Shown in pieces: positions 1-64,000 of a DNA stretch of 64,000 bases. Source of the DNA: Candidatus Aminicenantales bacterium. GTDB lineage: Bacteria; Acidobacteriota; Aminicenantia; Aminicenantales; Saccharicenantaceae. The first letter of the stretch is position 1; every line of letters begins with the position of its first letter. The translations under genes and the position numbers were made by a program. The stretch covers positions 1 through 64,000 of the forward strand of contig JBEKXF010000022.1 of the NCBI GenBank assembly GCA_049512315.1, read 5' to 3'. The notes under the pieces were generated by a model, which did not search any database, was not told the DNA's origin, and saw only the letters and a program-made list of their open reading frames with translations.

Positions 1-33
1 AACGCTTCGGAGGTTCGAATCCTTCCCTGCCCA
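1..33 (+). tRNA. 3' part of a tRNA, most likely tRNA-Tyr (cut by window edge)
   Basis: T-arm GGAGGTTCGAATCCTTCC and acceptor 3' strand CCTGCCCA. Position matches the conserved Tyr-Gly-Thr-tuf arrangement; anticodon not visible. Confidence 0.75.
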
Positions 34-37
34 TTTC

Positions 38-111
<74 letters not shown>

Positions 112-129
112 CTTTCACGAGCTTGTCGG

Positions 130-202
130 GCCCAAGTAGCTCAGTTGGCAGAGCACGTCCTTGGTAAGGACGGGGTCACCAGTTCAATTCTGGTCTTGGG
201 CT
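130..202 (+). tRNA. tRNA-Thr(GGT)
   Basis: GCCCAAG...CTTGGGCT; anticodon arm CGTCC-TTGGTAA-GGACG; CCA not encoded. Confidence 0.97.
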
Positions 203-256
203 TTCATGATCGCAGACGGTGGTCCTCAAAGATAGGGCCTCGGGAGGTGTGAGAGA

Positions 257-1456
<1,200 letters not shown>

Positions 1457-1498
1457 GGGCCGAAGGACGGAGAGGAATATCCGAGGGAAGGTTCGAAC

Positions 1499-1648
1499 AT
1501 GCGGGAGATGATCACGCTTCAATGCGGCGAGTGCAAGCGCCGGAATTATTCTTCGACAAGGAACAAGAAAAAGCAGACGGACAAGCTCGAGATCAAGAAG
1601 TACTGCCCGTTCTGCCGGAAGCACACGCTTCACAAGGAAGTCAAGTGA
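1499..1648 (+). CDS. rpmG: 50S ribosomal protein L33 (Zn-binding type)
   Basis: Hand-translated [17 protein letters not shown]...[16 protein letters not shown], 49 aa; too short for the ORF track. Confidence 0.97.
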
Positions 1649-1671
1649 GGGACCAGTGAGGAGAGAGGGAC

Positions 1672-1747
<76 letters not shown>

Positions 1748-1806
1748 TGCTTTCTCCGGCCGGCCGGAACGGGTCCGGCCGGAGGACGCTCTGCGAGGGC
1801 CAAGCC

Positions 1807-2019
1807 ATGAATGACAAGATTCGCTGGTACAAACGGTTCGGGAACTTTTTGAAGGACGTCAGGTCGGAGCTCAAGAAGGTCACCTGGCCTTCCCGGAACG
1901 AGGTCTACAGCACGACCATCGTCGTCATCGCGGCGACGATCTTCTTCGGCTTCTACCTCTTTTTCATGGACGTCATCTTTACCTGGGTCCTCGGCAAGGT
2001 CCAGTCCCTGTTCGGCTAA
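1807..2019 (+). CDS. secE: Preprotein translocase subunit SecE
   Basis: FLKDVRSELKKVTWPSR motif plus one TM helix; start moved to ATG 1807, after the tRNA. Confidence 0.95.
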   Translation: MNDKIRWYKRFGNFLKDVRSELKKVTWPSRNEVYSTTIVVIAATIFFGFYLFFMDVIFTWVLGKVQSLFG

Positions 2020-2039
2020 TTAGATTAAGGATACAGGCG

Positions 2040-2570
2040 ATGGCAAAAAACTGGTATGTCGTTCATACCTACTCGGGTTTCGAGAAGTTCGTGGCGGAGA
2101 CCATCAAGCAGAAGGCCGCCGAGGTCCACTTGGAGGACCAGGTCGGGCAGATCATCATCCCGACCGAGGACGTCATCGAGATCCGGGCGGGGAAAAAGGT
2201 CGTCTCCACGAAGAGGTCTTATCCGGGCTACATCCTCGTCGAAATGGAGATGAACGATGAGAACTGGCTGATGATCCGCCAGGTCCCCAAGGTCACGGGC
2301 TTCGTGGGGTCCGGGCGGACGCCCACGCCCTTGACCAAAAAGGACGTCAGCCAGATCGTGGAGCATATGGAGACCACCTCGGAGAAACCCAAGCCAAAGC
2401 ACTCGTTCGATAAGGGCGAGGCCGTCCGGATCATCGACGGCCCCTTCTTCAACTTCAGCGGGATCGTTGAGGAGGTCAACCACGAGCGGAGCACCCTGAA
2501 GGTCCTCGTCACCATCTTCGGCCGGTCGACGCCCGTGGAGCTCGAGTTCCTGCAGGTGGAAAAGCTTTAG
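2040..2570 (+). CDS. nusG: Transcription termination/antitermination factor NusG
   Basis: [27 protein letters not shown]...[10 protein letters not shown]. Confidence 0.98.
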
Positions 2571-2579
2571 GAGGACGAG

Positions 2580-3011
2580 ATGTCGAAAGAAGTCATCGCG
2601 AAGATCAAGCTCGAGATCGTGGCGGGCCAGGCGAGCCCCGCCCCCCCCGTCGGCCCCGCCCTCGGCCAGCACGGCGTCAACATTATGCAGTTCGTCCGCG
2701 AGTTCAACGACCGGACGGGCAAGATGGACGAAGGGACCGTCGTCCCGGTCCTGATCACCGTCTTCAAGGACAAGTCGTTCAATTTCCTCATCAAGACGCC
2801 CCCGGCCTCCTACCTCCTGAAGAAGGCGGCCGGCATCGCCAAGGGCTCCGGGGCGCCGAACAAGGACAAGGTCGGGAAGGTCACCTGGAAGCAGATCGAG
2901 GACATCGCCCGGACGAAGCTCCCCGATCTCAACGCCTACGATATCGAGGCGGCCAAGAAGATCATCGAAGGGACCGCTAAAAACATGGGATTGGAGATCG
3001 TCAGTGAATAA
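2580..3011 (+). CDS. rplK: 50S ribosomal protein L11
   Basis: [19 protein letters not shown]. Confidence 0.98.
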
Positions 3012-3702
3012 GCGCGGCAAGAACTACGTCAAGGCCAGAGAGGTCAAGGGACAGGAGGTCCGGGAGTACTCCGTCGAGGAGGCCGTCGCCCTCCTCAAGA
3101 AGGCCCACTATGCCAAGTTCGACGAGTCGGTGGACGTGTCCGTCCGGCTGGGCATCAACCCTAAATACTCGGACCAGATGGTCAGGGGGACGATCGTCCT
3201 GCCCCATGGCACGGGCAAGACCAAGAAGATCTGCGTCATCGCGGCCGGCGAGAAGATCAAGGAGGCCGAAGAGGCCGGGGCCGATCACGCCGGAGGCGAG
3301 GAGCTTATCGAAAAGATCGCCGGCGGCTGGATCGACTTCGACGTCGTCATCGCCACCCCGGACGTCATGCGCGGGGTCGGGAAGCTCGGCCGGATCCTGG
3401 GGACCAAGGGCCTGATGCCCAACCCCAAGTCCGGCACGGTGACTTTCGACATCAAGAAGGCCGTCGCCGAGACCAAGGCCGGCAAGGTCGAGTTCCGCGT
3501 GGACAAGACCAGCATCGTCCACACCACGGTGGGGAAGGTGTCTTTCCCCGAGGCCAAGCTCGCGGAGAACGTCCAGACCTTCATCCAAGCCATCGTCCAC
3601 GCCAAGCCGCCGGCCGCCAAGGGCAAGTACATCCGGAGCATGTTCATCTCGTCGACCATGGGGCCGTCGTTCAAGATCTCCGAGGACATCTTAGAGAAAT
3701 AG
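3004..3702 (+). CDS. rplA: 50S ribosomal protein L1
   Basis: [33 protein letters not shown] start overlapping rplK. Confidence 0.98.
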
Positions 3703-3713
3703 GAGAGAGCGTC

Positions 3714-4238
3714 GTGAAGAAGGAAACAAAGGGACAAGTCATCAAGGCTCTCGAGGGCGTCGCCGACGCCAACAGCACATACTACCTGGTGGACTTCAAG
3801 CGGATGAAGGTGTCCCAGGCCGTGGAGCTCCGCAAGCTCCTCCGGAAGAACGGCCACACCTACAAGGTGGTCAAGAACAGGCTGGCCCTGCGGGCTCTCA
3901 GCCGGCGGGCCCCGGCCGAGCTCAAACCGTTCTTCGAGAAACCCACGGCGATCGCCTTCGCCGCCCAGGACCCCATCGGGCTGGCCAAGATCCTCAAGGA
4001 TTACTCCGCCCAGGGCAAGGTCCTGGCGGTCAAGGCCGGTGTCGTCGAAGGCCAGTACATGGCCCCGGAGCGGTTCGACGAGCTCGCCCGGCTCACCTCC
4101 CGCAACGATCTCATCGGGAAGATCGGATTCATGATCGCCTCGCCGCTTGTCCGGCTCATGCGGACCCTCCAGGCCCCCCTGGGGAACATGGGGAGCCTGC
4201 TGAGCCAGCTCGGGACCAAGAAACAGGACGGGAAATAA
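3714..4238 (+). CDS. rplJ: 50S ribosomal protein L10
   Basis: ELRK...KVVKNRL motif; position between rplA and rplL. Confidence 0.95.
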
Positions 4239-4286
4239 TCGATGGAGGTCGATACGACCCAAGACCAAATAAAGGAGACTCGTGAC

Positions 4287-4673
<387 letters not shown>

Positions 4674-4747
4674 ATCGCAAGGCCCGGTTGGCTGATCATC
4701 CATTTTCCTAAAATGGACTCAGGACACGAAAAGCTCTTATCAAGAGA

Positions 4748-9036
<4,289 letters not shown>

Positions 9037-9037
<1 letters not shown>

Positions 9038-12000
9038 TGGATATCAGGCCGCCGATGGGTCCAAGACCGAAGCCCGATTTCGACCGGGTCAGGATCAGCA
9101 TCGCCTCCCCCGAAAAGATTAAGAGCTGGTCCTGGGGCGAGGTGACCAAGCCCGAGACCATCAACTACAGGACCTTCAAGCCCGAGAAGGACGGCCTTTT
9201 CTGCGCCAAGATCTTCGGCCCCATCAATGACTTCGAATGCCTCTGCGGCAAGTACAAGAGGATGAAATACCGGGGCATCATCTGCGAGAGGTGCGGCGTC
9301 GAAGTGACCAAGTCCAAGGTCCGCCGCGAGCGGATGGGCCACATCCTGCTGGCCTCGCCCGTCGCCCACATCTGGTTCTTCAAGAGCCCCCCGAGCCGGA
9401 TCGGGCTGGTTCTGGACCTGTCGATCAAGGACCTGGAGAAGGTCCTCTATTTCGAGTCCTACATCGTCATCGATCCCGCCGATACCCCGCTCAAGGAAAA
9501 ACAGCTCCTGAACGAGGAGGAGTTCAAGGACGCCCAGGAAAAATACGGCGACAAGTTCGAGGCCTCGATCGGCGCCGAGGCCATCAAGGTCCTCCTCGAG
9601 AAGATCAACATCCAGAAGGAGGCCGAGCGGCTGAGGAAGCTGATGAAGAAGGAGACCTCCCAACAGCGGAGGCTCCGTTACGCCAAACGCCTGCGGGTCT
9701 TCAAGGCCCTCAAGCGGTCGGGCAATCGCCCGGAGTGGATGGTTCTGGACGTCATCCCGGTCATCCCGCCCGACCTCAGGCCTCTCGTCCGGCTGGACGG
9801 CGGCCGTTTCGCCACCTCCGACCTCAATGACCTCTACCGGAGGGTCATCAACCGCAATAACCGGCTAAAGAAGCTCATCGAACTCAAAGCCCCCGAGCTC
9901 ATCATCCGCAACGAGAAGCGGATGCTCCAGGAAGCCGTGGACGCCCTATTTGACAACGGGAAGCGCGGCCGGGTCCACCTCGGAGCCAACCGGCGGCCCC
10001 TCAAGTCCCTGAGCGAGGCCCTCCGCGGCAAGCAGGGGAGGTTCCGCCAGAACCTGCTTGGCAAGCGGGTGGACTACTCGGGCCGGTCCGTCATCGTCGT
10101 CGGTCCCGAGCTCAAGCTGAACCAGTGCGGGCTTCCCAAGAAGATGGCCCTCGAGCTATTCAAGCCTTTTATTTTCAACAGGTTGGAAAAGGAGGGGCTC
10201 GTCCCGAGCGTTAAAGTCGCCCGCGAGTGGCACGAACAGGAGCGGCCCGAAGTTTGGGACTACCTGGAGGAGGTCGTCCGGGAGCATCCCATCCTCCTCA
10301 ACCGCGCGCCCACCCTCCACCGGCTGGGCATCCAGGCCTTCGAGCCCCTCCTCGTCGAGGGCAAGGCCATCCAGATCCATCCCCTGGTCTGTGCCGCTTT
10401 TAACGCCGACTTCGACGGGGACCAGATGGCCGTCCATATCCCGCTTTCCGTGGAGGCCCAGATCGAGGCCCAGACCCTGATGCTCTCGACGAACAATATC
10501 TTGTCTCCCGCCCACGGCCGGCCCCTGACCATCCCGAGCCAGGACATGGTCCTGGGCTGCTATTACCTGACCCTGGAAAAGAGGGGCCAGAAAGGGGAGG
10601 GCCGCATCTTCGGCCGGCCCGAGGAAGTCCTGCTGGCCCTGGAAAACAAGGAGATCTCGCTCCAGAGCGCCGTCAAGCTGCGCTTCACGGGGCCTTTCAT
10701 GAACCTGGCCACCTACTACGACGACCAGGCCGTCATGACCTGCCCCGTCCAGGAGATCGCCGCGGAACTCATCGAAACGACCCCGGGCCGGATCATCTTC
10801 AACGGCGTCCTCCCCAAGGGCGTCCCTTATGTCAACGGCATGGTCCGGAAGAAGGGCCTCGAGAACCTCGTCTTTTACACTTACCTGAAGGTTGGCCTGG
10901 GGCCGACGGTCGAGATGCTCGACGCCCTGAAGGAGCTCGGCTTCACCTACGCGACCCGGGCCGGCTTTTCCCTGGGCATCGATGATTTCGTCATCCCGAA
11001 GGAGAAGAGCCACCTCGTGGACAAGGCCCAGAGAGAAGTCCAGGAGATCGAGAACCTCTACCGGGACGGCACGATCTCCTCGGGCGAGCGCTTCAATCGG
11101 GTCATCGAGATCTGGGGAACGGTCACCGACAAGGTCTCAAACGCCATGATGGAGGAGATGCGCAAGATCAGCCTCGAAGGCAAGGAGCTCAACCCCCTGT
11201 TCGTTATGGCCGAATCCGGCTCGCGCGGCAACAAGCAGCAGATCCGGCAGCTGGCCGGCATGCGCGGCCTCATGTCCAAGCCCTCGGGCGAGATCCTGGA
11301 GACGCCCATCACCGCGAACCTCCGGGAGGGCTTGGACGTTCTGCAGTACTTCATTTCGACGCACGGCGCCCGGAAGGGCCTGGCCGACACCGCCCTCAAG
11401 ACGGCCAACTCCGGCTACCTGACCCGGAAGCTCGTGGATGTTTGCCAGGAAGTCATCGTCGACGAGCACGACTGCGGCACCCTCAAGGGCATCAACGTTT
11501 CGGCCATCGTCGAGAACGGCGAAATCATCGAGCCGTTCATCGACCGGATCGTGGGCCGCGTCGCTCTCGAGAGGGTCGTCAACCCGGACAATGGCGAACC
11601 CATCGTCGACATGAACGAGGAGATCACCGAGCAGGTCGCCCACGAGTTTCAGAACCTGGGTATCGAGCGGGTCAAGATCCGCTCCCTCCTCACCTGCGAG
11701 TCCAAGCGCGGCATCTGCCAGCTCTGCTACGGGCGGAGCCCGGCCAGCGGCCGCATGGTCGAACTCGGCGAGGCGGCCGGGATCGTGGCTGCCCAGTCCA
11801 TCGGCGAGCCGGGCACCCAGCTCACCATGAGGACCTTCCACGTCGGCGGCATCGCCATGGGCGGGGCCGAGAAGTCCAAGCTCGAGGCCAAGAACGAGGG
11901 CGTTGTCCGTTTCAACAACCTCAAGGCCGTCGAGAACAAGGACGGGACCCTCATCGTCGTCAACCGCAACGCCAACATCGCCATCCTGGATCACCGGAGG

Positions 12001-13287
12001 CGCGAGGTCGAGCACTACCAGGTCCCCTACGGCGCCAAGGTCCTCGTCAAGGACGGGGCGGAGATCAAGGCCCGCCAGGGGTTCGCCGAATGGGACCCCT
12101 TCAACACGTTCATCCTGACCGAGGAAACGGGCGATGCTCGGTTCCACGAGGTCGATCGCGGCGAAAGCATGGAAGAGGTCCAGGACGAGTTCACGGGACT
12201 GATCACGCAGGTTATCATCGAGCCCAAGAACGAGAAGCTTCAGCCTCAGATCGAGGTCCTCGACCCGATAATGGTTAAGATTCATGACCCGGGAGAGACG
12301 CGATATAAGAAACACGAAGTGGTCGAAAAGACTTCGGTTGACGCAGAAAACGAAAAGGCTAGAAAGAAGGGCAGTAAAGAAGCGAATTATGAGCGCGTCG
12401 TCCTCCGGAAATACTTCCTGCCCTCGGGCGCGAACCTCGAGATCAAGGACGCGGACCGGGTCTTTGCCGGCGAGGTCCTGGCCAAGATCCCGCGCGAGGC
12501 GGCCCGCACCAAGGACATCACGGGCGGCCTGCCGCGGGCCGAGGAGCTGTTCGAGGCCCGCCGGCCCAAGAACCCCGCGGTCATCTCCGAGATCGACGGG
12601 ACGATCCAGATCGAGGGGCTGGTCAGGGGATATCGGAAGATCATGGTCCGCAACGAGCGCGGCGGCGAGAAGGAATACCTCGTCCCCAAAGGCGCCCACC
12701 TGAGCGTCTCCGACGGGGAAAGGATCCGGGCCGGTGACGCCCTGATGGACGGCCCGGTCAACCCCCATGATATCCTCCGCGTCCTGGGGGAGAAGGAGCT
12801 GGCCGAATACCTCCTCAAGGAGATCCAGGCCGTCTACCGGCTCCAGGGTGTTCCCATCAACGACAAGCACATCGAGACGATCATCCGGATGATGCTGCGC
12901 TGGGTCAAGGTCGAGGAGGTCGGGGACACCGAGTTCCTGGTGGACGAACAGGTGGACAAGTTCATCTTCCAGGAGGAGAACGAGAAGGTCATGAAAAAGG
13001 GCGGCAAGCCGGCCAAAGCCCGGCCCCTGCTCCTGGGGATCACCAAGAGCGCCCTGAGCACGGACAGCTTCATCGCCGCGGCCTCCTTCCAGGAGACGAC
13101 GCGGGTCCTGACCGAAGCCAGTCTCTATGGGAAAGTGGATTATCTGAGGAGATTGAAGGAGAACATCATCATGGGCCGGCTGATCCCGGCCGGGACGGGG
13201 TACAAGTTCTACCGGAACGTAGAGCTCAAGGAAGAAATGCAGCCCGTCCTCCCTGAGAAGGAAAAGGAGGTCGTGCCGGAGACCTGA
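9037..13287 (+). CDS. rpoC: RNA polymerase beta' subunit
   Basis: NADFDGDQM catalytic motif, N-terminal Zn finger, [23 protein letters not shown]. Confidence 0.99.
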
Positions 13288-13321
13288 ATCCGGCGTCCGG
13301 CCTGAAATTTCCTCAAATTTC

Positions 13322-13350
13322 TTGACAGGAATAGCAATTTTTGCTATTAT
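13322..13350 (+). promoter_or_regulatory. sigma70-type promoter of the rpsL (str) operon
   Basis: TTGACA-17 nt-TATTAT in the AT-rich rpoC-rpsL gap. Confidence 0.85.
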
Positions 13351-13429
13351 CCCGATATTCGCCTCCGGACTATCTTCCAGGGGATGAATAAAGCTCCATT
13401 TGGAAATTCGCATAGAGGAGTATTTTTAA

Positions 13430-13816
13430 TTGCCAACCGTCAACCAACTTGTCAGGAATGGCAGGACGCTGAAGAAGTACAAAAGCAAATCGCCGGCCCT
13501 CGAGGCCTGCCCTCAGAAGCGAGGGGTCTGCACGCGCGTCTTCACGACCACTCCCAAGAAGCCGAATTCGGCCATGCGGAAAGTCGCCCGGGTGCGGTTG
13601 ACCAATAACATCGAAGTCACGGGATATATCCCCGGCGTCGGACACAACCTTCAGGAACACTCGATCGTCCTGATCAGGGGAGGCCGCGTCAAGGACCTGC
13701 CCGGAGTCCGCTACCACATCATCCGCGGCACGCTGGACTGCGAGGGTGTCCAGAGCCGCTTCAAGGCGCGTTCCCGGTATGGGGCCAAGAGGCCTAAAGA
13801 GAAGAAGGCCGCCTAG
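13430..13816 (+). CDS. rpsL: 30S ribosomal protein S12
   Basis: [30 protein letters not shown] start after AGGAG. Confidence 0.99.
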
Positions 13817-13831
13817 GAGAGGAGAGACATC

Positions 13832-14302
13832 ATGCCGAGACGCGGGATCGTAAAAAAGAGGAAAACGCCGGCCGACCCGTTCTACAACAGCACCGTCGTC
13901 GCCCGGCTCATCAACCTTCTGCTCCGCAAGGGAAAGAAGACCACGGCCGAGCGCGTGGTGTACGGGACGATGGACATCGTCAAGCAGAAGACCAAGGAAG
14001 ACCCCCTAAAGATCCTGGAAAAGGCCCTGGAGAATGTCCGGCCGCTCCTCGAGACGAAATCGCGGCGGGTCGGCGGGGCGAACTACCAGGTTCCGATCGA
14101 GGTCGCACCCAACCGGTCCTTCTCCCTCGGGGTCCGCTGGCTGCTCCACTACGCCAAGGAGAGGAGCGGCAAGAGCATGGAAGAGAAGCTCTCGGCCGAG
14201 ATCGTCGACGCCATCAACAACCGGGGCGGGGCGGTCAAGAAGAGGGAAGACACGCACAAGATGGCGGAGTCCAACCGGGCCTTCGCTCATTATAAATGGT
14301 AA
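13832..14302 (+). CDS. rpsG: 30S ribosomal protein S7
   Basis: MPRRG, SRRVGGANYQVP, HKMAESNRAFAHY. Confidence 0.99.
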   Translation: MPRRGIVKKRKTPADPFYNSTVVARLINLLLRKGKKTTAERVVYGTMDIVKQKTKEDPLKILEKALENVRPLLETKSRRVGGANYQVPIEVAPNRSFSLGVRWLLHYAKERSGKSMEEKLSAEIVDAINNRGGAVKKREDTHKMAESNRAFAHYKW

Positions 14303-14355
14303 GTCGCTCTTGAAAGTTCCTCGAGTGATCCGGTTCGATATGGAGAAGAGAGTTT

Positions 14356-16455
14356 ATGCGGTCATACCCGATCGAGCGAGTGAGAAACATCGGTATCATG
14401 GCCCATATCGACGCCGGGAAGACCACGACGACGGAACGGATTCTGTTCTATACGGGTATGACCTACAAGATGGGAGAGGTGGACGAAGGGACGGCCGTGA
14501 TGGACTGGATGGTCCAGGAGCAGGAGCGTGGGATCACCATTACATCGGCCGCCACGATGTGCACTTGGAATGACCACCGTATCAATATCATTGATACGCC
14601 CGGTCATGTGGATTTCACCGCGGAGGTCGAGCGCTCCCTGAGGGTGCTCGACGGCGCGATAGCCATACTGTGTGGAGTTGGCGGCGTCGAACCGCAGTCC
14701 GAGACAGTGTGGCGCCAGGCCGACAAGTACCGGGTCCCCCGGATCGTGTTCATCAACAAGATGGACAGGATAGGGGCCGATCCGGAACGGGCGATTCAGC
14801 AGCTGAAGAGCCGGGTGGCGGCCAAGCCCCTGCCGGTCCAGATTCCCCTGGGACGGGAAGACGGATTCCGCGGCGTGATCGACCTCATCGAAGAGAAAGA
14901 GATCGACTGGGGTCAGGAGATCCTAGGGACGGATTTTGTCGTCCGGGACGTCTCGGACGAGAACCGCGAGGACGTGAGGAAACAGAGACAGGACATGATC
15001 GAAATGCTGAGCGAGACCGATGATGCTCTGATGCAGAAGTATGTCGACGGGGTCGAGATCACTGCACCGGAGATCAAGGCGGCGGTCCGCAAGGGGACCA
15101 TTGGTCTCAAGTTCGTCCCGGTCCTTTTCGGGGCCTCGTTCCGGAACAAGGGAGTCCAGCCGCTCCTCGACGCCATCGTCGACTACCTGCCCTCGCCCGT
15201 GGACATCCTCCCGGTCGGAGGCCATCATCCCAAGACTCAGGCCCCGGAGGTGCGGCCCGCGTCCGACGACGTGCCCTTCTCCGGCCTCGTCTTCAAGATC
15301 ATGAACGATCCGTTCCTCGGGCACCTGGCCTACTTCCGGGTTTACTCCGGCAAGGCCAAGGTCGGCCAGTCGGTCTATAACTCGACCAAGGGCGAGGAAG
15401 AGAAGCTCTCCCGGCTTTTCGAGATCCATGCGAATAAGAGGACGGAGATCAAGGAGGTCTACGCGGGCGACATCGCCGCGATGGGCTCCCTGAAGAATAT
15501 CTCGACGGGCGATACCCTCTGCCTCAAGAGCCACCCCATCGTCCTCGAGTCCATCCGGTTCCCGGAGCCGGTCATTTCGGCGACGATCGAGCCCAAGACC
15601 AAGGCCGCCCATGTCAAGTTGACCCACGCCCTTGGCCGGTTCCAACTGGAGGATCCGACTGTGAAGATCGTCCAGGACCCCATGACGGGACAGACCCTCA
15701 TTAAGGGCATGGGCGAGCTTCATCTCGAGATCCTGATGGACAGGTTGGAGAGGGAATTCGGCGTCCAGGCCAACCTGGGCAAGCCCCAGGTCGCCTACAA
15801 GGAAACGATCCAGGCGGCCGCCGAGGGCGAGGGGAAATACGTCCGCCAGATCGGCGGCAAGGAGATCTACGGACACTGCGTCCTTCACGTCGAGGCCCTG
15901 AAGCGCGGCCGCGGCTTTGAGTTCGCCGACAGGACGCGGGGCGGGGTCATCCCGAGGGCGTTCATCGGCGACATCGAGAACGGCGTCCGGGAAGCCATGG
16001 AGGGGGGCCTCGTCGCGGGCTTCCCCGTGACCGATATCAAAGTGAGCCTCATCGACGGGTCCTATCATGAGACGGAATCCACCCCTCTCGCCTACAAGAT
16101 CGCCGCCTCCCTGGCCTTCCGGGAGGCCGCCAAGAAGGCGGGGCCGGTCCTCCTCGAGCCGATCATGAAGCTCGAGATCATCAGTCCTGACGAGTACATG
16201 GGCGACATCGTCGGCGACATCAACGCCCGGCGCGGGAAGGTCGAGGGGATGGAGATGCGGAGCGGCTCCCGGGTCATCAAGGTTCTCGTGCCGCTCGCGG
16301 GGATGTTCGGTTACGCGACGGCCCTCCGGACTCTGACCCAGGGGCGGGGCGTGTTCAGCCTGGAGTTCTTCCAGTACGACAAGACCCCGGCCCAGGTCCA
16401 GGACGACATCGTGGCCCGGACCGAGGGGCGGGTTCCCTTCCGGGATCAGGCATAA
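14356..16455 (+). CDS. fusA: Elongation factor G (divergent)
   Basis: [31 protein letters not shown]; str operon position. Confidence 0.96.
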
Positions 16456-16504
16456 GAGGTTTGTCATGTTTTTTAACACGGAAAACGCCAACAGGAGGTG
16501 AGCG

Positions 16505-17707
<1,203 letters not shown>

Positions 17708-17778
17708 ATCGTCCGCCGGCGGGCGCCCGCGCGCGCCGCCGGGCCTTGGGAATAAACCGGAGAACAGAGGAACGAACG

Positions 17779-18096
17779 ATGGAAAAAATCAGAATCAGAC
17801 TGCAGTCCTTCGACCACTGCTTGCTGGACCAATCGGTGAAAGATATCGTCGTCAAAGCGAAGCGCACGGGCGCGAGCGTCGCGGGCCCCATCCCTCTGCC
17901 GACGCGCATCCACAAGTTCTGCGTCCTCCGTTCTCCGCACGTGGACAAGAAGTCCCGCGAGCATTTCGAGATGAGGATCCACAAGAGGCTCATCGACATC
18001 ACCGAGTACAACAACGAGACGATCGAGGAGCTGCAGAAGTTGGAGCTGCCGGCGGGGATCGACGTCGAGATCCAGGCCTTCGGGGCGGGAGAATGA
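17779..18096 (+). CDS. rpsJ: 30S ribosomal protein S10
   Basis: [28 protein letters not shown]; 3' part of ORF 16930..18096. Confidence 0.98.
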
Positions 18097-18746
18097 TCAT
18101 GGTCGAAGGGTTGATCGGCAAGAAGATCGGCATGAGCCAGCGGTTCGACGACGACGGCAACGTCGTCCCCGTCACCCTCATCCAGGCGGGGCCCTGCACG
18201 GTCATCCAGATGAAGACCCGGGAGAAGGACGGCTACGCGGCCGTCCAGCTCGGGTTCGTCGAGGATAAGGGGGCCAAGAGGCCGGGGAAGGCCCAAGTCG
18301 GGCATTTCAAGAAGTCCGGCGTCCCCGTTGTCCGAAAGCTCCAGGAGGTCGGCTGCACCGAGCCGGCGGAAGTCAAGGAAGGGGACCAGGTCCTGGTCGA
18401 TATCTTCGAGGTCGGCGAGATGATCCATGTCGTCGGGACGAGCAAGGGCAAGGGCTTCGCCGGCGTCGTCAAGCGGCACCATTTCGCCGGCGGCGGCGCG
18501 GCCCACGGCTCGATGTTCCACCGGGCGCCCGGCTCGATCGGCGCCTCCTCCTACCCGTCCCGCGTTGTCAAGGGGATGCGGATGGGCGGCCACATGGGCG
18601 ATGAGCGGGTGACGGTCCGGAACCTCAAGGTCGTCGAGACGGACAAGGACAACAACCTCCTCGTGGTCAAGGGCGCGGTGCCCGGGGCCCGGGGGGGGTA
18701 CCTCCTGATCCGGAAAGGGACGGCCAGCGCCCGCAGCGCCAAGTAG
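18093..18746 (+). CDS. rplC: 50S ribosomal protein L3
   Basis: [24 protein letters not shown]; start could be 18099. Confidence 0.98.
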
Positions 18747-18764
18747 GCGGGGAAAGAGTGCACC

Positions 18765-19385
18765 ATGGGTAAACTGCAAGTTTTCGATAAAAGTGGGAAG
18801 CCGGCCGCCGAGGTCGACATGCCGGAGAGTATCTTCGCCTATCCGGACAAGGGCCACTTGGTTTACGAGGCCGTCGTCAACTACCAGGCCAACCAGCGGC
18901 AGGGGACCGCCGCCACCAAGACGAGAGCGAACGTCGCCGGCGGCGGCAAGAAACCCTGGCGGCAGAAGGGAACGGGCCGGGCCCGCGCGGGTAGCACCCG
19001 TTCGCCCCTCTGGAGAAAGGGCGGCACGGTCTTCGGGCCCCAGCCAAGGGATTATTCCTACGAGCTGCCCAAGAAGGCCCGGAGGAACGCCCTCCGGTCG
19101 GTCCTCTCCAGGAAGCTCGCCGACAGCCTGATCCTCGTCCTCAGCGAGCTCGACATCAAGGAGCCCAAGACCAAGGAGGCCGCGGCCCTGCTCAAGGCCT
19201 TCCACATCGATTCAGCCCTGCTGGTCGACAGCCACGAGAACACGAACCTGTTCCTCTCCGTCCGGAACCTCCCGAAGGTCAAGGCCGTCGACGTCCGGAC
19301 GCTCAACGTCTACGACGTCCTGAACCATAAGTGGCTGGTCTTCAGCCAGCGGGCCCTCGAGTCCGCCATGGAGAGATTGAAGTGA
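18765..19385 (+). CDS. rplD: 50S ribosomal protein L4
   Basis: [22 protein letters not shown]. Confidence 0.98.
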
Positions 19386-19678
19386 TCAAAGATCCCCATA
19401 AAATCATCATCCGGCCGGTGATCACCGAAAAGAGCACGCGGCTCAAGGATTCGGACCGGGTCATCTGCTTCGAGGTCGCCCGCGGCGCGAACAAGATCGA
19501 GATCAAGAAGGCCATCGAGCTTCTCTTCAAGACGAGGGTCGCGAGCGTCCGGACCCAGGCGAAGACGGGCAAGGTCCGGAGGGTCGGCCGCAACTCGGGC
19601 AAGACGAAGGACTGGAAAAAGGCCTACGTCAAGCTCCGGGAAGGCGAAAAAATGATTGAATACTTCGAGGCGGTCTAA
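19382..19678 (+). CDS. rplW: 50S ribosomal protein L23
   Basis: [25 protein letters not shown] start overlapping the rplD stop. Confidence 0.96.
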
Positions 19679-19679
19679 C

Positions 19680-20507
19680 ATGGGCATCAAAACCTACAGA
19701 CCAATCACACCCGGGTTGCGCCACCGGACGACCAACGACTATAACGACTTGACGGGGGACCGTCCCTACAAGCCCCTTCTCGTCTCCTTGCCCAAGTCCG
19801 GAGGCCGGGACAGCCGGGGGCACCTCTCGATCCGGAACAGGGGAGGCGGGCATAAGAAGCTCTACCGGATGGTCGACGCGAAGCGGGACAAGATCGGCAT
19901 CCCCGGCGTCATCGAGACGGTCGAGTATGATCCCAACCGGTCGTCGTTCATCTCCCTCGTGAAATACAGGGACGGGGAGCGCCGCTACATCCTGTCCCCC
20001 CTGGGCCTGAAAGTCGGGCAGGAAATCGTGTCCTCCGACGCCCAGGTCGACATCCTGCCCGGGAACGCCATGCCCCTGAGGTTCATCCCCTTGGGCACGG
20101 TCATCCACAACATCGAGCTCCGCAAGGACAAGGGCGGCCAGGTGGCGAAGTCGGCCGGGGCCGGGGCCCAGATCCTGGCCAAGGAAGGGGACTACGCCCA
20201 GGTCCGGCTGCCGTCGTCCGAGATCCGCAAGATCCATCTTGACTGCCGGGCGACCATCGGCCAGATCGGGAACCTCGACCACCAGAATATCACCATCGGC
20301 AAGGCGGGCCGGAGCCGCTGGCAGGGCTGGCGCCCCCACGTCCGCGGGACGGCCATGAACCCGATCGACCACCCGCACGGCGGAGGCGAAGGCCGCTCCA
20401 AGGGCGGACGTCACCCCGTGAGCCCCGAGGGCATCCCGACCAAGGGATACAAGACCCGGCGGAACAAGAGAACCCAGGCCTTCATCGTCAGGCGGAGGAG
20501 CAAGTAA
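19680..20507 (+). CDS. rplB: 50S ribosomal protein L2
   Basis: [24 protein letters not shown]. Confidence 0.99.
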
Positions 20508-20509
20508 CC

Positions 20510-20800
20510 ATGAGCAGATCGCTGAGCAAAGGTCCCTTCGTGGACGCCCACCTTCTCGAAAAAATCCAGGTCGCCGACGCCCAGGGTGGTAAGCGACAGG
20601 TCATCAAGACGTGGTCCCGGCGCTCGACGATCATCCCGGAGATGGTCGGCCTGACGATCGGGGTCCACAACGGCCGGAAATTCATCCCGGTCTTCGTGAC
20701 GGAGAACATGGTTGGGCACAAGCTCGGGGAGTTCTCCCCGACGAGGACCTTCCGGGGACACACCTCGAAGACCGCCAAACAGCTCAAAGCGGGGAAGTAA
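20510..20800 (+). CDS. rpsS: 30S ribosomal protein S19
   Basis: [16 protein letters not shown]. Confidence 0.99.
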
Positions 20801-20801
20801 C

Positions 20802-21161
20802 ATGAGCGAGCCCAGTCACGTTTCCTATGCCGCCGCCCGGTTCGTGCGGATGAGCCCGCAGAAGAGCCGGCTCGTGGCCGACCTCATCCGGGACCGCTAC
20901 GTCGGCGAGGCCCTGACCATCCTCCGCTTCAGCGAGAAGAAGAAGATCAGCGCCATCCTGGAAAAAGTCCTCCGCTCGGCCATCGCCAACGCCCAGCAGA
21001 AGACCCCCAACCTCGATGTCGACAATCTCTACATCTCGAAGATCCAGATCGGCGGCGGCCCGGTGGCCAAGCGGATCCGCCCGGCGCCCATGGGACGGGC
21101 CCACCGCGTCGTGAAGCGGACGAGCCATGTCCAGATCTATTTAGACGAAAAAGGGAGATAA
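20802..21161 (+). CDS. rplV: 50S ribosomal protein L22
   Basis: RMSPQKSRLVADLIR, SAIANA, KRTSH. Confidence 0.97.
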   Translation: MSEPSHVSYAAARFVRMSPQKSRLVADLIRDRYVGEALTILRFSEKKKISAILEKVLRSAIANAQQKTPNLDVDNLYISKIQIGGGPVAKRIRPAPMGRAHRVVKRTSHVQIYLDEKGR

Positions 21162-21164
21162 GCG

Positions 21165-21833
21165 GTGGGACAGAAAACACATCCATACGGATTCCGGCTC
21201 GGCTTCAACAAACCATGGATGTCCCGTTGGTTTGCCAAAGGATCAGAATACGCCCGTCTCATCCATGAGGACCTCCGGATGAGGAAGGCGATCAAGGAGA
21301 AATACTACCACGCCGGGATCGCCGAGGTGGATATCGAGCGGGTGGGCCCGAAGATCCGGATCATCATCCACACGGCTCGGCCGGGGATCATCATCGGCCG
21401 CGGCGGCAAGGAAATCGAGAGCCTGAAGGGCTACCTCGAGGGGATCGCCCACAAGGACGTTTACGTCGACATCCGGGAAGTGGACCATGCCGAGCTCAAC
21501 GCCCTCCTCGTCGGCGAGGGCATCGCCGTCCAGCTCGAGAAGCGGATCGCCTACCGTCGGGCCATGCGGAAGGCCGTGGACATGGCCCTCAAGATGGGGG
21601 CCAAGGGCATCAAAGTCATGTGCTCGGGCCGCCTCGGCGGCGTCGAGATCGCCCGGTCGGAGTGGTACCTGAAGGGGCAGCTCCCCCTCCAGACCCTGCG
21701 GGCCGACATCGATTACGCGTTCACCGAAGCCTTCACGACCTACGGCCAGATCGGCATCAAGGTCTGGATCTACCGGGGCGACGTCGAAAAGCCGAAGATG
21801 TCCTCTCAGATGGCGGAGGTCGAGGAGATTTAG
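21165..21833 (+). CDS. rpsC: 30S ribosomal protein S3
   Basis: [31 protein letters not shown]. Confidence 0.99.
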
Positions 21834-21835
21834 CC

Positions 21836-22258
21836 ATGTTAATGCCGAAGAAAGTCAAGTTCCGCAAGCAACAGCGCGGCCGGATGCGGGGCAAGGCCGA
21901 GCGGGGGAGTACGCTGTCCTTCGGCGAGTTCGGCCTCCAGGCCCTCGAGCCCTGCTGGCTGACCGCGCGGCAGATCGAGGCCGGCCGCATCACGATCACC
22001 CGCCACATGAAACGGCGCGGCAAGCTCTGGATCCGGACCTTCCCCTGGAAGGCGGTCACGAAGAAGCCGACCGAGGTCCGGATGGGCAAGGGGAAGGGCG
22101 ACCCGGAATTCTGGGTCGACGTCATCCGGCCCGGGAAGGTCCTCTTCGAGATCGAAGGCGTCGAGGAAGTGGACGCCCGGGAAGCCATGCGGCTCGCCGC
22201 CCACAAGCTTCCCATCAAGACGAGATTCATCTCCCGGGAAGCGAGAGAACTCAGATGA
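21836..22258 (+). CDS. rplP: 50S ribosomal protein L16
   Basis: [23 protein letters not shown]. Confidence 0.98.
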
Positions 22259-22452
22259 AGATCCGTGAATTGAAAGAACTTTCGGCAGACGAGCTGCAGA
22301 CCAAGGAAAAGGAGCTCGTGGACCAGCTCTTCAAGCTCCGCTTCCAGAAATCCCTGGGCCAGTTGGAAAGCCCGATGAAGATCAAGAACGTCAAGAGGGA
22401 CATCGCCCGCATCAAAACGCTCTTGAAAGCCCCTTCGAAAGAGACGGAGTAG
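22255..22452 (+). CDS. rpmC: 50S ribosomal protein L29
   Basis: LFKLRFQ...GQL...KRDIARIKT. Confidence 0.97.
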
Positions 22453-22455
22453 AGA

Positions 22456-22752
22456 ATGGACACCAAGGGAAAGAAACGGAAGACCACCAAGGTCGGGACC
22501 GTCGTCGCTAAGAAGATGAAGAAGACGGTCACGGTTGAGGTCGAGCGCCAGATCCGGCACCCTCTGTACAAGAAGATCGTCCGCCAGAAGAAGACGTTCC
22601 TGGTCCACGACGAGACCGAGAAGTGCAAGGTCGGAGATTCCGTCCGGATCATTGAGACGCGGCCCATCAGCAAGACAAAGCGGTGGCGCGTCCTCGAGAT
22701 CGTCGGCCTGGCGGGAGGCGGCAAAAACCTGGAGTCCGGAGAACGTCCATGA
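22456..22752 (+). CDS. rpsQ: 30S ribosomal protein S17
   Basis: [25 protein letters not shown]. Confidence 0.98.
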
Positions 22753-23117
22753 TCCAGATGCGAACCATGCTCAAGGTCGCCGATAATTCCGGCGCCCGGA
22801 GGATTATGGCCATCACGCCCCTGGGCGGCAGCGTCGGCCGCATCGCCCGGATCGGGGACGTCATCTCCGCCTCGGTCAAGGAGGCCGACCCCGAGAGCAA
22901 GATCGCCAAAGGCAAGGTCGTCCGGGCCGTCGTCGTCCGGACCCGCAAGGAACTCCGCCGCAAGGACGGCTCCTACATCCGCTTCGAGGACAACGCCGCC
23001 GTCATCATCGATAAGGCCGGGGAGCCGGTCGGGACCCGCGTCTTCGGGCCCGTGGGCCGGGAGCTGCGGGAGCGGAAATTCATGAAGATCATCTCCCTGG
23101 CGCCGGAGGTCCTGTGA
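22749..23117 (+). CDS. rplN: 50S ribosomal protein L14
   Basis: [22 protein letters not shown]. Confidence 0.99.
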
Positions 23118-23449
23118 TGGGAAAAATCCAGCTCAAGAAAAACGACGTCGTCGTCGTCCTCAAGGGGAAAGACAAGGGGAAGACCGGAAAGCTCCTCAAG
23201 ATCTTTCCCGAGACCGACCGGGTCATCGTCGAGCGGATCAACTTCAGCAAGCACTTCGTCAAGGCCGACCGCAGCAAGAACGTCCAGGGAGGGGTCATGG
23301 AGAAGGAGGCCCCGATCCACGTCTCCAACGTCATGCTCTTCTGCCCGGAATGCGGCCAGGGCGTCCGGGTCCGGACGCGGAGACTCGAGGACGGCAGCAA
23401 GACCCGGCTCTGCATCAAGTGCGAGGCCCTGATCGAGAAGCAGAAGTGA
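23117..23449 (+). CDS. rplX: 50S ribosomal protein L24
   Basis: [17 protein letters not shown]; carries CPEC/CIKC. Confidence 0.98.
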
Positions 23450-23459
23450 GGATGGCACT

Positions 23460-24002
23460 ATGAGCCGCTTATACGACAAGTACCAGAAAGAACTCCTCCC
23501 CGAGCTCCAGAAAGAGCTCGGGATCAAGAACAAGATGGCCGTGCCCCATCTGGAGAAGATCATCGTCAACATGGGCGTCGGCGACGCGATCCAGAACATC
23601 AAGCTCCTGGACACGGCCAAGACGGAGCTCGGCCTCATCACGGGACAGCTCCCCGGCGTCGGTCGGGCCAAGAAGTCGATCTCGGCTTTCAAGCTGAGGA
23701 AGGGCCAACCGATCGCCTGTTACGTGACGCTCCGGAGCCGGAGGATGTACGAGTTCTTCGACCGGCTCGTCAACATCGTCCTGCCCCGCGTCAGGGACTT
23801 CCGAGGCGTCCCCGGCAACTCCTTCGACGGCCGGGGCAACTACACTCTGGGCATGCGCGACCAGCTCATGTTCCCGGAGATCGATTACACGAAGGTCGAG
23901 AGGTCCCGGGGCATGAACATCACCATCGTGACCACGGCCCGGACCGACAAGGAAGCCCATGCCCTCCTCAAGAAGCTGGGCATGCCCTTCCGAGAGTCCT
24001 GA
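23460..24002 (+). CDS. rplE: 50S ribosomal protein L5
   Basis: [25 protein letters not shown]. Confidence 0.99.
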
Positions 24003-24016
24003 AAGGCGAGGTGAAC

Positions 24017-24202
24017 GTGTCGACAACAGCGCGGATGGCCAAATACGCGAAAAAGCCCAAGTACGCGATCCGGACCCGGCGACGCTGCCGCCTCTGCGGC
24101 CGCTCCCGAGGTTATTACCGGAAATTCGACCTCTGCCGGCTGTGCTTCCGCGAGCTGGCCCTCAAGGGGGAGATTCCGGGGGTCACGAAGTCATCGTGGT
24201 GA
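24017..24202 (+). CDS. rpsN: 30S ribosomal protein S14, short Zn-binding type
   Basis: RCRLCGR...[10 protein letters not shown]...[11 protein letters not shown] start at 24011 or 24017. Confidence 0.97.
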
Positions 24203-24223
24203 CGTCGAGGAAAGGATAGGTCC

Positions 24224-24613
24224 ATGGATTCCATCTCCGATTTACTCACCCGGATCCGCAACGGGGTCAAGACCAAGAAGAAGGAAGTCAACGCCCCCTC
24301 TTCCCGGCTCCTGGTCGAGATCGTCAAGATCCTCAAGGAAGAGGGGTACATCAAGAATTTCAAGGTCATCGACGATAGCAAGCAGGGCGTCCTGAACGTC
24401 ACCCTGAAATACGGGGAGGACGGCAAGAGCGTCATCAGCGGCCTGAGGCGGGTCAGCAAGCCCGGCTGCCGGATCTTCTGTACGAGGGACTCCGTCCCCA
24501 AGGTCCTCGACGGCCTGGGGCTGGTCATCGTCTCGACGTCGAAGGGCGTCCTGGCCGGTCGGAAGTGCGAGGAGCTCGGCGCGGGAGGCGAAGTCCTCTG
24601 CAGCATCTGGTGA
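24224..24613 (+). CDS. rpsH: 30S ribosomal protein S8
   Basis: ISDLLTRIRN, RVSKPG, STSKG, GGEV. Confidence 0.98.
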   Translation: MDSISDLLTRIRNGVKTKKKEVNAPSSRLLVEIVKILKEEGYIKNFKVIDDSKQGVLNVTLKYGEDGKSVISGLRRVSKPGCRIFCTRDSVPKVLDGLGLVIVSTSKGVLAGRKCEELGAGGEVLCSIW

Positions 24614-24631
24614 GCGCGAAGCGAGGTCAAT

Positions 24632-25177
24632 ATGTCTAGAGTCGGGAAGAAGCCCATCACGATCCCGGCGGGCGTCAAGGTGACGATCCAGCCGGACAGG
24701 ATCGATTTCGAGGCGAAGAAAGGCCGGCTGTCCTCGCCGCTCTACGCCGGGATCCAGGCCAGCCTGGACGGCCCGCAGCTCAGCCTGACCCGGGCCGACG
24801 AGACCAAGACGATACGGAGTCTGCACGGCCTCTGCCGGGCCCTGGCCCAGAACGCCGTCCGCGGCGTCACCGAGGGGTTCTCCAAGCAACTGGAGATCGT
24901 GGGTGTGGGCTACAAGGCCAAGGTCGACAAGAACAGGCTCGAGATCAGCCTGGGCTACTCCCGGCCGATCGTCTACGAGATCCCGGCCGGGGTCGAGGTC
25001 GTGGCGGAAAAGCCGACCCTGCTGACCATCCGGGGGATCGACCGGCAGAAGGTGGGCCAGGTGGCCAACGACATCAAGAAATTCCGCCTTCCGGACCCCT
25101 ACAAGCAGAAGGGCGTCCGGTACGTCGGCGAAAGACTGATCAAGAAAGAGAGAAAGGCAGGGGTGGCCAGTGCTTAA
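24632..25177 (+). CDS. rplF: 50S ribosomal protein L6
   Basis: MSRVGKKPI, GVGYKA, PDPYKQKG. Confidence 0.98.
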   Translation: MSRVGKKPITIPAGVKVTIQPDRIDFEAKKGRLSSPLYAGIQASLDGPQLSLTRADETKTIRSLHGLCRALAQNAVRGVTEGFSKQLEIVGVGYKAKVDKNRLEISLGYSRPIVYEIPAGVEVVAEKPTLLTIRGIDRQKVGQVANDIKKFRLPDPYKQKGVRYVGERLIKKERKAGVASA

Positions 25178-25544
25178 GAACAAGATCGTCGCCAAGAGGG
25201 TGCGGGACGACCGTCTCCGCAAGCGGATCCGGGAAAAGGTCCGGGGGACGTCGGAGCGTCCGCGGGTCCACGTGTACAAGAGCAACACTTACCTCTATAC
25301 CCAGGTCATCAACGACGCCGAGGGCCGGGTCCTGCTGACCGCCTCGACCCTCGAGAAGGAGTTCAAGGAAAAGTCCAAGAACGGAAAGAACAAGAAGGCC
25401 AGCGGGCTTCTCGGCGAGATGCTGGCCAAGCGGCTCAAGGCCAAGAAGATCGAGCGGGTGGTGTTCGACCGGGGCGTTTACCCCTACCATGGGCGCATCA
25501 AGACCCTGGCGGAAGCCATGCGGAAAGAGGGCATCCAATTCTAA
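25170..25544 (+). CDS. rplR: 50S ribosomal protein L18
   Basis: GTSERPR, VVFDRG.Y.YHGRI. Confidence 0.97.
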   Translation: MLKNKIVAKRVRDDRLRKRIREKVRGTSERPRVHVYKSNTYLYTQVINDAEGRVLLTASTLEKEFKEKSKNGKNKKASGLLGEMLAKRLKAKKIERVVFDRGVYPYHGRIKTLAEAMRKEGIQF

Positions 25545-25573
25545 GGGGAAGGGCCGATTAAGGAGGCGAGAGC

Positions 25574-26092
25574 GTGAACGATCGAAGATTCGAGAAAGTT
25601 GTCGCAGTCGATGAGGACGGCTTCGAGCTCAAGGACCAGGTCATCTCTATCCGCAGGGTCACGAAGGTCGTCAAGGGCGGAAAGAACCTGAGCTTCTCGG
25701 CCCTGGTGGCCGTCGGCAACGAGCGCGGCCGGGTGGGCATCGGAAAGGGCAAGGCCCGGGAAGTGCCTCAGGCGATCCGCAAGGGCGTCGAAGCGGCCAA
25801 AAAGAACATGATCCGGGTCCCCCTGGCGGACACGACGCTGCCCCACCTCGTCAAGGGGGTGGACGGCGCCGGCCTGGTCGTCCTCCGGCCGGCCGCGAAG
25901 GGAACGGGCGTCATCGCCGGCGGCGCCGTCCGGGTCATCATGCAGCTGGCCGGGATCCGGGACATCCTGACCAAGTCCCTGAGAAGCAACAACCCGATCA
26001 GCGTGGCCAACGCCACCCTGGACGCCCTCCGGAGCGTCCGGAACCCCGATGACGTGGCCAAGATGCGCGGAAAGGTCAAGGGTGGGCTATGA
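25574..26092 (+). CDS. rpsE: 30S ribosomal protein S5
   Basis: [17 protein letters not shown]. Confidence 0.98.
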
Positions 26093-26340
26093 CGGAGACA
26101 ACGACGCAACTCGCGAAGACCCGGAAGCGGGCCGAGAAGGCCCCGGCCCCGGAACGCTTCCTGAAGATCACGCTCGTCCGGAGCCTGGTCGGCTATCCCC
26201 GGTCCCAGCGCGCGGTGGCCAAGGGCCTCGGCCTGAGAAAGCTCCAGTCCCACGTCGTCCGCCGGGATTCTCCCGAGACGCTCGGGATGGTCCGCAAGCT
26301 GGCCCATGTGTTGAAAGTGGAGGCGACCGAAAAGCCATGA
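26089..26340 (+). CDS. rpmD: 50S ribosomal protein L30 (apparent N-terminal extension)
   Basis: [11 protein letters not shown]...LGLRK...[10 protein letters not shown]; between rpsE and rplO. Confidence 0.93.
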
Positions 26341-26783
26341 ACCTCAGCAACCTGAAACCGGCCAAGGGATCGAGACAAAAGCGCAAGAGAGTGGGGAGGG
26401 GCCCGGGCTCCGGGCTGGGCAAGACGTCCGGCCGCGGCAGCAAGGGGCAGCTTTCCGGCAGCGGCTATTCCCGCAAGAGGGACTTCGAAGGCGGCCAGAT
26501 GCCGCTCGTCCGCCGCATCCCCAAGCGCGGCTTCACCAACATCTTCCGGACCGATTACGCCGTCGTCAACCTGGACAGCCTGGCCAAGATCGCGAAGAAA
26601 GAGGTCGAGATCAAGGACCTGGTCGCGGCCGGACTGATCAAGAACGAGTCGGAGCGGGTGAAGGTCCTGGGGCGGGGCGAGCTCGCCTCCCCGAAGACCA
26701 TCCACGCCCATAAATTTTCCGGTTCGGCCCTGAAAAAGATCGAGGACAAGGGCGGCAAAGCCGTCACCATCGGGAAAGAATAA
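26337..26783 (+). CDS. rplO: 50S ribosomal protein L15
   Basis: RVGRGPGSGLGKTSGRG, FEGGQMPL, PKRGF. Confidence 0.98.
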   Translation: MNLSNLKPAKGSRQKRKRVGRGPGSGLGKTSGRGSKGQLSGSGYSRKRDFEGGQMPLVRRIPKRGFTNIFRTDYAVVNLDSLAKIAKKEVEIKDLVAAGLIKNESERVKVLGRGELASPKTIHAHKFSGSALKKIEDKGGKAVTIGKE

Positions 26784-28162
26784 TGTTAGACAGCATCCGC
26801 AACATCTTCAGCATCCCTGAGCTCCGGAAGAGGGTCATCTTCACCCTCCTCCTCCTCGCGGTTTACAGGATCGGAGGCCAGATCCCCAACCCGGGCATCA
26901 GCGCCTCGGCCCTGGCGGAGTTCTGGCAGCAGCAGAAGGGCTCCCTCCTGGGCTTCATCGACCTGTTCTCGGGACGCTACATGTCGCGTATGACCATCTT
27001 CGCCCTCGGCATCATGCCCTACATCAGCGCGTCCATCATCCTCCAGCTGCTCACGGTCGTCTGGCCTTACCTCGAGCGGCTGTCCAAAGAGGGCGAGCTG
27101 GGCCGGAAGAAGATCACCCAGTACACCCGCTACGGCACACTCGGCATCTGCATCATTCAGTCCTTCGGCATCGCCGCCTTTCTCGAGTCCCTCAAGAGCC
27201 CGGGGGGCGCTCTCATCGTTCCCCACGGCGGCTGGGGGTTCAAGCTGTTGACCATCCTGACCCTGACGACCGGGACCGTTTTCGTCATGTGGCTCGGCGA
27301 GCAGATCTCGGCCAGGGGGATCGGCAACGGGATCTCGCTCATCATCTTCGCCGGGATCGTCGTCCGCTTCCCGTCCGGGCTCATCAGCATGCTCAGCGGC
27401 CTCAAGAGCGGAGCCATGGCCCCCCTGAAGATGATCTTCCTGGGCATCCTGATGGTCGCCGTCATCGGGTTCATCGTCTTCGTCGAGCGCGGCCAGCGTC
27501 GCATCCCGGTGTCCTACGCCAAGCGCGTCGTCGGGCGGAAGGTCTACGGCGGCCAGAGCACGCACCTGCCCCTCCGGGTGAACACGGGCGGCGTCATCCC
27601 GATCATCTTCGCCGCCTCCGTCATCACCATCCCCGCGACCTTCGCCCAGCTCGTCAAAGTGCCGGCGCTCCAGTCGATCGCCCAGCAGTTCGGCATGGGC
27701 ATGCCCCTCTACAACCTCTTCTACGTCGCGGCCATCATCTTCTTCACCTACTTCTACATCTCGATCATCTTCAACCCGGTCGACGTGGCCGACAACTTGC
27801 GGAAGTACGGCGGCTTCATCCCCGGCATCCGCCCGGGCAAGAACACGTCCGACTACATCGACGAGGTCCTGTCGAGGATCACGCTCGTCGGCGCCATCTA
27901 CCTGGCGGTCGTCGCCATCCTGCCCGAGTTCCTGATCACGGGTGTCAAGGTCCAGTCGCTGCCCTGGATCGGGACGTGGCTCGAGATGAACCTGCCCAAG
28001 TTCATGACCCAGGGGTTGGGCATAGACTTCCTGTTCGGGGGGACCTCGATCCTGATCGTCGTCGGCGTCGCCATGGACACCATGCAGCAGATCGAGGCCC
28101 AGCTCGTCATGCGGCACTACGACGGGTTCATGCGCCGGAGCCGGATCAGGGGGAGAAGGTGA
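26783..28162 (+). CDS. secY: Preprotein translocase subunit SecY
   Basis: FALGIMPYISASII, GIGNGISLIIF, IPGIRPG, GGTSILI. Confidence 0.99.
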   Translation: MLDSIRNIFSIPELRKRVIFTLLLLAVYRIGGQIPNPGISASALAEFWQQQKGSLLGFIDLFSGRYMSRMTIFALGIMPYISASIILQLLTVVWPYLERLSKEGELGRKKITQYTRYGTLGICIIQSFGIAAFLESLKSPGGALIVPHGGWGFKLLTILTLTTGTVFVMWLGEQISARGIGNGISLIIFAGIVVRFPSGLISMLSGLKSGAMAPLKMIFLGILMVAVIGFIVFVERGQRRIPVSYAKRVVGRKVYGGQSTHLPLRVNTGGVIPIIFAASVITIPATFAQLVKVPALQSIAQQFGMGMPLYNLFYVAAIIFFTYFYISIIFNPVDVADNLRKYGGFIPGIRPGKNTSDYIDEVLSRITLVGAIYLAVVAILPEFLITGVKVQSLPWIGTWLEMNLPKFMTQGLGIDFLFGGTSILIVVGVAMDTMQQIEAQLVMRHYDGFMRRSRIRGRR

Positions 28163-28833
28163 TGAGGATCATCCTCCTGGGCGCTCCCGGAAGCGGGAAG
28201 GGGTCGGTGGGCGACCTCATCAGGTCGGCCTACGGTTTCCCCCGGATCTCCACGGGAGATCTTCTCCGGGAAGCCGTCCAGAAGAGAACGCCCCCCGGCC
28301 TGGAGGCTTCGGCCCAGATGGGGAAGGGCGGCCTCGTCGACGACGCCCTCGTCCTCAAGCTTCTCGGGGAGCGGTTGTCCGGGCCGGACTGCCGGGCCGG
28401 CTACATCCTCGACGGCTACCCGCGGAACCTCTCCCAGGCCCGGGACCTGGAGAGCCTCGATGGCGGCCGGCGGGAGGCCGTTTTCCTGATCGAGGCCCGG
28501 GAAGACGTCGTCGTCCGGAGGCTCGCGAGCCGCCGGGTCTGTCCCTCCTGCGAGGCGATCTACAATGTCATCACGAAGAAGCCCGTCCGGGAAGGCGTCT
28601 GTGACCTCTGCGGCGCGGCCCTCGTCCAGAGAGCGGACGACCGGGCCGACGTCATCCAGGAACGGATGAGGACATATCACGAGAAGACGGAGCCCCTCGT
28701 CGCCTATTACGCAGCGAAAGGCGTCCTCCGGCGCGTCGACGGCAGCGGGAGCCTTGAAGAAACGTTCCAACCCATCCGCTCGGGGCTCGACGGCGAGCTC
28801 CGGAGAGCGAAGGAGACGCAGGCGCGGCCATGA
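28162..28833 (+). CDS. adk: Adenylate kinase (Zn-lid type)
   Basis: GAPGSGKG, STGDLLR, LDGYPR, CPSC/CDLC lid; 3' part of ORF 27289..28833. Confidence 0.97.
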   Translation: MRIILLGAPGSGKGSVGDLIRSAYGFPRISTGDLLREAVQKRTPPGLEASAQMGKGGLVDDALVLKLLGERLSGPDCRAGYILDGYPRNLSQARDLESLDGGRREAVFLIEAREDVVVRRLASRRVCPSCEAIYNVITKKPVREGVCDLCGAALVQRADDRADVIQERMRTYHEKTEPLVAYYAAKGVLRRVDGSGSLEETFQPIRSGLDGELRRAKETQARP

Positions 28834-29630
28834 TCATCTACAAGTCCACAGCGGAGCTCGAAGCCATGCGGCAGAGCAGCCGGATCGTGGCCCAGGTCCT
28901 GGACGAGCTCGAGCCCTTGGTTCGGCCGGGGCTCCGGACCCGCGACCTGGACCTTTACGCGGAAAAGCGGACGCGAGAGCTCGGCGCCGTCCCGGCCTTC
29001 AAGGGGTACCGGGGCTACCCGGCATCGGTCTGCGTATCGGTGAACGAAGAGATCATCCACGGCATCCCCTCGGGGCGGCTCCTCCAGGAGGGCGACATCG
29101 TCAGCTTGGATTTCGGCGTCCTCTACGAGGGTTTTTACAGCGACTCGGCCCTGACCGTTCCGGTCGGCCGGACAAGCGACGGGGCCGGCCGGCTCATCGA
29201 GTCGGCGAAGAAGGCCTTTTTCAAGGGCTTCGAGCAGGTGCGGGAGGGGAACCGTCTCTCCGATATCTCGGCCGCCGTCCAGCGGTCCGTCGAGGGAGAC
29301 GGGTTCTCCGTCATCCGCCAGTTCGTCGGCCACGGCATCGGCCGGGCCCTTCACGAGGACCCTCAGGTCCCGAACTTCGGGGTCCCCGGCCGGGGCCCGA
29401 AGCTCAAGCCAGGCATGACCCTGGCCATCGAGCCCATGATCGCCCTGGGGTCCTACGAGGTCGAGGTCCTGGAGGACGGCTGGACGGCCGTGACCCGGGA
29501 CCGCAGCCTCTCGGCCCATTACGAACATACCGTGGCCCTGACCGAGGACGGGCCGGAGATCCTGAGCGCGCGGGCGCGGGACGCCGTGGCCGGGCGGTCT
29601 CCCGTCATCAAGGAGAGTCCCCATGCCTAA
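28830..29630 (+). CDS. map: Methionine aminopeptidase type I
   Basis: [32 protein letters not shown]. Confidence 0.98.
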
Positions 29631-29841
29631 ACAGGACATGTTCGAGGCCGAAGGCGTGGTCCTCGAGACCCTCCCGAACGCCATGTTCCGGGTCGAGCTC
29701 TCGAACAAGCACGTCATCCTGGCCCACATCTCGGGGAAGATGCGGAAGCACTTCATCCGGATCCTCCCGGGCGACCGGGTCCTGGTGGAGCTCTCCCCCT
29801 ACGACCTGACCAAGGGACGCATCACGTACAGATACAAATAA
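29623..29841 (+). CDS. infA: Translation initiation factor IF-1
   Basis: [27 protein letters not shown]. Confidence 0.99.
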
Positions 29842-29853
29842 AAGGACAGGACG

Positions 29854-29967
29854 ATGAAAGTCAAAGCATCCGTGAAAAAAATCTGCCGGAACTGCAAGAT
29901 CGTCCGGCGCAAGGGCATCGTGCGGGTCATCTGCACCAACCCGCGGCACAAACAAAGACAGGGATAG
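29854..29967 (+). CDS. rpmJ: 50S ribosomal protein L36 (Zn-binding type)
   Basis: Hand-translated [37 protein letters not shown], 37 aa. Confidence 0.98.
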
Positions 29968-29979
29968 GACGAGGTCAAC

Positions 29980-30360
29980 ATGGCAAGAATCGCAGGCATC
30001 ACGCTCCCGCCGGAAAAGAGGATCGAGATCGGGCTGACGTACATCTTCGGCATCGGCCGTTCCAAGTCGGGAAAGATCCTGGCCGAGGCCAAGATCGACA
30101 AGGACAAGAAGGTCAAGGCCCTGACCGAGGACGAAGTCGACAAGATCCGCCGGATCATCGAGAAGCGGGAAAAGATCGAGGGTGATCTCCGCAAGGAAAT
30201 CACCATGAACATCAAGAGGCTCGTCGACATCGGCTGCTACCGGGGCCTACGTCACAAGAAGAAACTTCCCACGAGGGGCCAGCGGACCAAGACGAACGCC
30301 CGGACCCGGAAAGGCGTCCGCGGCTCGAAGATCAAGAAACTCAAGGAAAAGAAAGCCTAA
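29980..30360 (+). CDS. rpsM: 30S ribosomal protein S13
   Basis: [26 protein letters not shown]. Confidence 0.99.
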
Positions 30361-30375
30361 GGAGGGGACGCGCCC

Positions 30376-30762
30376 ATGCCAAAAGCCAAAACCAAGAAAA
30401 AGAAGGTCCGGAAAGAGATCGGTTACGGAGTGGCTCACATCCAGTCCACCTTCAACAATACGATCATTACCATCGCGGACCACCAGGGCGGGACCCTCTG
30501 CTGGGCCAGCGCCGGCACCTCGGGGTTCAAAGGGGCCCGGAAAGGCACTCCCTTCGCCGCCCAGCTCGCCGCCAAGGGCGTGGCCACCAAGGCCCGGGAG
30601 TTCGGCGTGCACTACGTCGACGTCCGGCTGACGGGGCCGGGTGCGGGCCGCGAATCCTCCATCCGCGCCCTGCAGGCGGCCGGACTGGAGATCAAGTCCA
30701 TCAAGGACGTGACTCCCATCCCGCACAACGGCTGCCGGGTCCGCCGGAGACGGCGGGTCTGA
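30376..30762 (+). CDS. rpsK: 30S ribosomal protein S11
   Basis: [23 protein letters not shown]. Confidence 0.99.
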
Positions 30763-30780
30763 GGCCCGAAGGAGAGGACC

Positions 30781-31407
30781 ATGGCGAAATATCAAGGACC
30801 TGACTGCCGGCTGTGCCGGGTCGAAAAGAACAAGCTGTTCTTCAAGGGCAACAAGTGCCTGACGGACAAATGCCCCCTCGAGCGGCGGGCCTACGCGCCC
30901 GGCCAGCACGGGCGCGACAGGAAGCGGATCCTGGGCTACGCGATCCAGCTCCGGGAGAAGCAGAAGCTCAAGAGGTACTACGGGATGTCCGAGGAGCAGT
31001 TCCGCTTCTTCTTCAAGCGGGCCGAGCGCCAGAGGGGGATCACCGGCGAGAACCTCCTGTCCATGCTCGAACGGCGGCTCGACAACGTCCTCTACGTGAT
31101 GGGATTCTCGCTGTCCCGCGGCCACGCCCGCCAGCTCATCGCCCATGGGCATTTCCGCGTCAACGGCCGCCGGGTCAACATCCCCTCGGCGCTGGTCAAG
31201 GCCGGGGACGTCATCGAATTCAAGGAGCGGACGGCCAAGAGCGAAGATATGCAGGCCGTTGTCGCCTCGAACAAGAGCAAGTCCGTTCCCGGATGGCTCG
31301 AAGTGGACAGGGAGCACCTGAAGGGAAGGGTCCTCGCTCTTCCGACCCGCCAGGATGTCACCCTCCCCGTGGAAGAGCATCTGGTGGTCGAACTTTACTC
31401 CAAATAA
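30781..31407 (+). CDS. rpsD: 30S ribosomal protein S4
   Basis: CRLCR, PGQHG, LERRLDN, VELYSK. Confidence 0.99.
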   Translation: MAKYQGPDCRLCRVEKNKLFFKGNKCLTDKCPLERRAYAPGQHGRDRKRILGYAIQLREKQKLKRYYGMSEEQFRFFFKRAERQRGITGENLLSMLERRLDNVLYVMGFSLSRGHARQLIAHGHFRVNGRRVNIPSALVKAGDVIEFKERTAKSEDMQAVVASNKSKSVPGWLEVDREHLKGRVLALPTRQDVTLPVEEHLVVELYSK

Positions 31408-31451
31408 CATCCTGAGGGACGCCTGCGAGGACATCCCCAGAAGGAGGACAC

Positions 31452-32483
31452 ATGACGGAATCGAATTATCAGAGGCCAAAGTATTTGGAGTGCGATTTTG
31501 AGACGCTGACCGAGAAGTACGGCCGGTTCCAGGCCCAGCCTTTCGAGCGGGGTTATGGCGTCACGGTGGGCAACGCCCTGCGCCGGATCCTGCTCTCGTC
31601 GATTACCGGGGCCGCCATCACGGCCGTCCGGATCCACGGCGTGCTCCACGAATTCTCGACCATCCCCGGGGTCGTCGAGGACGTGACGGATATCATCCTC
31701 AACCTCAAGAGCATTCCCCTCAAGCTCAAGGGGGACGAACCGAAGCGGATGACGCTCAAGAAGACCGGGCCGATCCAGGTCAAGTCCTCGGACATTGCCC
31801 ACGACTCCGACATCGAGATCCTCAACAAGGACGTGCCCGTCGCGTCGCTCGACGTCGACGGGACGCTCGAGATCGAAATGATCGTCAAGAACGGCCGGGG
31901 CTACATCCCCGCCGACCAGAATTTCGACGAGGAGCTGAGCCTGGATTACATTCCGCTCGATTCCTCCCACTCTCCCGTCCTGAAGGTCAACTACAAGGTC
32001 GAGCCGGCCCGCGTCGGCAAGAGGATCGACTACGAGAGCCTGACCCTGGAAATCTGGACGACCGGCGCTATCCGACCCATGGACGCCCTCTCCCAGGCGG
32101 CCAAGATCATGCGGGACCACCTCGGGATCTTCCTGAACGTGGTCGACGAGCCCCTGGAAAAGGAACTGGCCCCGACGAAGAAGGAGATCCCGTATCTCGG
32201 CCAGGCGGACGTGTTGGCCAAGACGATCGATCACCTGGAACTCTCGGTCCGGTCCAACAACTGCCTCCGGGCGGCCGGCATCGAGAGGATCTACGAGCTC
32301 GTCCAAAAGACCGAGGAAGACCTCCTCAAGACAAAGAATTTCGGCCGCAAGTCGCTCGCCGAGATCAAGGAGACCCTGTCGAACCTGAACCTCGGACTGA
32401 ACCTGGAGCTCCACCCCAAGCTCATCGAGCGGATCCAGGCGGAGGTTAAAGAGACCAAGTCCGGGAAGGAAGTGGATGAATGA
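31452..32483 (+). CDS. rpoA: RNA polymerase alpha subunit
   Basis: [42 protein letters not shown]. Confidence 0.99.
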
Positions 32484-32893
32484 GGCACCAAGTCAAGAAA
32501 GGATACCTGCGGAGAAACTCGGCCCACCGGCGGGCCCTCCTGCGCAACCTCGTGACGTCGTTCCTCGAGCGGGAGCGGATCACGACCACCCTGGGCAAGG
32601 CCAGGGTCACCCGGCCTCTGGCCGAGAAAATGATCACCCTGGGTAAGAGGGGAACCCTCCACGCCCGTCGCCAGGCCCTGGCTTATATGACAAAAGAGTC
32701 CGCCGTGAAAAAGCTCTTCGACGAGATCGCCCCGCGCTTCTCCGAAAGGCCCGGCGGATACACCCGGATCGTCAAGCTTGACCGGAGGATGGGGGACGGC
32801 TCGGTCATGGCCTTGCTCGAGCTCGTCGGCACCGAATACAAAAAAAAGGCCAAGAAAAAGAAGAAGGAAGCCAAGAAGTCGTCCGGAAAATAG
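32480..32893 (+). CDS. rplQ: 50S ribosomal protein L17
   Basis: [20 protein letters not shown]. Confidence 0.98.
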
Positions 32894-32919
32894 CCGGTCA
32901 CTAAACAGCTAGATTAAGG

Positions 32920-32950
32920 AGGCCCGGCGACGGCCGGGCCTTTTTGTTTT
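32920..32950 (+). terminator. Rho-independent terminator closing the ribosomal cluster
   Basis: AGGCCCGGC-GACG-GCCGGGCCT hairpin followed by TTTTGTTTT. Confidence 0.9.
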
Positions 32951-33111
32951 AATCACCCGCAGAGGATATGTCCTCGCCCAAAACCTAGCCCTATTTTGCA
33001 GCGTTAGGGGGAGGCAGGTTTTTTCTCAGATATTTCCTAAAAGTGCCGCTTCGAGTATCTCTGCCGCACTTTTGTCGGTCGCTCCGGGGACTCCGCTCCC
33101 TGCCGTCAGGT

Positions 33112-34026
33112 CTATTTTTTTGCCCGCCTAGCGCCCTGGTAGATCTTTTGCCAGTAAGCGTCCTTGAGCCGCGAGATCTGGACGACGGGCTTGTCATGGA
33201 CCGTCGCGTTGATGAACTCGTCGCGGTTGATCATCATCCCCACGTGGCCGATTTTGTTTTTCGCGCTGCCGAAGAAAACGAGATCCCCGGCCGCCTCGTC
33301 GTCGGCCGCGACTTCGAGAAGGCCGCTCCCCTCGAACTGGATGTCCGCGTCCCGAAGGATGGGGATGCCGCCCATTTTGTAGATGAGCTGGACGAAGCCG
33401 GAGCAGTCCAGGCCGAGCGGGGATGTCCCTCCCCAGAGGTAGGGGACCCCGATGAAGCGCTGGGACAGGGCGATCATCTCTTCCGGCGGCCGTCTCGCCC
33501 AGACCATCGGGGCCTCGCGGAGCTCGCCGTCGCCCGCCTGGACCCAGGACTTCGTCCCGCAGGGGAGAGTGACCTGGAGCCAGCGGGCGTCCCCCTCACG
33601 GAAGACCTCGAGGACTGAGCTGATCGACGCAACCTTGACCGGCTTGTGCTTGGTGACGTCGGGCTCGCGATAGGTGTTCGCGAAGAGGGACGTGACGACG
33701 AAGATCTTCCCCGCCGAAGCGTAGGGCTTGTCGCCGGGCTTCAAGAAACAGAGCGACGAACTGATGACCCAGCCCTTGTACGTGTCGGGGGTCTCGATAT
33801 AGGACCAGTCTTCGCCGTCCGCGTTCCTCTCGGCCTTGAGGACCTTGACGTTCGTCCCGAGTAGGGCCTGGCTGACAACGTCGGTGCCGGCGTTCGATCG
33901 GCTGTGCATGTTCTCGGCCGTGTTGATGACGACGCCGGCAAGCGGGATGGACGATTTTTCCGCCGCCGCGAGGGTGGCGAATAAGAAAGGGGTGGCGATG
34001 AGAAAAAGCACGGTAAATCTGCGCAT
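33112..34026 (-). CDS. Secreted SH3 + NlpC/P60 (C40) peptidase, YkfC/dipeptidyl-peptidase VI-like
   Basis: Signal peptide, VSQALLG SH3b-like region, GVPYLWGG..GLDCSG, GHVG. Confidence 0.88.
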   Translation of the reverse strand: MRRFTVLFLIATPFLFATLAAAEKSSIPLAGVVINTAENMHSRSNAGTDVVSQALLGTNVKVLKAERNADGEDWSYIETPDTYKGWVISSSLCFLKPGDKPYASAGKIFVVTSLFANTYREPDVTKHKPVKVASISSVLEVFREGDARWLQVTLPCGTKSWVQAGDGELREAPMVWARRPPEEMIALSQRFIGVPYLWGGTSPLGLDCSGFVQLIYKMGGIPILRDADIQFEGSGLLEVAADDEAAGDLVFFGSAKNKIGHVGMMINRDEFINATVHDKPVVQISRLKDAYWQKIYQGARRAKK

Positions 34027-34260
34027 GACCTGACCTCCTGAAAATCCATTATAGCCCCGAACGCGGCCGGCGAATAGTACTTTTTCCTGCCGTCGGACGG
34101 GTCCTGTTCCGTTGCGTCCTTCATGCGGGCTTCGGGAAGCTTAGACCGCGTATAGAGTTCTCATCATCCTCCATGCCCATCCTCCCAGGGATCGCTTTCT
34201 CGAATCAGCTGGAAATGTTCGGAGGCGTTCACATATAATAGCCGGCGAGAGGAGTTGGCC

Positions 34261-35385
34261 ATGAAACGTAAGGATTTTCTGAAATTGTCGGGAGCAGCCG
34301 CGGCCGGATCAGTCTTTTCGATCCCATCCGCGCTCGGGCAAGCCTTAAAGGTCGGGGGAGGGAAAACGCGGATCTCGGTTAAGCTCCTCGACCTCAAGCT
34401 GCGGTACGCCTGGGGGCTGTCGCGGGGGACCTGGACGACCCGGCGCAACGCTTTCGTCAGGATCGAACGCGATGGGACCGTGGGGATCGGGGAAGCCGCC
34501 CCCATCGCCCGGTACGAGGAGAGCGCGGAGGGAGCCGCGGCCTTCATCGAGAAGGCCCGCTCCGTCCTCGAGCGCGACCTTTGGGAATATGCCGTCCGCT
34601 GGAACGAGCTCGAAGCTTTGGCCCCCGGGGAGCACGCGGCCAAGGCGGCGCTCGACCTGGCCGTCCTCGACTGGGTAGGGAAGAAGCTCAACGTGCCCCT
34701 CTGGAAGCTCCTTGGGCTCAGCCGCGGCCAGGCCCTGACGACGACCTATTCGATCGGCATCGACGAGATCCCCGTCATGCAGCGTAAGGTCCGCGAGTCC
34801 CCGGACTTCGGCGTTTACAAGATCAAGCTCGGCAGCAAGGACGACCGGAAGATCATCGAGGGCATCCGGGCCGTGACGGCAAAGCCCCTGCGGGCCGACG
34901 CCAACGAGGGCTGGAAGTCGAAGGAGGAAGCCCTGGAGATGATCAACTGGATGGCCGGCCTGGGGGTCGAGCTCATCGAGCAGCCCATGCCCGCCGCCAT
35001 GCTCAAGGACTATGCGTGGCTCAAGGAAAGGTCCAAGCTCCCGATCTTCGCCGACGAGAGCCTGATGAAGGCCTCCGACATCCCGGCGATCGCGCCGTAC
35101 TTCCACGGGCTCAATATCAAGCTCATGAAGTGCGGGGGGGTCCAGGAGGCCGTCCGCATGGCCGCCATGGCCCGGGCCCTCGGGCTCCGACTCATGATCG
35201 GCTGCATGGTCGAAACCTCCCTCGGCATCTCGGCGGCCGCGGCCATCACTCCGCTCTTCGATCACGCCGACCTCGACGGGAATCTGCTCATCACGAACGA
35301 CCCCTTCCAGGGCGTCCGGACCGTCAAGGACCGTCTCGTCCTCAACGACCGGCCCGGACTGGGAGTAACCGGCGACGTTTGGTAA
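34261..35385 (+). CDS. Dipeptide (L-Ala-D/L-Glu) epimerase, enolase superfamily, with Tat-like leader
   Basis: GIGEAAP, KIK, DANEG, EQP, ADES, KLMKCGG, GCMVE, DLDG. Confidence 0.88.
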   Translation: MKRKDFLKLSGAAAAGSVFSIPSALGQALKVGGGKTRISVKLLDLKLRYAWGLSRGTWTTRRNAFVRIERDGTVGIGEAAPIARYEESAEGAAAFIEKARSVLERDLWEYAVRWNELEALAPGEHAAKAALDLAVLDWVGKKLNVPLWKLLGLSRGQALTTTYSIGIDEIPVMQRKVRESPDFGVYKIKLGSKDDRKIIEGIRAVTAKPLRADANEGWKSKEEALEMINWMAGLGVELIEQPMPAAMLKDYAWLKERSKLPIFADESLMKASDIPAIAPYFHGLNIKLMKCGGVQEAVRMAAMARALGLRLMIGCMVETSLGISAAAAITPLFDHADLDGNLLITNDPFQGVRTVKDRLVLNDRPGLGVTGDVW

Positions 35386-35400
35386 TTCGGGCGGCGGGGC

Positions 35401-37056
35401 CTAGGATCGCCCGACTTGGATCGTGAGCTTCCGGCCGACCGTGAGTTCGTCCGACGTCAAGTTGTTGTCGGCCTTGATTTTCTCGACTGTCGTCCCGAAC
35501 ATCTTGGAGAGGGTGAAGAGGGTGTCCCCGGCCTTGACCACGTAGATCACTTTGTTCCCAGGCTTGTGGGCGGGCGATGAAGCGGCCGAGGACGGATTCG
35601 AAGGCTGGCCGCTGACGGGGATCCGGAGGACCTGGGCTTCGCGGATGATCGTCGGGCTCTTCAGGCCGTTGAGCCGCATCAGGATGTCTACGGACGTCCG
35701 GAATTTCCGGGCGATCGCCCCGAGGGTATCCCCCCTGAGGACTCGATAGCGGTCGGTGATGACGTCGGGAGGGACGTACTGAGGAAGGGTCGCGACACAG
35801 GCCAAGCATTTCTCCCCGTAGCCCTCGGGGACGCGGAGCTCGTACTCATAGTTGGGCGTCGAATCGAAGCGGAGCTCGGGATTGAGGATGGTCAGGAGGA
35901 GCGGGTCGAGCCCCAGGTTCTGGGCCAGCCCGGCCAGCTTGACGGGATTGCTGACTCGGACCGTATCGAACTTCAGGGGCGGATCGGGCGTCGGCAGATC
36001 GAAGCCGTACTTGGCCGGGTTGGAGACGATCATGAGGGAGGCGATGAACCGGGGCACGTAACGGGCCGTTTGCCAGGGCAGGCTGTTGAAGAGGTCCCAG
36101 AAGTTGTCGAGATAATCGATCCTCTGGGCCTGGATGACCCTCTGGACATAGCCCTCGCCGCAGTTGTAGGCCGCCAGGGCCGTCGTCCAGTCCCCGAACA
36201 TCGCGTGGAGGTCGCTCAGGTATTGGACGGCCGCTTTTGTGGCCTTCACGGGGTCCATCCGCTCGTCGACGTACTTGTCGCGCTTGAGGCCGTACCGGTA
36301 GCCCGTCGAGGAGATGAACTGCCACATCCCCAGAGCGCGGGCGCTGGACAGGGCCCGGACCCTGAACCAGCTCTCGATGATCGGGACCCAGACGAGCTGT
36401 TCCGGGAGCCCCGCTCCGCGGAGCTCGGCGGTGATCATGTCCTTGTACAGCCCGGACCGCTTGTAGGCGTCCAGGAACCAGGCCTTTTCACCGTTCTGGA
36501 AGCTCGAGATCTCCTTCTGGACCCACTGGTTCTCGACGAGGGGGATGGAATTGTTGACTGAGGAGACGGTCGTCATCCGCGGAGCGTTGATCTGCTGGCT
36601 CGAGGCGTAGACCTGCTGGATCCTCTGGGCGATCAGGATCCGCAGGCCGTTTTTTTCCCGGAGAAGAGGGGAGTCGGGGGGAAGCTTAATCTTGGGCAGG
36701 GTTTCGTAGGCGTCGTCGAGCTTGGCCAAGGCGGCGTCCATGTCCTTCCGGTCGATGGCGGCCAGGGCCTCCTGGTAGGCGGCAAACCCTTCTTCGAGAA
36801 GGGCCGAGGCCTCCTTGTCCATATCGCCGTTCTTCTCGGCCTGGGCCTCGCCGTTGATGTCTTCCCTGAGCTCGTCCGACTGGGCCGGCTTGCCCGTCTG
36901 CTGGGCCGGGGGAGTAACGGGGACCGCCTTCCCGGCCGGATGGGACGCCGTTTTAGGGGTCGTACGAACGGCCTTCGGAGCCGACGAACAGGCGGCGAGA
37001 CTAACGGCCAGGACAAGGAGACAAAGGCTGACGGGGTTTTTCTTTCTTATCTTCAT
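35401..37056 (-). CDS. mltD: Lytic murein transglycosylase with LysM domains (MltD-like lipoprotein)
   Basis: Lipobox LAAC, IES..A.S...A.G.WQF, ALAAYNCG, two C-terminal LysM repeats. Confidence 0.88.
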   Translation of the reverse strand: MKIRKKNPVSLCLLVLAVSLAACSSAPKAVRTTPKTASHPAGKAVPVTPPAQQTGKPAQSDELREDINGEAQAEKNGDMDKEASALLEEGFAAYQEALAAIDRKDMDAALAKLDDAYETLPKIKLPPDSPLLREKNGLRILIAQRIQQVYASSQQINAPRMTTVSSVNNSIPLVENQWVQKEISSFQNGEKAWFLDAYKRSGLYKDMITAELRGAGLPEQLVWVPIIESWFRVRALSSARALGMWQFISSTGYRYGLKRDKYVDERMDPVKATKAAVQYLSDLHAMFGDWTTALAAYNCGEGYVQRVIQAQRIDYLDNFWDLFNSLPWQTARYVPRFIASLMIVSNPAKYGFDLPTPDPPLKFDTVRVSNPVKLAGLAQNLGLDPLLLTILNPELRFDSTPNYEYELRVPEGYGEKCLACVATLPQYVPPDVITDRYRVLRGDTLGAIARKFRTSVDILMRLNGLKSPTIIREAQVLRIPVSGQPSNPSSAASSPAHKPGNKVIYVVKAGDTLFTLSKMFGTTVEKIKADNNLTSDELTVGRKLTIQVGRS

Positions 37057-37068
37057 TATTAGCTCATA

Positions 37069-37097
37069 TTTATAGCATGCGCGCGAAGAAGAGTCAA
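37069..37097 (-). promoter_or_regulatory. sigma70-type promoter of the mltD-like gene
   Basis: Minus strand TTGACT-17 nt-TATAAA with extended TG. Confidence 0.65.
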
Positions 37098-37192
37098 CCG
37101 ACCAGACGCGGCCGAATTCACCCACGGCCCTTTTTTCTCAGAAAGGGCCTCGGAGCGAGGGGATACCTGGAATTCCCAGGCTCCGGGCTCGG

Positions 37193-38170
37193 TCAACCGG
37201 CCATTCCGGAGCGGTGCCATTTCCAGGCGGTCTCGATGATGGTCTCGAGCGACGAGAGCACGGGCCTCCAGCCGAGAGCCTGCTCCGCTCTCTCCTTGGA
37301 GGCCAGGAGGACGGCCACGTCGCCCTCACGCCGCGGCCGGACGTCATAGGGGATCTTCCGGCCCGTCACCTCCTCAGCTTTCCTGATGACCTCCAGGACG
37401 GAAAAGCCGACATTGGTCCCGAGGTTGAGGCTGTCGCTCGGCCGGCCGGAAAGGAGCGCCTTCAGGGCCAGGACGTGGGCCGCCGCCAGATCGGTGACGT
37501 GGATGTAGTCCCGGATCGCAGTCCCGTCCGGCGTCGGAAAATCGTCCCCGAAAATGCCGAGCCGCGGTCCCTTTCCGAGGAGGCTGAGGAGGACGTTGGG
37601 GATGAGGTGGGTCTCGGGGTGGTGCGTCTCTCCCGTTTCCCCGTCCGGGTCGGCGCCGGCGGCGTTGAAATAGCGGAGGGAAATGGACCTCAGGCCGTAG
37701 GCCCGGTCATAATCCTGGAGGATCCTTTCGACCATGAGCTTGGTCCGGCCGTAGGGGTTGGCCGGGTTGAGAGGATGGGTCTCGGGGATGGGCGTCTCCT
37801 CCGGGACGCCATAGATGGCTGCGCTCGAAGAGAAGATGAAGTTGGCCACCCCGGCCTCGAGCATGGCGTCGAGGAGGTTGAGGCTCGTCTGGAGGTTATG
37901 GGTGTAGTATTTCCGGGGGTCGGCGTAGGACTCCCCGACCTGGATGAGGGAGGCGAAATGGAGGACGGCCACGATGGGCCTGGTCCGGAATACCTCCCGG
38001 ACGGCCTGCTTGTCCATCAGGTCGCCCTGGACGTACGGCGTCGTCCGGATGAGCTCCTTCCTGCCAGAGGAGAAATTATCGAAGACGAGAACGTCGAATC
38101 CGCTCTTTCGGAGTTCCTTAGCCGTATGGGACCCGATATAGCCGGCGCCTCCGGTGACGAGGATGGTCAT
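37193..38170 (-). CDS. galE: UDP-glucose 4-epimerase
   Basis: GGAGYIGSH, YGRTK, LRYFNAAG, DGTAIRDYIHV. Confidence 0.96.
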   Translation of the reverse strand: MTILVTGGAGYIGSHTAKELRKSGFDVLVFDNFSSGRKELIRTTPYVQGDLMDKQAVREVFRTRPIVAVLHFASLIQVGESYADPRKYYTHNLQTSLNLLDAMLEAGVANFIFSSSAAIYGVPEETPIPETHPLNPANPYGRTKLMVERILQDYDRAYGLRSISLRYFNAAGADPDGETGETHHPETHLIPNVLLSLLGKGPRLGIFGDDFPTPDGTAIRDYIHVTDLAAAHVLALKALLSGRPSDSLNLGTNVGFSVLEVIRKAEEVTGRKIPYDVRPRREGDVAVLLASKERAEQALGWRPVLSSLETIIETAWKWHRSGMAG

Positions 38171-39612
38171 ACGGTCTTCCTTTCGATGAGCCGGCGGGCC
38201 TTGTCGAGCCCCCGGGCCCTGGTCTCGAAGCCGCCGTCAAGCTGCATCTTGTAGAGCTGCTTCAGGATCTTCCCCATGCCTGGCCCGGGAGCGACGCCGA
38301 GGCCGATGAGGTCCCGGCCCATGATCAGGGGTTTGATCGTCTCCCCGTTGACCCGGAGCTCCTCGAAGCGCCGGACGAGCCAGCGGGCCTCGCGGTCCAG
38401 GCCCCGGACGAGCCTTTCCCGGCGGCCGGCCCGGTCGGCCGCGTCGAGATAGATCATCAGGCTAATCTCCCCCCGGATCTCCGCCGCCAGGCGGTTGAAG
38501 GCCTTTTTCGTGACTGATTCCCTGTTCTGCCAGAGCTCGGCGGCCCGGTGATGGGTCCGGATGAGAAGGGGGACCATCTGTCCCAAGGGATATCCGTTCC
38601 AGGAGTGGATCCGGAAACGGGCCAGGACCTTTCCGGCCAGCCGGCCGCTGAGGACGTCGTGGCCGCAGGAGGTGATGGCCATCCGGCCCCGCTTGAATTC
38701 CCAGCGCGTGGTCGCCCGCTTGCCGATGTCGTGATAGAGGGCGGCCAGAAGAAGGGTCAGCGTCCTGGCCTGGTCGAGGCCGGCGGTCCGGGCCAGGGCG
38801 GCCGCCTGGTCGACGGCGAGCTTCGTGTGCTGCCAGACCGTGTGATGGCCGTAGGGGTCTTTTTCCGGATGGAAGACTGAGTCCTGGATGACGAGGGCCA
38901 GGGCGCCGAGCTCGGGGAAGAGCTCGTCCAGAACGCCGAGTTTGAAAAGCTCTTCGAGGCCGACAGAAGGCCGGCTTGACTGGAGTAGGATCTTGAACAG
39001 CTCTTCGTTGACCCGCTCGACGCTCAGGCCGCCGAGGTCGATGCCCCGCGCGACCTCGTAGATCGCGGGATCGACGGAAAACCCGAGGGCCGAGGCGAAA
39101 CGGGCGACCCGGAGGACGCGGAGCGGGTCGTCCGGGAAGGCGCCGGGATTTGTCAGCCTGATCTTTTTCGCCAAGGTGTCTCCCCAGCCCTCGAAGGGAT
39201 CGATGAGAGCGCCGTCCTTGAGCCGGAGGGCCATGCTGTTGCAGCGGAAGTCGCGCCGCTCCAGGTCTTTTTCGATGGGCAGGTCCGGGTCGGCGGCGAT
39301 GACAAAGTCCTTGTGGCCCTTGGCCCCGCTCCCGCGGGGAACGTCCTTCCTCGGCAGGGCGACATCGTAGGTCCTGCCGGCGATCGTGAACTTGATGATC
39401 CCGAAGCTTTTCCCGACCAGGTCGACCCGGCCGTGTTTCCGCAGCTCGCGGACGATCTCCGTGATCGAATGGCGGGCGACAAGGATATCGACATCGGGGG
39501 AGGGTTTCCCGCGGATGAGGTCGCGGACCGAGCCGCCGACGGCGTAGACATCGCCGCTGAAAAGCCTGATGAAGAGCTTCCGGTCAGCAAAATCGAATTT
39601 CAACTGAGCCAT
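38167..39612 (-). CDS. cca: tRNA nucleotidyltransferase (CCA-adding, class II) with HD domain
   Basis: VGGSVRD..D.D, RRDF, DDPLRVLR, ERVNEEL, HDIGK; start taken at MAQLKF. Confidence 0.85.
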   Translation of the reverse strand: MAQLKFDFADRKLFIRLFSGDVYAVGGSVRDLIRGKPSPDVDILVARHSITEIVRELRKHGRVDLVGKSFGIIKFTIAGRTYDVALPRKDVPRGSGAKGHKDFVIAADPDLPIEKDLERRDFRCNSMALRLKDGALIDPFEGWGDTLAKKIRLTNPGAFPDDPLRVLRVARFASALGFSVDPAIYEVARGIDLGGLSVERVNEELFKILLQSSRPSVGLEELFKLGVLDELFPELGALALVIQDSVFHPEKDPYGHHTVWQHTKLAVDQAAALARTAGLDQARTLTLLLAALYHDIGKRATTRWEFKRGRMAITSCGHDVLSGRLAGKVLARFRIHSWNGYPLGQMVPLLIRTHHRAAELWQNRESVTKKAFNRLAAEIRGEISLMIYLDAADRAGRRERLVRGLDREARWLVRRFEELRVNGETIKPLIMGRDLIGLGVAPGPGMGKILKQLYKMQLDGGFETRARGLDKARRLIERKTV

Positions 39613-39665
39613 TTCGATTTCATATTCTAGCAGGTTTTCCCGTGAACTGGGAAGAAGATTCAACC

Positions 39666-39706
39666 GGGGACGGTCCTGATCTTCTCAGAAAATCAGGACC
39701 GTCCCC
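39666..39706. repeat. REP-like palindrome
   Basis: Perfect 15-bp inverted repeat GGGGACGGTCCTGAT / ATCAGGACCGTCCCC with 11-nt loop. Confidence 0.75.
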
Positions 39707-39716
39707 ATTTATTCTT

Positions 39717-40931
39717 TCAAAATTTCGCCAGGACTTCCTTGACCGCGTCCTTGTGGACCATGAACATCAGGACCTTGAGTTTGACATAGTCATCCCGATA
39801 GAAATAGTACCCCTTGTGGTCGCTCCAGTAGGCGTTCTCCCAGGAGTCCTTGATTAGGAACCAGACGTCCTTGCCCTCCTTATACCCGACGCAATGGACC
39901 GCATGGTCGTCCGTGGAGCTTCCCGAGACGAAGCGGTATTCGCGGCTCGACTGGTCGATGAAGTTCCGGGGGATGTCGAACGAGGGGACGATGGCGAGAC
40001 CGAGCTCCCCGTAGTATCCCGGTTCAGAAAAATCCACGGCCAGGTCGGCCGAGTACCCCCGCCGGAGCGCCCGGAGGAGCGCCAGCGAAAATTCGAAGAG
40101 GGGCAGGTTGTGGTAGTCGCGGCTGTGCCACCAGTTGTCGGGGACCCTGTATTCGCCCTTCGTGTAGAACGGGAGGTAGGAGAAGCTGATGAACGAGACG
40201 TAATCCGCGGGCTTGAGGCCCAGTGTCCCCTCGAGGAACTGCTTTGGGGTCTGGACGAGGCCGTCCACGGTGATCCTCTCCGGAGGTTTTCCCAGGTGCC
40301 GGTCGAGGATAGCCCGGACGCCGGCGATGGCCCGGGCCTCGTCCCAGTCGCCGCGGGCTTTGAGGCCCTCCAGGAAAGCCTTGAAATCGCGGAAGAGCGG
40401 GCCGTGGTCGTGCTCCGTGCCGCCGGAAGGCAGGCCCGGATAATCGGCTTCCCGGACGAGGCCGTATTGCTTGACGCGCTCGAGTGCCGAGTTGGGCTCG
40501 GAGCCCTGGCCGAGGAAGGAGTTCCCCTTTTCCCGGATGAAGCGGCGGGCCTTTTCGACGTATTCCCAGTAAACGATGTACATCTCGGACAGCTTGACCT
40601 CCGCCTTGCCGAGCCGTCTCGCCTCGGATTCGAGGAGCGACGCCGTGGCGAAGGACCAACAGGTCCCGGTCTTTCCTTGGCGGACGGGGGGGAGATGGGA
40701 AAGCTCCGTGAATTCCCCGGTCTTTGCCGGCCGTTCGACCTTGGCGAAGTCCATGGCCAGGACGGTCTCCTCCGCGCCGCCCGCGGTCCTCTTGACATAG
40801 ACGGCTTCGTCCCGGCCCAGCCTCTCGGCGACCTTCTCGCCCTTCGGAGCCTCCTCCTTCCGGCAGGAAACGGCCAACAGGACCATGATCGCGAGCGACG
40901 GGACCGCGATGACCCAAGCTCTTTTCTTCAC
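39717..40931 (-). CDS. Papain-family (C1) cysteine aminopeptidase, probable lipoprotein
   Basis: QGKTGTCWSF, DHAVH, KDSW; GTG start with SD GGAGG; lipobox AVSC. Confidence 0.85.
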   Translation of the reverse strand: MKKRAWVIAVPSLAIMVLLAVSCRKEEAPKGEKVAERLGRDEAVYVKRTAGGAEETVLAMDFAKVERPAKTGEFTELSHLPPVRQGKTGTCWSFATASLLESEARRLGKAEVKLSEMYIVYWEYVEKARRFIREKGNSFLGQGSEPNSALERVKQYGLVREADYPGLPSGGTEHDHGPLFRDFKAFLEGLKARGDWDEARAIAGVRAILDRHLGKPPERITVDGLVQTPKQFLEGTLGLKPADYVSFISFSYLPFYTKGEYRVPDNWWHSRDYHNLPLFEFSLALLRALRRGYSADLAVDFSEPGYYGELGLAIVPSFDIPRNFIDQSSREYRFVSGSSTDDHAVHCVGYKEGKDVWFLIKDSWENAYWSDHKGYYFYRDDYVKLKVLMFMVHKDAVKEVLAKF

Positions 40932-41087
40932 GGGAAGCCTCCTCTCCGGGCGCCGCGCCGGCCCGGCCTCGAAGCATATCCTTTTGGAAGGCAAAAAACA
41001 ATGGCTCGGCCCTGCCAAAGGGAGCGTTTTCAACGGGCCGGCGGGCTTGCCTCACCGTTTCTTTTCGTGTATCCTAGGAAGTTCGAA

Positions 41088-41969
41088 ATGAAGATATCCC
41101 GACGGAACCCGGGTCTGCCGCAGCTCGCGGCGCTTTCCCTGCTCCTCTTCCCGGCCTTTTCGACCGCGGCTCCTCTCCGGAATCACGCCGGCGGCTTCCC
41201 GCGGGAGGACATTTCGCTTTCCTTGAGGGAAAAAGTCATCCGGGACCTCAGCTCGTCCGGCCTCACCCTGGCCTTCCACATCGTTGTCATGAACAGAGCG
41301 ACGTCGGACCGGGAGCTCGTCCGGTACCGTTATCGGGTCACCATCAACCAGAGGGAATTCCTCAACATATCGGTGAGCCTGGACGAACCTCTCTCCGTGC
41401 CCGGCGGGCGGGATACGCTGATCGCCCTGCCCGTGAAGATCTCCTATCCCTTGCTCTTCGAGGCTGTGGGCCTGGTTGAGGAAAAGGCCCTGTGCGACAT
41501 CGTCGGGGACATGGTCTTCGCCGACGACAGGAAGCGGGAGGAGAAAATCGGCTTCGCCTTTCCCGGAGAGTTTCCCATCTTCAAGGACCCGGAGGTCGAT
41601 TTCCTCCCCCTCAAGGTCAACGACCTGACCGTCGGCGGGGCCGACGTCGTCTTCCAGCCCCGGTTCAAGAACTTCAACAGTTACGAGCTCATCGTCACCC
41701 GGATCAGCTACAGCCTCTCCTTCGGGGAGAAGGACGTCCTCTCCGGCCTCATCCCCGGGGACAAGAGCCTGCCGCGCTCCGGCGACCGGGCCTTTTCCCT
41801 GCCTTTCATCATCGATTTTTTCGAGGCGGGAAAAGACGTCCGGGACCTTTTCCAGAAGCCGGTCCTGCCCTGCCGCCTGGTGGGCGAGATCGAGATCGCT
41901 TCCGCTTGGGGCCGGCTCCTCATCCACTTCGATAAGTCTCAGACCGTGCCGGTCGAGAAATCGCCCTGA
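41088..41969 (+). CDS. Secreted protein with tandem LEA_2/WHy-like domains
   Basis: Signal peptide; two repeats of a beta-rich L....V.N.N...L....I.Y.L pattern; 3' part of ORF 39894..41969. Confidence 0.6.
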   Translation: MKISRRNPGLPQLAALSLLLFPAFSTAAPLRNHAGGFPREDISLSLREKVIRDLSSSGLTLAFHIVVMNRATSDRELVRYRYRVTINQREFLNISVSLDEPLSVPGGRDTLIALPVKISYPLLFEAVGLVEEKALCDIVGDMVFADDRKREEKIGFAFPGEFPIFKDPEVDFLPLKVNDLTVGGADVVFQPRFKNFNSYELIVTRISYSLSFGEKDVLSGLIPGDKSLPRSGDRAFSLPFIIDFFEAGKDVRDLFQKPVLPCRLVGEIEIASAWGRLLIHFDKSQTVPVEKSP

Positions 41970-42026
41970 CCGCCGGCCGGCGCGCCGGGAAAAACGGCGC
42001 TCCAGCCATTCCCTTGAGTGAACCAT

Positions 42027-42054
42027 AAAAAAAGGGCCGGCTTGCGGCCGGCCC
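42027..42054 (-). terminator. Rho-independent terminator of the outer-membrane barrel gene
   Basis: Minus strand GGGCCGGC-CGCAA-GCCGGCCC followed by T7. Confidence 0.85.
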
Positions 42055-42089
42055 CGTGTGAGTCGGGAAGAGGGTGGTTGGCCCGGGTC

Positions 42090-42881
42090 TCAGAACCAGT
42101 AATTGAACCCGATGCTCAGCGAGAGTCCGCTCAGGTCGAACTTGTCGTATTCCGGGGCGGGGAAAGCCTCTCGAAAATTGACCTTGGCGTAGTGATAACG
42201 GGCTTCGGCCTCGATCGTCATCCGGTATCCGACGGGGATCATGACCCCGGCGAAGGCGTGGCCGCCGAGGACGACCCGCGTCTCATGGGCGTCGGCTCCC
42301 ACGACCGGATAGACTGACACATCGCCCAAGTCGGGATCGGAATAGGTATATTCCTGGCTGAAATCGACGATCGATCCCCAGACACTCGCACTCACGAAGT
42401 AGGCCCCGATGCCGCCGCCCACGTAAGGAATGACGCGCGTTTTGCGGCCGAGCGGCGTGAGCTTGAGAGAGAACTGGACGGGCGTCATGGACACATGGAA
42501 GGTATGCAAAATGTCGCTCCCGTTAAAATTCCCCGCCGGGAAGGCGAAATCCTGCTGGACGCCGCCATTGTCCAATGTGTTCGCTACCCAATCCAGATAG
42601 TATCCGCCGTTCTCCTTGCTGAAAAAGTCCACCGAAATGGCGAAGCTGAGTTGCGGGGTTAGGAAGAACTCATAACCGGCTCCCAGGATGGACCCGCGAT
42701 AATCGCTCTTCAGCATGCTCATCTGGGAGAGCTCGATGGCCCACAGGCTGTCGGGATGGGCCGCCAGGTTGTTCAAGGCCTGAGGCATGTAATAGCCGAG
42801 CCTGACAGTCAGCATGTCGGAATACGCCAAGGAAGGAATAAGGATGATCAAGGCCGCCATCAGGATGGTCGTTTTTTTCAT
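42090..42881 (-). CDS. Outer-membrane beta-barrel protein (OmpW/OmpA-TM-like)
   Basis: Signal peptide, amphipathic strands, PYVGGGIG, C-terminal GFNYWF barrel signal. Confidence 0.8.
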   Translation of the reverse strand: MKKTTILMAALIILIPSLAYSDMLTVRLGYYMPQALNNLAAHPDSLWAIELSQMSMLKSDYRGSILGAGYEFFLTPQLSFAISVDFFSKENGGYYLDWVANTLDNGGVQQDFAFPAGNFNGSDILHTFHVSMTPVQFSLKLTPLGRKTRVIPYVGGGIGAYFVSASVWGSIVDFSQEYTYSDPDLGDVSVYPVVGADAHETRVVLGGHAFAGVMIPVGYRMTIEAEARYHYAKVNFREAFPAPEYDKFDLSGLSLSIGFNYWF

Positions 42882-42908
42882 GTTGTTTCTCCTTACGCCT
42901 ATTATTAT

Positions 42909-42924
42909 AGCAAAAACCGTGCCA
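42909..42924 (-). promoter_or_regulatory. sigma54 (-24/-12) promoter
   Basis: Minus strand TGGCAC-GGTTT-TTGCT, exact consensus, ending 28 nt before the barrel gene ATG. Confidence 0.85.
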
Positions 42925-43006
42925 GAAGGGGTGCAGGTGAGACCAGGGAGAGGGGAGCCCGGCGTTGTGTTAAAAAAAGGTCAGATGTCCTCCGGAGCGG
43001 CCCGGG

Positions 43007-43035
43007 TTGACATTTGGGCCTCCCCCTCTTACCAT
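43007..43035 (+). promoter_or_regulatory. sigma70-type promoter of tsaC
   Basis: TTGACA-17 nt-TACCAT. Confidence 0.65.
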
Positions 43036-43055
43036 TCCGTCGGGGAAAAGAACCC

Positions 43056-43694
43056 ATGAAAACGACGATCCTGAAGATAAACCCGGCCGCCGTCGATCCC
43101 GGCCTGATCGGGGAGGTCGCGTCCGTCCTCCTGAAGGACGGGGTCATGGTTTATCCGACGGAGACATTCTACGGGCTGGGGGCCGCCGGGCTTTCGGCCA
43201 AGGCCGTCTCGAGGATCTATGAGCTGAAAGGCCGGGACCCTGCCAAACCCCTCTCGGTCATTGTCGCCGACCTGGAGATGGTCAGGGAGATCGCCGGGCA
43301 CCTGACGCCGGCCTTCCTGACCTTGGCCGGGGAGTTCTGGCCCGGCCCGCTGACCCTCGTCGTCAAATCCGCCTCTTCATGTCCCGTCTTTTTGGCCGGA
43401 CCCGGCGGCACGATCGCGGTCCGCATCCCGCCCGTCGCCTGGATCCGGAGGCTCGCCTACGAATTGAGCCAGCCGCTGACGGCGACGAGCGCCAACCTCT
43501 CTGGGGAAAAGGAGATGTCCGAGCCCGCCGATGTGGTCGCCGGTTTCGGCGGGAAAGTCGAGTTGATCGTCGACGGCGGGAGGACGCCCGGCGGCGCGCC
43601 GTCCACGATCGTGGACCTGGTCGGGCCCGAACCACGGGTTCTTCGGGAAGGGATAATCCCGGCGAAAAAGATCCGGGCCGCCCTCAAGAGCTGA
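43056..43694 (+). CDS. tsaC: L-threonylcarbamoyladenylate synthase (YrdC/Sua5 domain only)
   Basis: YPTETFYGL, K.R...KPL, FWPGPLT, TSANLSG, PSTIVD. Confidence 0.93.
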   Translation: MKTTILKINPAAVDPGLIGEVASVLLKDGVMVYPTETFYGLGAAGLSAKAVSRIYELKGRDPAKPLSVIVADLEMVREIAGHLTPAFLTLAGEFWPGPLTLVVKSASSCPVFLAGPGGTIAVRIPPVAWIRRLAYELSQPLTATSANLSGEKEMSEPADVVAGFGGKVELIVDGGRTPGGAPSTIVDLVGPEPRVLREGIIPAKKIRAALKS

Positions 43695-43735
43695 GGGCTG
43701 AGCGAAACAGGAGCCCAGCCGGTCCTGGCTCCCCC

Positions 43736-45709
43736 TTACTTCACAACCGCGCCGGCCGCGACTTCCCTGTCGAAAAAGGGGATGAGGGCCTTGTCGTCCA
43801 CGACCGCCGCAAGGAGCATGGCCTGGGATTCGACGCCCCGGATGACGGCGGGCTTCAGGTTGCAGATGACGATGAGCTTTCTCCCGACCAGGTCCTCTGG
43901 CGCGTAGGTTTCGGCGATCCCGGCCACCATCTGGCGTTTCTCCGTCCCGATATCGACTTCGAGCTTGAGGAGCTTTGTCGCGCCCGGGATCCGCTCGGCC
44001 TTGAGAATGTGAGCGACCCGGAGGTCCATCTTCTTGAATTCGTCGTAGGTGATGATGTCCATCGCTTTCGGTCCCTCCTTTTTTGTTTCGGCTGTCGAAG
44101 CAGGAGCAGGCTGGGGAGCGGCCGCCGCGCCGTCCGGTTCTTCGCCCAGGAAATCCTTCAGGGCCACCCGCGGGAAGAGGGCCTGGGGCGTCCCGAACTT
44201 CCGGCCGGGCTTGGGATCATCAAATCTCAAGCTCTCGAACCGGACCTCGGCCGGCTTTTTCCCCTCCCCGAGGAACCCCCAGATCTTTTCCGCCGACCCC
44301 GGCATCACCGGGGAGATGAGATAGGCGATGCCCCGGATGGCCGCGGCGGTCTGGAAGAGGATCCGGGCGAGCCGGCCTTTCCGGCCGGGGTCCTTGGCCA
44401 GGATCCAGGGCTCGTGGTCCGCGAGGTACTTGTTGACGAGGCTGACATAGCCCCATATTTCCTCGAGGGCCTTGTTCAGGGCGCAGGCGGCATAGTGGTC
44501 GAAGACCCGGGACTTCAGGCCCTCGAATTCCGTCCGCAGCCGCGGGTCGTCGCCGGACTCGGCGTCCATGTCGGCGATAACACCGCCGAAGTAATTCCGG
44601 ATCATCGTCAAGGTCCGCTGGACCAAGTTCCCCAGGTCGTTGGCCAGGTCCGAATTGACCCGGTGGAGGAAGCCCTCGTGGGAGAAATTCCCGTCCTGGC
44701 CGATGGGGATCTCCCGGAGGAGGAAATACCGCAGCGGATCGGGCCCGAAGGTTTTAAGGATCGTCTGGGGGTCCAGGACATTCCCCTTGGATTTGGACAT
44801 CTTGCAGTCGTCTTTGAGCCACCAGCCGTGGCCATAGACCGTGCCGGGGAGGGGGAAGCCGGCCGCCATCAGGAAGGCCGGCCAGTAGACGGCGTGAAAC
44901 CTGAGGATGTCCTTGCCGACGAGGTGGATCGTCGCCGGCCAGAATTTATCGAAGAGGGCCGGATTCCAGTCGTAACCGATTCCCGTCACATAGTTCAGGA
45001 GGGCGTCGAACCAGACGTAGATCGTGTGGGCCGGGTCGCCTGGCACGGGCACGCCCCATTTGACCGTGGTCCTGGTGATGCTCAGGTCCTTGAGCCCGCC
45101 CCGGACGAAGCTGGCGACCTCGTTCATCCGGCTCTGCGGCCGGACGAACTCCGGATGGGTGGCGTAAAGGTCGAGAAGCTTCTGCTGGTAGGCCGAAAGC
45201 CGGAAGAAATAAGTCGGCTCGGAGACGACCGTGGCCTTCTTGCCGCAGTCGGGACAAGTCTTGCATCCTTCTTTATCGAGAGGCACGTCGTCGGCGAGGA
45301 AATTCTCGTCGGAGACGCAGTACCAGCCCTTGTATTCACCCTTATAGATATCGCCCTGGTCGAGAAGCTTCTGGAAGATCTTCTGGACGCCTCGCTCGTG
45401 GAAGTCCATGGTCGTCCGGATGAAAAAATCGTAAGAGATGTCCAGGGCCTTCCAGAGGTCCTGGGCCCGGCCGACGACCGAATCCGCCAGGGCCTTGGGC
45501 GTCATTCCCTTTTCCGCGGCCGCCTTCTCGATCTTCTGCCCGTGTTCGTCCGTCCCGGTCAGGAAGAAGACCTCCTTCCCGGCGAGCTTCTGGAACCGGG
45601 CCAGGGCGTCGGCGATGATTGTCGTGTAGGCGTGGCCGATATGCGGGACGTCATTGACGTAATAGATCGGCGTGGTGATGTAAAACCTTCCTTCAGATTT
45701 CTTTTCCAC
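43736..45709 (-). CDS. metG: Methionyl-tRNA synthetase with C-terminal tRNA-binding OB domain
   Basis: [33 protein letters not shown] start overlapping folE. Confidence 0.97.
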
Positions 45710-46274
45710 TGAGAGCTCCTCCTCGGATGAACATCATGGCCTCGGCCCGGGTCGCCGGGTTCGTCCGGAAGGACCCGCGGACAGCCGAAGTCACCGTGAT
45801 CGATTTGGGCTTCTTGGCCCCTCGCATGGACATGCACATATGCTCGGCCTCGATCACAACCATGACGCCCAGGGGCTTCAGGTGCTTGTCGAGGAGGTCG
45901 GCGATCTGTTTCGTCAACCGCTCCTGGACCTGAAGCCGCCTAGAAAGCTCCTCCACCACCCGGGCGATCTTGCTCAGCCCGACGATCCGCCCGCCTTTGG
46001 GGATATAGGCCACGTGGGCGACCCCGGCGAAGGGCAGGAGGTGATGCTCGCACATCGAATACAGCGGGATGTTCTTGACCAGGACCATCTCATCGTGCTT
46101 CTCGTCCTCGATGACCCGGAGGGTCCGGGTCGCCTCCTTCTCGGTCCCGCCGAGGATCTCGGCGAACATGCGGGCCACCCGTTGGGGTGTCTCCCGGATC
46201 CCGGCCCTCTGCGGGTCCTCGCCGACGCCCTCGAGGACGAGCCGGACCCCTTTTTCGATCTTTTTAATGTCCAT
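45693..46274 (-). CDS. folE: GTP cyclohydrolase I
   Basis: [33 protein letters not shown]. Confidence 0.97.
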
Positions 46275-46304
46275 CGTCGCTCCTTCGCCCCGGCCGCCGT
46301 CCCG

Positions 46305-47474
46305 TTACCGTTTCCTGTAGTACTCGCAGATAGCCAGTTGGGCGATTTCCTTGAGAGGCCTTTTCGTCTTCCGGGCGGCCTTGACGCAGTCCTCGTACTC
46401 GGGCTGGGCGTTGACCTCTTTTCCCCCGAGAGAACCGACCTTGACGCCGACCGGCTCTCCGGCGACCCGCACGGTCTTGAAGGCGCGGTCGAGGACCCGC
46501 CGTTCGACGGGGAAGTAGCGGACGCCGATCGAGGTTGTTTCCCTAAAAACGGCCTCTATGAGAGCGTCTATTCTATCAATTGCCGCGAGCAGGGTCAATT
46601 TGGTCCCCAGCCGGTTCTTCTTCATCACGATGGGGGAGAGGGTGGCGTCCAGGGCCCCTTCCTCGAAGGCCGTCTCGAGGAAATGGGCCAGGAGCTGGGG
46701 GGAGGCGTCGTCGAGAGTCGCCTCGATGACGAAGACGCGCTTGCCCGCCTCGAAATGCCGCGCGTTGCCGTAGAACACCCGCAGGATGTTCGGCATCTCG
46801 TGGAAATCCTTGCTCCCCGCGCCGTACCCGATCTTGTCGTAGACGAGCTCAGGAAGCCTGCTGAACTTCTTGACCAGGGTGGAGACGATGGCCGCGCCGG
46901 TCGGCGTCACGAGCTCGGACGCGACCCAGGCGGAATAAACGGGTGCGCCCTTGAGCATCTCGGCCACGGCCGGCGGCGGGACGGGCAGGACGCCGTGCGA
47001 AGTTTTGACCCATCCCGATCCGACGTTGAGAGGGGTGGCGTGGAATATTCCGATATTGAGCTCCTCAGTCAGGAACGCCGAGCCGACGATGTCGACGAGC
47101 GCGTCGTCGGCCCCGGCCTCGTGGAGGTGGGCCTCATGGAGTTTCCGGCCGTGGACTTTGGCCTCAGCTTCGAAAAGCCTCCGGAAGATCACGACGGCGC
47201 GGTCCTTGACCGCTCCCGGGAACCGGCTCCGGACGATGATTTTCTCCACGTCGGCCAGCGTCCGCTCGACGTGGATGTCCTCCCGGACATGGACATCCAC
47301 CTTGAGGGCCCCGAAAGCGCCGCGCCTGACGCGGCGGATCTCGATCTCAACGGGGAGGCGAAGCCCGGCCATCTTCTCCTTGAAATGGTCACGGTCGACG
47401 CCGAGGTCGAGGAGGGCGCCGAGGATCATGTCGCCGGAGAGACCGGACGAACCGTCGAAATAGGCGTATTTCAT
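46305..47474 (-). CDS. larC: Nickel-pincer cofactor biosynthesis protein LarC
   Basis: SGLSGDMILGALLDLG, AEAKVHG, HEAG..D..VDIVG, ELVTPTGAA, MKKNR.G, ETTSIGVR, PEYED. Confidence 0.92.
   Translation of the reverse strand: MKYAYFDGSSGLSGDMILGALLDLGVDRDHFKEKMAGLRLPVEIEIRRVRRGAFGALKVDVHVREDIHVERTLADVEKIIVRSRFPGAVKDRAVVIFRRLFEAEAKVHGRKLHEAHLHEAGADDALVDIVGSAFLTEELNIGIFHATPLNVGSGWVKTSHGVLPVPPPAVAEMLKGAPVYSAWVASELVTPTGAAIVSTLVKKFSRLPELVYDKIGYGAGSKDFHEMPNILRVFYGNARHFEAGKRVFVIEATLDDASPQLLAHFLETAFEEGALDATLSPIVMKKNRLGTKLTLLAAIDRIDALIEAVFRETTSIGVRYFPVERRVLDRAFKTVRVAGEPVGVKVGSLGGKEVNAQPEYEDCVKAARKTKRPLKEIAQLAICEYYRKR
46570..46598 (-). promoter_or_regulatory. Intragenic sigma70-type promoter in larC facing folE-metG
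   Basis: Minus strand TTGACC-17 nt-TAGAAT with extended TG, in a patch of AT-rich synonymous codons. Confidence 0.65.
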
Positions 47475-47629
47475 ACCGTTTATCCTTTTGGGAGCACCGC
47501 CATGGCCCGTCGAATTCGCCCCCTAGGATATCGCTTTCCAGGCCAAAAAGCAAAGAGGCTTCGACGATCAACAGGATGCCCGCTTGACTTGATCGCGCGG
47601 AAAAAGGTATATGAGGATGAGGAGGCGCC

Positions 47630-48523
47630 ATGGCCCGAATAAACAAAGCCAAAGGACCGTGCGCAGATATCGGCATTCTGGGGGGGACCGGGCTCTACGA
47701 GATCGATGGCCTGACCGACGTCCGGGAAATTCGCCTCCAAACCCCCTTCGGCGACCCCTCGGACCCATTCTTCGTCGGCACCCTGGAAGGAAAGCGGGTG
47801 GCCTTCCTGAGCCGCCACGGCCGCGGCCACCGGCTCCTCCCCGCCGAGGTCAACTACCGGGCCAACGTCTATGGGTTCAAGATGCTGGGCGTCGGCCGGA
47901 TCATTTCCGTGAATTCCGTGGGCTCCCTCAAGGCGGACATCCGGCCCAGGGACATCGTCCTCGCCGACCAGTTCTTCGACCGGACGCGCCGGGCCAGCAC
48001 TTTTTTCGGGGGCGGGCTCGTCGCCCACATCAGCTTCGGCCAACCCGTCTGCCCGGAGCTATCGCGGTCCGTCTATGACGCGGCCATCGGACTGGGACTC
48101 AGGGCCCACCCCGGGGGCACATACATCTCGATCGAGGGGCCGGCCTTCTCAAGCAAGGCCGAATCCATCATTTACAAGTCCTGGGGCTGCGACGTTATCG
48201 GCATGACGGCCGCGACCGAAGCCAAGCTCTGCCGCGAAGCGGAGATCTGCTACGCCACGATGAACCTCGTCACCGATTACGACGTCTGGCACGCCGAGGA
48301 GGAGGCGGTGTCCGTGAAGCTCATCCTCCAGAACCTGTGGCACAATATCGGGAACGCCAAGGCCGTCATCAAGCGGGCGGTCGCCGGGCTCGGCCCCGGT
48401 CAGCCCGACACCTGCGGTTGCGGCCGGGCCCTCCGGAACACGATCGTCACGAGCCCGGACCTCATCCCGGCCGAAACGCGGGAAAAGCTCGGGCTCCTGG
48501 TCGGGAAATACCTCCAGCCTTGA
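47630..48523 (+). CDS. mtnP: S-methyl-5'-thioadenosine phosphorylase
   Basis: GILGGTG, TPFGDPS, RHGRGH, EGPAFS, IGMT, TDYDVW. Confidence 0.92.
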   Translation: MARINKAKGPCADIGILGGTGLYEIDGLTDVREIRLQTPFGDPSDPFFVGTLEGKRVAFLSRHGRGHRLLPAEVNYRANVYGFKMLGVGRIISVNSVGSLKADIRPRDIVLADQFFDRTRRASTFFGGGLVAHISFGQPVCPELSRSVYDAAIGLGLRAHPGGTYISIEGPAFSSKAESIIYKSWGCDVIGMTAATEAKLCREAEICYATMNLVTDYDVWHAEEEAVSVKLILQNLWHNIGNAKAVIKRAVAGLGPGQPDTCGCGRALRNTIVTSPDLIPAETREKLGLLVGKYLQP

Positions 48524-48538
48524 TCGCCGGGTGGACAC

Positions 48539-49438
48539 ATGAGCCTTGTCATCATCGGGTCCGTCGCTTTTGACACCATCGAGACGCCCTTCGGCCGCCG
48601 GGCCCGGATCTTGGGCGGCTCCGGGACCTACTGCTCGCTCGCAGCCGGCTACTTCACCCGTCCCAGCATCGTGGGCGTCGTCGGCCGGGATTTCCCGAAA
48701 AAGGCGATCGCTTTCCTGAAGGCAAGACGTGTCGACCTGCGCGGGCTCAAAGTCAGGTCGGGGAAGACCTTCCACTGGGAGGGCCGTTACGAAAAGGACC
48801 CCAACATCAGGAAGACCGTCCGGACGGAGCTCAACGTCTTCAAGGATTTCCGGCCCGAGGTCCCCGCCGCCTACGCCAAGGCCGACATCGTCTACCTCGC
48901 GAATATCGACCCCGACGGTCACGAGTTCATCCTTCGGCAGTTCCAATCGCCCAAGGTCGTCGCCATGGATACGATCCGCTTCTGGATCGAGACGAAGAGA
49001 GAAGCGCTCATCCGTGAGCTCGGCCGGGTCAACGTGCTTTTCGCCAACGACGAGGAGGCCAGGCTCCTTTCCGGCGAGCTGAACCTCGTCGCGGCGGGCC
49101 GGGCGCTCGTCAGGTACGGCCCCTCCCTCGTCGTGTTGAAAAAGGGCGAGCATGGGGCCCTCGTCTTCGGTCGGGATTTCGTCTTCGGCGTCCTGGCCCA
49201 CCCCTGCGCCCTTGTCATCGATCCGACCGGCGCCGGCGACTCCTTCGCGGGGGGGTTCCTCGGTTACCTCGACCGGGCGGAGAGCTTCGCCCGCCGGGAG
49301 GTCCGGCGGGCCGCTGTTTACGGCAGCGTTCTGGCCTCTTTCGCCATCGAGGACTTCGGCATCGACCGCTTCCGGACCCTGGACCGGGCCGCGATCGAAG
49401 GCCGGTTCCGCGATTTCAAGAAACTGATCTCTTTTTGA
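48539..49438 (+). CDS. PfkB-family carbohydrate/nucleoside kinase
   Basis: GSVAFD, LGGSG, DPTGAGDSFAGG. Confidence 0.92.
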   Translation: MSLVIIGSVAFDTIETPFGRRARILGGSGTYCSLAAGYFTRPSIVGVVGRDFPKKAIAFLKARRVDLRGLKVRSGKTFHWEGRYEKDPNIRKTVRTELNVFKDFRPEVPAAYAKADIVYLANIDPDGHEFILRQFQSPKVVAMDTIRFWIETKREALIRELGRVNVLFANDEEARLLSGELNLVAAGRALVRYGPSLVVLKKGEHGALVFGRDFVFGVLAHPCALVIDPTGAGDSFAGGFLGYLDRAESFARREVRRAAVYGSVLASFAIEDFGIDRFRTLDRAAIEGRFRDFKKLISF

Positions 49439-49490
49439 CAGCGTGCGCCACAGCCCGGACAGGCGAGGCGGGCGGAAAGGGAGGAAAAAC

Positions 49491-50873
49491 ATGGCTGAGA
49501 TCAAAATGCCGGTGGAGCCTTATCGGATCAAGGTGATCGAGCCGATCCGGGCCGTTCCGCGCAAGGAGAGGGAGGTCCTCCTCCGGCAATCCGGATACAA
49601 CGTGTTCGGCATCCCCGCGGAAAAGGTCACCATCGACCTCCTGACGGACTCCGGGACCTCCGCCATGAGCGACGATCAGTGGGCCGGAATCATGACCGGC
49701 GACGAATCCTACGCCGGGGCCAGGAACTTCTTCCATCTGGAGAAGTCCGTCCAAGGGATCTTCGGCTTCACCCATGTGATCCCCACCCACCAGGGCCGGG
49801 CCGCCGAGAGGATCCTGTTCGGCGCCATGGTCAAAAAAGGGGATTATGTCCCGAACAACATCCACTTCGACACGACCCGGGCCAATATCGAGTTTCTGGA
49901 AGCGCGGGCCGTGAATCTGGTCAGGCCCGCGGCCTACGACCCGGATTCGGACGGCCCGTTCAAGGGCGACATGGACGTGGCCGGGCTGAAAAAGTTCATC
50001 GAGACCAAGGGCGTCAAAAAGATCCCGCTCGTCATGATGACCGTGACCAACAACAGCGGAGGAGGGCAGCCCGTCTCCCTCAAGAACATCAAGGAAGTCA
50101 GCCAGGTCTGCGCCCATTACGAGATCCCTTTCTTCTTCGACGCCTGCCGGTTTGCCGAGAACGCCTTTTTCATCAAGAGGCGAGAGAAGGGCTATGAGAA
50201 GAAGAGCGTCCTCGAGATCGCCCAGGAGATGTTCTCCTACGCCGACGGCGCGACCATGAGCGGGAAGAAGGACGCCCTGGTCAACATCGGCGGTTTCGTT
50301 ACCTTCGACGACGACGGCCTGGCCGAGAAGGTCAAGAACCTCCTCATCATCAGCGAGGGCTTCACGACCTACGGCGGGCTCGCCGGTCGGGATCTCGAGG
50401 CCATGGCCCGGGGCCTGAACGAGGCCTTGGACGAGGATTACCTGGAACATAGGACGGCCCAGGTGGCCTACCTCGGCGGCCTGCTCCACCGCGCCGGCGT
50501 GCCGGTCTTCAGGCCCTTCGGCGGCCATGCCGTTTACATCCTGGCCGACCGCTTCCTGCCGCATATCCCGAGGTCTCAGTATCCGGGTTGGGCCCTTACG
50601 GTAGCCCTTTACCGTGAGTTCGGCATCCGGGCCGTCGAGATCGGGGGGGTGATGTTCGGCCAGAAGACAGGAAAAGGGAAAAAGGAGGTCTACCCCGAGC
50701 TCGAGATGGTCCGGCTGGCCATTCCTCGGCGGGTCTACACGGCCTCCCACCTCCAGGCCGTCGCCGAAGCCCTCATCGAGCTCCACAAGAACCGGGAGAA
50801 GATCCGTGGCCTGAGGATCGTCCGGGAGTCGCCCTTCCTCCGGCACTTCACCGCGCGGCTCGAGGAAATCTAG
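49491..50873 (+). CDS. tnaA: Tryptophanase (tryptophanase/tyrosine phenol-lyase family)
   Basis: EPYRIK, IDLLTDSGT, THQGRAAE, MSGKKD (PLP Lys), RLAIPRRVY, LRHFTARL; Trp vs Tyr specificity not certain. Confidence 0.85.
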   Translation: MAEIKMPVEPYRIKVIEPIRAVPRKEREVLLRQSGYNVFGIPAEKVTIDLLTDSGTSAMSDDQWAGIMTGDESYAGARNFFHLEKSVQGIFGFTHVIPTHQGRAAERILFGAMVKKGDYVPNNIHFDTTRANIEFLEARAVNLVRPAAYDPDSDGPFKGDMDVAGLKKFIETKGVKKIPLVMMTVTNNSGGGQPVSLKNIKEVSQVCAHYEIPFFFDACRFAENAFFIKRREKGYEKKSVLEIAQEMFSYADGATMSGKKDALVNIGGFVTFDDDGLAEKVKNLLIISEGFTTYGGLAGRDLEAMARGLNEALDEDYLEHRTAQVAYLGGLLHRAGVPVFRPFGGHAVYILADRFLPHIPRSQYPGWALTVALYREFGIRAVEIGGVMFGQKTGKGKKEVYPELEMVRLAIPRRVYTASHLQAVAEALIELHKNREKIRGLRIVRESPFLRHFTARLEEI

Positions 50874-50890
50874 GCAATCCTCTCGGCGCT

Positions 50891-51068
50891 TCTTCTGAAG
50901 GATGCGGACTCGGGGGGAGTCCCTCCGAAAAGCGTGGGATTCCCCAGCGAGGAATCCCACTCTGTGATCGCTCCGCTCTCCTCTCGCTGCGCTCGAGGAA
51001 CCGTGCCCGCGTCGCGCTCAATGTTTTCTCCGGGACATCCCCCCTGCGTCCGCTGATCTTTCTGAGGA
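50891..51068. other. Multi-stem structured intergenic element (MITE/REP-like or ncRNA)
   Basis: Nested inverted repeats GCGGAC/GTCCGC, G6/C6, GTCCC/GGGAC, GAAAA/TTTTC enclosing the hairpin GTGGGATTCC/GGAATCCCAC. Confidence 0.65.
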
Positions 51069-51134
51069 CGATTCGGAAGGCGTGAGAAACCGGGATGGGG
51101 AGCGAATCCTTCCTGTCAGGCTTGAGCTTCTGGA

Positions 51135-51866
51135 TCAGAGCTTGATCGCTTCACCCGGTTCGACCCGGAGGTCCAGGCTGCCGATGCCGGCGTCGATCTC
51201 GATATCGATCGTGACGCTGCTCTTCCCGTAGGCGTCGTTTGTGTAGACGTGATGGTCCTTCGAAAGCCCGTGGGCGTTCACGGAGCCGATCCCTCCGTCC
51301 ACCTTGACCCGGACGCCCACGTCGGCGGGAAGGTAGAGGGTCCCGCTCCCGACGCCGCCGTCGATCTTGACCCTGAAGCCCTTCGGATGGGGGCCGCGAA
51401 GGTCGAGCTTCATCTCGCCGACGCCGGTATCGATGTCCAGGCTCGAGAGCTCGAGGCCCCGGAGGTCGAGATGGCTCTGGCCGGCGCCCAGATTGACCTT
51501 GAGGTCCAGGGGGATGGCCTTGTTCAGGCGAAGGTCCCATTCATTGCGGGTGCGGCCGAAGCTGATGCCGCTCCGGCCGTGGCGCCCGATCCTGAGGATG
51601 CCCGTCGTGCCGGAGACCTGGTAATCGACCTCGGGTTTCAGGCGGGCTCTGTTGTAGCGGAAAGTCGCCTCGAGAAGAGCGTCCTGGTTGGCCCCGGCCA
51701 GCCGGAGCTCCCCGGCCCCCATCCGGAGCTCGATTTCCGCGGTTTTGGCCCCGCCGGCCGCCACCGTCCGGTTGTCCGTCTGCAACTCCCTGGGCTCGTC
51801 GCAGGCGACGAAGAGCCCGGCCAAGAGAAGGATACCCGCCGCGATCTTGACACGGGACACGCTCAT
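51135..51866 (-). CDS. Lipoprotein of DUF2154 / LiaF-like beta-helix (toast rack) family
   Basis: Lipobox FVAC; repeats MGAGEL, LGAGQ, TGVGE, GGVGS, GGIGS, AGIGS; SD GGAGG. Confidence 0.72.
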   Translation of the reverse strand: MSVSRVKIAAGILLLAGLFVACDEPRELQTDNRTVAAGGAKTAEIELRMGAGELRLAGANQDALLEATFRYNRARLKPEVDYQVSGTTGILRIGRHGRSGISFGRTRNEWDLRLNKAIPLDLKVNLGAGQSHLDLRGLELSSLDIDTGVGEMKLDLRGPHPKGFRVKIDGGVGSGTLYLPADVGVRVKVDGGIGSVNAHGLSKDHHVYTNDAYGKSSVTIDIEIDAGIGSLDLRVEPGEAIKL

Positions 51867-51940
51867 AATTGACCTCCCTGATCTTTTATTTCTGATCTCT
51901 ATCATTATATACGAAAAATGACCTGGCCCGGTTCCGGAAT

Positions 51941-53632
51941 TCAAGGGGTTTTGACCTTTTTCGCGGGGAGCGTCTGACCTCCCTGATAAAGGATGAGCCC
52001 GGTCACTTGGCCGGACGCGTCCTTCACGAACTCGACTTGGGCGTCCACGACCTTGAGAAAGAACTTCGTTTCCGATTCCGGGAAGAGCTCGGCCTCCGCC
52101 TGTCCCGTGGCCTGGGAGATCAGCGTGTTGTCCCTCTTCAGGATGGTGATCGCGAAGCCGGGCGTGAGCTCGTAATCCCCGACATAGAGGTCGTAGATCT
52201 TCGGGTCGACGGCGGCTTCTTTCCTCGGAGAAGGGAGCGGCTTGGCCGTCTTCGTGTAGATCTGGGCCGGGCCGATGCGGGCTTCGAGCCGGAGACCGGT
52301 CACGGCGCCGGCCGAATCCTTGATAAAGCGGATACGGGAGGGATTTTCCTTGAAGAAAAATTCGTTGGCCGAAGAGGGCAGGATCTCGTACTTGGCCTGG
52401 CCGGCCCGCTGGGAATAGAGAAAGGCGCCTTCCCTCGTGATATAGCGCTCCTCCTTGTTTTCGTCCACGTAGACGCCGGTGACCGGATCGAGGTCCTTGG
52501 CCTCGAGCTTGACGGGTTTTCGCTCGGGCTCCGGCAGGCCGAGGGCGAGCCAGGCGATCTTGACCGCCCGAGGCTCAGGGTCGCGGCCGGCGACCGCGGA
52601 GTTCGTCAGGATGGCCAGGAAAACCCTGTCTTCGGGGAAGGTCATTTCATACGTCGTGAAGCCGTTGATGCCTCCGCCGTGCTCGATGGACCGATGGCCG
52701 CTGAAGTTCGCGATGAACCATCCGTATCCGTAACCCGTGGATTCTCCGCCCTTGAGCTTGTAGGGAGTGAAGGCCTTGTCCAGCCATTCCTTCCTGACGA
52801 GCTTCCCCGAAAAAACGGCGTCGCTCCAGACAGCCAGGTCGTCGACGCTCGAAAGGAGCGAGCCGGCTGCGTACGGTTGGGTCATGCTCAGGTAGGGCGC
52901 GTTGACGAACCCGTCCTTGCCCTTTTGGTAACCCGGGACCCGACGCGGAATGACCCGTTCGGTGTTCCCGTAGTACGAATGCTTCATCCCCAGCGGCTTG
53001 AAGATGTGAGAGTCGATGAACTCCTCGTAGGTCTGTCCGGAGACCTTTTCGATGATCGCCCCGAGGAGGATGTAGCCGGAATTGTTATAGACCCACCGCT
53101 CGCCGGGTTCGAACTTCATCGGCTTGTCCTTGAAGAAATCGACAAGCTCCTTGACCGTGAAGTCCTTCCGCCAGAGGGGCAGCCACTCCGGCATGTCCGT
53201 GTAGCTTTGGATACCCGATGTATGGGTCAGAAGATGCTCGACCGTGATCCTCCGGCCCTGGGTCGGATAATCCGGCAGGAATTTCGTGATCTCGTCCTGT
53301 AGGCCCAGCTTGCCCTGCTCGGCCAGCATGAGGATGGAGAAGACGGTGAACTGCTTGGTGATCGAGCCGAGCCGGAAGATCATGTCGGGTTCGACGGCGA
53401 CCCCGAGCTCGAGGTCGGCCAGGCCGTAGCCTTTGCGGAAGATGGTCTTGCCGTCCTTGCGGACGATGACCGCGGCCCCGGGCTCGCCGGGCTTGTAGAT
53501 TTCGGACATGACGGCGTCGATCTTCTTCGCCAGGGCCTCGTCGCTCGATGCCTGGGCGGACCGGGCAGATGCGTAGGCTGACAGCGTGAGGATGAAAACC
53601 AGGGACACGAGCACGGAGCGCTTTTTCGTCAC
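51941..53632 (-). CDS. Secreted serine hydrolase (beta-lactamase/PBP-like S12) with two DUF3471-like C-terminal domains
   Basis: SxxK (GSITK), LLTHTSG, YNNSGY, HGG; GTG start with SD GGAGG. Confidence 0.88.
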   Translation of the reverse strand: MTKKRSVLVSLVFILTLSAYASARSAQASSDEALAKKIDAVMSEIYKPGEPGAAVIVRKDGKTIFRKGYGLADLELGVAVEPDMIFRLGSITKQFTVFSILMLAEQGKLGLQDEITKFLPDYPTQGRRITVEHLLTHTSGIQSYTDMPEWLPLWRKDFTVKELVDFFKDKPMKFEPGERWVYNNSGYILLGAIIEKVSGQTYEEFIDSHIFKPLGMKHSYYGNTERVIPRRVPGYQKGKDGFVNAPYLSMTQPYAAGSLLSSVDDLAVWSDAVFSGKLVRKEWLDKAFTPYKLKGGESTGYGYGWFIANFSGHRSIEHGGGINGFTTYEMTFPEDRVFLAILTNSAVAGRDPEPRAVKIAWLALGLPEPERKPVKLEAKDLDPVTGVYVDENKEERYITREGAFLYSQRAGQAKYEILPSSANEFFFKENPSRIRFIKDSAGAVTGLRLEARIGPAQIYTKTAKPLPSPRKEAAVDPKIYDLYVGDYELTPGFAITILKRDNTLISQATGQAEAELFPESETKFFLKVVDAQVEFVKDASGQVTGLILYQGGQTLPAKKVKTP

Positions 53633-53831
53633 GATCTGAACCTCCCGTTCATAAACGTTCACCCTATTATAGTACGGAGCTGGCCGAAAAATGTTCCCTT
53701 GCCTGCGCCTTCCGGCTTTCTCCAAGAGTTTCCCCCTCGTTGGCGCGTCCGAATTGCCGGAGGATGATATTTACTTATCCGGGGGAACTGTGGTAAACGT
53801 GCCCTTATCCGACGGATCATGGAGGGTGCGC

Positions 53832-55384
53832 ATGAAAAATAGGATCCTGCTCCAGGCGACAGTCTCCCTTCTAGGTTTGTCCCTGATGGCCGCGGCGGCC
53901 GGGCGGCTATCCGCCCAGGACCTCGACTCGCTCATGAAGATCAGGCCGGGGAAGTCCCGGGCGGTCACCTCGTCCGACCCCAACCTGAACAGCAACGCCG
54001 ACCGGATCAGGTACGTCACACCGGGCGAGACCAAGGTCCTGGCCGACATCAAGGGCCCGGCCGTCGTCCGCCACATCTGGCTGACGTTCAACGAGGCCCG
54101 GCCGAACTGGCTCGAAGCCGGGGGGTCGGCCGCGCCGAACGAGATCGTCCTCCGGATGTATTGGGACGATGCCCAGGAACCGGCCGTCGAAGCCCCGGTC
54201 GGCGACTTCTTCGGAGCGGGATTCGGCCGGCGCCTCGAGCTCAAGTCCGTGCCCGTCCAGGTCGAGGGCGGCGACGGCTACAACTGCTTCTGGCCGATGC
54301 CGTTCTTCAAGCGGGGCCTGATCACGGTCACGAACGAGAGCGCGAAGAACATCCGCTCCTTCTACTATCACGTCGATTATGAGGAGGCGCCGGCCCTGGC
54401 GCCCGATTCCGCCTACTTCTGCGCCCAGTACAATCAGGCTTTCCCGGAGAAATTGGGGAAGGATTACCTCGTCGCCGACCTCGAGGGGAAAGGGCACTAC
54501 GTCGGCACCGTGATGTCCGTCCGGTCCCGGAGTCCTCTCTGGTTCGGCGAGGGCGACGCCCGGGTCTATGTCGACGGCGACACGAAGCCTTCCATCCAGG
54601 GCACGGGCACCGAGGACTACTTCCTCATGGCCTGGGGGCTCAGCCAGGCTCAATTCCCTTACTTCGGCTGCACCTACATGAGCACGGACTTCGAGGACCT
54701 GGGCACGGAGTACTGCCTCTACCGCTGGCACATCGCCGACGCCATCCGCTACTCGAAGTCCCTGCGCTTTGAAATGGAGCACACCGGCTGGATATCCGCC
54801 GACGAGACCGAGAGCGGCAAGATCGAGGGCCACGTCGAGCGCGAGGACGACATGGCCACGGTCGCGTTCTGGTACCAGGAAGGGCAGCCGAAGCGGTTCA
54901 CGAAGCTCCCGCCGCTCGCGGAGCGCCTTCTGCCGAACCTCGATATCGTCATCGAAGCTAAGACCCTGATCCCGACGGCCAAGCATTCGCAGGGCGTCCT
55001 GGAGCTCCAGAAGGGTTTCGACTGGACGGGGGAGGGGCAGGTCCTTTTCATGCCGGCCTCGGACCAGCCCGCGCTCGAGGCGGCCTGATCCTGCGGCTGA
55101 CCTATGCCGAGGATTACGGGATCTACAGGATCTTCCTTGACGGGAAGAACGTCCGGCAGCCCGAGGATTATATGGCTGGCCAGAAGATCCAGGACTATGA
55201 CCTCTATTCCGGGACACTCGAGGTCAAGGACCATTACCTCGGCAGCTTCAAGTTCGTCCCCGGCAAACACACCCTGAGGTTCGAATGCCTCGGGCGGAAC
55301 CCGCTCTCGAAGGGAAACTACCTCGGTCTCGATTCGGTCCGGCTGCGCGAGCGGTGGAACAGAAAACGGAAGCTGCTTTCCTGA
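53832..55384 (+). pseudogene. DUF2961 (GH172-like) glycoside hydrolase interrupted by a frameshift near 55080
   Basis: LRMYWD, VEAPVGDFFG, WFGEGD, GTGTEDYF, YRWH. Frame ends at 55088, but coding-like sequence continues in another frame from 55082 to 55384. The catalytic part may still be translated. Confidence 0.7.
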
Positions 55385-55402
55385 TCGGTCGGAGCGCCGC
55401 TT

Positions 55403-55492
55403 ATTACGGTGACAATTACGGTGAGACATAACTAATTGCCGAAATAAACACAGGTTCCTATTTAGTGTATTGAGTTGTGTGTCACCGTAATT
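55403..55492. repeat. AT-rich REP-like inverted repeat element
   Basis: AATTACGGTGAGACATAACT (55414) and AGTTGTGTGTCACCGTAATT (55473) pair at 18/20; extra tandem ATTACGGTGA copy at 55403. Confidence 0.75.
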
Positions 55493-55515
55493 AATGACTC
55501 GAGGGGAGAGAATTC

Positions 55516-57615
55516 ATGAACAAGAAATGTCTCTTGAGCTTGATCGCTCTTTTTCTGGTCTCGACCGCTTCGGATATTCCCGCCACGGCCGCGGACGCTC
55601 CTCCCATGCGCCCGCCGGCTATCCCTCTCGTGACGCACGACCCCTACTTCAGCATCTGGGCCGTCACAGACAAGCTGACAGACGATTGGCCGCGGCACTG
55701 GACGGGAACCGTTCATGGCCTCTCGGCCATGGCCCGCATCGACGGGAGAGCCTTCCGGGTCATGGGGCCAAGCCCCCGTCAGGTCCCGGCCTTGACCCAG
55801 ACCGGCCTGGATGTGACACCTACTCAGACGGTTTACACATTTGACGACGCAGGGGTCGAGCTCCGCCTGACCTTCACCTCGCCTCTCCTCATCAAGGACC
55901 TGGACATCATGTCCCGGCCCGCGACCTACATCACGGCCGCGTTCTGCTCGACTGACGGGAAACCCCATTCCGTCTCGTTCTACTTCGGCGCCCCGGCCGC
56001 TCTCTGCGTCAATACGCCGGACCAGAAGGTCGTCTGGGGCCGCTACCTCGTGCCCGGACTCGAGGTCATGGCCATCGGCTCCAAGGACCAGCCGGTGCTC
56101 GAAAAAAAAGGGGACGACCTCAGAATTGATTGGGGCCGCCTCTACCTGGCCGTTCCCAGGGCCGATGCCACGGCCATGGCCCCCGGTGACGTGTGCCGTG
56201 ATACGTTCGCCAGGAACGGTCGGCTTCCTGATGCGGACGACATGGAGATGCCCCGTCCGGCCGACGACGACGTCGCCGCGGCCGTCGTATTCGACCTCGG
56301 GACGGTCGGCGGCGCCGTGGCGTCCCGCCACCTCCTCCTGGCTTACGACGATGGATTCTCCATCGAATATTTCTACCGTAAGCTCCGGCCCTATTGGCGC
56401 CGGACGGGCTGGGAAGCCCGCGACCTTCTGGAGGCCGCCGAGAGGGATTATCCGTCGCTTCTCGAGCGCTGCCGGGCCTTCGACGCCGAACTCATGGCCG
56501 ACATGAAGAAGGCCGGGGGGATAAAATATGCCTTCACGGCGTCGCTCGCCTACCGCCAGTCCATCGCAGCCTGCAAGCTGGTTGCTGACCTCGACGGGAC
56601 GCCGCTCTTTTTCCCGCGCGAGAATTTCAGCAACGGCTGCATCTCCACCGTGGACGTAATCTATCCCGCGGCGCCGCAGTACATTCTTCTCAACCCGGCG
56701 CTCGTCCGCGGGATGCTCATCCCGGTGATGGATTATGCGAAAAGCCCACAGTGGCCGTTCCCGTTCGCTCCGCATGACCTCGGCACCTACCCGCAGGCCA
56801 ACGGCCAGGTCTACGGCGGCGGGAACAAGACCGAGGACGACCAGATGCCGGTCGAGGAGAGCGGCAATATGATCATCCTGGTCACGGCCCTGGCCCAGGC
56901 CGAGGGGAAGCCGGATTTCGCCGTCCGCTACTGGGACCTCCTGGCGCGTTGGGCGGGCTACCTCGGGGACAAAGGGTTTGACCCCGAAAACCAGCTCTGC
57001 ACGGACGATTTCGCGGGACACCTGGCCCACAACACCAATCTCTCCCTTAAGGCCATCCTGGCCCTCCGGTCCTATGCCTGGCTCTGCGAAAAAACGGGGC
57101 GCAAGCTGGAGGCCAAAGAATATCTCCGGATTTCGCAGAATTTCGCCCGGGCCTGGGTAGCGAAGGCGGACGACGGCGACCATTTCCGGCTGGCCTTCGA
57201 CCGCCCCGGGACCTGGAGTCAGAAATACAACCTCGTCTGGGACAAGATCCTGGGTTTCAACCTCTTCCCGGCCGCGGTCGCCCGCAAGGAGCTCGATTAT
57301 TATCTCAAATCACAACTCAGGTACGGCCTTCCCCTCGACAACCGGAAGACTTACACCAAGCTCGACTGGGTCTTCTGGACGGCGACCCTGGCCGACGATG
57401 CCGCGACGTTCGGCCGGCTGGCCGATCCGGTATTCGCCTTCCTTATCGAGAGCCCGGACCGGGTCCCGATGACGGACTGGTACTGGACCGACAGCGGCAA
57501 AAAGACCGGCTTCCAGGCGCGACCCGTCGTCGGCGGCGTGCTCATCAAGATGCTCGCCGACCCGGGCCTACGGGCAAAGTGGCAGGGGACATCGCTCTTG
57601 CGCACGGCCCTTTAA
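55516..57615 (+). CDS. Secreted glutaminase A (GtaA)-like protein, DUF5127/DUF4965/DUF1793 architecture
   Basis: RPPAIPLVTHDPYFSIW, SNGCISTVDV, APHDLG.YP.A, MPVEESGNM, QLCTDDFAG, WSQKYNL.WD. Confidence 0.85.
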   Translation: MNKKCLLSLIALFLVSTASDIPATAADAPPMRPPAIPLVTHDPYFSIWAVTDKLTDDWPRHWTGTVHGLSAMARIDGRAFRVMGPSPRQVPALTQTGLDVTPTQTVYTFDDAGVELRLTFTSPLLIKDLDIMSRPATYITAAFCSTDGKPHSVSFYFGAPAALCVNTPDQKVVWGRYLVPGLEVMAIGSKDQPVLEKKGDDLRIDWGRLYLAVPRADATAMAPGDVCRDTFARNGRLPDADDMEMPRPADDDVAAAVVFDLGTVGGAVASRHLLLAYDDGFSIEYFYRKLRPYWRRTGWEARDLLEAAERDYPSLLERCRAFDAELMADMKKAGGIKYAFTASLAYRQSIAACKLVADLDGTPLFFPRENFSNGCISTVDVIYPAAPQYILLNPALVRGMLIPVMDYAKSPQWPFPFAPHDLGTYPQANGQVYGGGNKTEDDQMPVEESGNMIILVTALAQAEGKPDFAVRYWDLLARWAGYLGDKGFDPENQLCTDDFAGHLAHNTNLSLKAILALRSYAWLCEKTGRKLEAKEYLRISQNFARAWVAKADDGDHFRLAFDRPGTWSQKYNLVWDKILGFNLFPAAVARKELDYYLKSQLRYGLPLDNRKTYTKLDWVFWTATLADDAATFGRLADPVFAFLIESPDRVPMTDWYWTDSGKKTGFQARPVVGGVLIKMLADPGLRAKWQGTSLLRTAL

Positions 57616-57694
57616 TTTGCTTAAATGAAGGTCCGCGAAAGGCCATCTTTTGCCTTACGGGCGATCGACGATCATCCGAAATCCAGGAGGTCCG

Positions 57695-59059
57695 ATGAGC
57701 GAGAACGAAAAGAACCAAACCCGCAGGGATTTTCTCAAGATCGGGGCGGCGGCCGGGTTGGGCGCCGCCGTTGCCGGGATGAACCTCAGCGGGGGTGAAA
57801 AAACCATCGGATCGCGGGGAGCCAGGTCCCAGTTCAAGGCCGCTCCCATCTCGACAGTCCGGGTGGGTTTCGTCGGTGTCGGCGGCATGGGGTCGGCCCA
57901 TGTCCAGAACTACCTCAACATCGAGGGCGTCCAGGTCAGGGCCATCTGCGATATCGTTCCGGAGAAGGTCGCCCGGGCCCAGAAATGGGTCGTCGCGACC
58001 GGCCAGCCCGAGCCGGCGGGCTACTTCAAAGGTCCGCACGATTTCGAGCGCATGTGCGCGACCGAAGAGCTCGACCTGGTCATGACCGCGACGCCCTGGG
58101 AATGGCACGTCCCGGTCTGCCTATCGGCGATGAAGAACGGCAAGCACGCCGTGACCGAGGTCCCGGCGGCCATGTCCCTCGACGACTGCTGGGCGCTTGT
58201 CGAAACGGCCGAAAAATACGGCAAGCACTGCCAGATGATGGAGAACTGCTGCTACGACCGGATCGAGCTCATGACCCTGAACCTTGTCCGGAAGGGCGTC
58301 CTGGGCGAGGTCCTGCACGCCGAGGCCGGTTACCTCCATGACCTTCGGGACGTCAAGTTCTCGAGCGACGGCGAAGGGCTCTGGCGCCGGGCCTGGTCCC
58401 AGAAGCTCAACGGCAATCTCTACCCGACGCACGGACTCGGCCCGGTGGCTCAATGCCTGAACGTCAACCGCGGCGACGCTTTCGACTTCCTGGTATCCGT
58501 GAGCAGCCCCACCCGCGGGCTCCACGAATACGCCGTCGAAAAATTCGGGCCGGAATCGACGCAGGCCCGCGAAAAATATGTCCTCGGCGACGTCAACACG
58601 AGCCTGATCAGGACGAAGCTCGGAAAGACGATCATTCTCATCCACGACACGAACCTGCCCCGACCCTACACGCGGATCAACCTCGTTCAGGGAACAAAGG
58701 GCTTGGCCCACAAGTGGCCCGACCGGATCTACATCGAGGGCAAGGCCGTGAAGCCCCACGAGTGGGACGACTTCGAGAAGTTCGCCGCCGAGTTCGAACA
58801 TCCCCTGTGGAAGGCCGTCGCTTCGAAAGGGGAGGGCCGGGGCCACGGCGGCATGGATTATATCGAGGACTACCGGCTGATCCGATCCCTCCGCAAGGGC
58901 GAGCCGCTCGACCAGGACGTCTACGACGCGGCCGCCTGGAGCGCCATCGTCGGGGCGAGCTGCCAGAGCGTCGCCGGCAAGGGCAGGCCCGTCGCCATCC
59001 CGGATTTCACACGCGGCCTGTGGAAGACGAACCCGCCCCTCGGGATCATCGAACCCTGA
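57695..59059 (+). CDS. Tat-exported Gfo/Idh/MocA oxidoreductase, GH109 (alpha-N-acetylgalactosaminidase)-like
   Basis: TRRDFLK, GVGGMG, ATPWEWH, EVPAA, MENCCY, YPTHGLGP, GHGGMD. Confidence 0.88.
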   Translation: MSENEKNQTRRDFLKIGAAAGLGAAVAGMNLSGGEKTIGSRGARSQFKAAPISTVRVGFVGVGGMGSAHVQNYLNIEGVQVRAICDIVPEKVARAQKWVVATGQPEPAGYFKGPHDFERMCATEELDLVMTATPWEWHVPVCLSAMKNGKHAVTEVPAAMSLDDCWALVETAEKYGKHCQMMENCCYDRIELMTLNLVRKGVLGEVLHAEAGYLHDLRDVKFSSDGEGLWRRAWSQKLNGNLYPTHGLGPVAQCLNVNRGDAFDFLVSVSSPTRGLHEYAVEKFGPESTQAREKYVLGDVNTSLIRTKLGKTIILIHDTNLPRPYTRINLVQGTKGLAHKWPDRIYIEGKAVKPHEWDDFEKFAAEFEHPLWKAVASKGEGRGHGGMDYIEDYRLIRSLRKGEPLDQDVYDAAAWSAIVGASCQSVAGKGRPVAIPDFTRGLWKTNPPLGIIEP

Positions 59060-59126
59060 GAGGATTGGCGCCCGTTCAGGTTTTCCTTTAGAATGGTTCC
59101 TTGTGACTTCCCGAACGGAGGGCCGC

Positions 59127-60203
59127 ATGCATCGAATTCCCTGTCGGCGCGTGGCCGCCGGCGTCGTCGTTTTCCTGGCCGCGGCTTTTGTTGCTTCCGC
59201 GGAGGCCAACCTCTCCCTGAAGGAGATCCTCATCAGGAACGTCCAAGCCTCGGGCGGAAAAGCCAGGATCGGCCAGGTCAAGAACCTGTCCTTCAAGACG
59301 GGCGGGACCCGGAACATCGTCTCTTCCGCGGGGGAGCTCAAAGTCCTCACCGGGAAAGACCCGGTCGTCACCGAGGTCGTTCTCGTGAAAGGGGACAAGG
59401 TCCAGCGGAACTCGCTCAATGTGCTCAGCGATGTCACGGAGCCTGAAAAAACCGTTTATCGGACTCTGGCCAAACTCTACGCCGGGGTTTTTTCCCTGGC
59501 CAAGTTCGAGGGCCAGCTCAAGCTCGAGGGCCTGAAAAGTTTCGGGCCGGCGAAGCTCTATCACCTGACGCTCAAGGTTAAAAGCGGGACCGTCGGAGTC
59601 CATTTTTACCTGAATGCCGACGACTTCCGCCTGAAGCGCCTTGTCTTCCAGGGGACGACGCCCGAGGGAGACAAGTACGAGGTCAATTACGATTTCGCTC
59701 CGTTCGAGGAGACCGAGGGGCTCAGCCTCCCGCTCTCCTGGTTTGTCTCCCAGGTCGGAACCCGAGGGAACATGACCGAGGTCACCGAGCTCAAGGCGAA
59801 TCAGCCCCTGGCCAGGGATTTCTTCACGAAGCCCGAGACGAACGCCGGGAAAACCGAATCCCAACCGGGTGAAATGAAAGGGAACGTCCTTGAATTCAAT
59901 TCTTCCCCCTTCGGCTTGACCATCGCGACCAACTGGACGAAAAAGGACGTCGAGAAGGCCGGGTTCCGGACAGGCGACAAGCTGACCCTGCTCCTCGAAG
60001 GGGACGAGTCCGAGCTCGCGTTCTACGCCCTCGCCAACGAAATTCCCCCCCAGAACGAGCTGGCCAAGGGCGCCCGGCTTCTGGCGCCCATGCCCCGGGG
60101 CGGCGAGGGCCTCGCCGTCCAGATCATCGGCGGAGAGACCGCCTCCCTTCAGGGAAAGCTCAAGCCGCTGGCCATCATTTCCGTCAAGAAAAAGGCGAAT
60201 TAA
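59127..60203 (+). CDS. Secreted hypothetical protein
   Basis: Signal peptide, SD GGAGG, genome-like codon usage, operonic spacing. Confidence 0.75.
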   Translation: MHRIPCRRVAAGVVVFLAAAFVASAEANLSLKEILIRNVQASGGKARIGQVKNLSFKTGGTRNIVSSAGELKVLTGKDPVVTEVVLVKGDKVQRNSLNVLSDVTEPEKTVYRTLAKLYAGVFSLAKFEGQLKLEGLKSFGPAKLYHLTLKVKSGTVGVHFYLNADDFRLKRLVFQGTTPEGDKYEVNYDFAPFEETEGLSLPLSWFVSQVGTRGNMTEVTELKANQPLARDFFTKPETNAGKTESQPGEMKGNVLEFNSSPFGLTIATNWTKKDVEKAGFRTGDKLTLLLEGDESELAFYALANEIPPQNELAKGARLLAPMPRGGEGLAVQIIGGETASLQGKLKPLAIISVKKKAN

Positions 60204-60216
60204 AGGAGAACGTCAC

Positions 60217-61404
60217 ATGTCGGGTTTGAAAAGAAGGCAGTTCATCACCTCGATCGCGTCCGGCGCCGTCGGCCTGGGCGTTGCCGGGAAGCTCAAGGCG
60301 GGGATGCCGGGCACCGTTCCCGGCCAAAAAGAGGCAGCGTCCCCCCGGATCAAGAAATATAACGACCTCGGCAAGACGGGACTCAAGGTGCCGGACGTCA
60401 GCTGCGGAGCCATCTCCCTTTTCGAGCCCAACGTCCTTCGCTACGCCTACGAATGCGGCGTGACCTATTTCGACACGGCTGAAAGCTACCTCAGGATGAA
60501 GGGCGAGGCCTATGTCGGCCAGGGGCTCAAGGGTGTGCGCGACAAGGTCGTCATCACGACCAAGCACGGCCTGAACCCCAGCCAGAGGATCGAAAAGGCG
60601 TCCATCATCAAGAGGATGGAGGAGAGCCTCAAGCGCCTTCAATCCGATTACGTCGACGTGGCCATGGTCCACAATATCGGGGATCTGACGCCCCTCCTCA
60701 ACAACCAGGAGGTCCTCGCCGCCTATGATCAGCTCAAAAAAGACGGCAAGGTCAGGTTCACCGGTTTTTCGAGCCACAACGCCAAACTCACCCTGAAACA
60801 GGCCCTGGAGACGGATTTTCCCCAGGTCGTCCTGGTCATCTACAACCACATGGAGGGCAAGGAGATCGAGCCCCTGGTCAAGGCCGTCCGGGCCAAGGGC
60901 ATCGGCACCGTGGCCATGAAGGTCTTCGCCGGCAGCCAGCAGGGGAACCTGAAGGGCCTGGTCGGCCCGGAGACGAGCTACCCTCAGGCCGCTATCCGCT
61001 GGGTCATGAGCAACCCCGATTTCGACACCTGCATCCCGACCATGAGCAGCTATTCCCACGTCGAGGAATATGTCGCCGCTTCCGGCCGGCCCCTCGACCG
61101 GGCGGCACTGGATCTGATCGCCCGATACCGGGAACAGGTCCACGACACATATTGCCGCGTGAGCTGCTCCGAGTGCCTGTCCGCCTGCCCGAACAATGTC
61201 GCCGTGAACGACGTCCTCCGCTACGCGATGTACTACGAGAACTACGGGATGGAAAGGCAGGCCATGGATTATTACGCAGAGCTCGCGCCCCAGAGCAAGC
61301 CGCTCGGCTGCGAGAGCTGCGCAGGACCTTGCGAAAGCGCCTGCCCTTACGGTTTGAAGGTCAGGAGCCGGCTCCTCCGCTCGCACGAGATCCTGACCGC
61401 CTGA
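60217..61404 (+). CDS. Tat-signal aldo/keto reductase with C-terminal Fe-S cluster motif
   Basis: KRRQFI, LGKTGL, YFDTAESY, SLKRLQSDYVD, CRVSCSECLSACP...CESCAGPCESACP. Confidence 0.88.
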   Translation: MSGLKRRQFITSIASGAVGLGVAGKLKAGMPGTVPGQKEAASPRIKKYNDLGKTGLKVPDVSCGAISLFEPNVLRYAYECGVTYFDTAESYLRMKGEAYVGQGLKGVRDKVVITTKHGLNPSQRIEKASIIKRMEESLKRLQSDYVDVAMVHNIGDLTPLLNNQEVLAAYDQLKKDGKVRFTGFSSHNAKLTLKQALETDFPQVVLVIYNHMEGKEIEPLVKAVRAKGIGTVAMKVFAGSQQGNLKGLVGPETSYPQAAIRWVMSNPDFDTCIPTMSSYSHVEEYVAASGRPLDRAALDLIARYREQVHDTYCRVSCSECLSACPNNVAVNDVLRYAMYYENYGMERQAMDYYAELAPQSKPLGCESCAGPCESACPYGLKVRSRLLRSHEILTA

Positions 61405-61410
61405 GGCCGT

Positions 61411-62277
61411 TTATTTCTTCAGCGAAACGTCTTCCTTGAGGCCGAGCTTCTTGTAGAGTTCGCGGCGTCCGCCCTGGTCCTCCTCCAAGGTCTTCCTGGC
61501 ATATATGGCCACGGCCTCGGCCTGGGCCCGGGGCACGACCACGACCCCGTCGCCGTCGGCCACGATGATGTCGCCCGGGACGACGAGCACGCCGCCGCAG
61601 ACGATCGGCCGGTTGACGGACTCGATCTCGTTCCGGCCGGGCCGGATGCCGCGCCCCGGCTTCTTCAAGTAGAGGGGCACCCGTTCCATCGTGATCTCGT
61701 CCGAGTCCCGGGCCGTGGCGCTCGTGACGACGCCGACGCAGCCCCGTATCTTCCAGTCCAGGATGTTGTAGGACCCGATCGAACCGACGTCGGCTGAAGC
61801 GGCGTCCTCGATGACGAGGGCCGTGCCCTTGCGGATGAGCGCGGCGTAGGGTTCGCTCGAGCGCTTGTCGTACCAGTCTCCGGCCCAGTCGTCGTAGGCC
61901 GCGGTCGTCATCTTCCCGGCCGCCGGGTTCTGGGTGGGGACATAGCGGGCCGTCACGGCCACGCCCACAAAGCGATGGGCGAGCGTCTGGACGTCGCGCC
62001 AGAGGGGGTGGATCTCCGGGTCCATCGTGCCGATATTCTGGAGGCCCACGGCGTCCATCCCGTCCACGACGTCGGAGACCCGCAATCCCTTGAACAGGGC
62101 CAGGATCTTCCCGTCCTCGGCTTCGGTATAGACCGGAGTCGCGATCAGGTTCCTGCCGGCCTGGAGCGAAACGGCCGCCTCTTTTTCCTTGGCGACCTGG
62201 CCGGTTCCTGGCAAGCCCATGAGCAAAACGAGAACGACCGATAAGGTCATGATCTGACGGATTCTCGCCGATGTCAT
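61411..62277 (-). CDS. RraA / HMG-aldolase family protein with N-terminal signal peptide
   Basis: VSDVVDGMD, G.AVT, GCVGVVT...RD, CGGV.V.PGDIIVADGDGVVVVP. Confidence 0.82.
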   Translation of the reverse strand: MTSARIRQIMTLSVVLVLLMGLPGTGQVAKEKEAAVSLQAGRNLIATPVYTEAEDGKILALFKGLRVSDVVDGMDAVGLQNIGTMDPEIHPLWRDVQTLAHRFVGVAVTARYVPTQNPAAGKMTTAAYDDWAGDWYDKRSSEPYAALIRKGTALVIEDAASADVGSIGSYNILDWKIRGCVGVVTSATARDSDEITMERVPLYLKKPGRGIRPGRNEIESVNRPIVCGGVLVVPGDIIVADGDGVVVVPRAQAEAVAIYARKTLEEDQGGRRELYKKLGLKEDVSLKK

Positions 62278-62324
62278 TGCGTCCTCCTTATTTGTCTCAG
62301 GCGATGGCCACGGGGCTCTTCCGC

Positions 62325-62353
62325 CTTATATAATGGCCCAGGAGGGGTGTCAA
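62325..62353 (-). promoter_or_regulatory. Possible sigma70-type promoter of the RraA-like gene
   Basis: Minus strand TTGACA-17 nt-TATAAG. Confidence 0.55.
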
Positions 62354-62516
62354 GCCGAATCGGTCCGCGCCATCGGCTTCTCCACAAAGAGGCCCCGGAG
62401 TCCCGTAAGTAAATAGATGAACTTCCGACCCCTTTTCCCGTATAATAAAGCAAAAGACAGCGGGCTTTTATTTGTCATGAGCCGATAGACCAAATTTCGA
62501 CGATTCGAGGGAGGCC

Positions 62517-63923
62517 ATGCTTAGAGACATCATCAAAAAAGAGATCCTGGACAACATCACCAGTCCGAAATTCGTTTTCACCTTCCTCCTCTGCGCCGTC
62601 CTCATCCTGCTCTCGGTCTACACCGGAGTCGCGAACTACGGCTCGGAGAAGAAGGAGTTCACGGCGGCGGTGGCCCTGAACAAGAAGAACATGGAGAACC
62701 AGCCGAACTACTCATCGCTGGCCGGGATCGGCATCAAGGTCAACAAGCCGCCCCAGGTCCTGGGGACCGTGGTCAACGGCATCGAAGAAGCGGTCGGCCG
62801 GGTCGCGCCGGTCAACATCGCCTCCGACCCCAACCTGGTCGACTCCAAGTACGGCAGCAACCCCGTCTTCGCCGTCTTCGGCGCCCTGGATCTGATGTTC
62901 ATCGTCAAGATTGTCCTCAGCCTCTTCGCCATCCTCTTCACCTACGACACGATCGTCGGCGAGAAGGAGAAAGGGACGCTGAAGCTGGCCCTTTCGAACG
63001 ACGTCCCCCGGGACCGTCTGATCCTGGGCAAGGCCATCGGCGGCTACATCAGCCTGCTCATCCCCCTGCTCATCCCCTTGGTCCTGAGCCTCATCATCCT
63101 GATCATCGCCCCCAACCTCGCCCTGAACGGCGGGGACTGGGCCCGGCTCTTTCTCATCTTTCTGATGTTCTTCCTCTACCTCTCGGTCTTCTTCAGCCTG
63201 GGCCTGTTCGTCTCGGCCAGGACGTCGCGCTCCTCGACGAGCTTCCTCGTCCTGCTTTTCCTCTGGGTGGTCTTCGTCATGGTCATCCCCAAGGTCGCGG
63301 TCATCACGGCCAGCCAGATCAAGCCCATCCCGTCAGTCCACGAGATCACGGCTAAAAAGGACGCTTTCCTTCAGCAGGTCCAAGTGGAAGGCCAGAAGGG
63401 CGTCCAGGACTGGGCCCGGAAGAACGCGGCCGACGCGGCCAAGGACGTCAAGGCCTACCAGGAGAAATTCCGCCAGTTCATCCAGGACTACCAGCAGCAG
63501 CTGACGTCCAAGATCGACGAGAACAACGCCGCCCTCGAACGGGATTACCAGCTGAAAAAGAAAGTCCAGCAGAACCTAGCGGTGAACCTATCCCGGATCT
63601 CGCCTGCCTCGGCCTTGACCTTCGGCTCCATGACCTTGGCCCGGACGGGCGTCGACGAATACGACCGCTTCCTAGCCTCGGTCCGGGCCTACAAGCCGAT
63701 CTACACGAAGTGGCTGAACTCGAAGCTCGGCCAGAGCATCAATTTTCAGACGGGGGAGCAGACCAAGATCAAGCTCGACGACATGCCCCTGCATTCGATC
63801 GCCCCGGAAAGCCTGGGCAAATCGCTTGTCCGGACCCTACCGGATTATGTCCTGATGGTCGTCATGATCATCATCTTCTTCGTCGGCGCCTATGTCTCCT
63901 TCCTCCGCTACGATGTCCGTTAA
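62517..63923 (+). CDS. ABC-2 type transporter permease
   Basis: IIKKEILD, YDTIVGEKEKGTLKLALSN.V.R..LILGK, multiple TM helices, FLRYDVR end. Confidence 0.9.
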   Translation: MLRDIIKKEILDNITSPKFVFTFLLCAVLILLSVYTGVANYGSEKKEFTAAVALNKKNMENQPNYSSLAGIGIKVNKPPQVLGTVVNGIEEAVGRVAPVNIASDPNLVDSKYGSNPVFAVFGALDLMFIVKIVLSLFAILFTYDTIVGEKEKGTLKLALSNDVPRDRLILGKAIGGYISLLIPLLIPLVLSLIILIIAPNLALNGGDWARLFLIFLMFFLYLSVFFSLGLFVSARTSRSSTSFLVLLFLWVVFVMVIPKVAVITASQIKPIPSVHEITAKKDAFLQQVQVEGQKGVQDWARKNAADAAKDVKAYQEKFRQFIQDYQQQLTSKIDENNAALERDYQLKKKVQQNLAVNLSRISPASALTFGSMTLARTGVDEYDRFLASVRAYKPIYTKWLNSKLGQSINFQTGEQTKIKLDDMPLHSIAPESLGKSLVRTLPDYVLMVVMIIIFFVGAYVSFLRYDVR

Positions 63924-63934
63924 GGAGTGTCCCA

Positions 63935-64000
63935 ATGCTCGAAGCCATCAACCTGACCAAGAGATATGAAGATGGGCAGCTCGCCCTGGACGATCTGACT
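63935..64000 (+). CDS. ABC transporter ATP-binding protein, N-terminus (cut by window edge)
   Basis: MLEAINLTKRYEDGQLALDDL after SD AAGGAG, following the permease. Confidence 0.75.
   Translation, partial: MLEAINLTKRYEDGQLALDDLT

Follow-up and report, generated by a model that had tools for sequence, protein, structure and literature searches.

An optional sLC-type domain in the trigger-loop insertion of RNA polymerase beta' of Candidatus Aminicenantales, probably inserted once and moved as a presence/absence allele by homologous recombination

The rpoC gene in the 64,000-nucleotide stretch of Candidatus Aminicenantales DNA analysed here (the window; positions 1 to 64,000 of contig JBEKXF010000022.1) carries, within the part that encodes the trigger-loop insertion SI3, an in-frame, A/T-rich segment for a small folded domain which near-identical rpoC alleles lack. 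We consider it probable that a single insertion, with a possible second one for the G010/L113 type, placed an sLC mini-domain on the tip of a surface hairpin within the second SBHM of SI3 in Candidatus Aminicenantales; that the hairpin would thereby have been lengthened into a stalk of two strands topped by a small head of strand and helix; that the resulting presence/absence allele would then have been gained and lost by ordinary homologous recombination via the conserved rpoC flanks, without mobile-element machinery; and that the lineage of the window would have acquired it very recently, on a tract of about 350 bp from a GC-rich congeneric clade. The insert itself is best read as an older, folded surface domain under purifying selection.

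The gene lies in an operon of the rpoB-rpoC-rpsL-rpsG-fusA type (rpsL, rpsG and fusA were named from sequence), the close homologs of its product are labelled Candidatus Aminicenantales or Aminicenantes, and the reading frame stays open across the insert. In insert-free contigs from runs X2, X4 and X5, 29 letters are found between the joints at 12264 and 12396, so that the net gain amounts to 102 nt or 34 amino acids, with a 44-residue domain replacing a 12-residue hairpin tip. The features referred to below are the following, in positions of the window:

4748 to 9037, forward strand: rpoB, used as backbone and codon-usage control
6731 to 6862, forward strand: homologous module within RpoB, a control with mostly host-like GC3
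9037 to 13287, forward strand: rpoC, RNA polymerase beta', 1416 aa with the insert (near-identical alleles without it encode 1382 aa)
11854 to 12516, forward strand: SI3, the trigger-loop insertion with two SBHM domains that hosts the module, delimited by an AlphaFold2 model and its match to 2auk_A
12081 to 12430, forward strand: recombination tract common to the G006/P0001 clade, comprising upstream flank, insert and a short downstream flank (right edge approximate, 12423-12439)
12265 to 12395, forward strand: sLC or beta'-bD7-like insert, 131 nt in place of the 29-nt ancestral hairpin tip, GC3 0.51
12904 to 13029, forward strand: native beta'-bD7 (sLC) module of RpoC, homolog of the insert, with host-like codon use

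The name BBM2, which the sequence-only reading had given to the insert, reportedly goes back to Iyer (2004) and to Lane and Darst (2010). The alignments on which that reading drew were reproduced by BLASTP: without gaps, 16/42 residues are identical to the native RpoC segment at 12904-13029 (64/126 at the nucleotide level), and 10/28 are identical to the RpoB module at 6731. In HHalign comparisons the insert profile matched the native beta'-bD7 of the family with a probability of 97.9 over 43 columns and the RpoB module with one of 94.9, as against 0.10 for the beta-i4 region of E. coli; an insert HMM gave negative scores, i.e. no similarity, against E. coli beta 225-343, which holds the beta-i4 tandem repeats. 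The PDB sequence matches of the insert (12/12) all fell in the beta'-bD7 segment of beta', and a profile built from 12 inserts matched E. coli beta' 1264-1302. The native RpoC segment has been named beta'-bD7, an sLC domain (Alvarez-Carreno et al. 2024, PMC11515920), and beta-i4 has been described as two BBM2 motifs (Opalka 2010, PMC2939025). Because its profile matches beta'-bD7 and not beta-i4, the insert is, as judged by sequence, an sLC module and not a BBM2 in the sense in which Opalka (2010) uses that name for beta-i4, and the earlier label was dropped.

Related modules were also encountered in other settings. A second sLC is nested in beta'-bD7, a known insertion site, in the RpoC of other lineages (P0013-P0016, P0026, P0029, P0033, P0038, P0046, P0049 and P0088), and the SecE proteins P0020, P0072 and P0054 of Gemmataceae, which are planctomycetes, have two to three sLC-like RNAP modules between membrane segments. 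A closely conserved sLC-like module, often C-terminal, is further present on the otherwise unrelated bodies of unnamed non-RNAP proteins (one with DUF192, one with a weak LPD25 match), namely P0018, P0022, P0024, P0027, P0028, P0034, P0039, P0044, P0056, P0057, P0061, P0063, P0069, P0074, P0080 and P0081. These unnamed proteins may belong to mobile elements; a search of viral contigs for one of them, P0018, did not find it. The N-terminus of the window's RpoB (4990-5180, residues about 83-142) contains a Cys-rich, double zinc-ribbon-like insertion with weak Pfam zinc-ribbon matches.

As had been proposed from the letters, the insert lies between the RTFH and DITGGLP motifs, within SI3. Its site is the hairpin equivalent to E. 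coli beta' ~1083-1097 in the second SBHM, which by order probably corresponds to the subdomain named SBHMb in PMC6970531. An AlphaFold2 model of SI3 with the insert, based on 48 sequences, reached a mean pLDDT of 93 (95-98 in the insert) and predicts that the insert prolongs the hairpin as a long strand, a short strand, a helix and a return strand. Without the insert, the model superposes on E. coli SI3 (2auk_A) with a Z of 20.0 and an rmsd of 2.1 over 174 aligned residues; as modelled, the SI3 fold is left intact and the host is an ordinary two-SBHM SI3. This model replaced an earlier one from 9 sequences, poor outside the insert (mean pLDDT 44.7), which after trimming matched only beta' chains, and those weakly (6edt_D, Z 4.0, rmsd 3.4, 58 aligned), the module being folded within its host. 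In insert-free loci of other families (L019, L020, L021 and L030) the hairpin tip has 16-17 residues instead of 12, and the site therefore tolerates indels. The claim that the insert bears no intein or transposase signature held: Pfam yielded no match at E values up to 1 for 12238-12429, and around the insert neither a transposase nor a flanking-repeat signature was seen, the repeats and palindromes there being short, chance-level pairs of which none was convincing. An intein or homing element was rejected, as the insert has 44 aa, lacks a splicing or endonuclease domain and is homologous to an RNAP domain.

Alignment of relatives at the junction, a check proposed with the sequence-only reading, revealed a patchy presence, with the insert in 6/339 genomes of the class, interleaved with insert-free sisters. 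A first sample of 30 loci had contained a loop of 46-47 residues in 3 and a short loop in 27. Within the family, 6 of the 78 genomes with a match, from three genera, carry the insert, and a sample of 400 other genomes of the phylum held zero carriers. Protein searches located further carriers in 8 of the 120 best-listed clusters, where 16/111 proteins could not be parsed automatically and, on inspection by eye, showed short loops. Carriers and non-carriers occur together in three 90% clusters: that of P0119, the nearest locus of which is G027 of a second family (90%), comprises 5 carriers, two insert-free proteins at distances of 10 and 20 aa when the site is disregarded, and two fragments that lack it; P0003 has 3 carriers and 2 insert-free members; and P0004 has 7 and 3. 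Carriers make up all of P0001 (8/8 of the members with the site) and P0002 (10/10). In an RpoC tree (FastTree) computed without residues 996-1140, which omits sequences under 45% coverage, the carriers are polyphyletic and interleaved among insert-free sisters. Fixation in a clade followed by vertical inheritance was ruled out by this polyphyly, the mixed clusters and the recombinant tract described below. The loop is occupied by at least six divergent module types (the window type, G046, P0005, P0006/P0115, G010/L113 and P0119), including in the second family, with identities of 32-66% among the six (29-59% for five of them in a direct comparison) and a loop length of 46 in five types and 47 in one. 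As a domain inserted in frame into a surface loop, with outgroups devoid of it, the module has the attributes of a lineage-specific RNAP insertion.

The immediate source of the window's copy is a GC-rich congeneric clade, from which it came by homologous recombination on a tract of about 350 bp. The closest genomes of the window, G002 and G003 (RpoB about 96.5%), have no insert, and the window groups with them in the RpoC tree without aa 996-1140. Within 12000-12500, identity to the carrier G006 is 0.94-0.97 (mostly 0.81-0.94 elsewhere) and identity to the sister G002 is 0.84-0.89 (about 0.94 elsewhere). G006-like and G002-like informative sites number 25:2 inside the tract and about 132:844 outside (P about 4e-19), a count which leaves out 11 misaligned loop columns and for which the Fisher table used 133 outside sites. 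The same tract is supported by per-segment nearest neighbours, and its limits are marked by the edges of an assembly bubble in run X2; the co-converted upstream tract suspected at 12120-12270 was found in this way to run from 12081 to ~12430. Third-position differences between the window and G006 amount to 1/36 in the insert versus 0.25 in the backbone, and the core of the window's module is 98% identical to that of P0001. As G006, L109, P0001 and P0002 form a clade with the insert in every sampled member, and the window is nested among insert-free sisters, the transfer was from the congener into the window's lineage. Thus, the view that a small module is moving at present was supported by the patchy distribution and the recent transfer, but that of a recent capture from a lower-GC donor was not, since the rpoC of the immediate donor clade has a GC3 of about 0.89 and already contains the A/T-rich module. 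The g6 carriers and P0119 have native flanks and lack the foreign tract, so that the demonstration of recombination applies to the lineage of the window; between genera and families it would be the likely route. At 10100-10300 of rpoC, identity to G002/G003 dips to 0.87-0.88 and GC3 is lower (0.74-0.82), possibly reflecting a second, older recombination tract.

Contigs from other studies demonstrate that the transfer into the window's lineage was recent. A 451-bp contig from run X4 spans 12003-12453 with 0 differences, including both junctions and host-type sites on each side, and zero-difference pieces are present in two more studies. An insert-free contig from run X5 has 30 differences in 11800-12264, none of the 23 listed ones lying before 12081, and a further 8 in 12396-13068. 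In run X2, a peat run holding the insert and insert-free alleles together, two branches, at depths of 21.8 and 8.7, emerge from common flanks that show 0 differences and have depths of 30.8 and 31.9; the branch depths sum to the flank depth of about 31. Outside the tract, the insert-free proteins P0176-P0178 are 9-10 aa away from the window's RpoC (G002: 35 aa). The insert hence differs between alleles that are about 99% identical, and the insert-free alleles probably still occur in the species of the window or in one almost identical to it; since the evidence from X2 and X5 consists of contigs and not of raw reads, conspecificity is likely and not proven, and two very close species are conceivable.

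The unusual composition of the insert was confirmed. A recount gave 52/120 G+C for 12271-12390 and an A/T third letter in 22/41 codons from 12268, against a GC3 of 0.88 for rpoC overall. Corrected for amino-acid composition with host codon use, 22 A/T-ending codons were seen among 43 where 5.5 were expected (z=7.7, exact P=4e-10), and the excess persisted with Lys and Glu, the richness in which might have caused it, removed (15 versus 2.5 expected). In a scan of rpoB and rpoC the maximum among 2670 other 44-codon windows was z 4.07. Codon use is ordinary in the native downstream RpoC module (z -1.1) and in the RpoB module (z -1.3). The latter was found in 15/15 parsed relative loci (of 19; four were unparsed), where its GC3 mostly tracks the flank, with the largest gap in G010 (0.74 vs 0.94). 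Six window-type insert copies have GC3 values of 0.51, 0.56, 0.59, 0.60, 0.56 and 0.64 in hosts of 0.88-0.96, the G046 copy 0.38 in a host of 0.94, and the more GC-rich G010 and L113 copies 0.77 and 0.85. Intergenic G+C within the operon is 0.42-0.54.

This composition had been taken as unameliorated and hence as an argument against duplication. Polarised synonymous changes in the insert run from A/T to G/C at 4/20 sites and from G/C to A/T at 9/32 (apparent equilibrium 0.42), as compared with 12/21 up and 190/1570 down in the backbone (0.83; insert vs backbone P about 0.001). The polarisation was by parsimony, which is biased, the counts are small and two of the 13 calls are doubtful; amelioration is for these reasons disfavoured, no more. 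A two-state likelihood model mildly preferred an equilibrium of 0.15-0.41 over 0.88 (2 delta lnL 6.7 or 3.6, depending on the tree), with a root GC3 above equilibrium, and since this preference is only mild, slow amelioration from a root near 0.3 is still compatible with the data. As the module is not visibly ameliorating, its low GC3 neither dates the insert nor rules out an old ectopic copy of the native module. The A/T-richness would accordingly seem to belong to the module permanently, with an apparent equilibrium of about 0.4-0.5, and not to be the fingerprint of a donor. GC-biased gene conversion has been weighed against selection in bacteria (PMC4450053), and escape from such conversion would explain the composition, since an insert that is optional will mostly find no partner sequence in recombination; however, the insert is apparently fixed in the G006/P0001 clade, yet its GC3 there is 0.56-0.59. 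Selection for slow codons at a domain boundary might be another option. A more far-reaching version, which we regard as doubtful, is that the SI3 domain is a presence/absence polymorphism, old and maintained by selection in different genera and families, that escapes GC-biased conversion and has drifted to an A/T-rich mutational equilibrium amid codons with a GC3 of 0.9. If true, it would provide a within-gene natural experiment on gene conversion versus translational selection in bacteria, and a case of RNAP domain gain at the population level.

With regard to the ultimate origin, one allele family is favoured by the constant length and register of the insert and by how little G046 and the window type differ at synonymous positions (4/16 third positions, despite an amino-acid difference of 61%). 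In a module tree, the inserts are not recovered as one clade: the non-G010 group (support 0.65) includes three foreign modules, and the G010 type stands apart. The tree is too weak to establish a single origin, which would apply most readily to the types other than G010. Searches with the insert alone, which were to identify the donor, found no ultimate donor in the databases covered. In its own genome, tblastn and blastn returned the insert, the native module and the RpoB module, plus weak matches at E of 1 or more; the insert profile recovered from the 339 class genomes the 6 carriers and native beta'-bD7 (judged by position and match length), but no donor, and none was found in the phylum sample of 400 genomes, in annotated phages or in the protein collection and 1.84 billion protein representatives. 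The 77 matches among the latter were native or nested RpoC modules, SecE, small unnamed proteins and repeat artefacts. In viral contigs, neither the insert alignment nor a degenerate pattern nor a small unnamed module protein used as query found a match; PHROGs had none for the insert, and the ESM Atlas gave no usable one for one unnamed module. Blank searches of this kind do not equal absence of a donor. Outside the inserts, no module matched any of the types at more than 55% identity. Since the sLC-like module is promiscuous, being found also within beta'-bD7 of other RpoC proteins, in several copies in the SecE of Gemmataceae and on small unnamed proteins, a foreign ultimate source is plausible, and a low-GC one is conceivable.

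An old ectopic duplication of the lineage's own beta'-bD7, followed by divergence and decay toward A/T, would be compatible with our main proposal and differ from it only in the origin of the module. We hold it to be a serious if rather less probable option: within the class, native beta'-bD7 modules of the family itself give the best matches apart from the inserts, native modules are also the nearest non-insert ones to the P0006/P0115 type (44-49%), and the root GC3 above equilibrium points the same way. However, only 64/126 nt and 16/42 aa are identical to the native copy, other module types are nearer to foreign modules, and, as the native copy is nearly constant across the family, a duplicated insert would have had to diverge very fast at first.

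The fold appears to be maintained, since most pairs of the window's module type have a dN/dS of about 0.08-0.3, which indicates purifying selection; the value of 0.6 for the recent window/G006 pair is based on 2 synonymous changes. Positive selection was not indicated, the within-type dN/dS being below 1, and an obligatory co-adaptation of the upstream flank was rejected, as the module lies between unmodified flanks in P0096, G044, G077 and P0004. In E. coli, pausing is modulated by SI3 through its jaw and rim-helix contacts (PMC11077087), and the SBHMb of SI3 contacts the plasmid factor TraR (PMC6970531). By analogy, and at roughly even chances, the insert might be predicted to act as a tolerated folded appendage with small effects on pausing and on the contacts of SI3 with the jaw and with secondary-channel factors. 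A speculative and, in our view, unlikely alternative is that the module, variable as it is, protects SI3 as a shield or decoy from RNAP-binding proteins that phages or plasmids encode, both alleles being kept across species by balancing, frequency-dependent selection. The persistence of both alleles in several lineages and two families, the high amino-acid divergence between types at modest synonymous distance and the TraR contact would fit; on the other hand, within-type dN/dS is below 1, no antagonist has been identified, and near-neutral drift with recombination also yields patchiness.

Repeated independent captures at this hairpin as a hotspot, with local spread after each and with an unsampled low-GC reservoir as the source (the rpoC or rpoB modules of other bacteria, or mobile elements), would extend the capture idea of the sequence-only reading and are distinctly unlikely. 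This account would accommodate the strong divergence of the six types, the GC3 of 0.38 of the G046 copy in its 0.94 host, the clean junctions in g6 and the second family, and the homologous modules outside RNAP in planctomycete SecE and small unnamed proteins. It is opposed by the equal register and length in five types and the synonymous codons common to G046 and the window type, by the limit of 55% identity to non-insert matches with no donor in the genomes, proteins, viral contigs and phages searched, and by the absence of net amelioration. Finally, an assembly chimera or artefact has a negligible probability: although one metagenome assembly yielded both a contig identical to the window (L108) and one of the G006 type (L112), the tract of the window differs from that of G006 at more than 10 sites, the X4 contig crosses both junctions, which settles at contig level the concern raised earlier, zero-difference pieces exist in two more studies, and full-length insert-bearing RpoC with the same architecture was found in many other assemblies.

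Inteins, homing elements and intragenic palindromic repeats are likewise in frame, patchy and associated with co-transferred flanks; in contrast, the insert is a folded RNAP domain of 44 aa with no endonuclease or splicing domain and no convincing repeat. RNAP insertions serve as deep phylogenetic markers. The nearest relatives of the present case are the sLC domains beta'-bD7 and beta'-bD2 and the lineage-specific sLC insertions of PMC11515920, which involve the same module as a small insertional domain nested in another RNAP insertional domain. The portions of that study available to us list sLC/BEAN/HABAS variants in bD2, bD4, bD5 and bD7 of deep-branching lineages, small unassigned inserts being omitted; sLC insertions into RNAP are thus already known, but at other positions and in deep lineages, whereas here an sLC lies inside SI3, varies among near-identical strains and is moved by recombination. 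The BBM2 repeats of beta-i4 and beta-i5 (PMC2939025; C. difficile RNAP preprint 10.1101/2022.01.17.476619) similarly represent a small module recurring at several RNAP sites, but a different one, as the insert has no detectable similarity to the beta-i4 region. The host domain is a two-SBHM SI3 like the SI3 or beta'i6 treated in PMC11077087 and PMC6970531; while the variation described there, as far as those texts were accessible, concerns the number of SBHMs between phyla, here an optional non-SBHM module varies, probably within species. In the literature covered, to which supplements and most subscription papers did not belong, we found no account of an sLC in SI3 and none of an RNAP domain segregating within a species or among near-identical strains.

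The domain described here runs, as a segregating part of SI3, against the published view, put forward in section 3.1 of PMC11515920, that RNAP domain insertion tapered off or ceased after early bacterial evolution. Homologous recombination of an optional domain provides a concrete mechanism for scattered or convergent RNAP inserts, and related modules are found at the same SI3 site in three genera and a second family. The case also cautions against taking the A/T-richness of part of a core gene as proof of recently acquired foreign DNA, and the insert may offer a handle on the question of gene conversion versus selection (PMC4450053). Natural allele pairs are available for testing the effect of an added domain on SI3-dependent pausing. 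With an optional 44-residue domain on a mobile part of an essential enzyme, the RNA polymerase of these uncultured peat and sediment bacteria still gains and loses domains.
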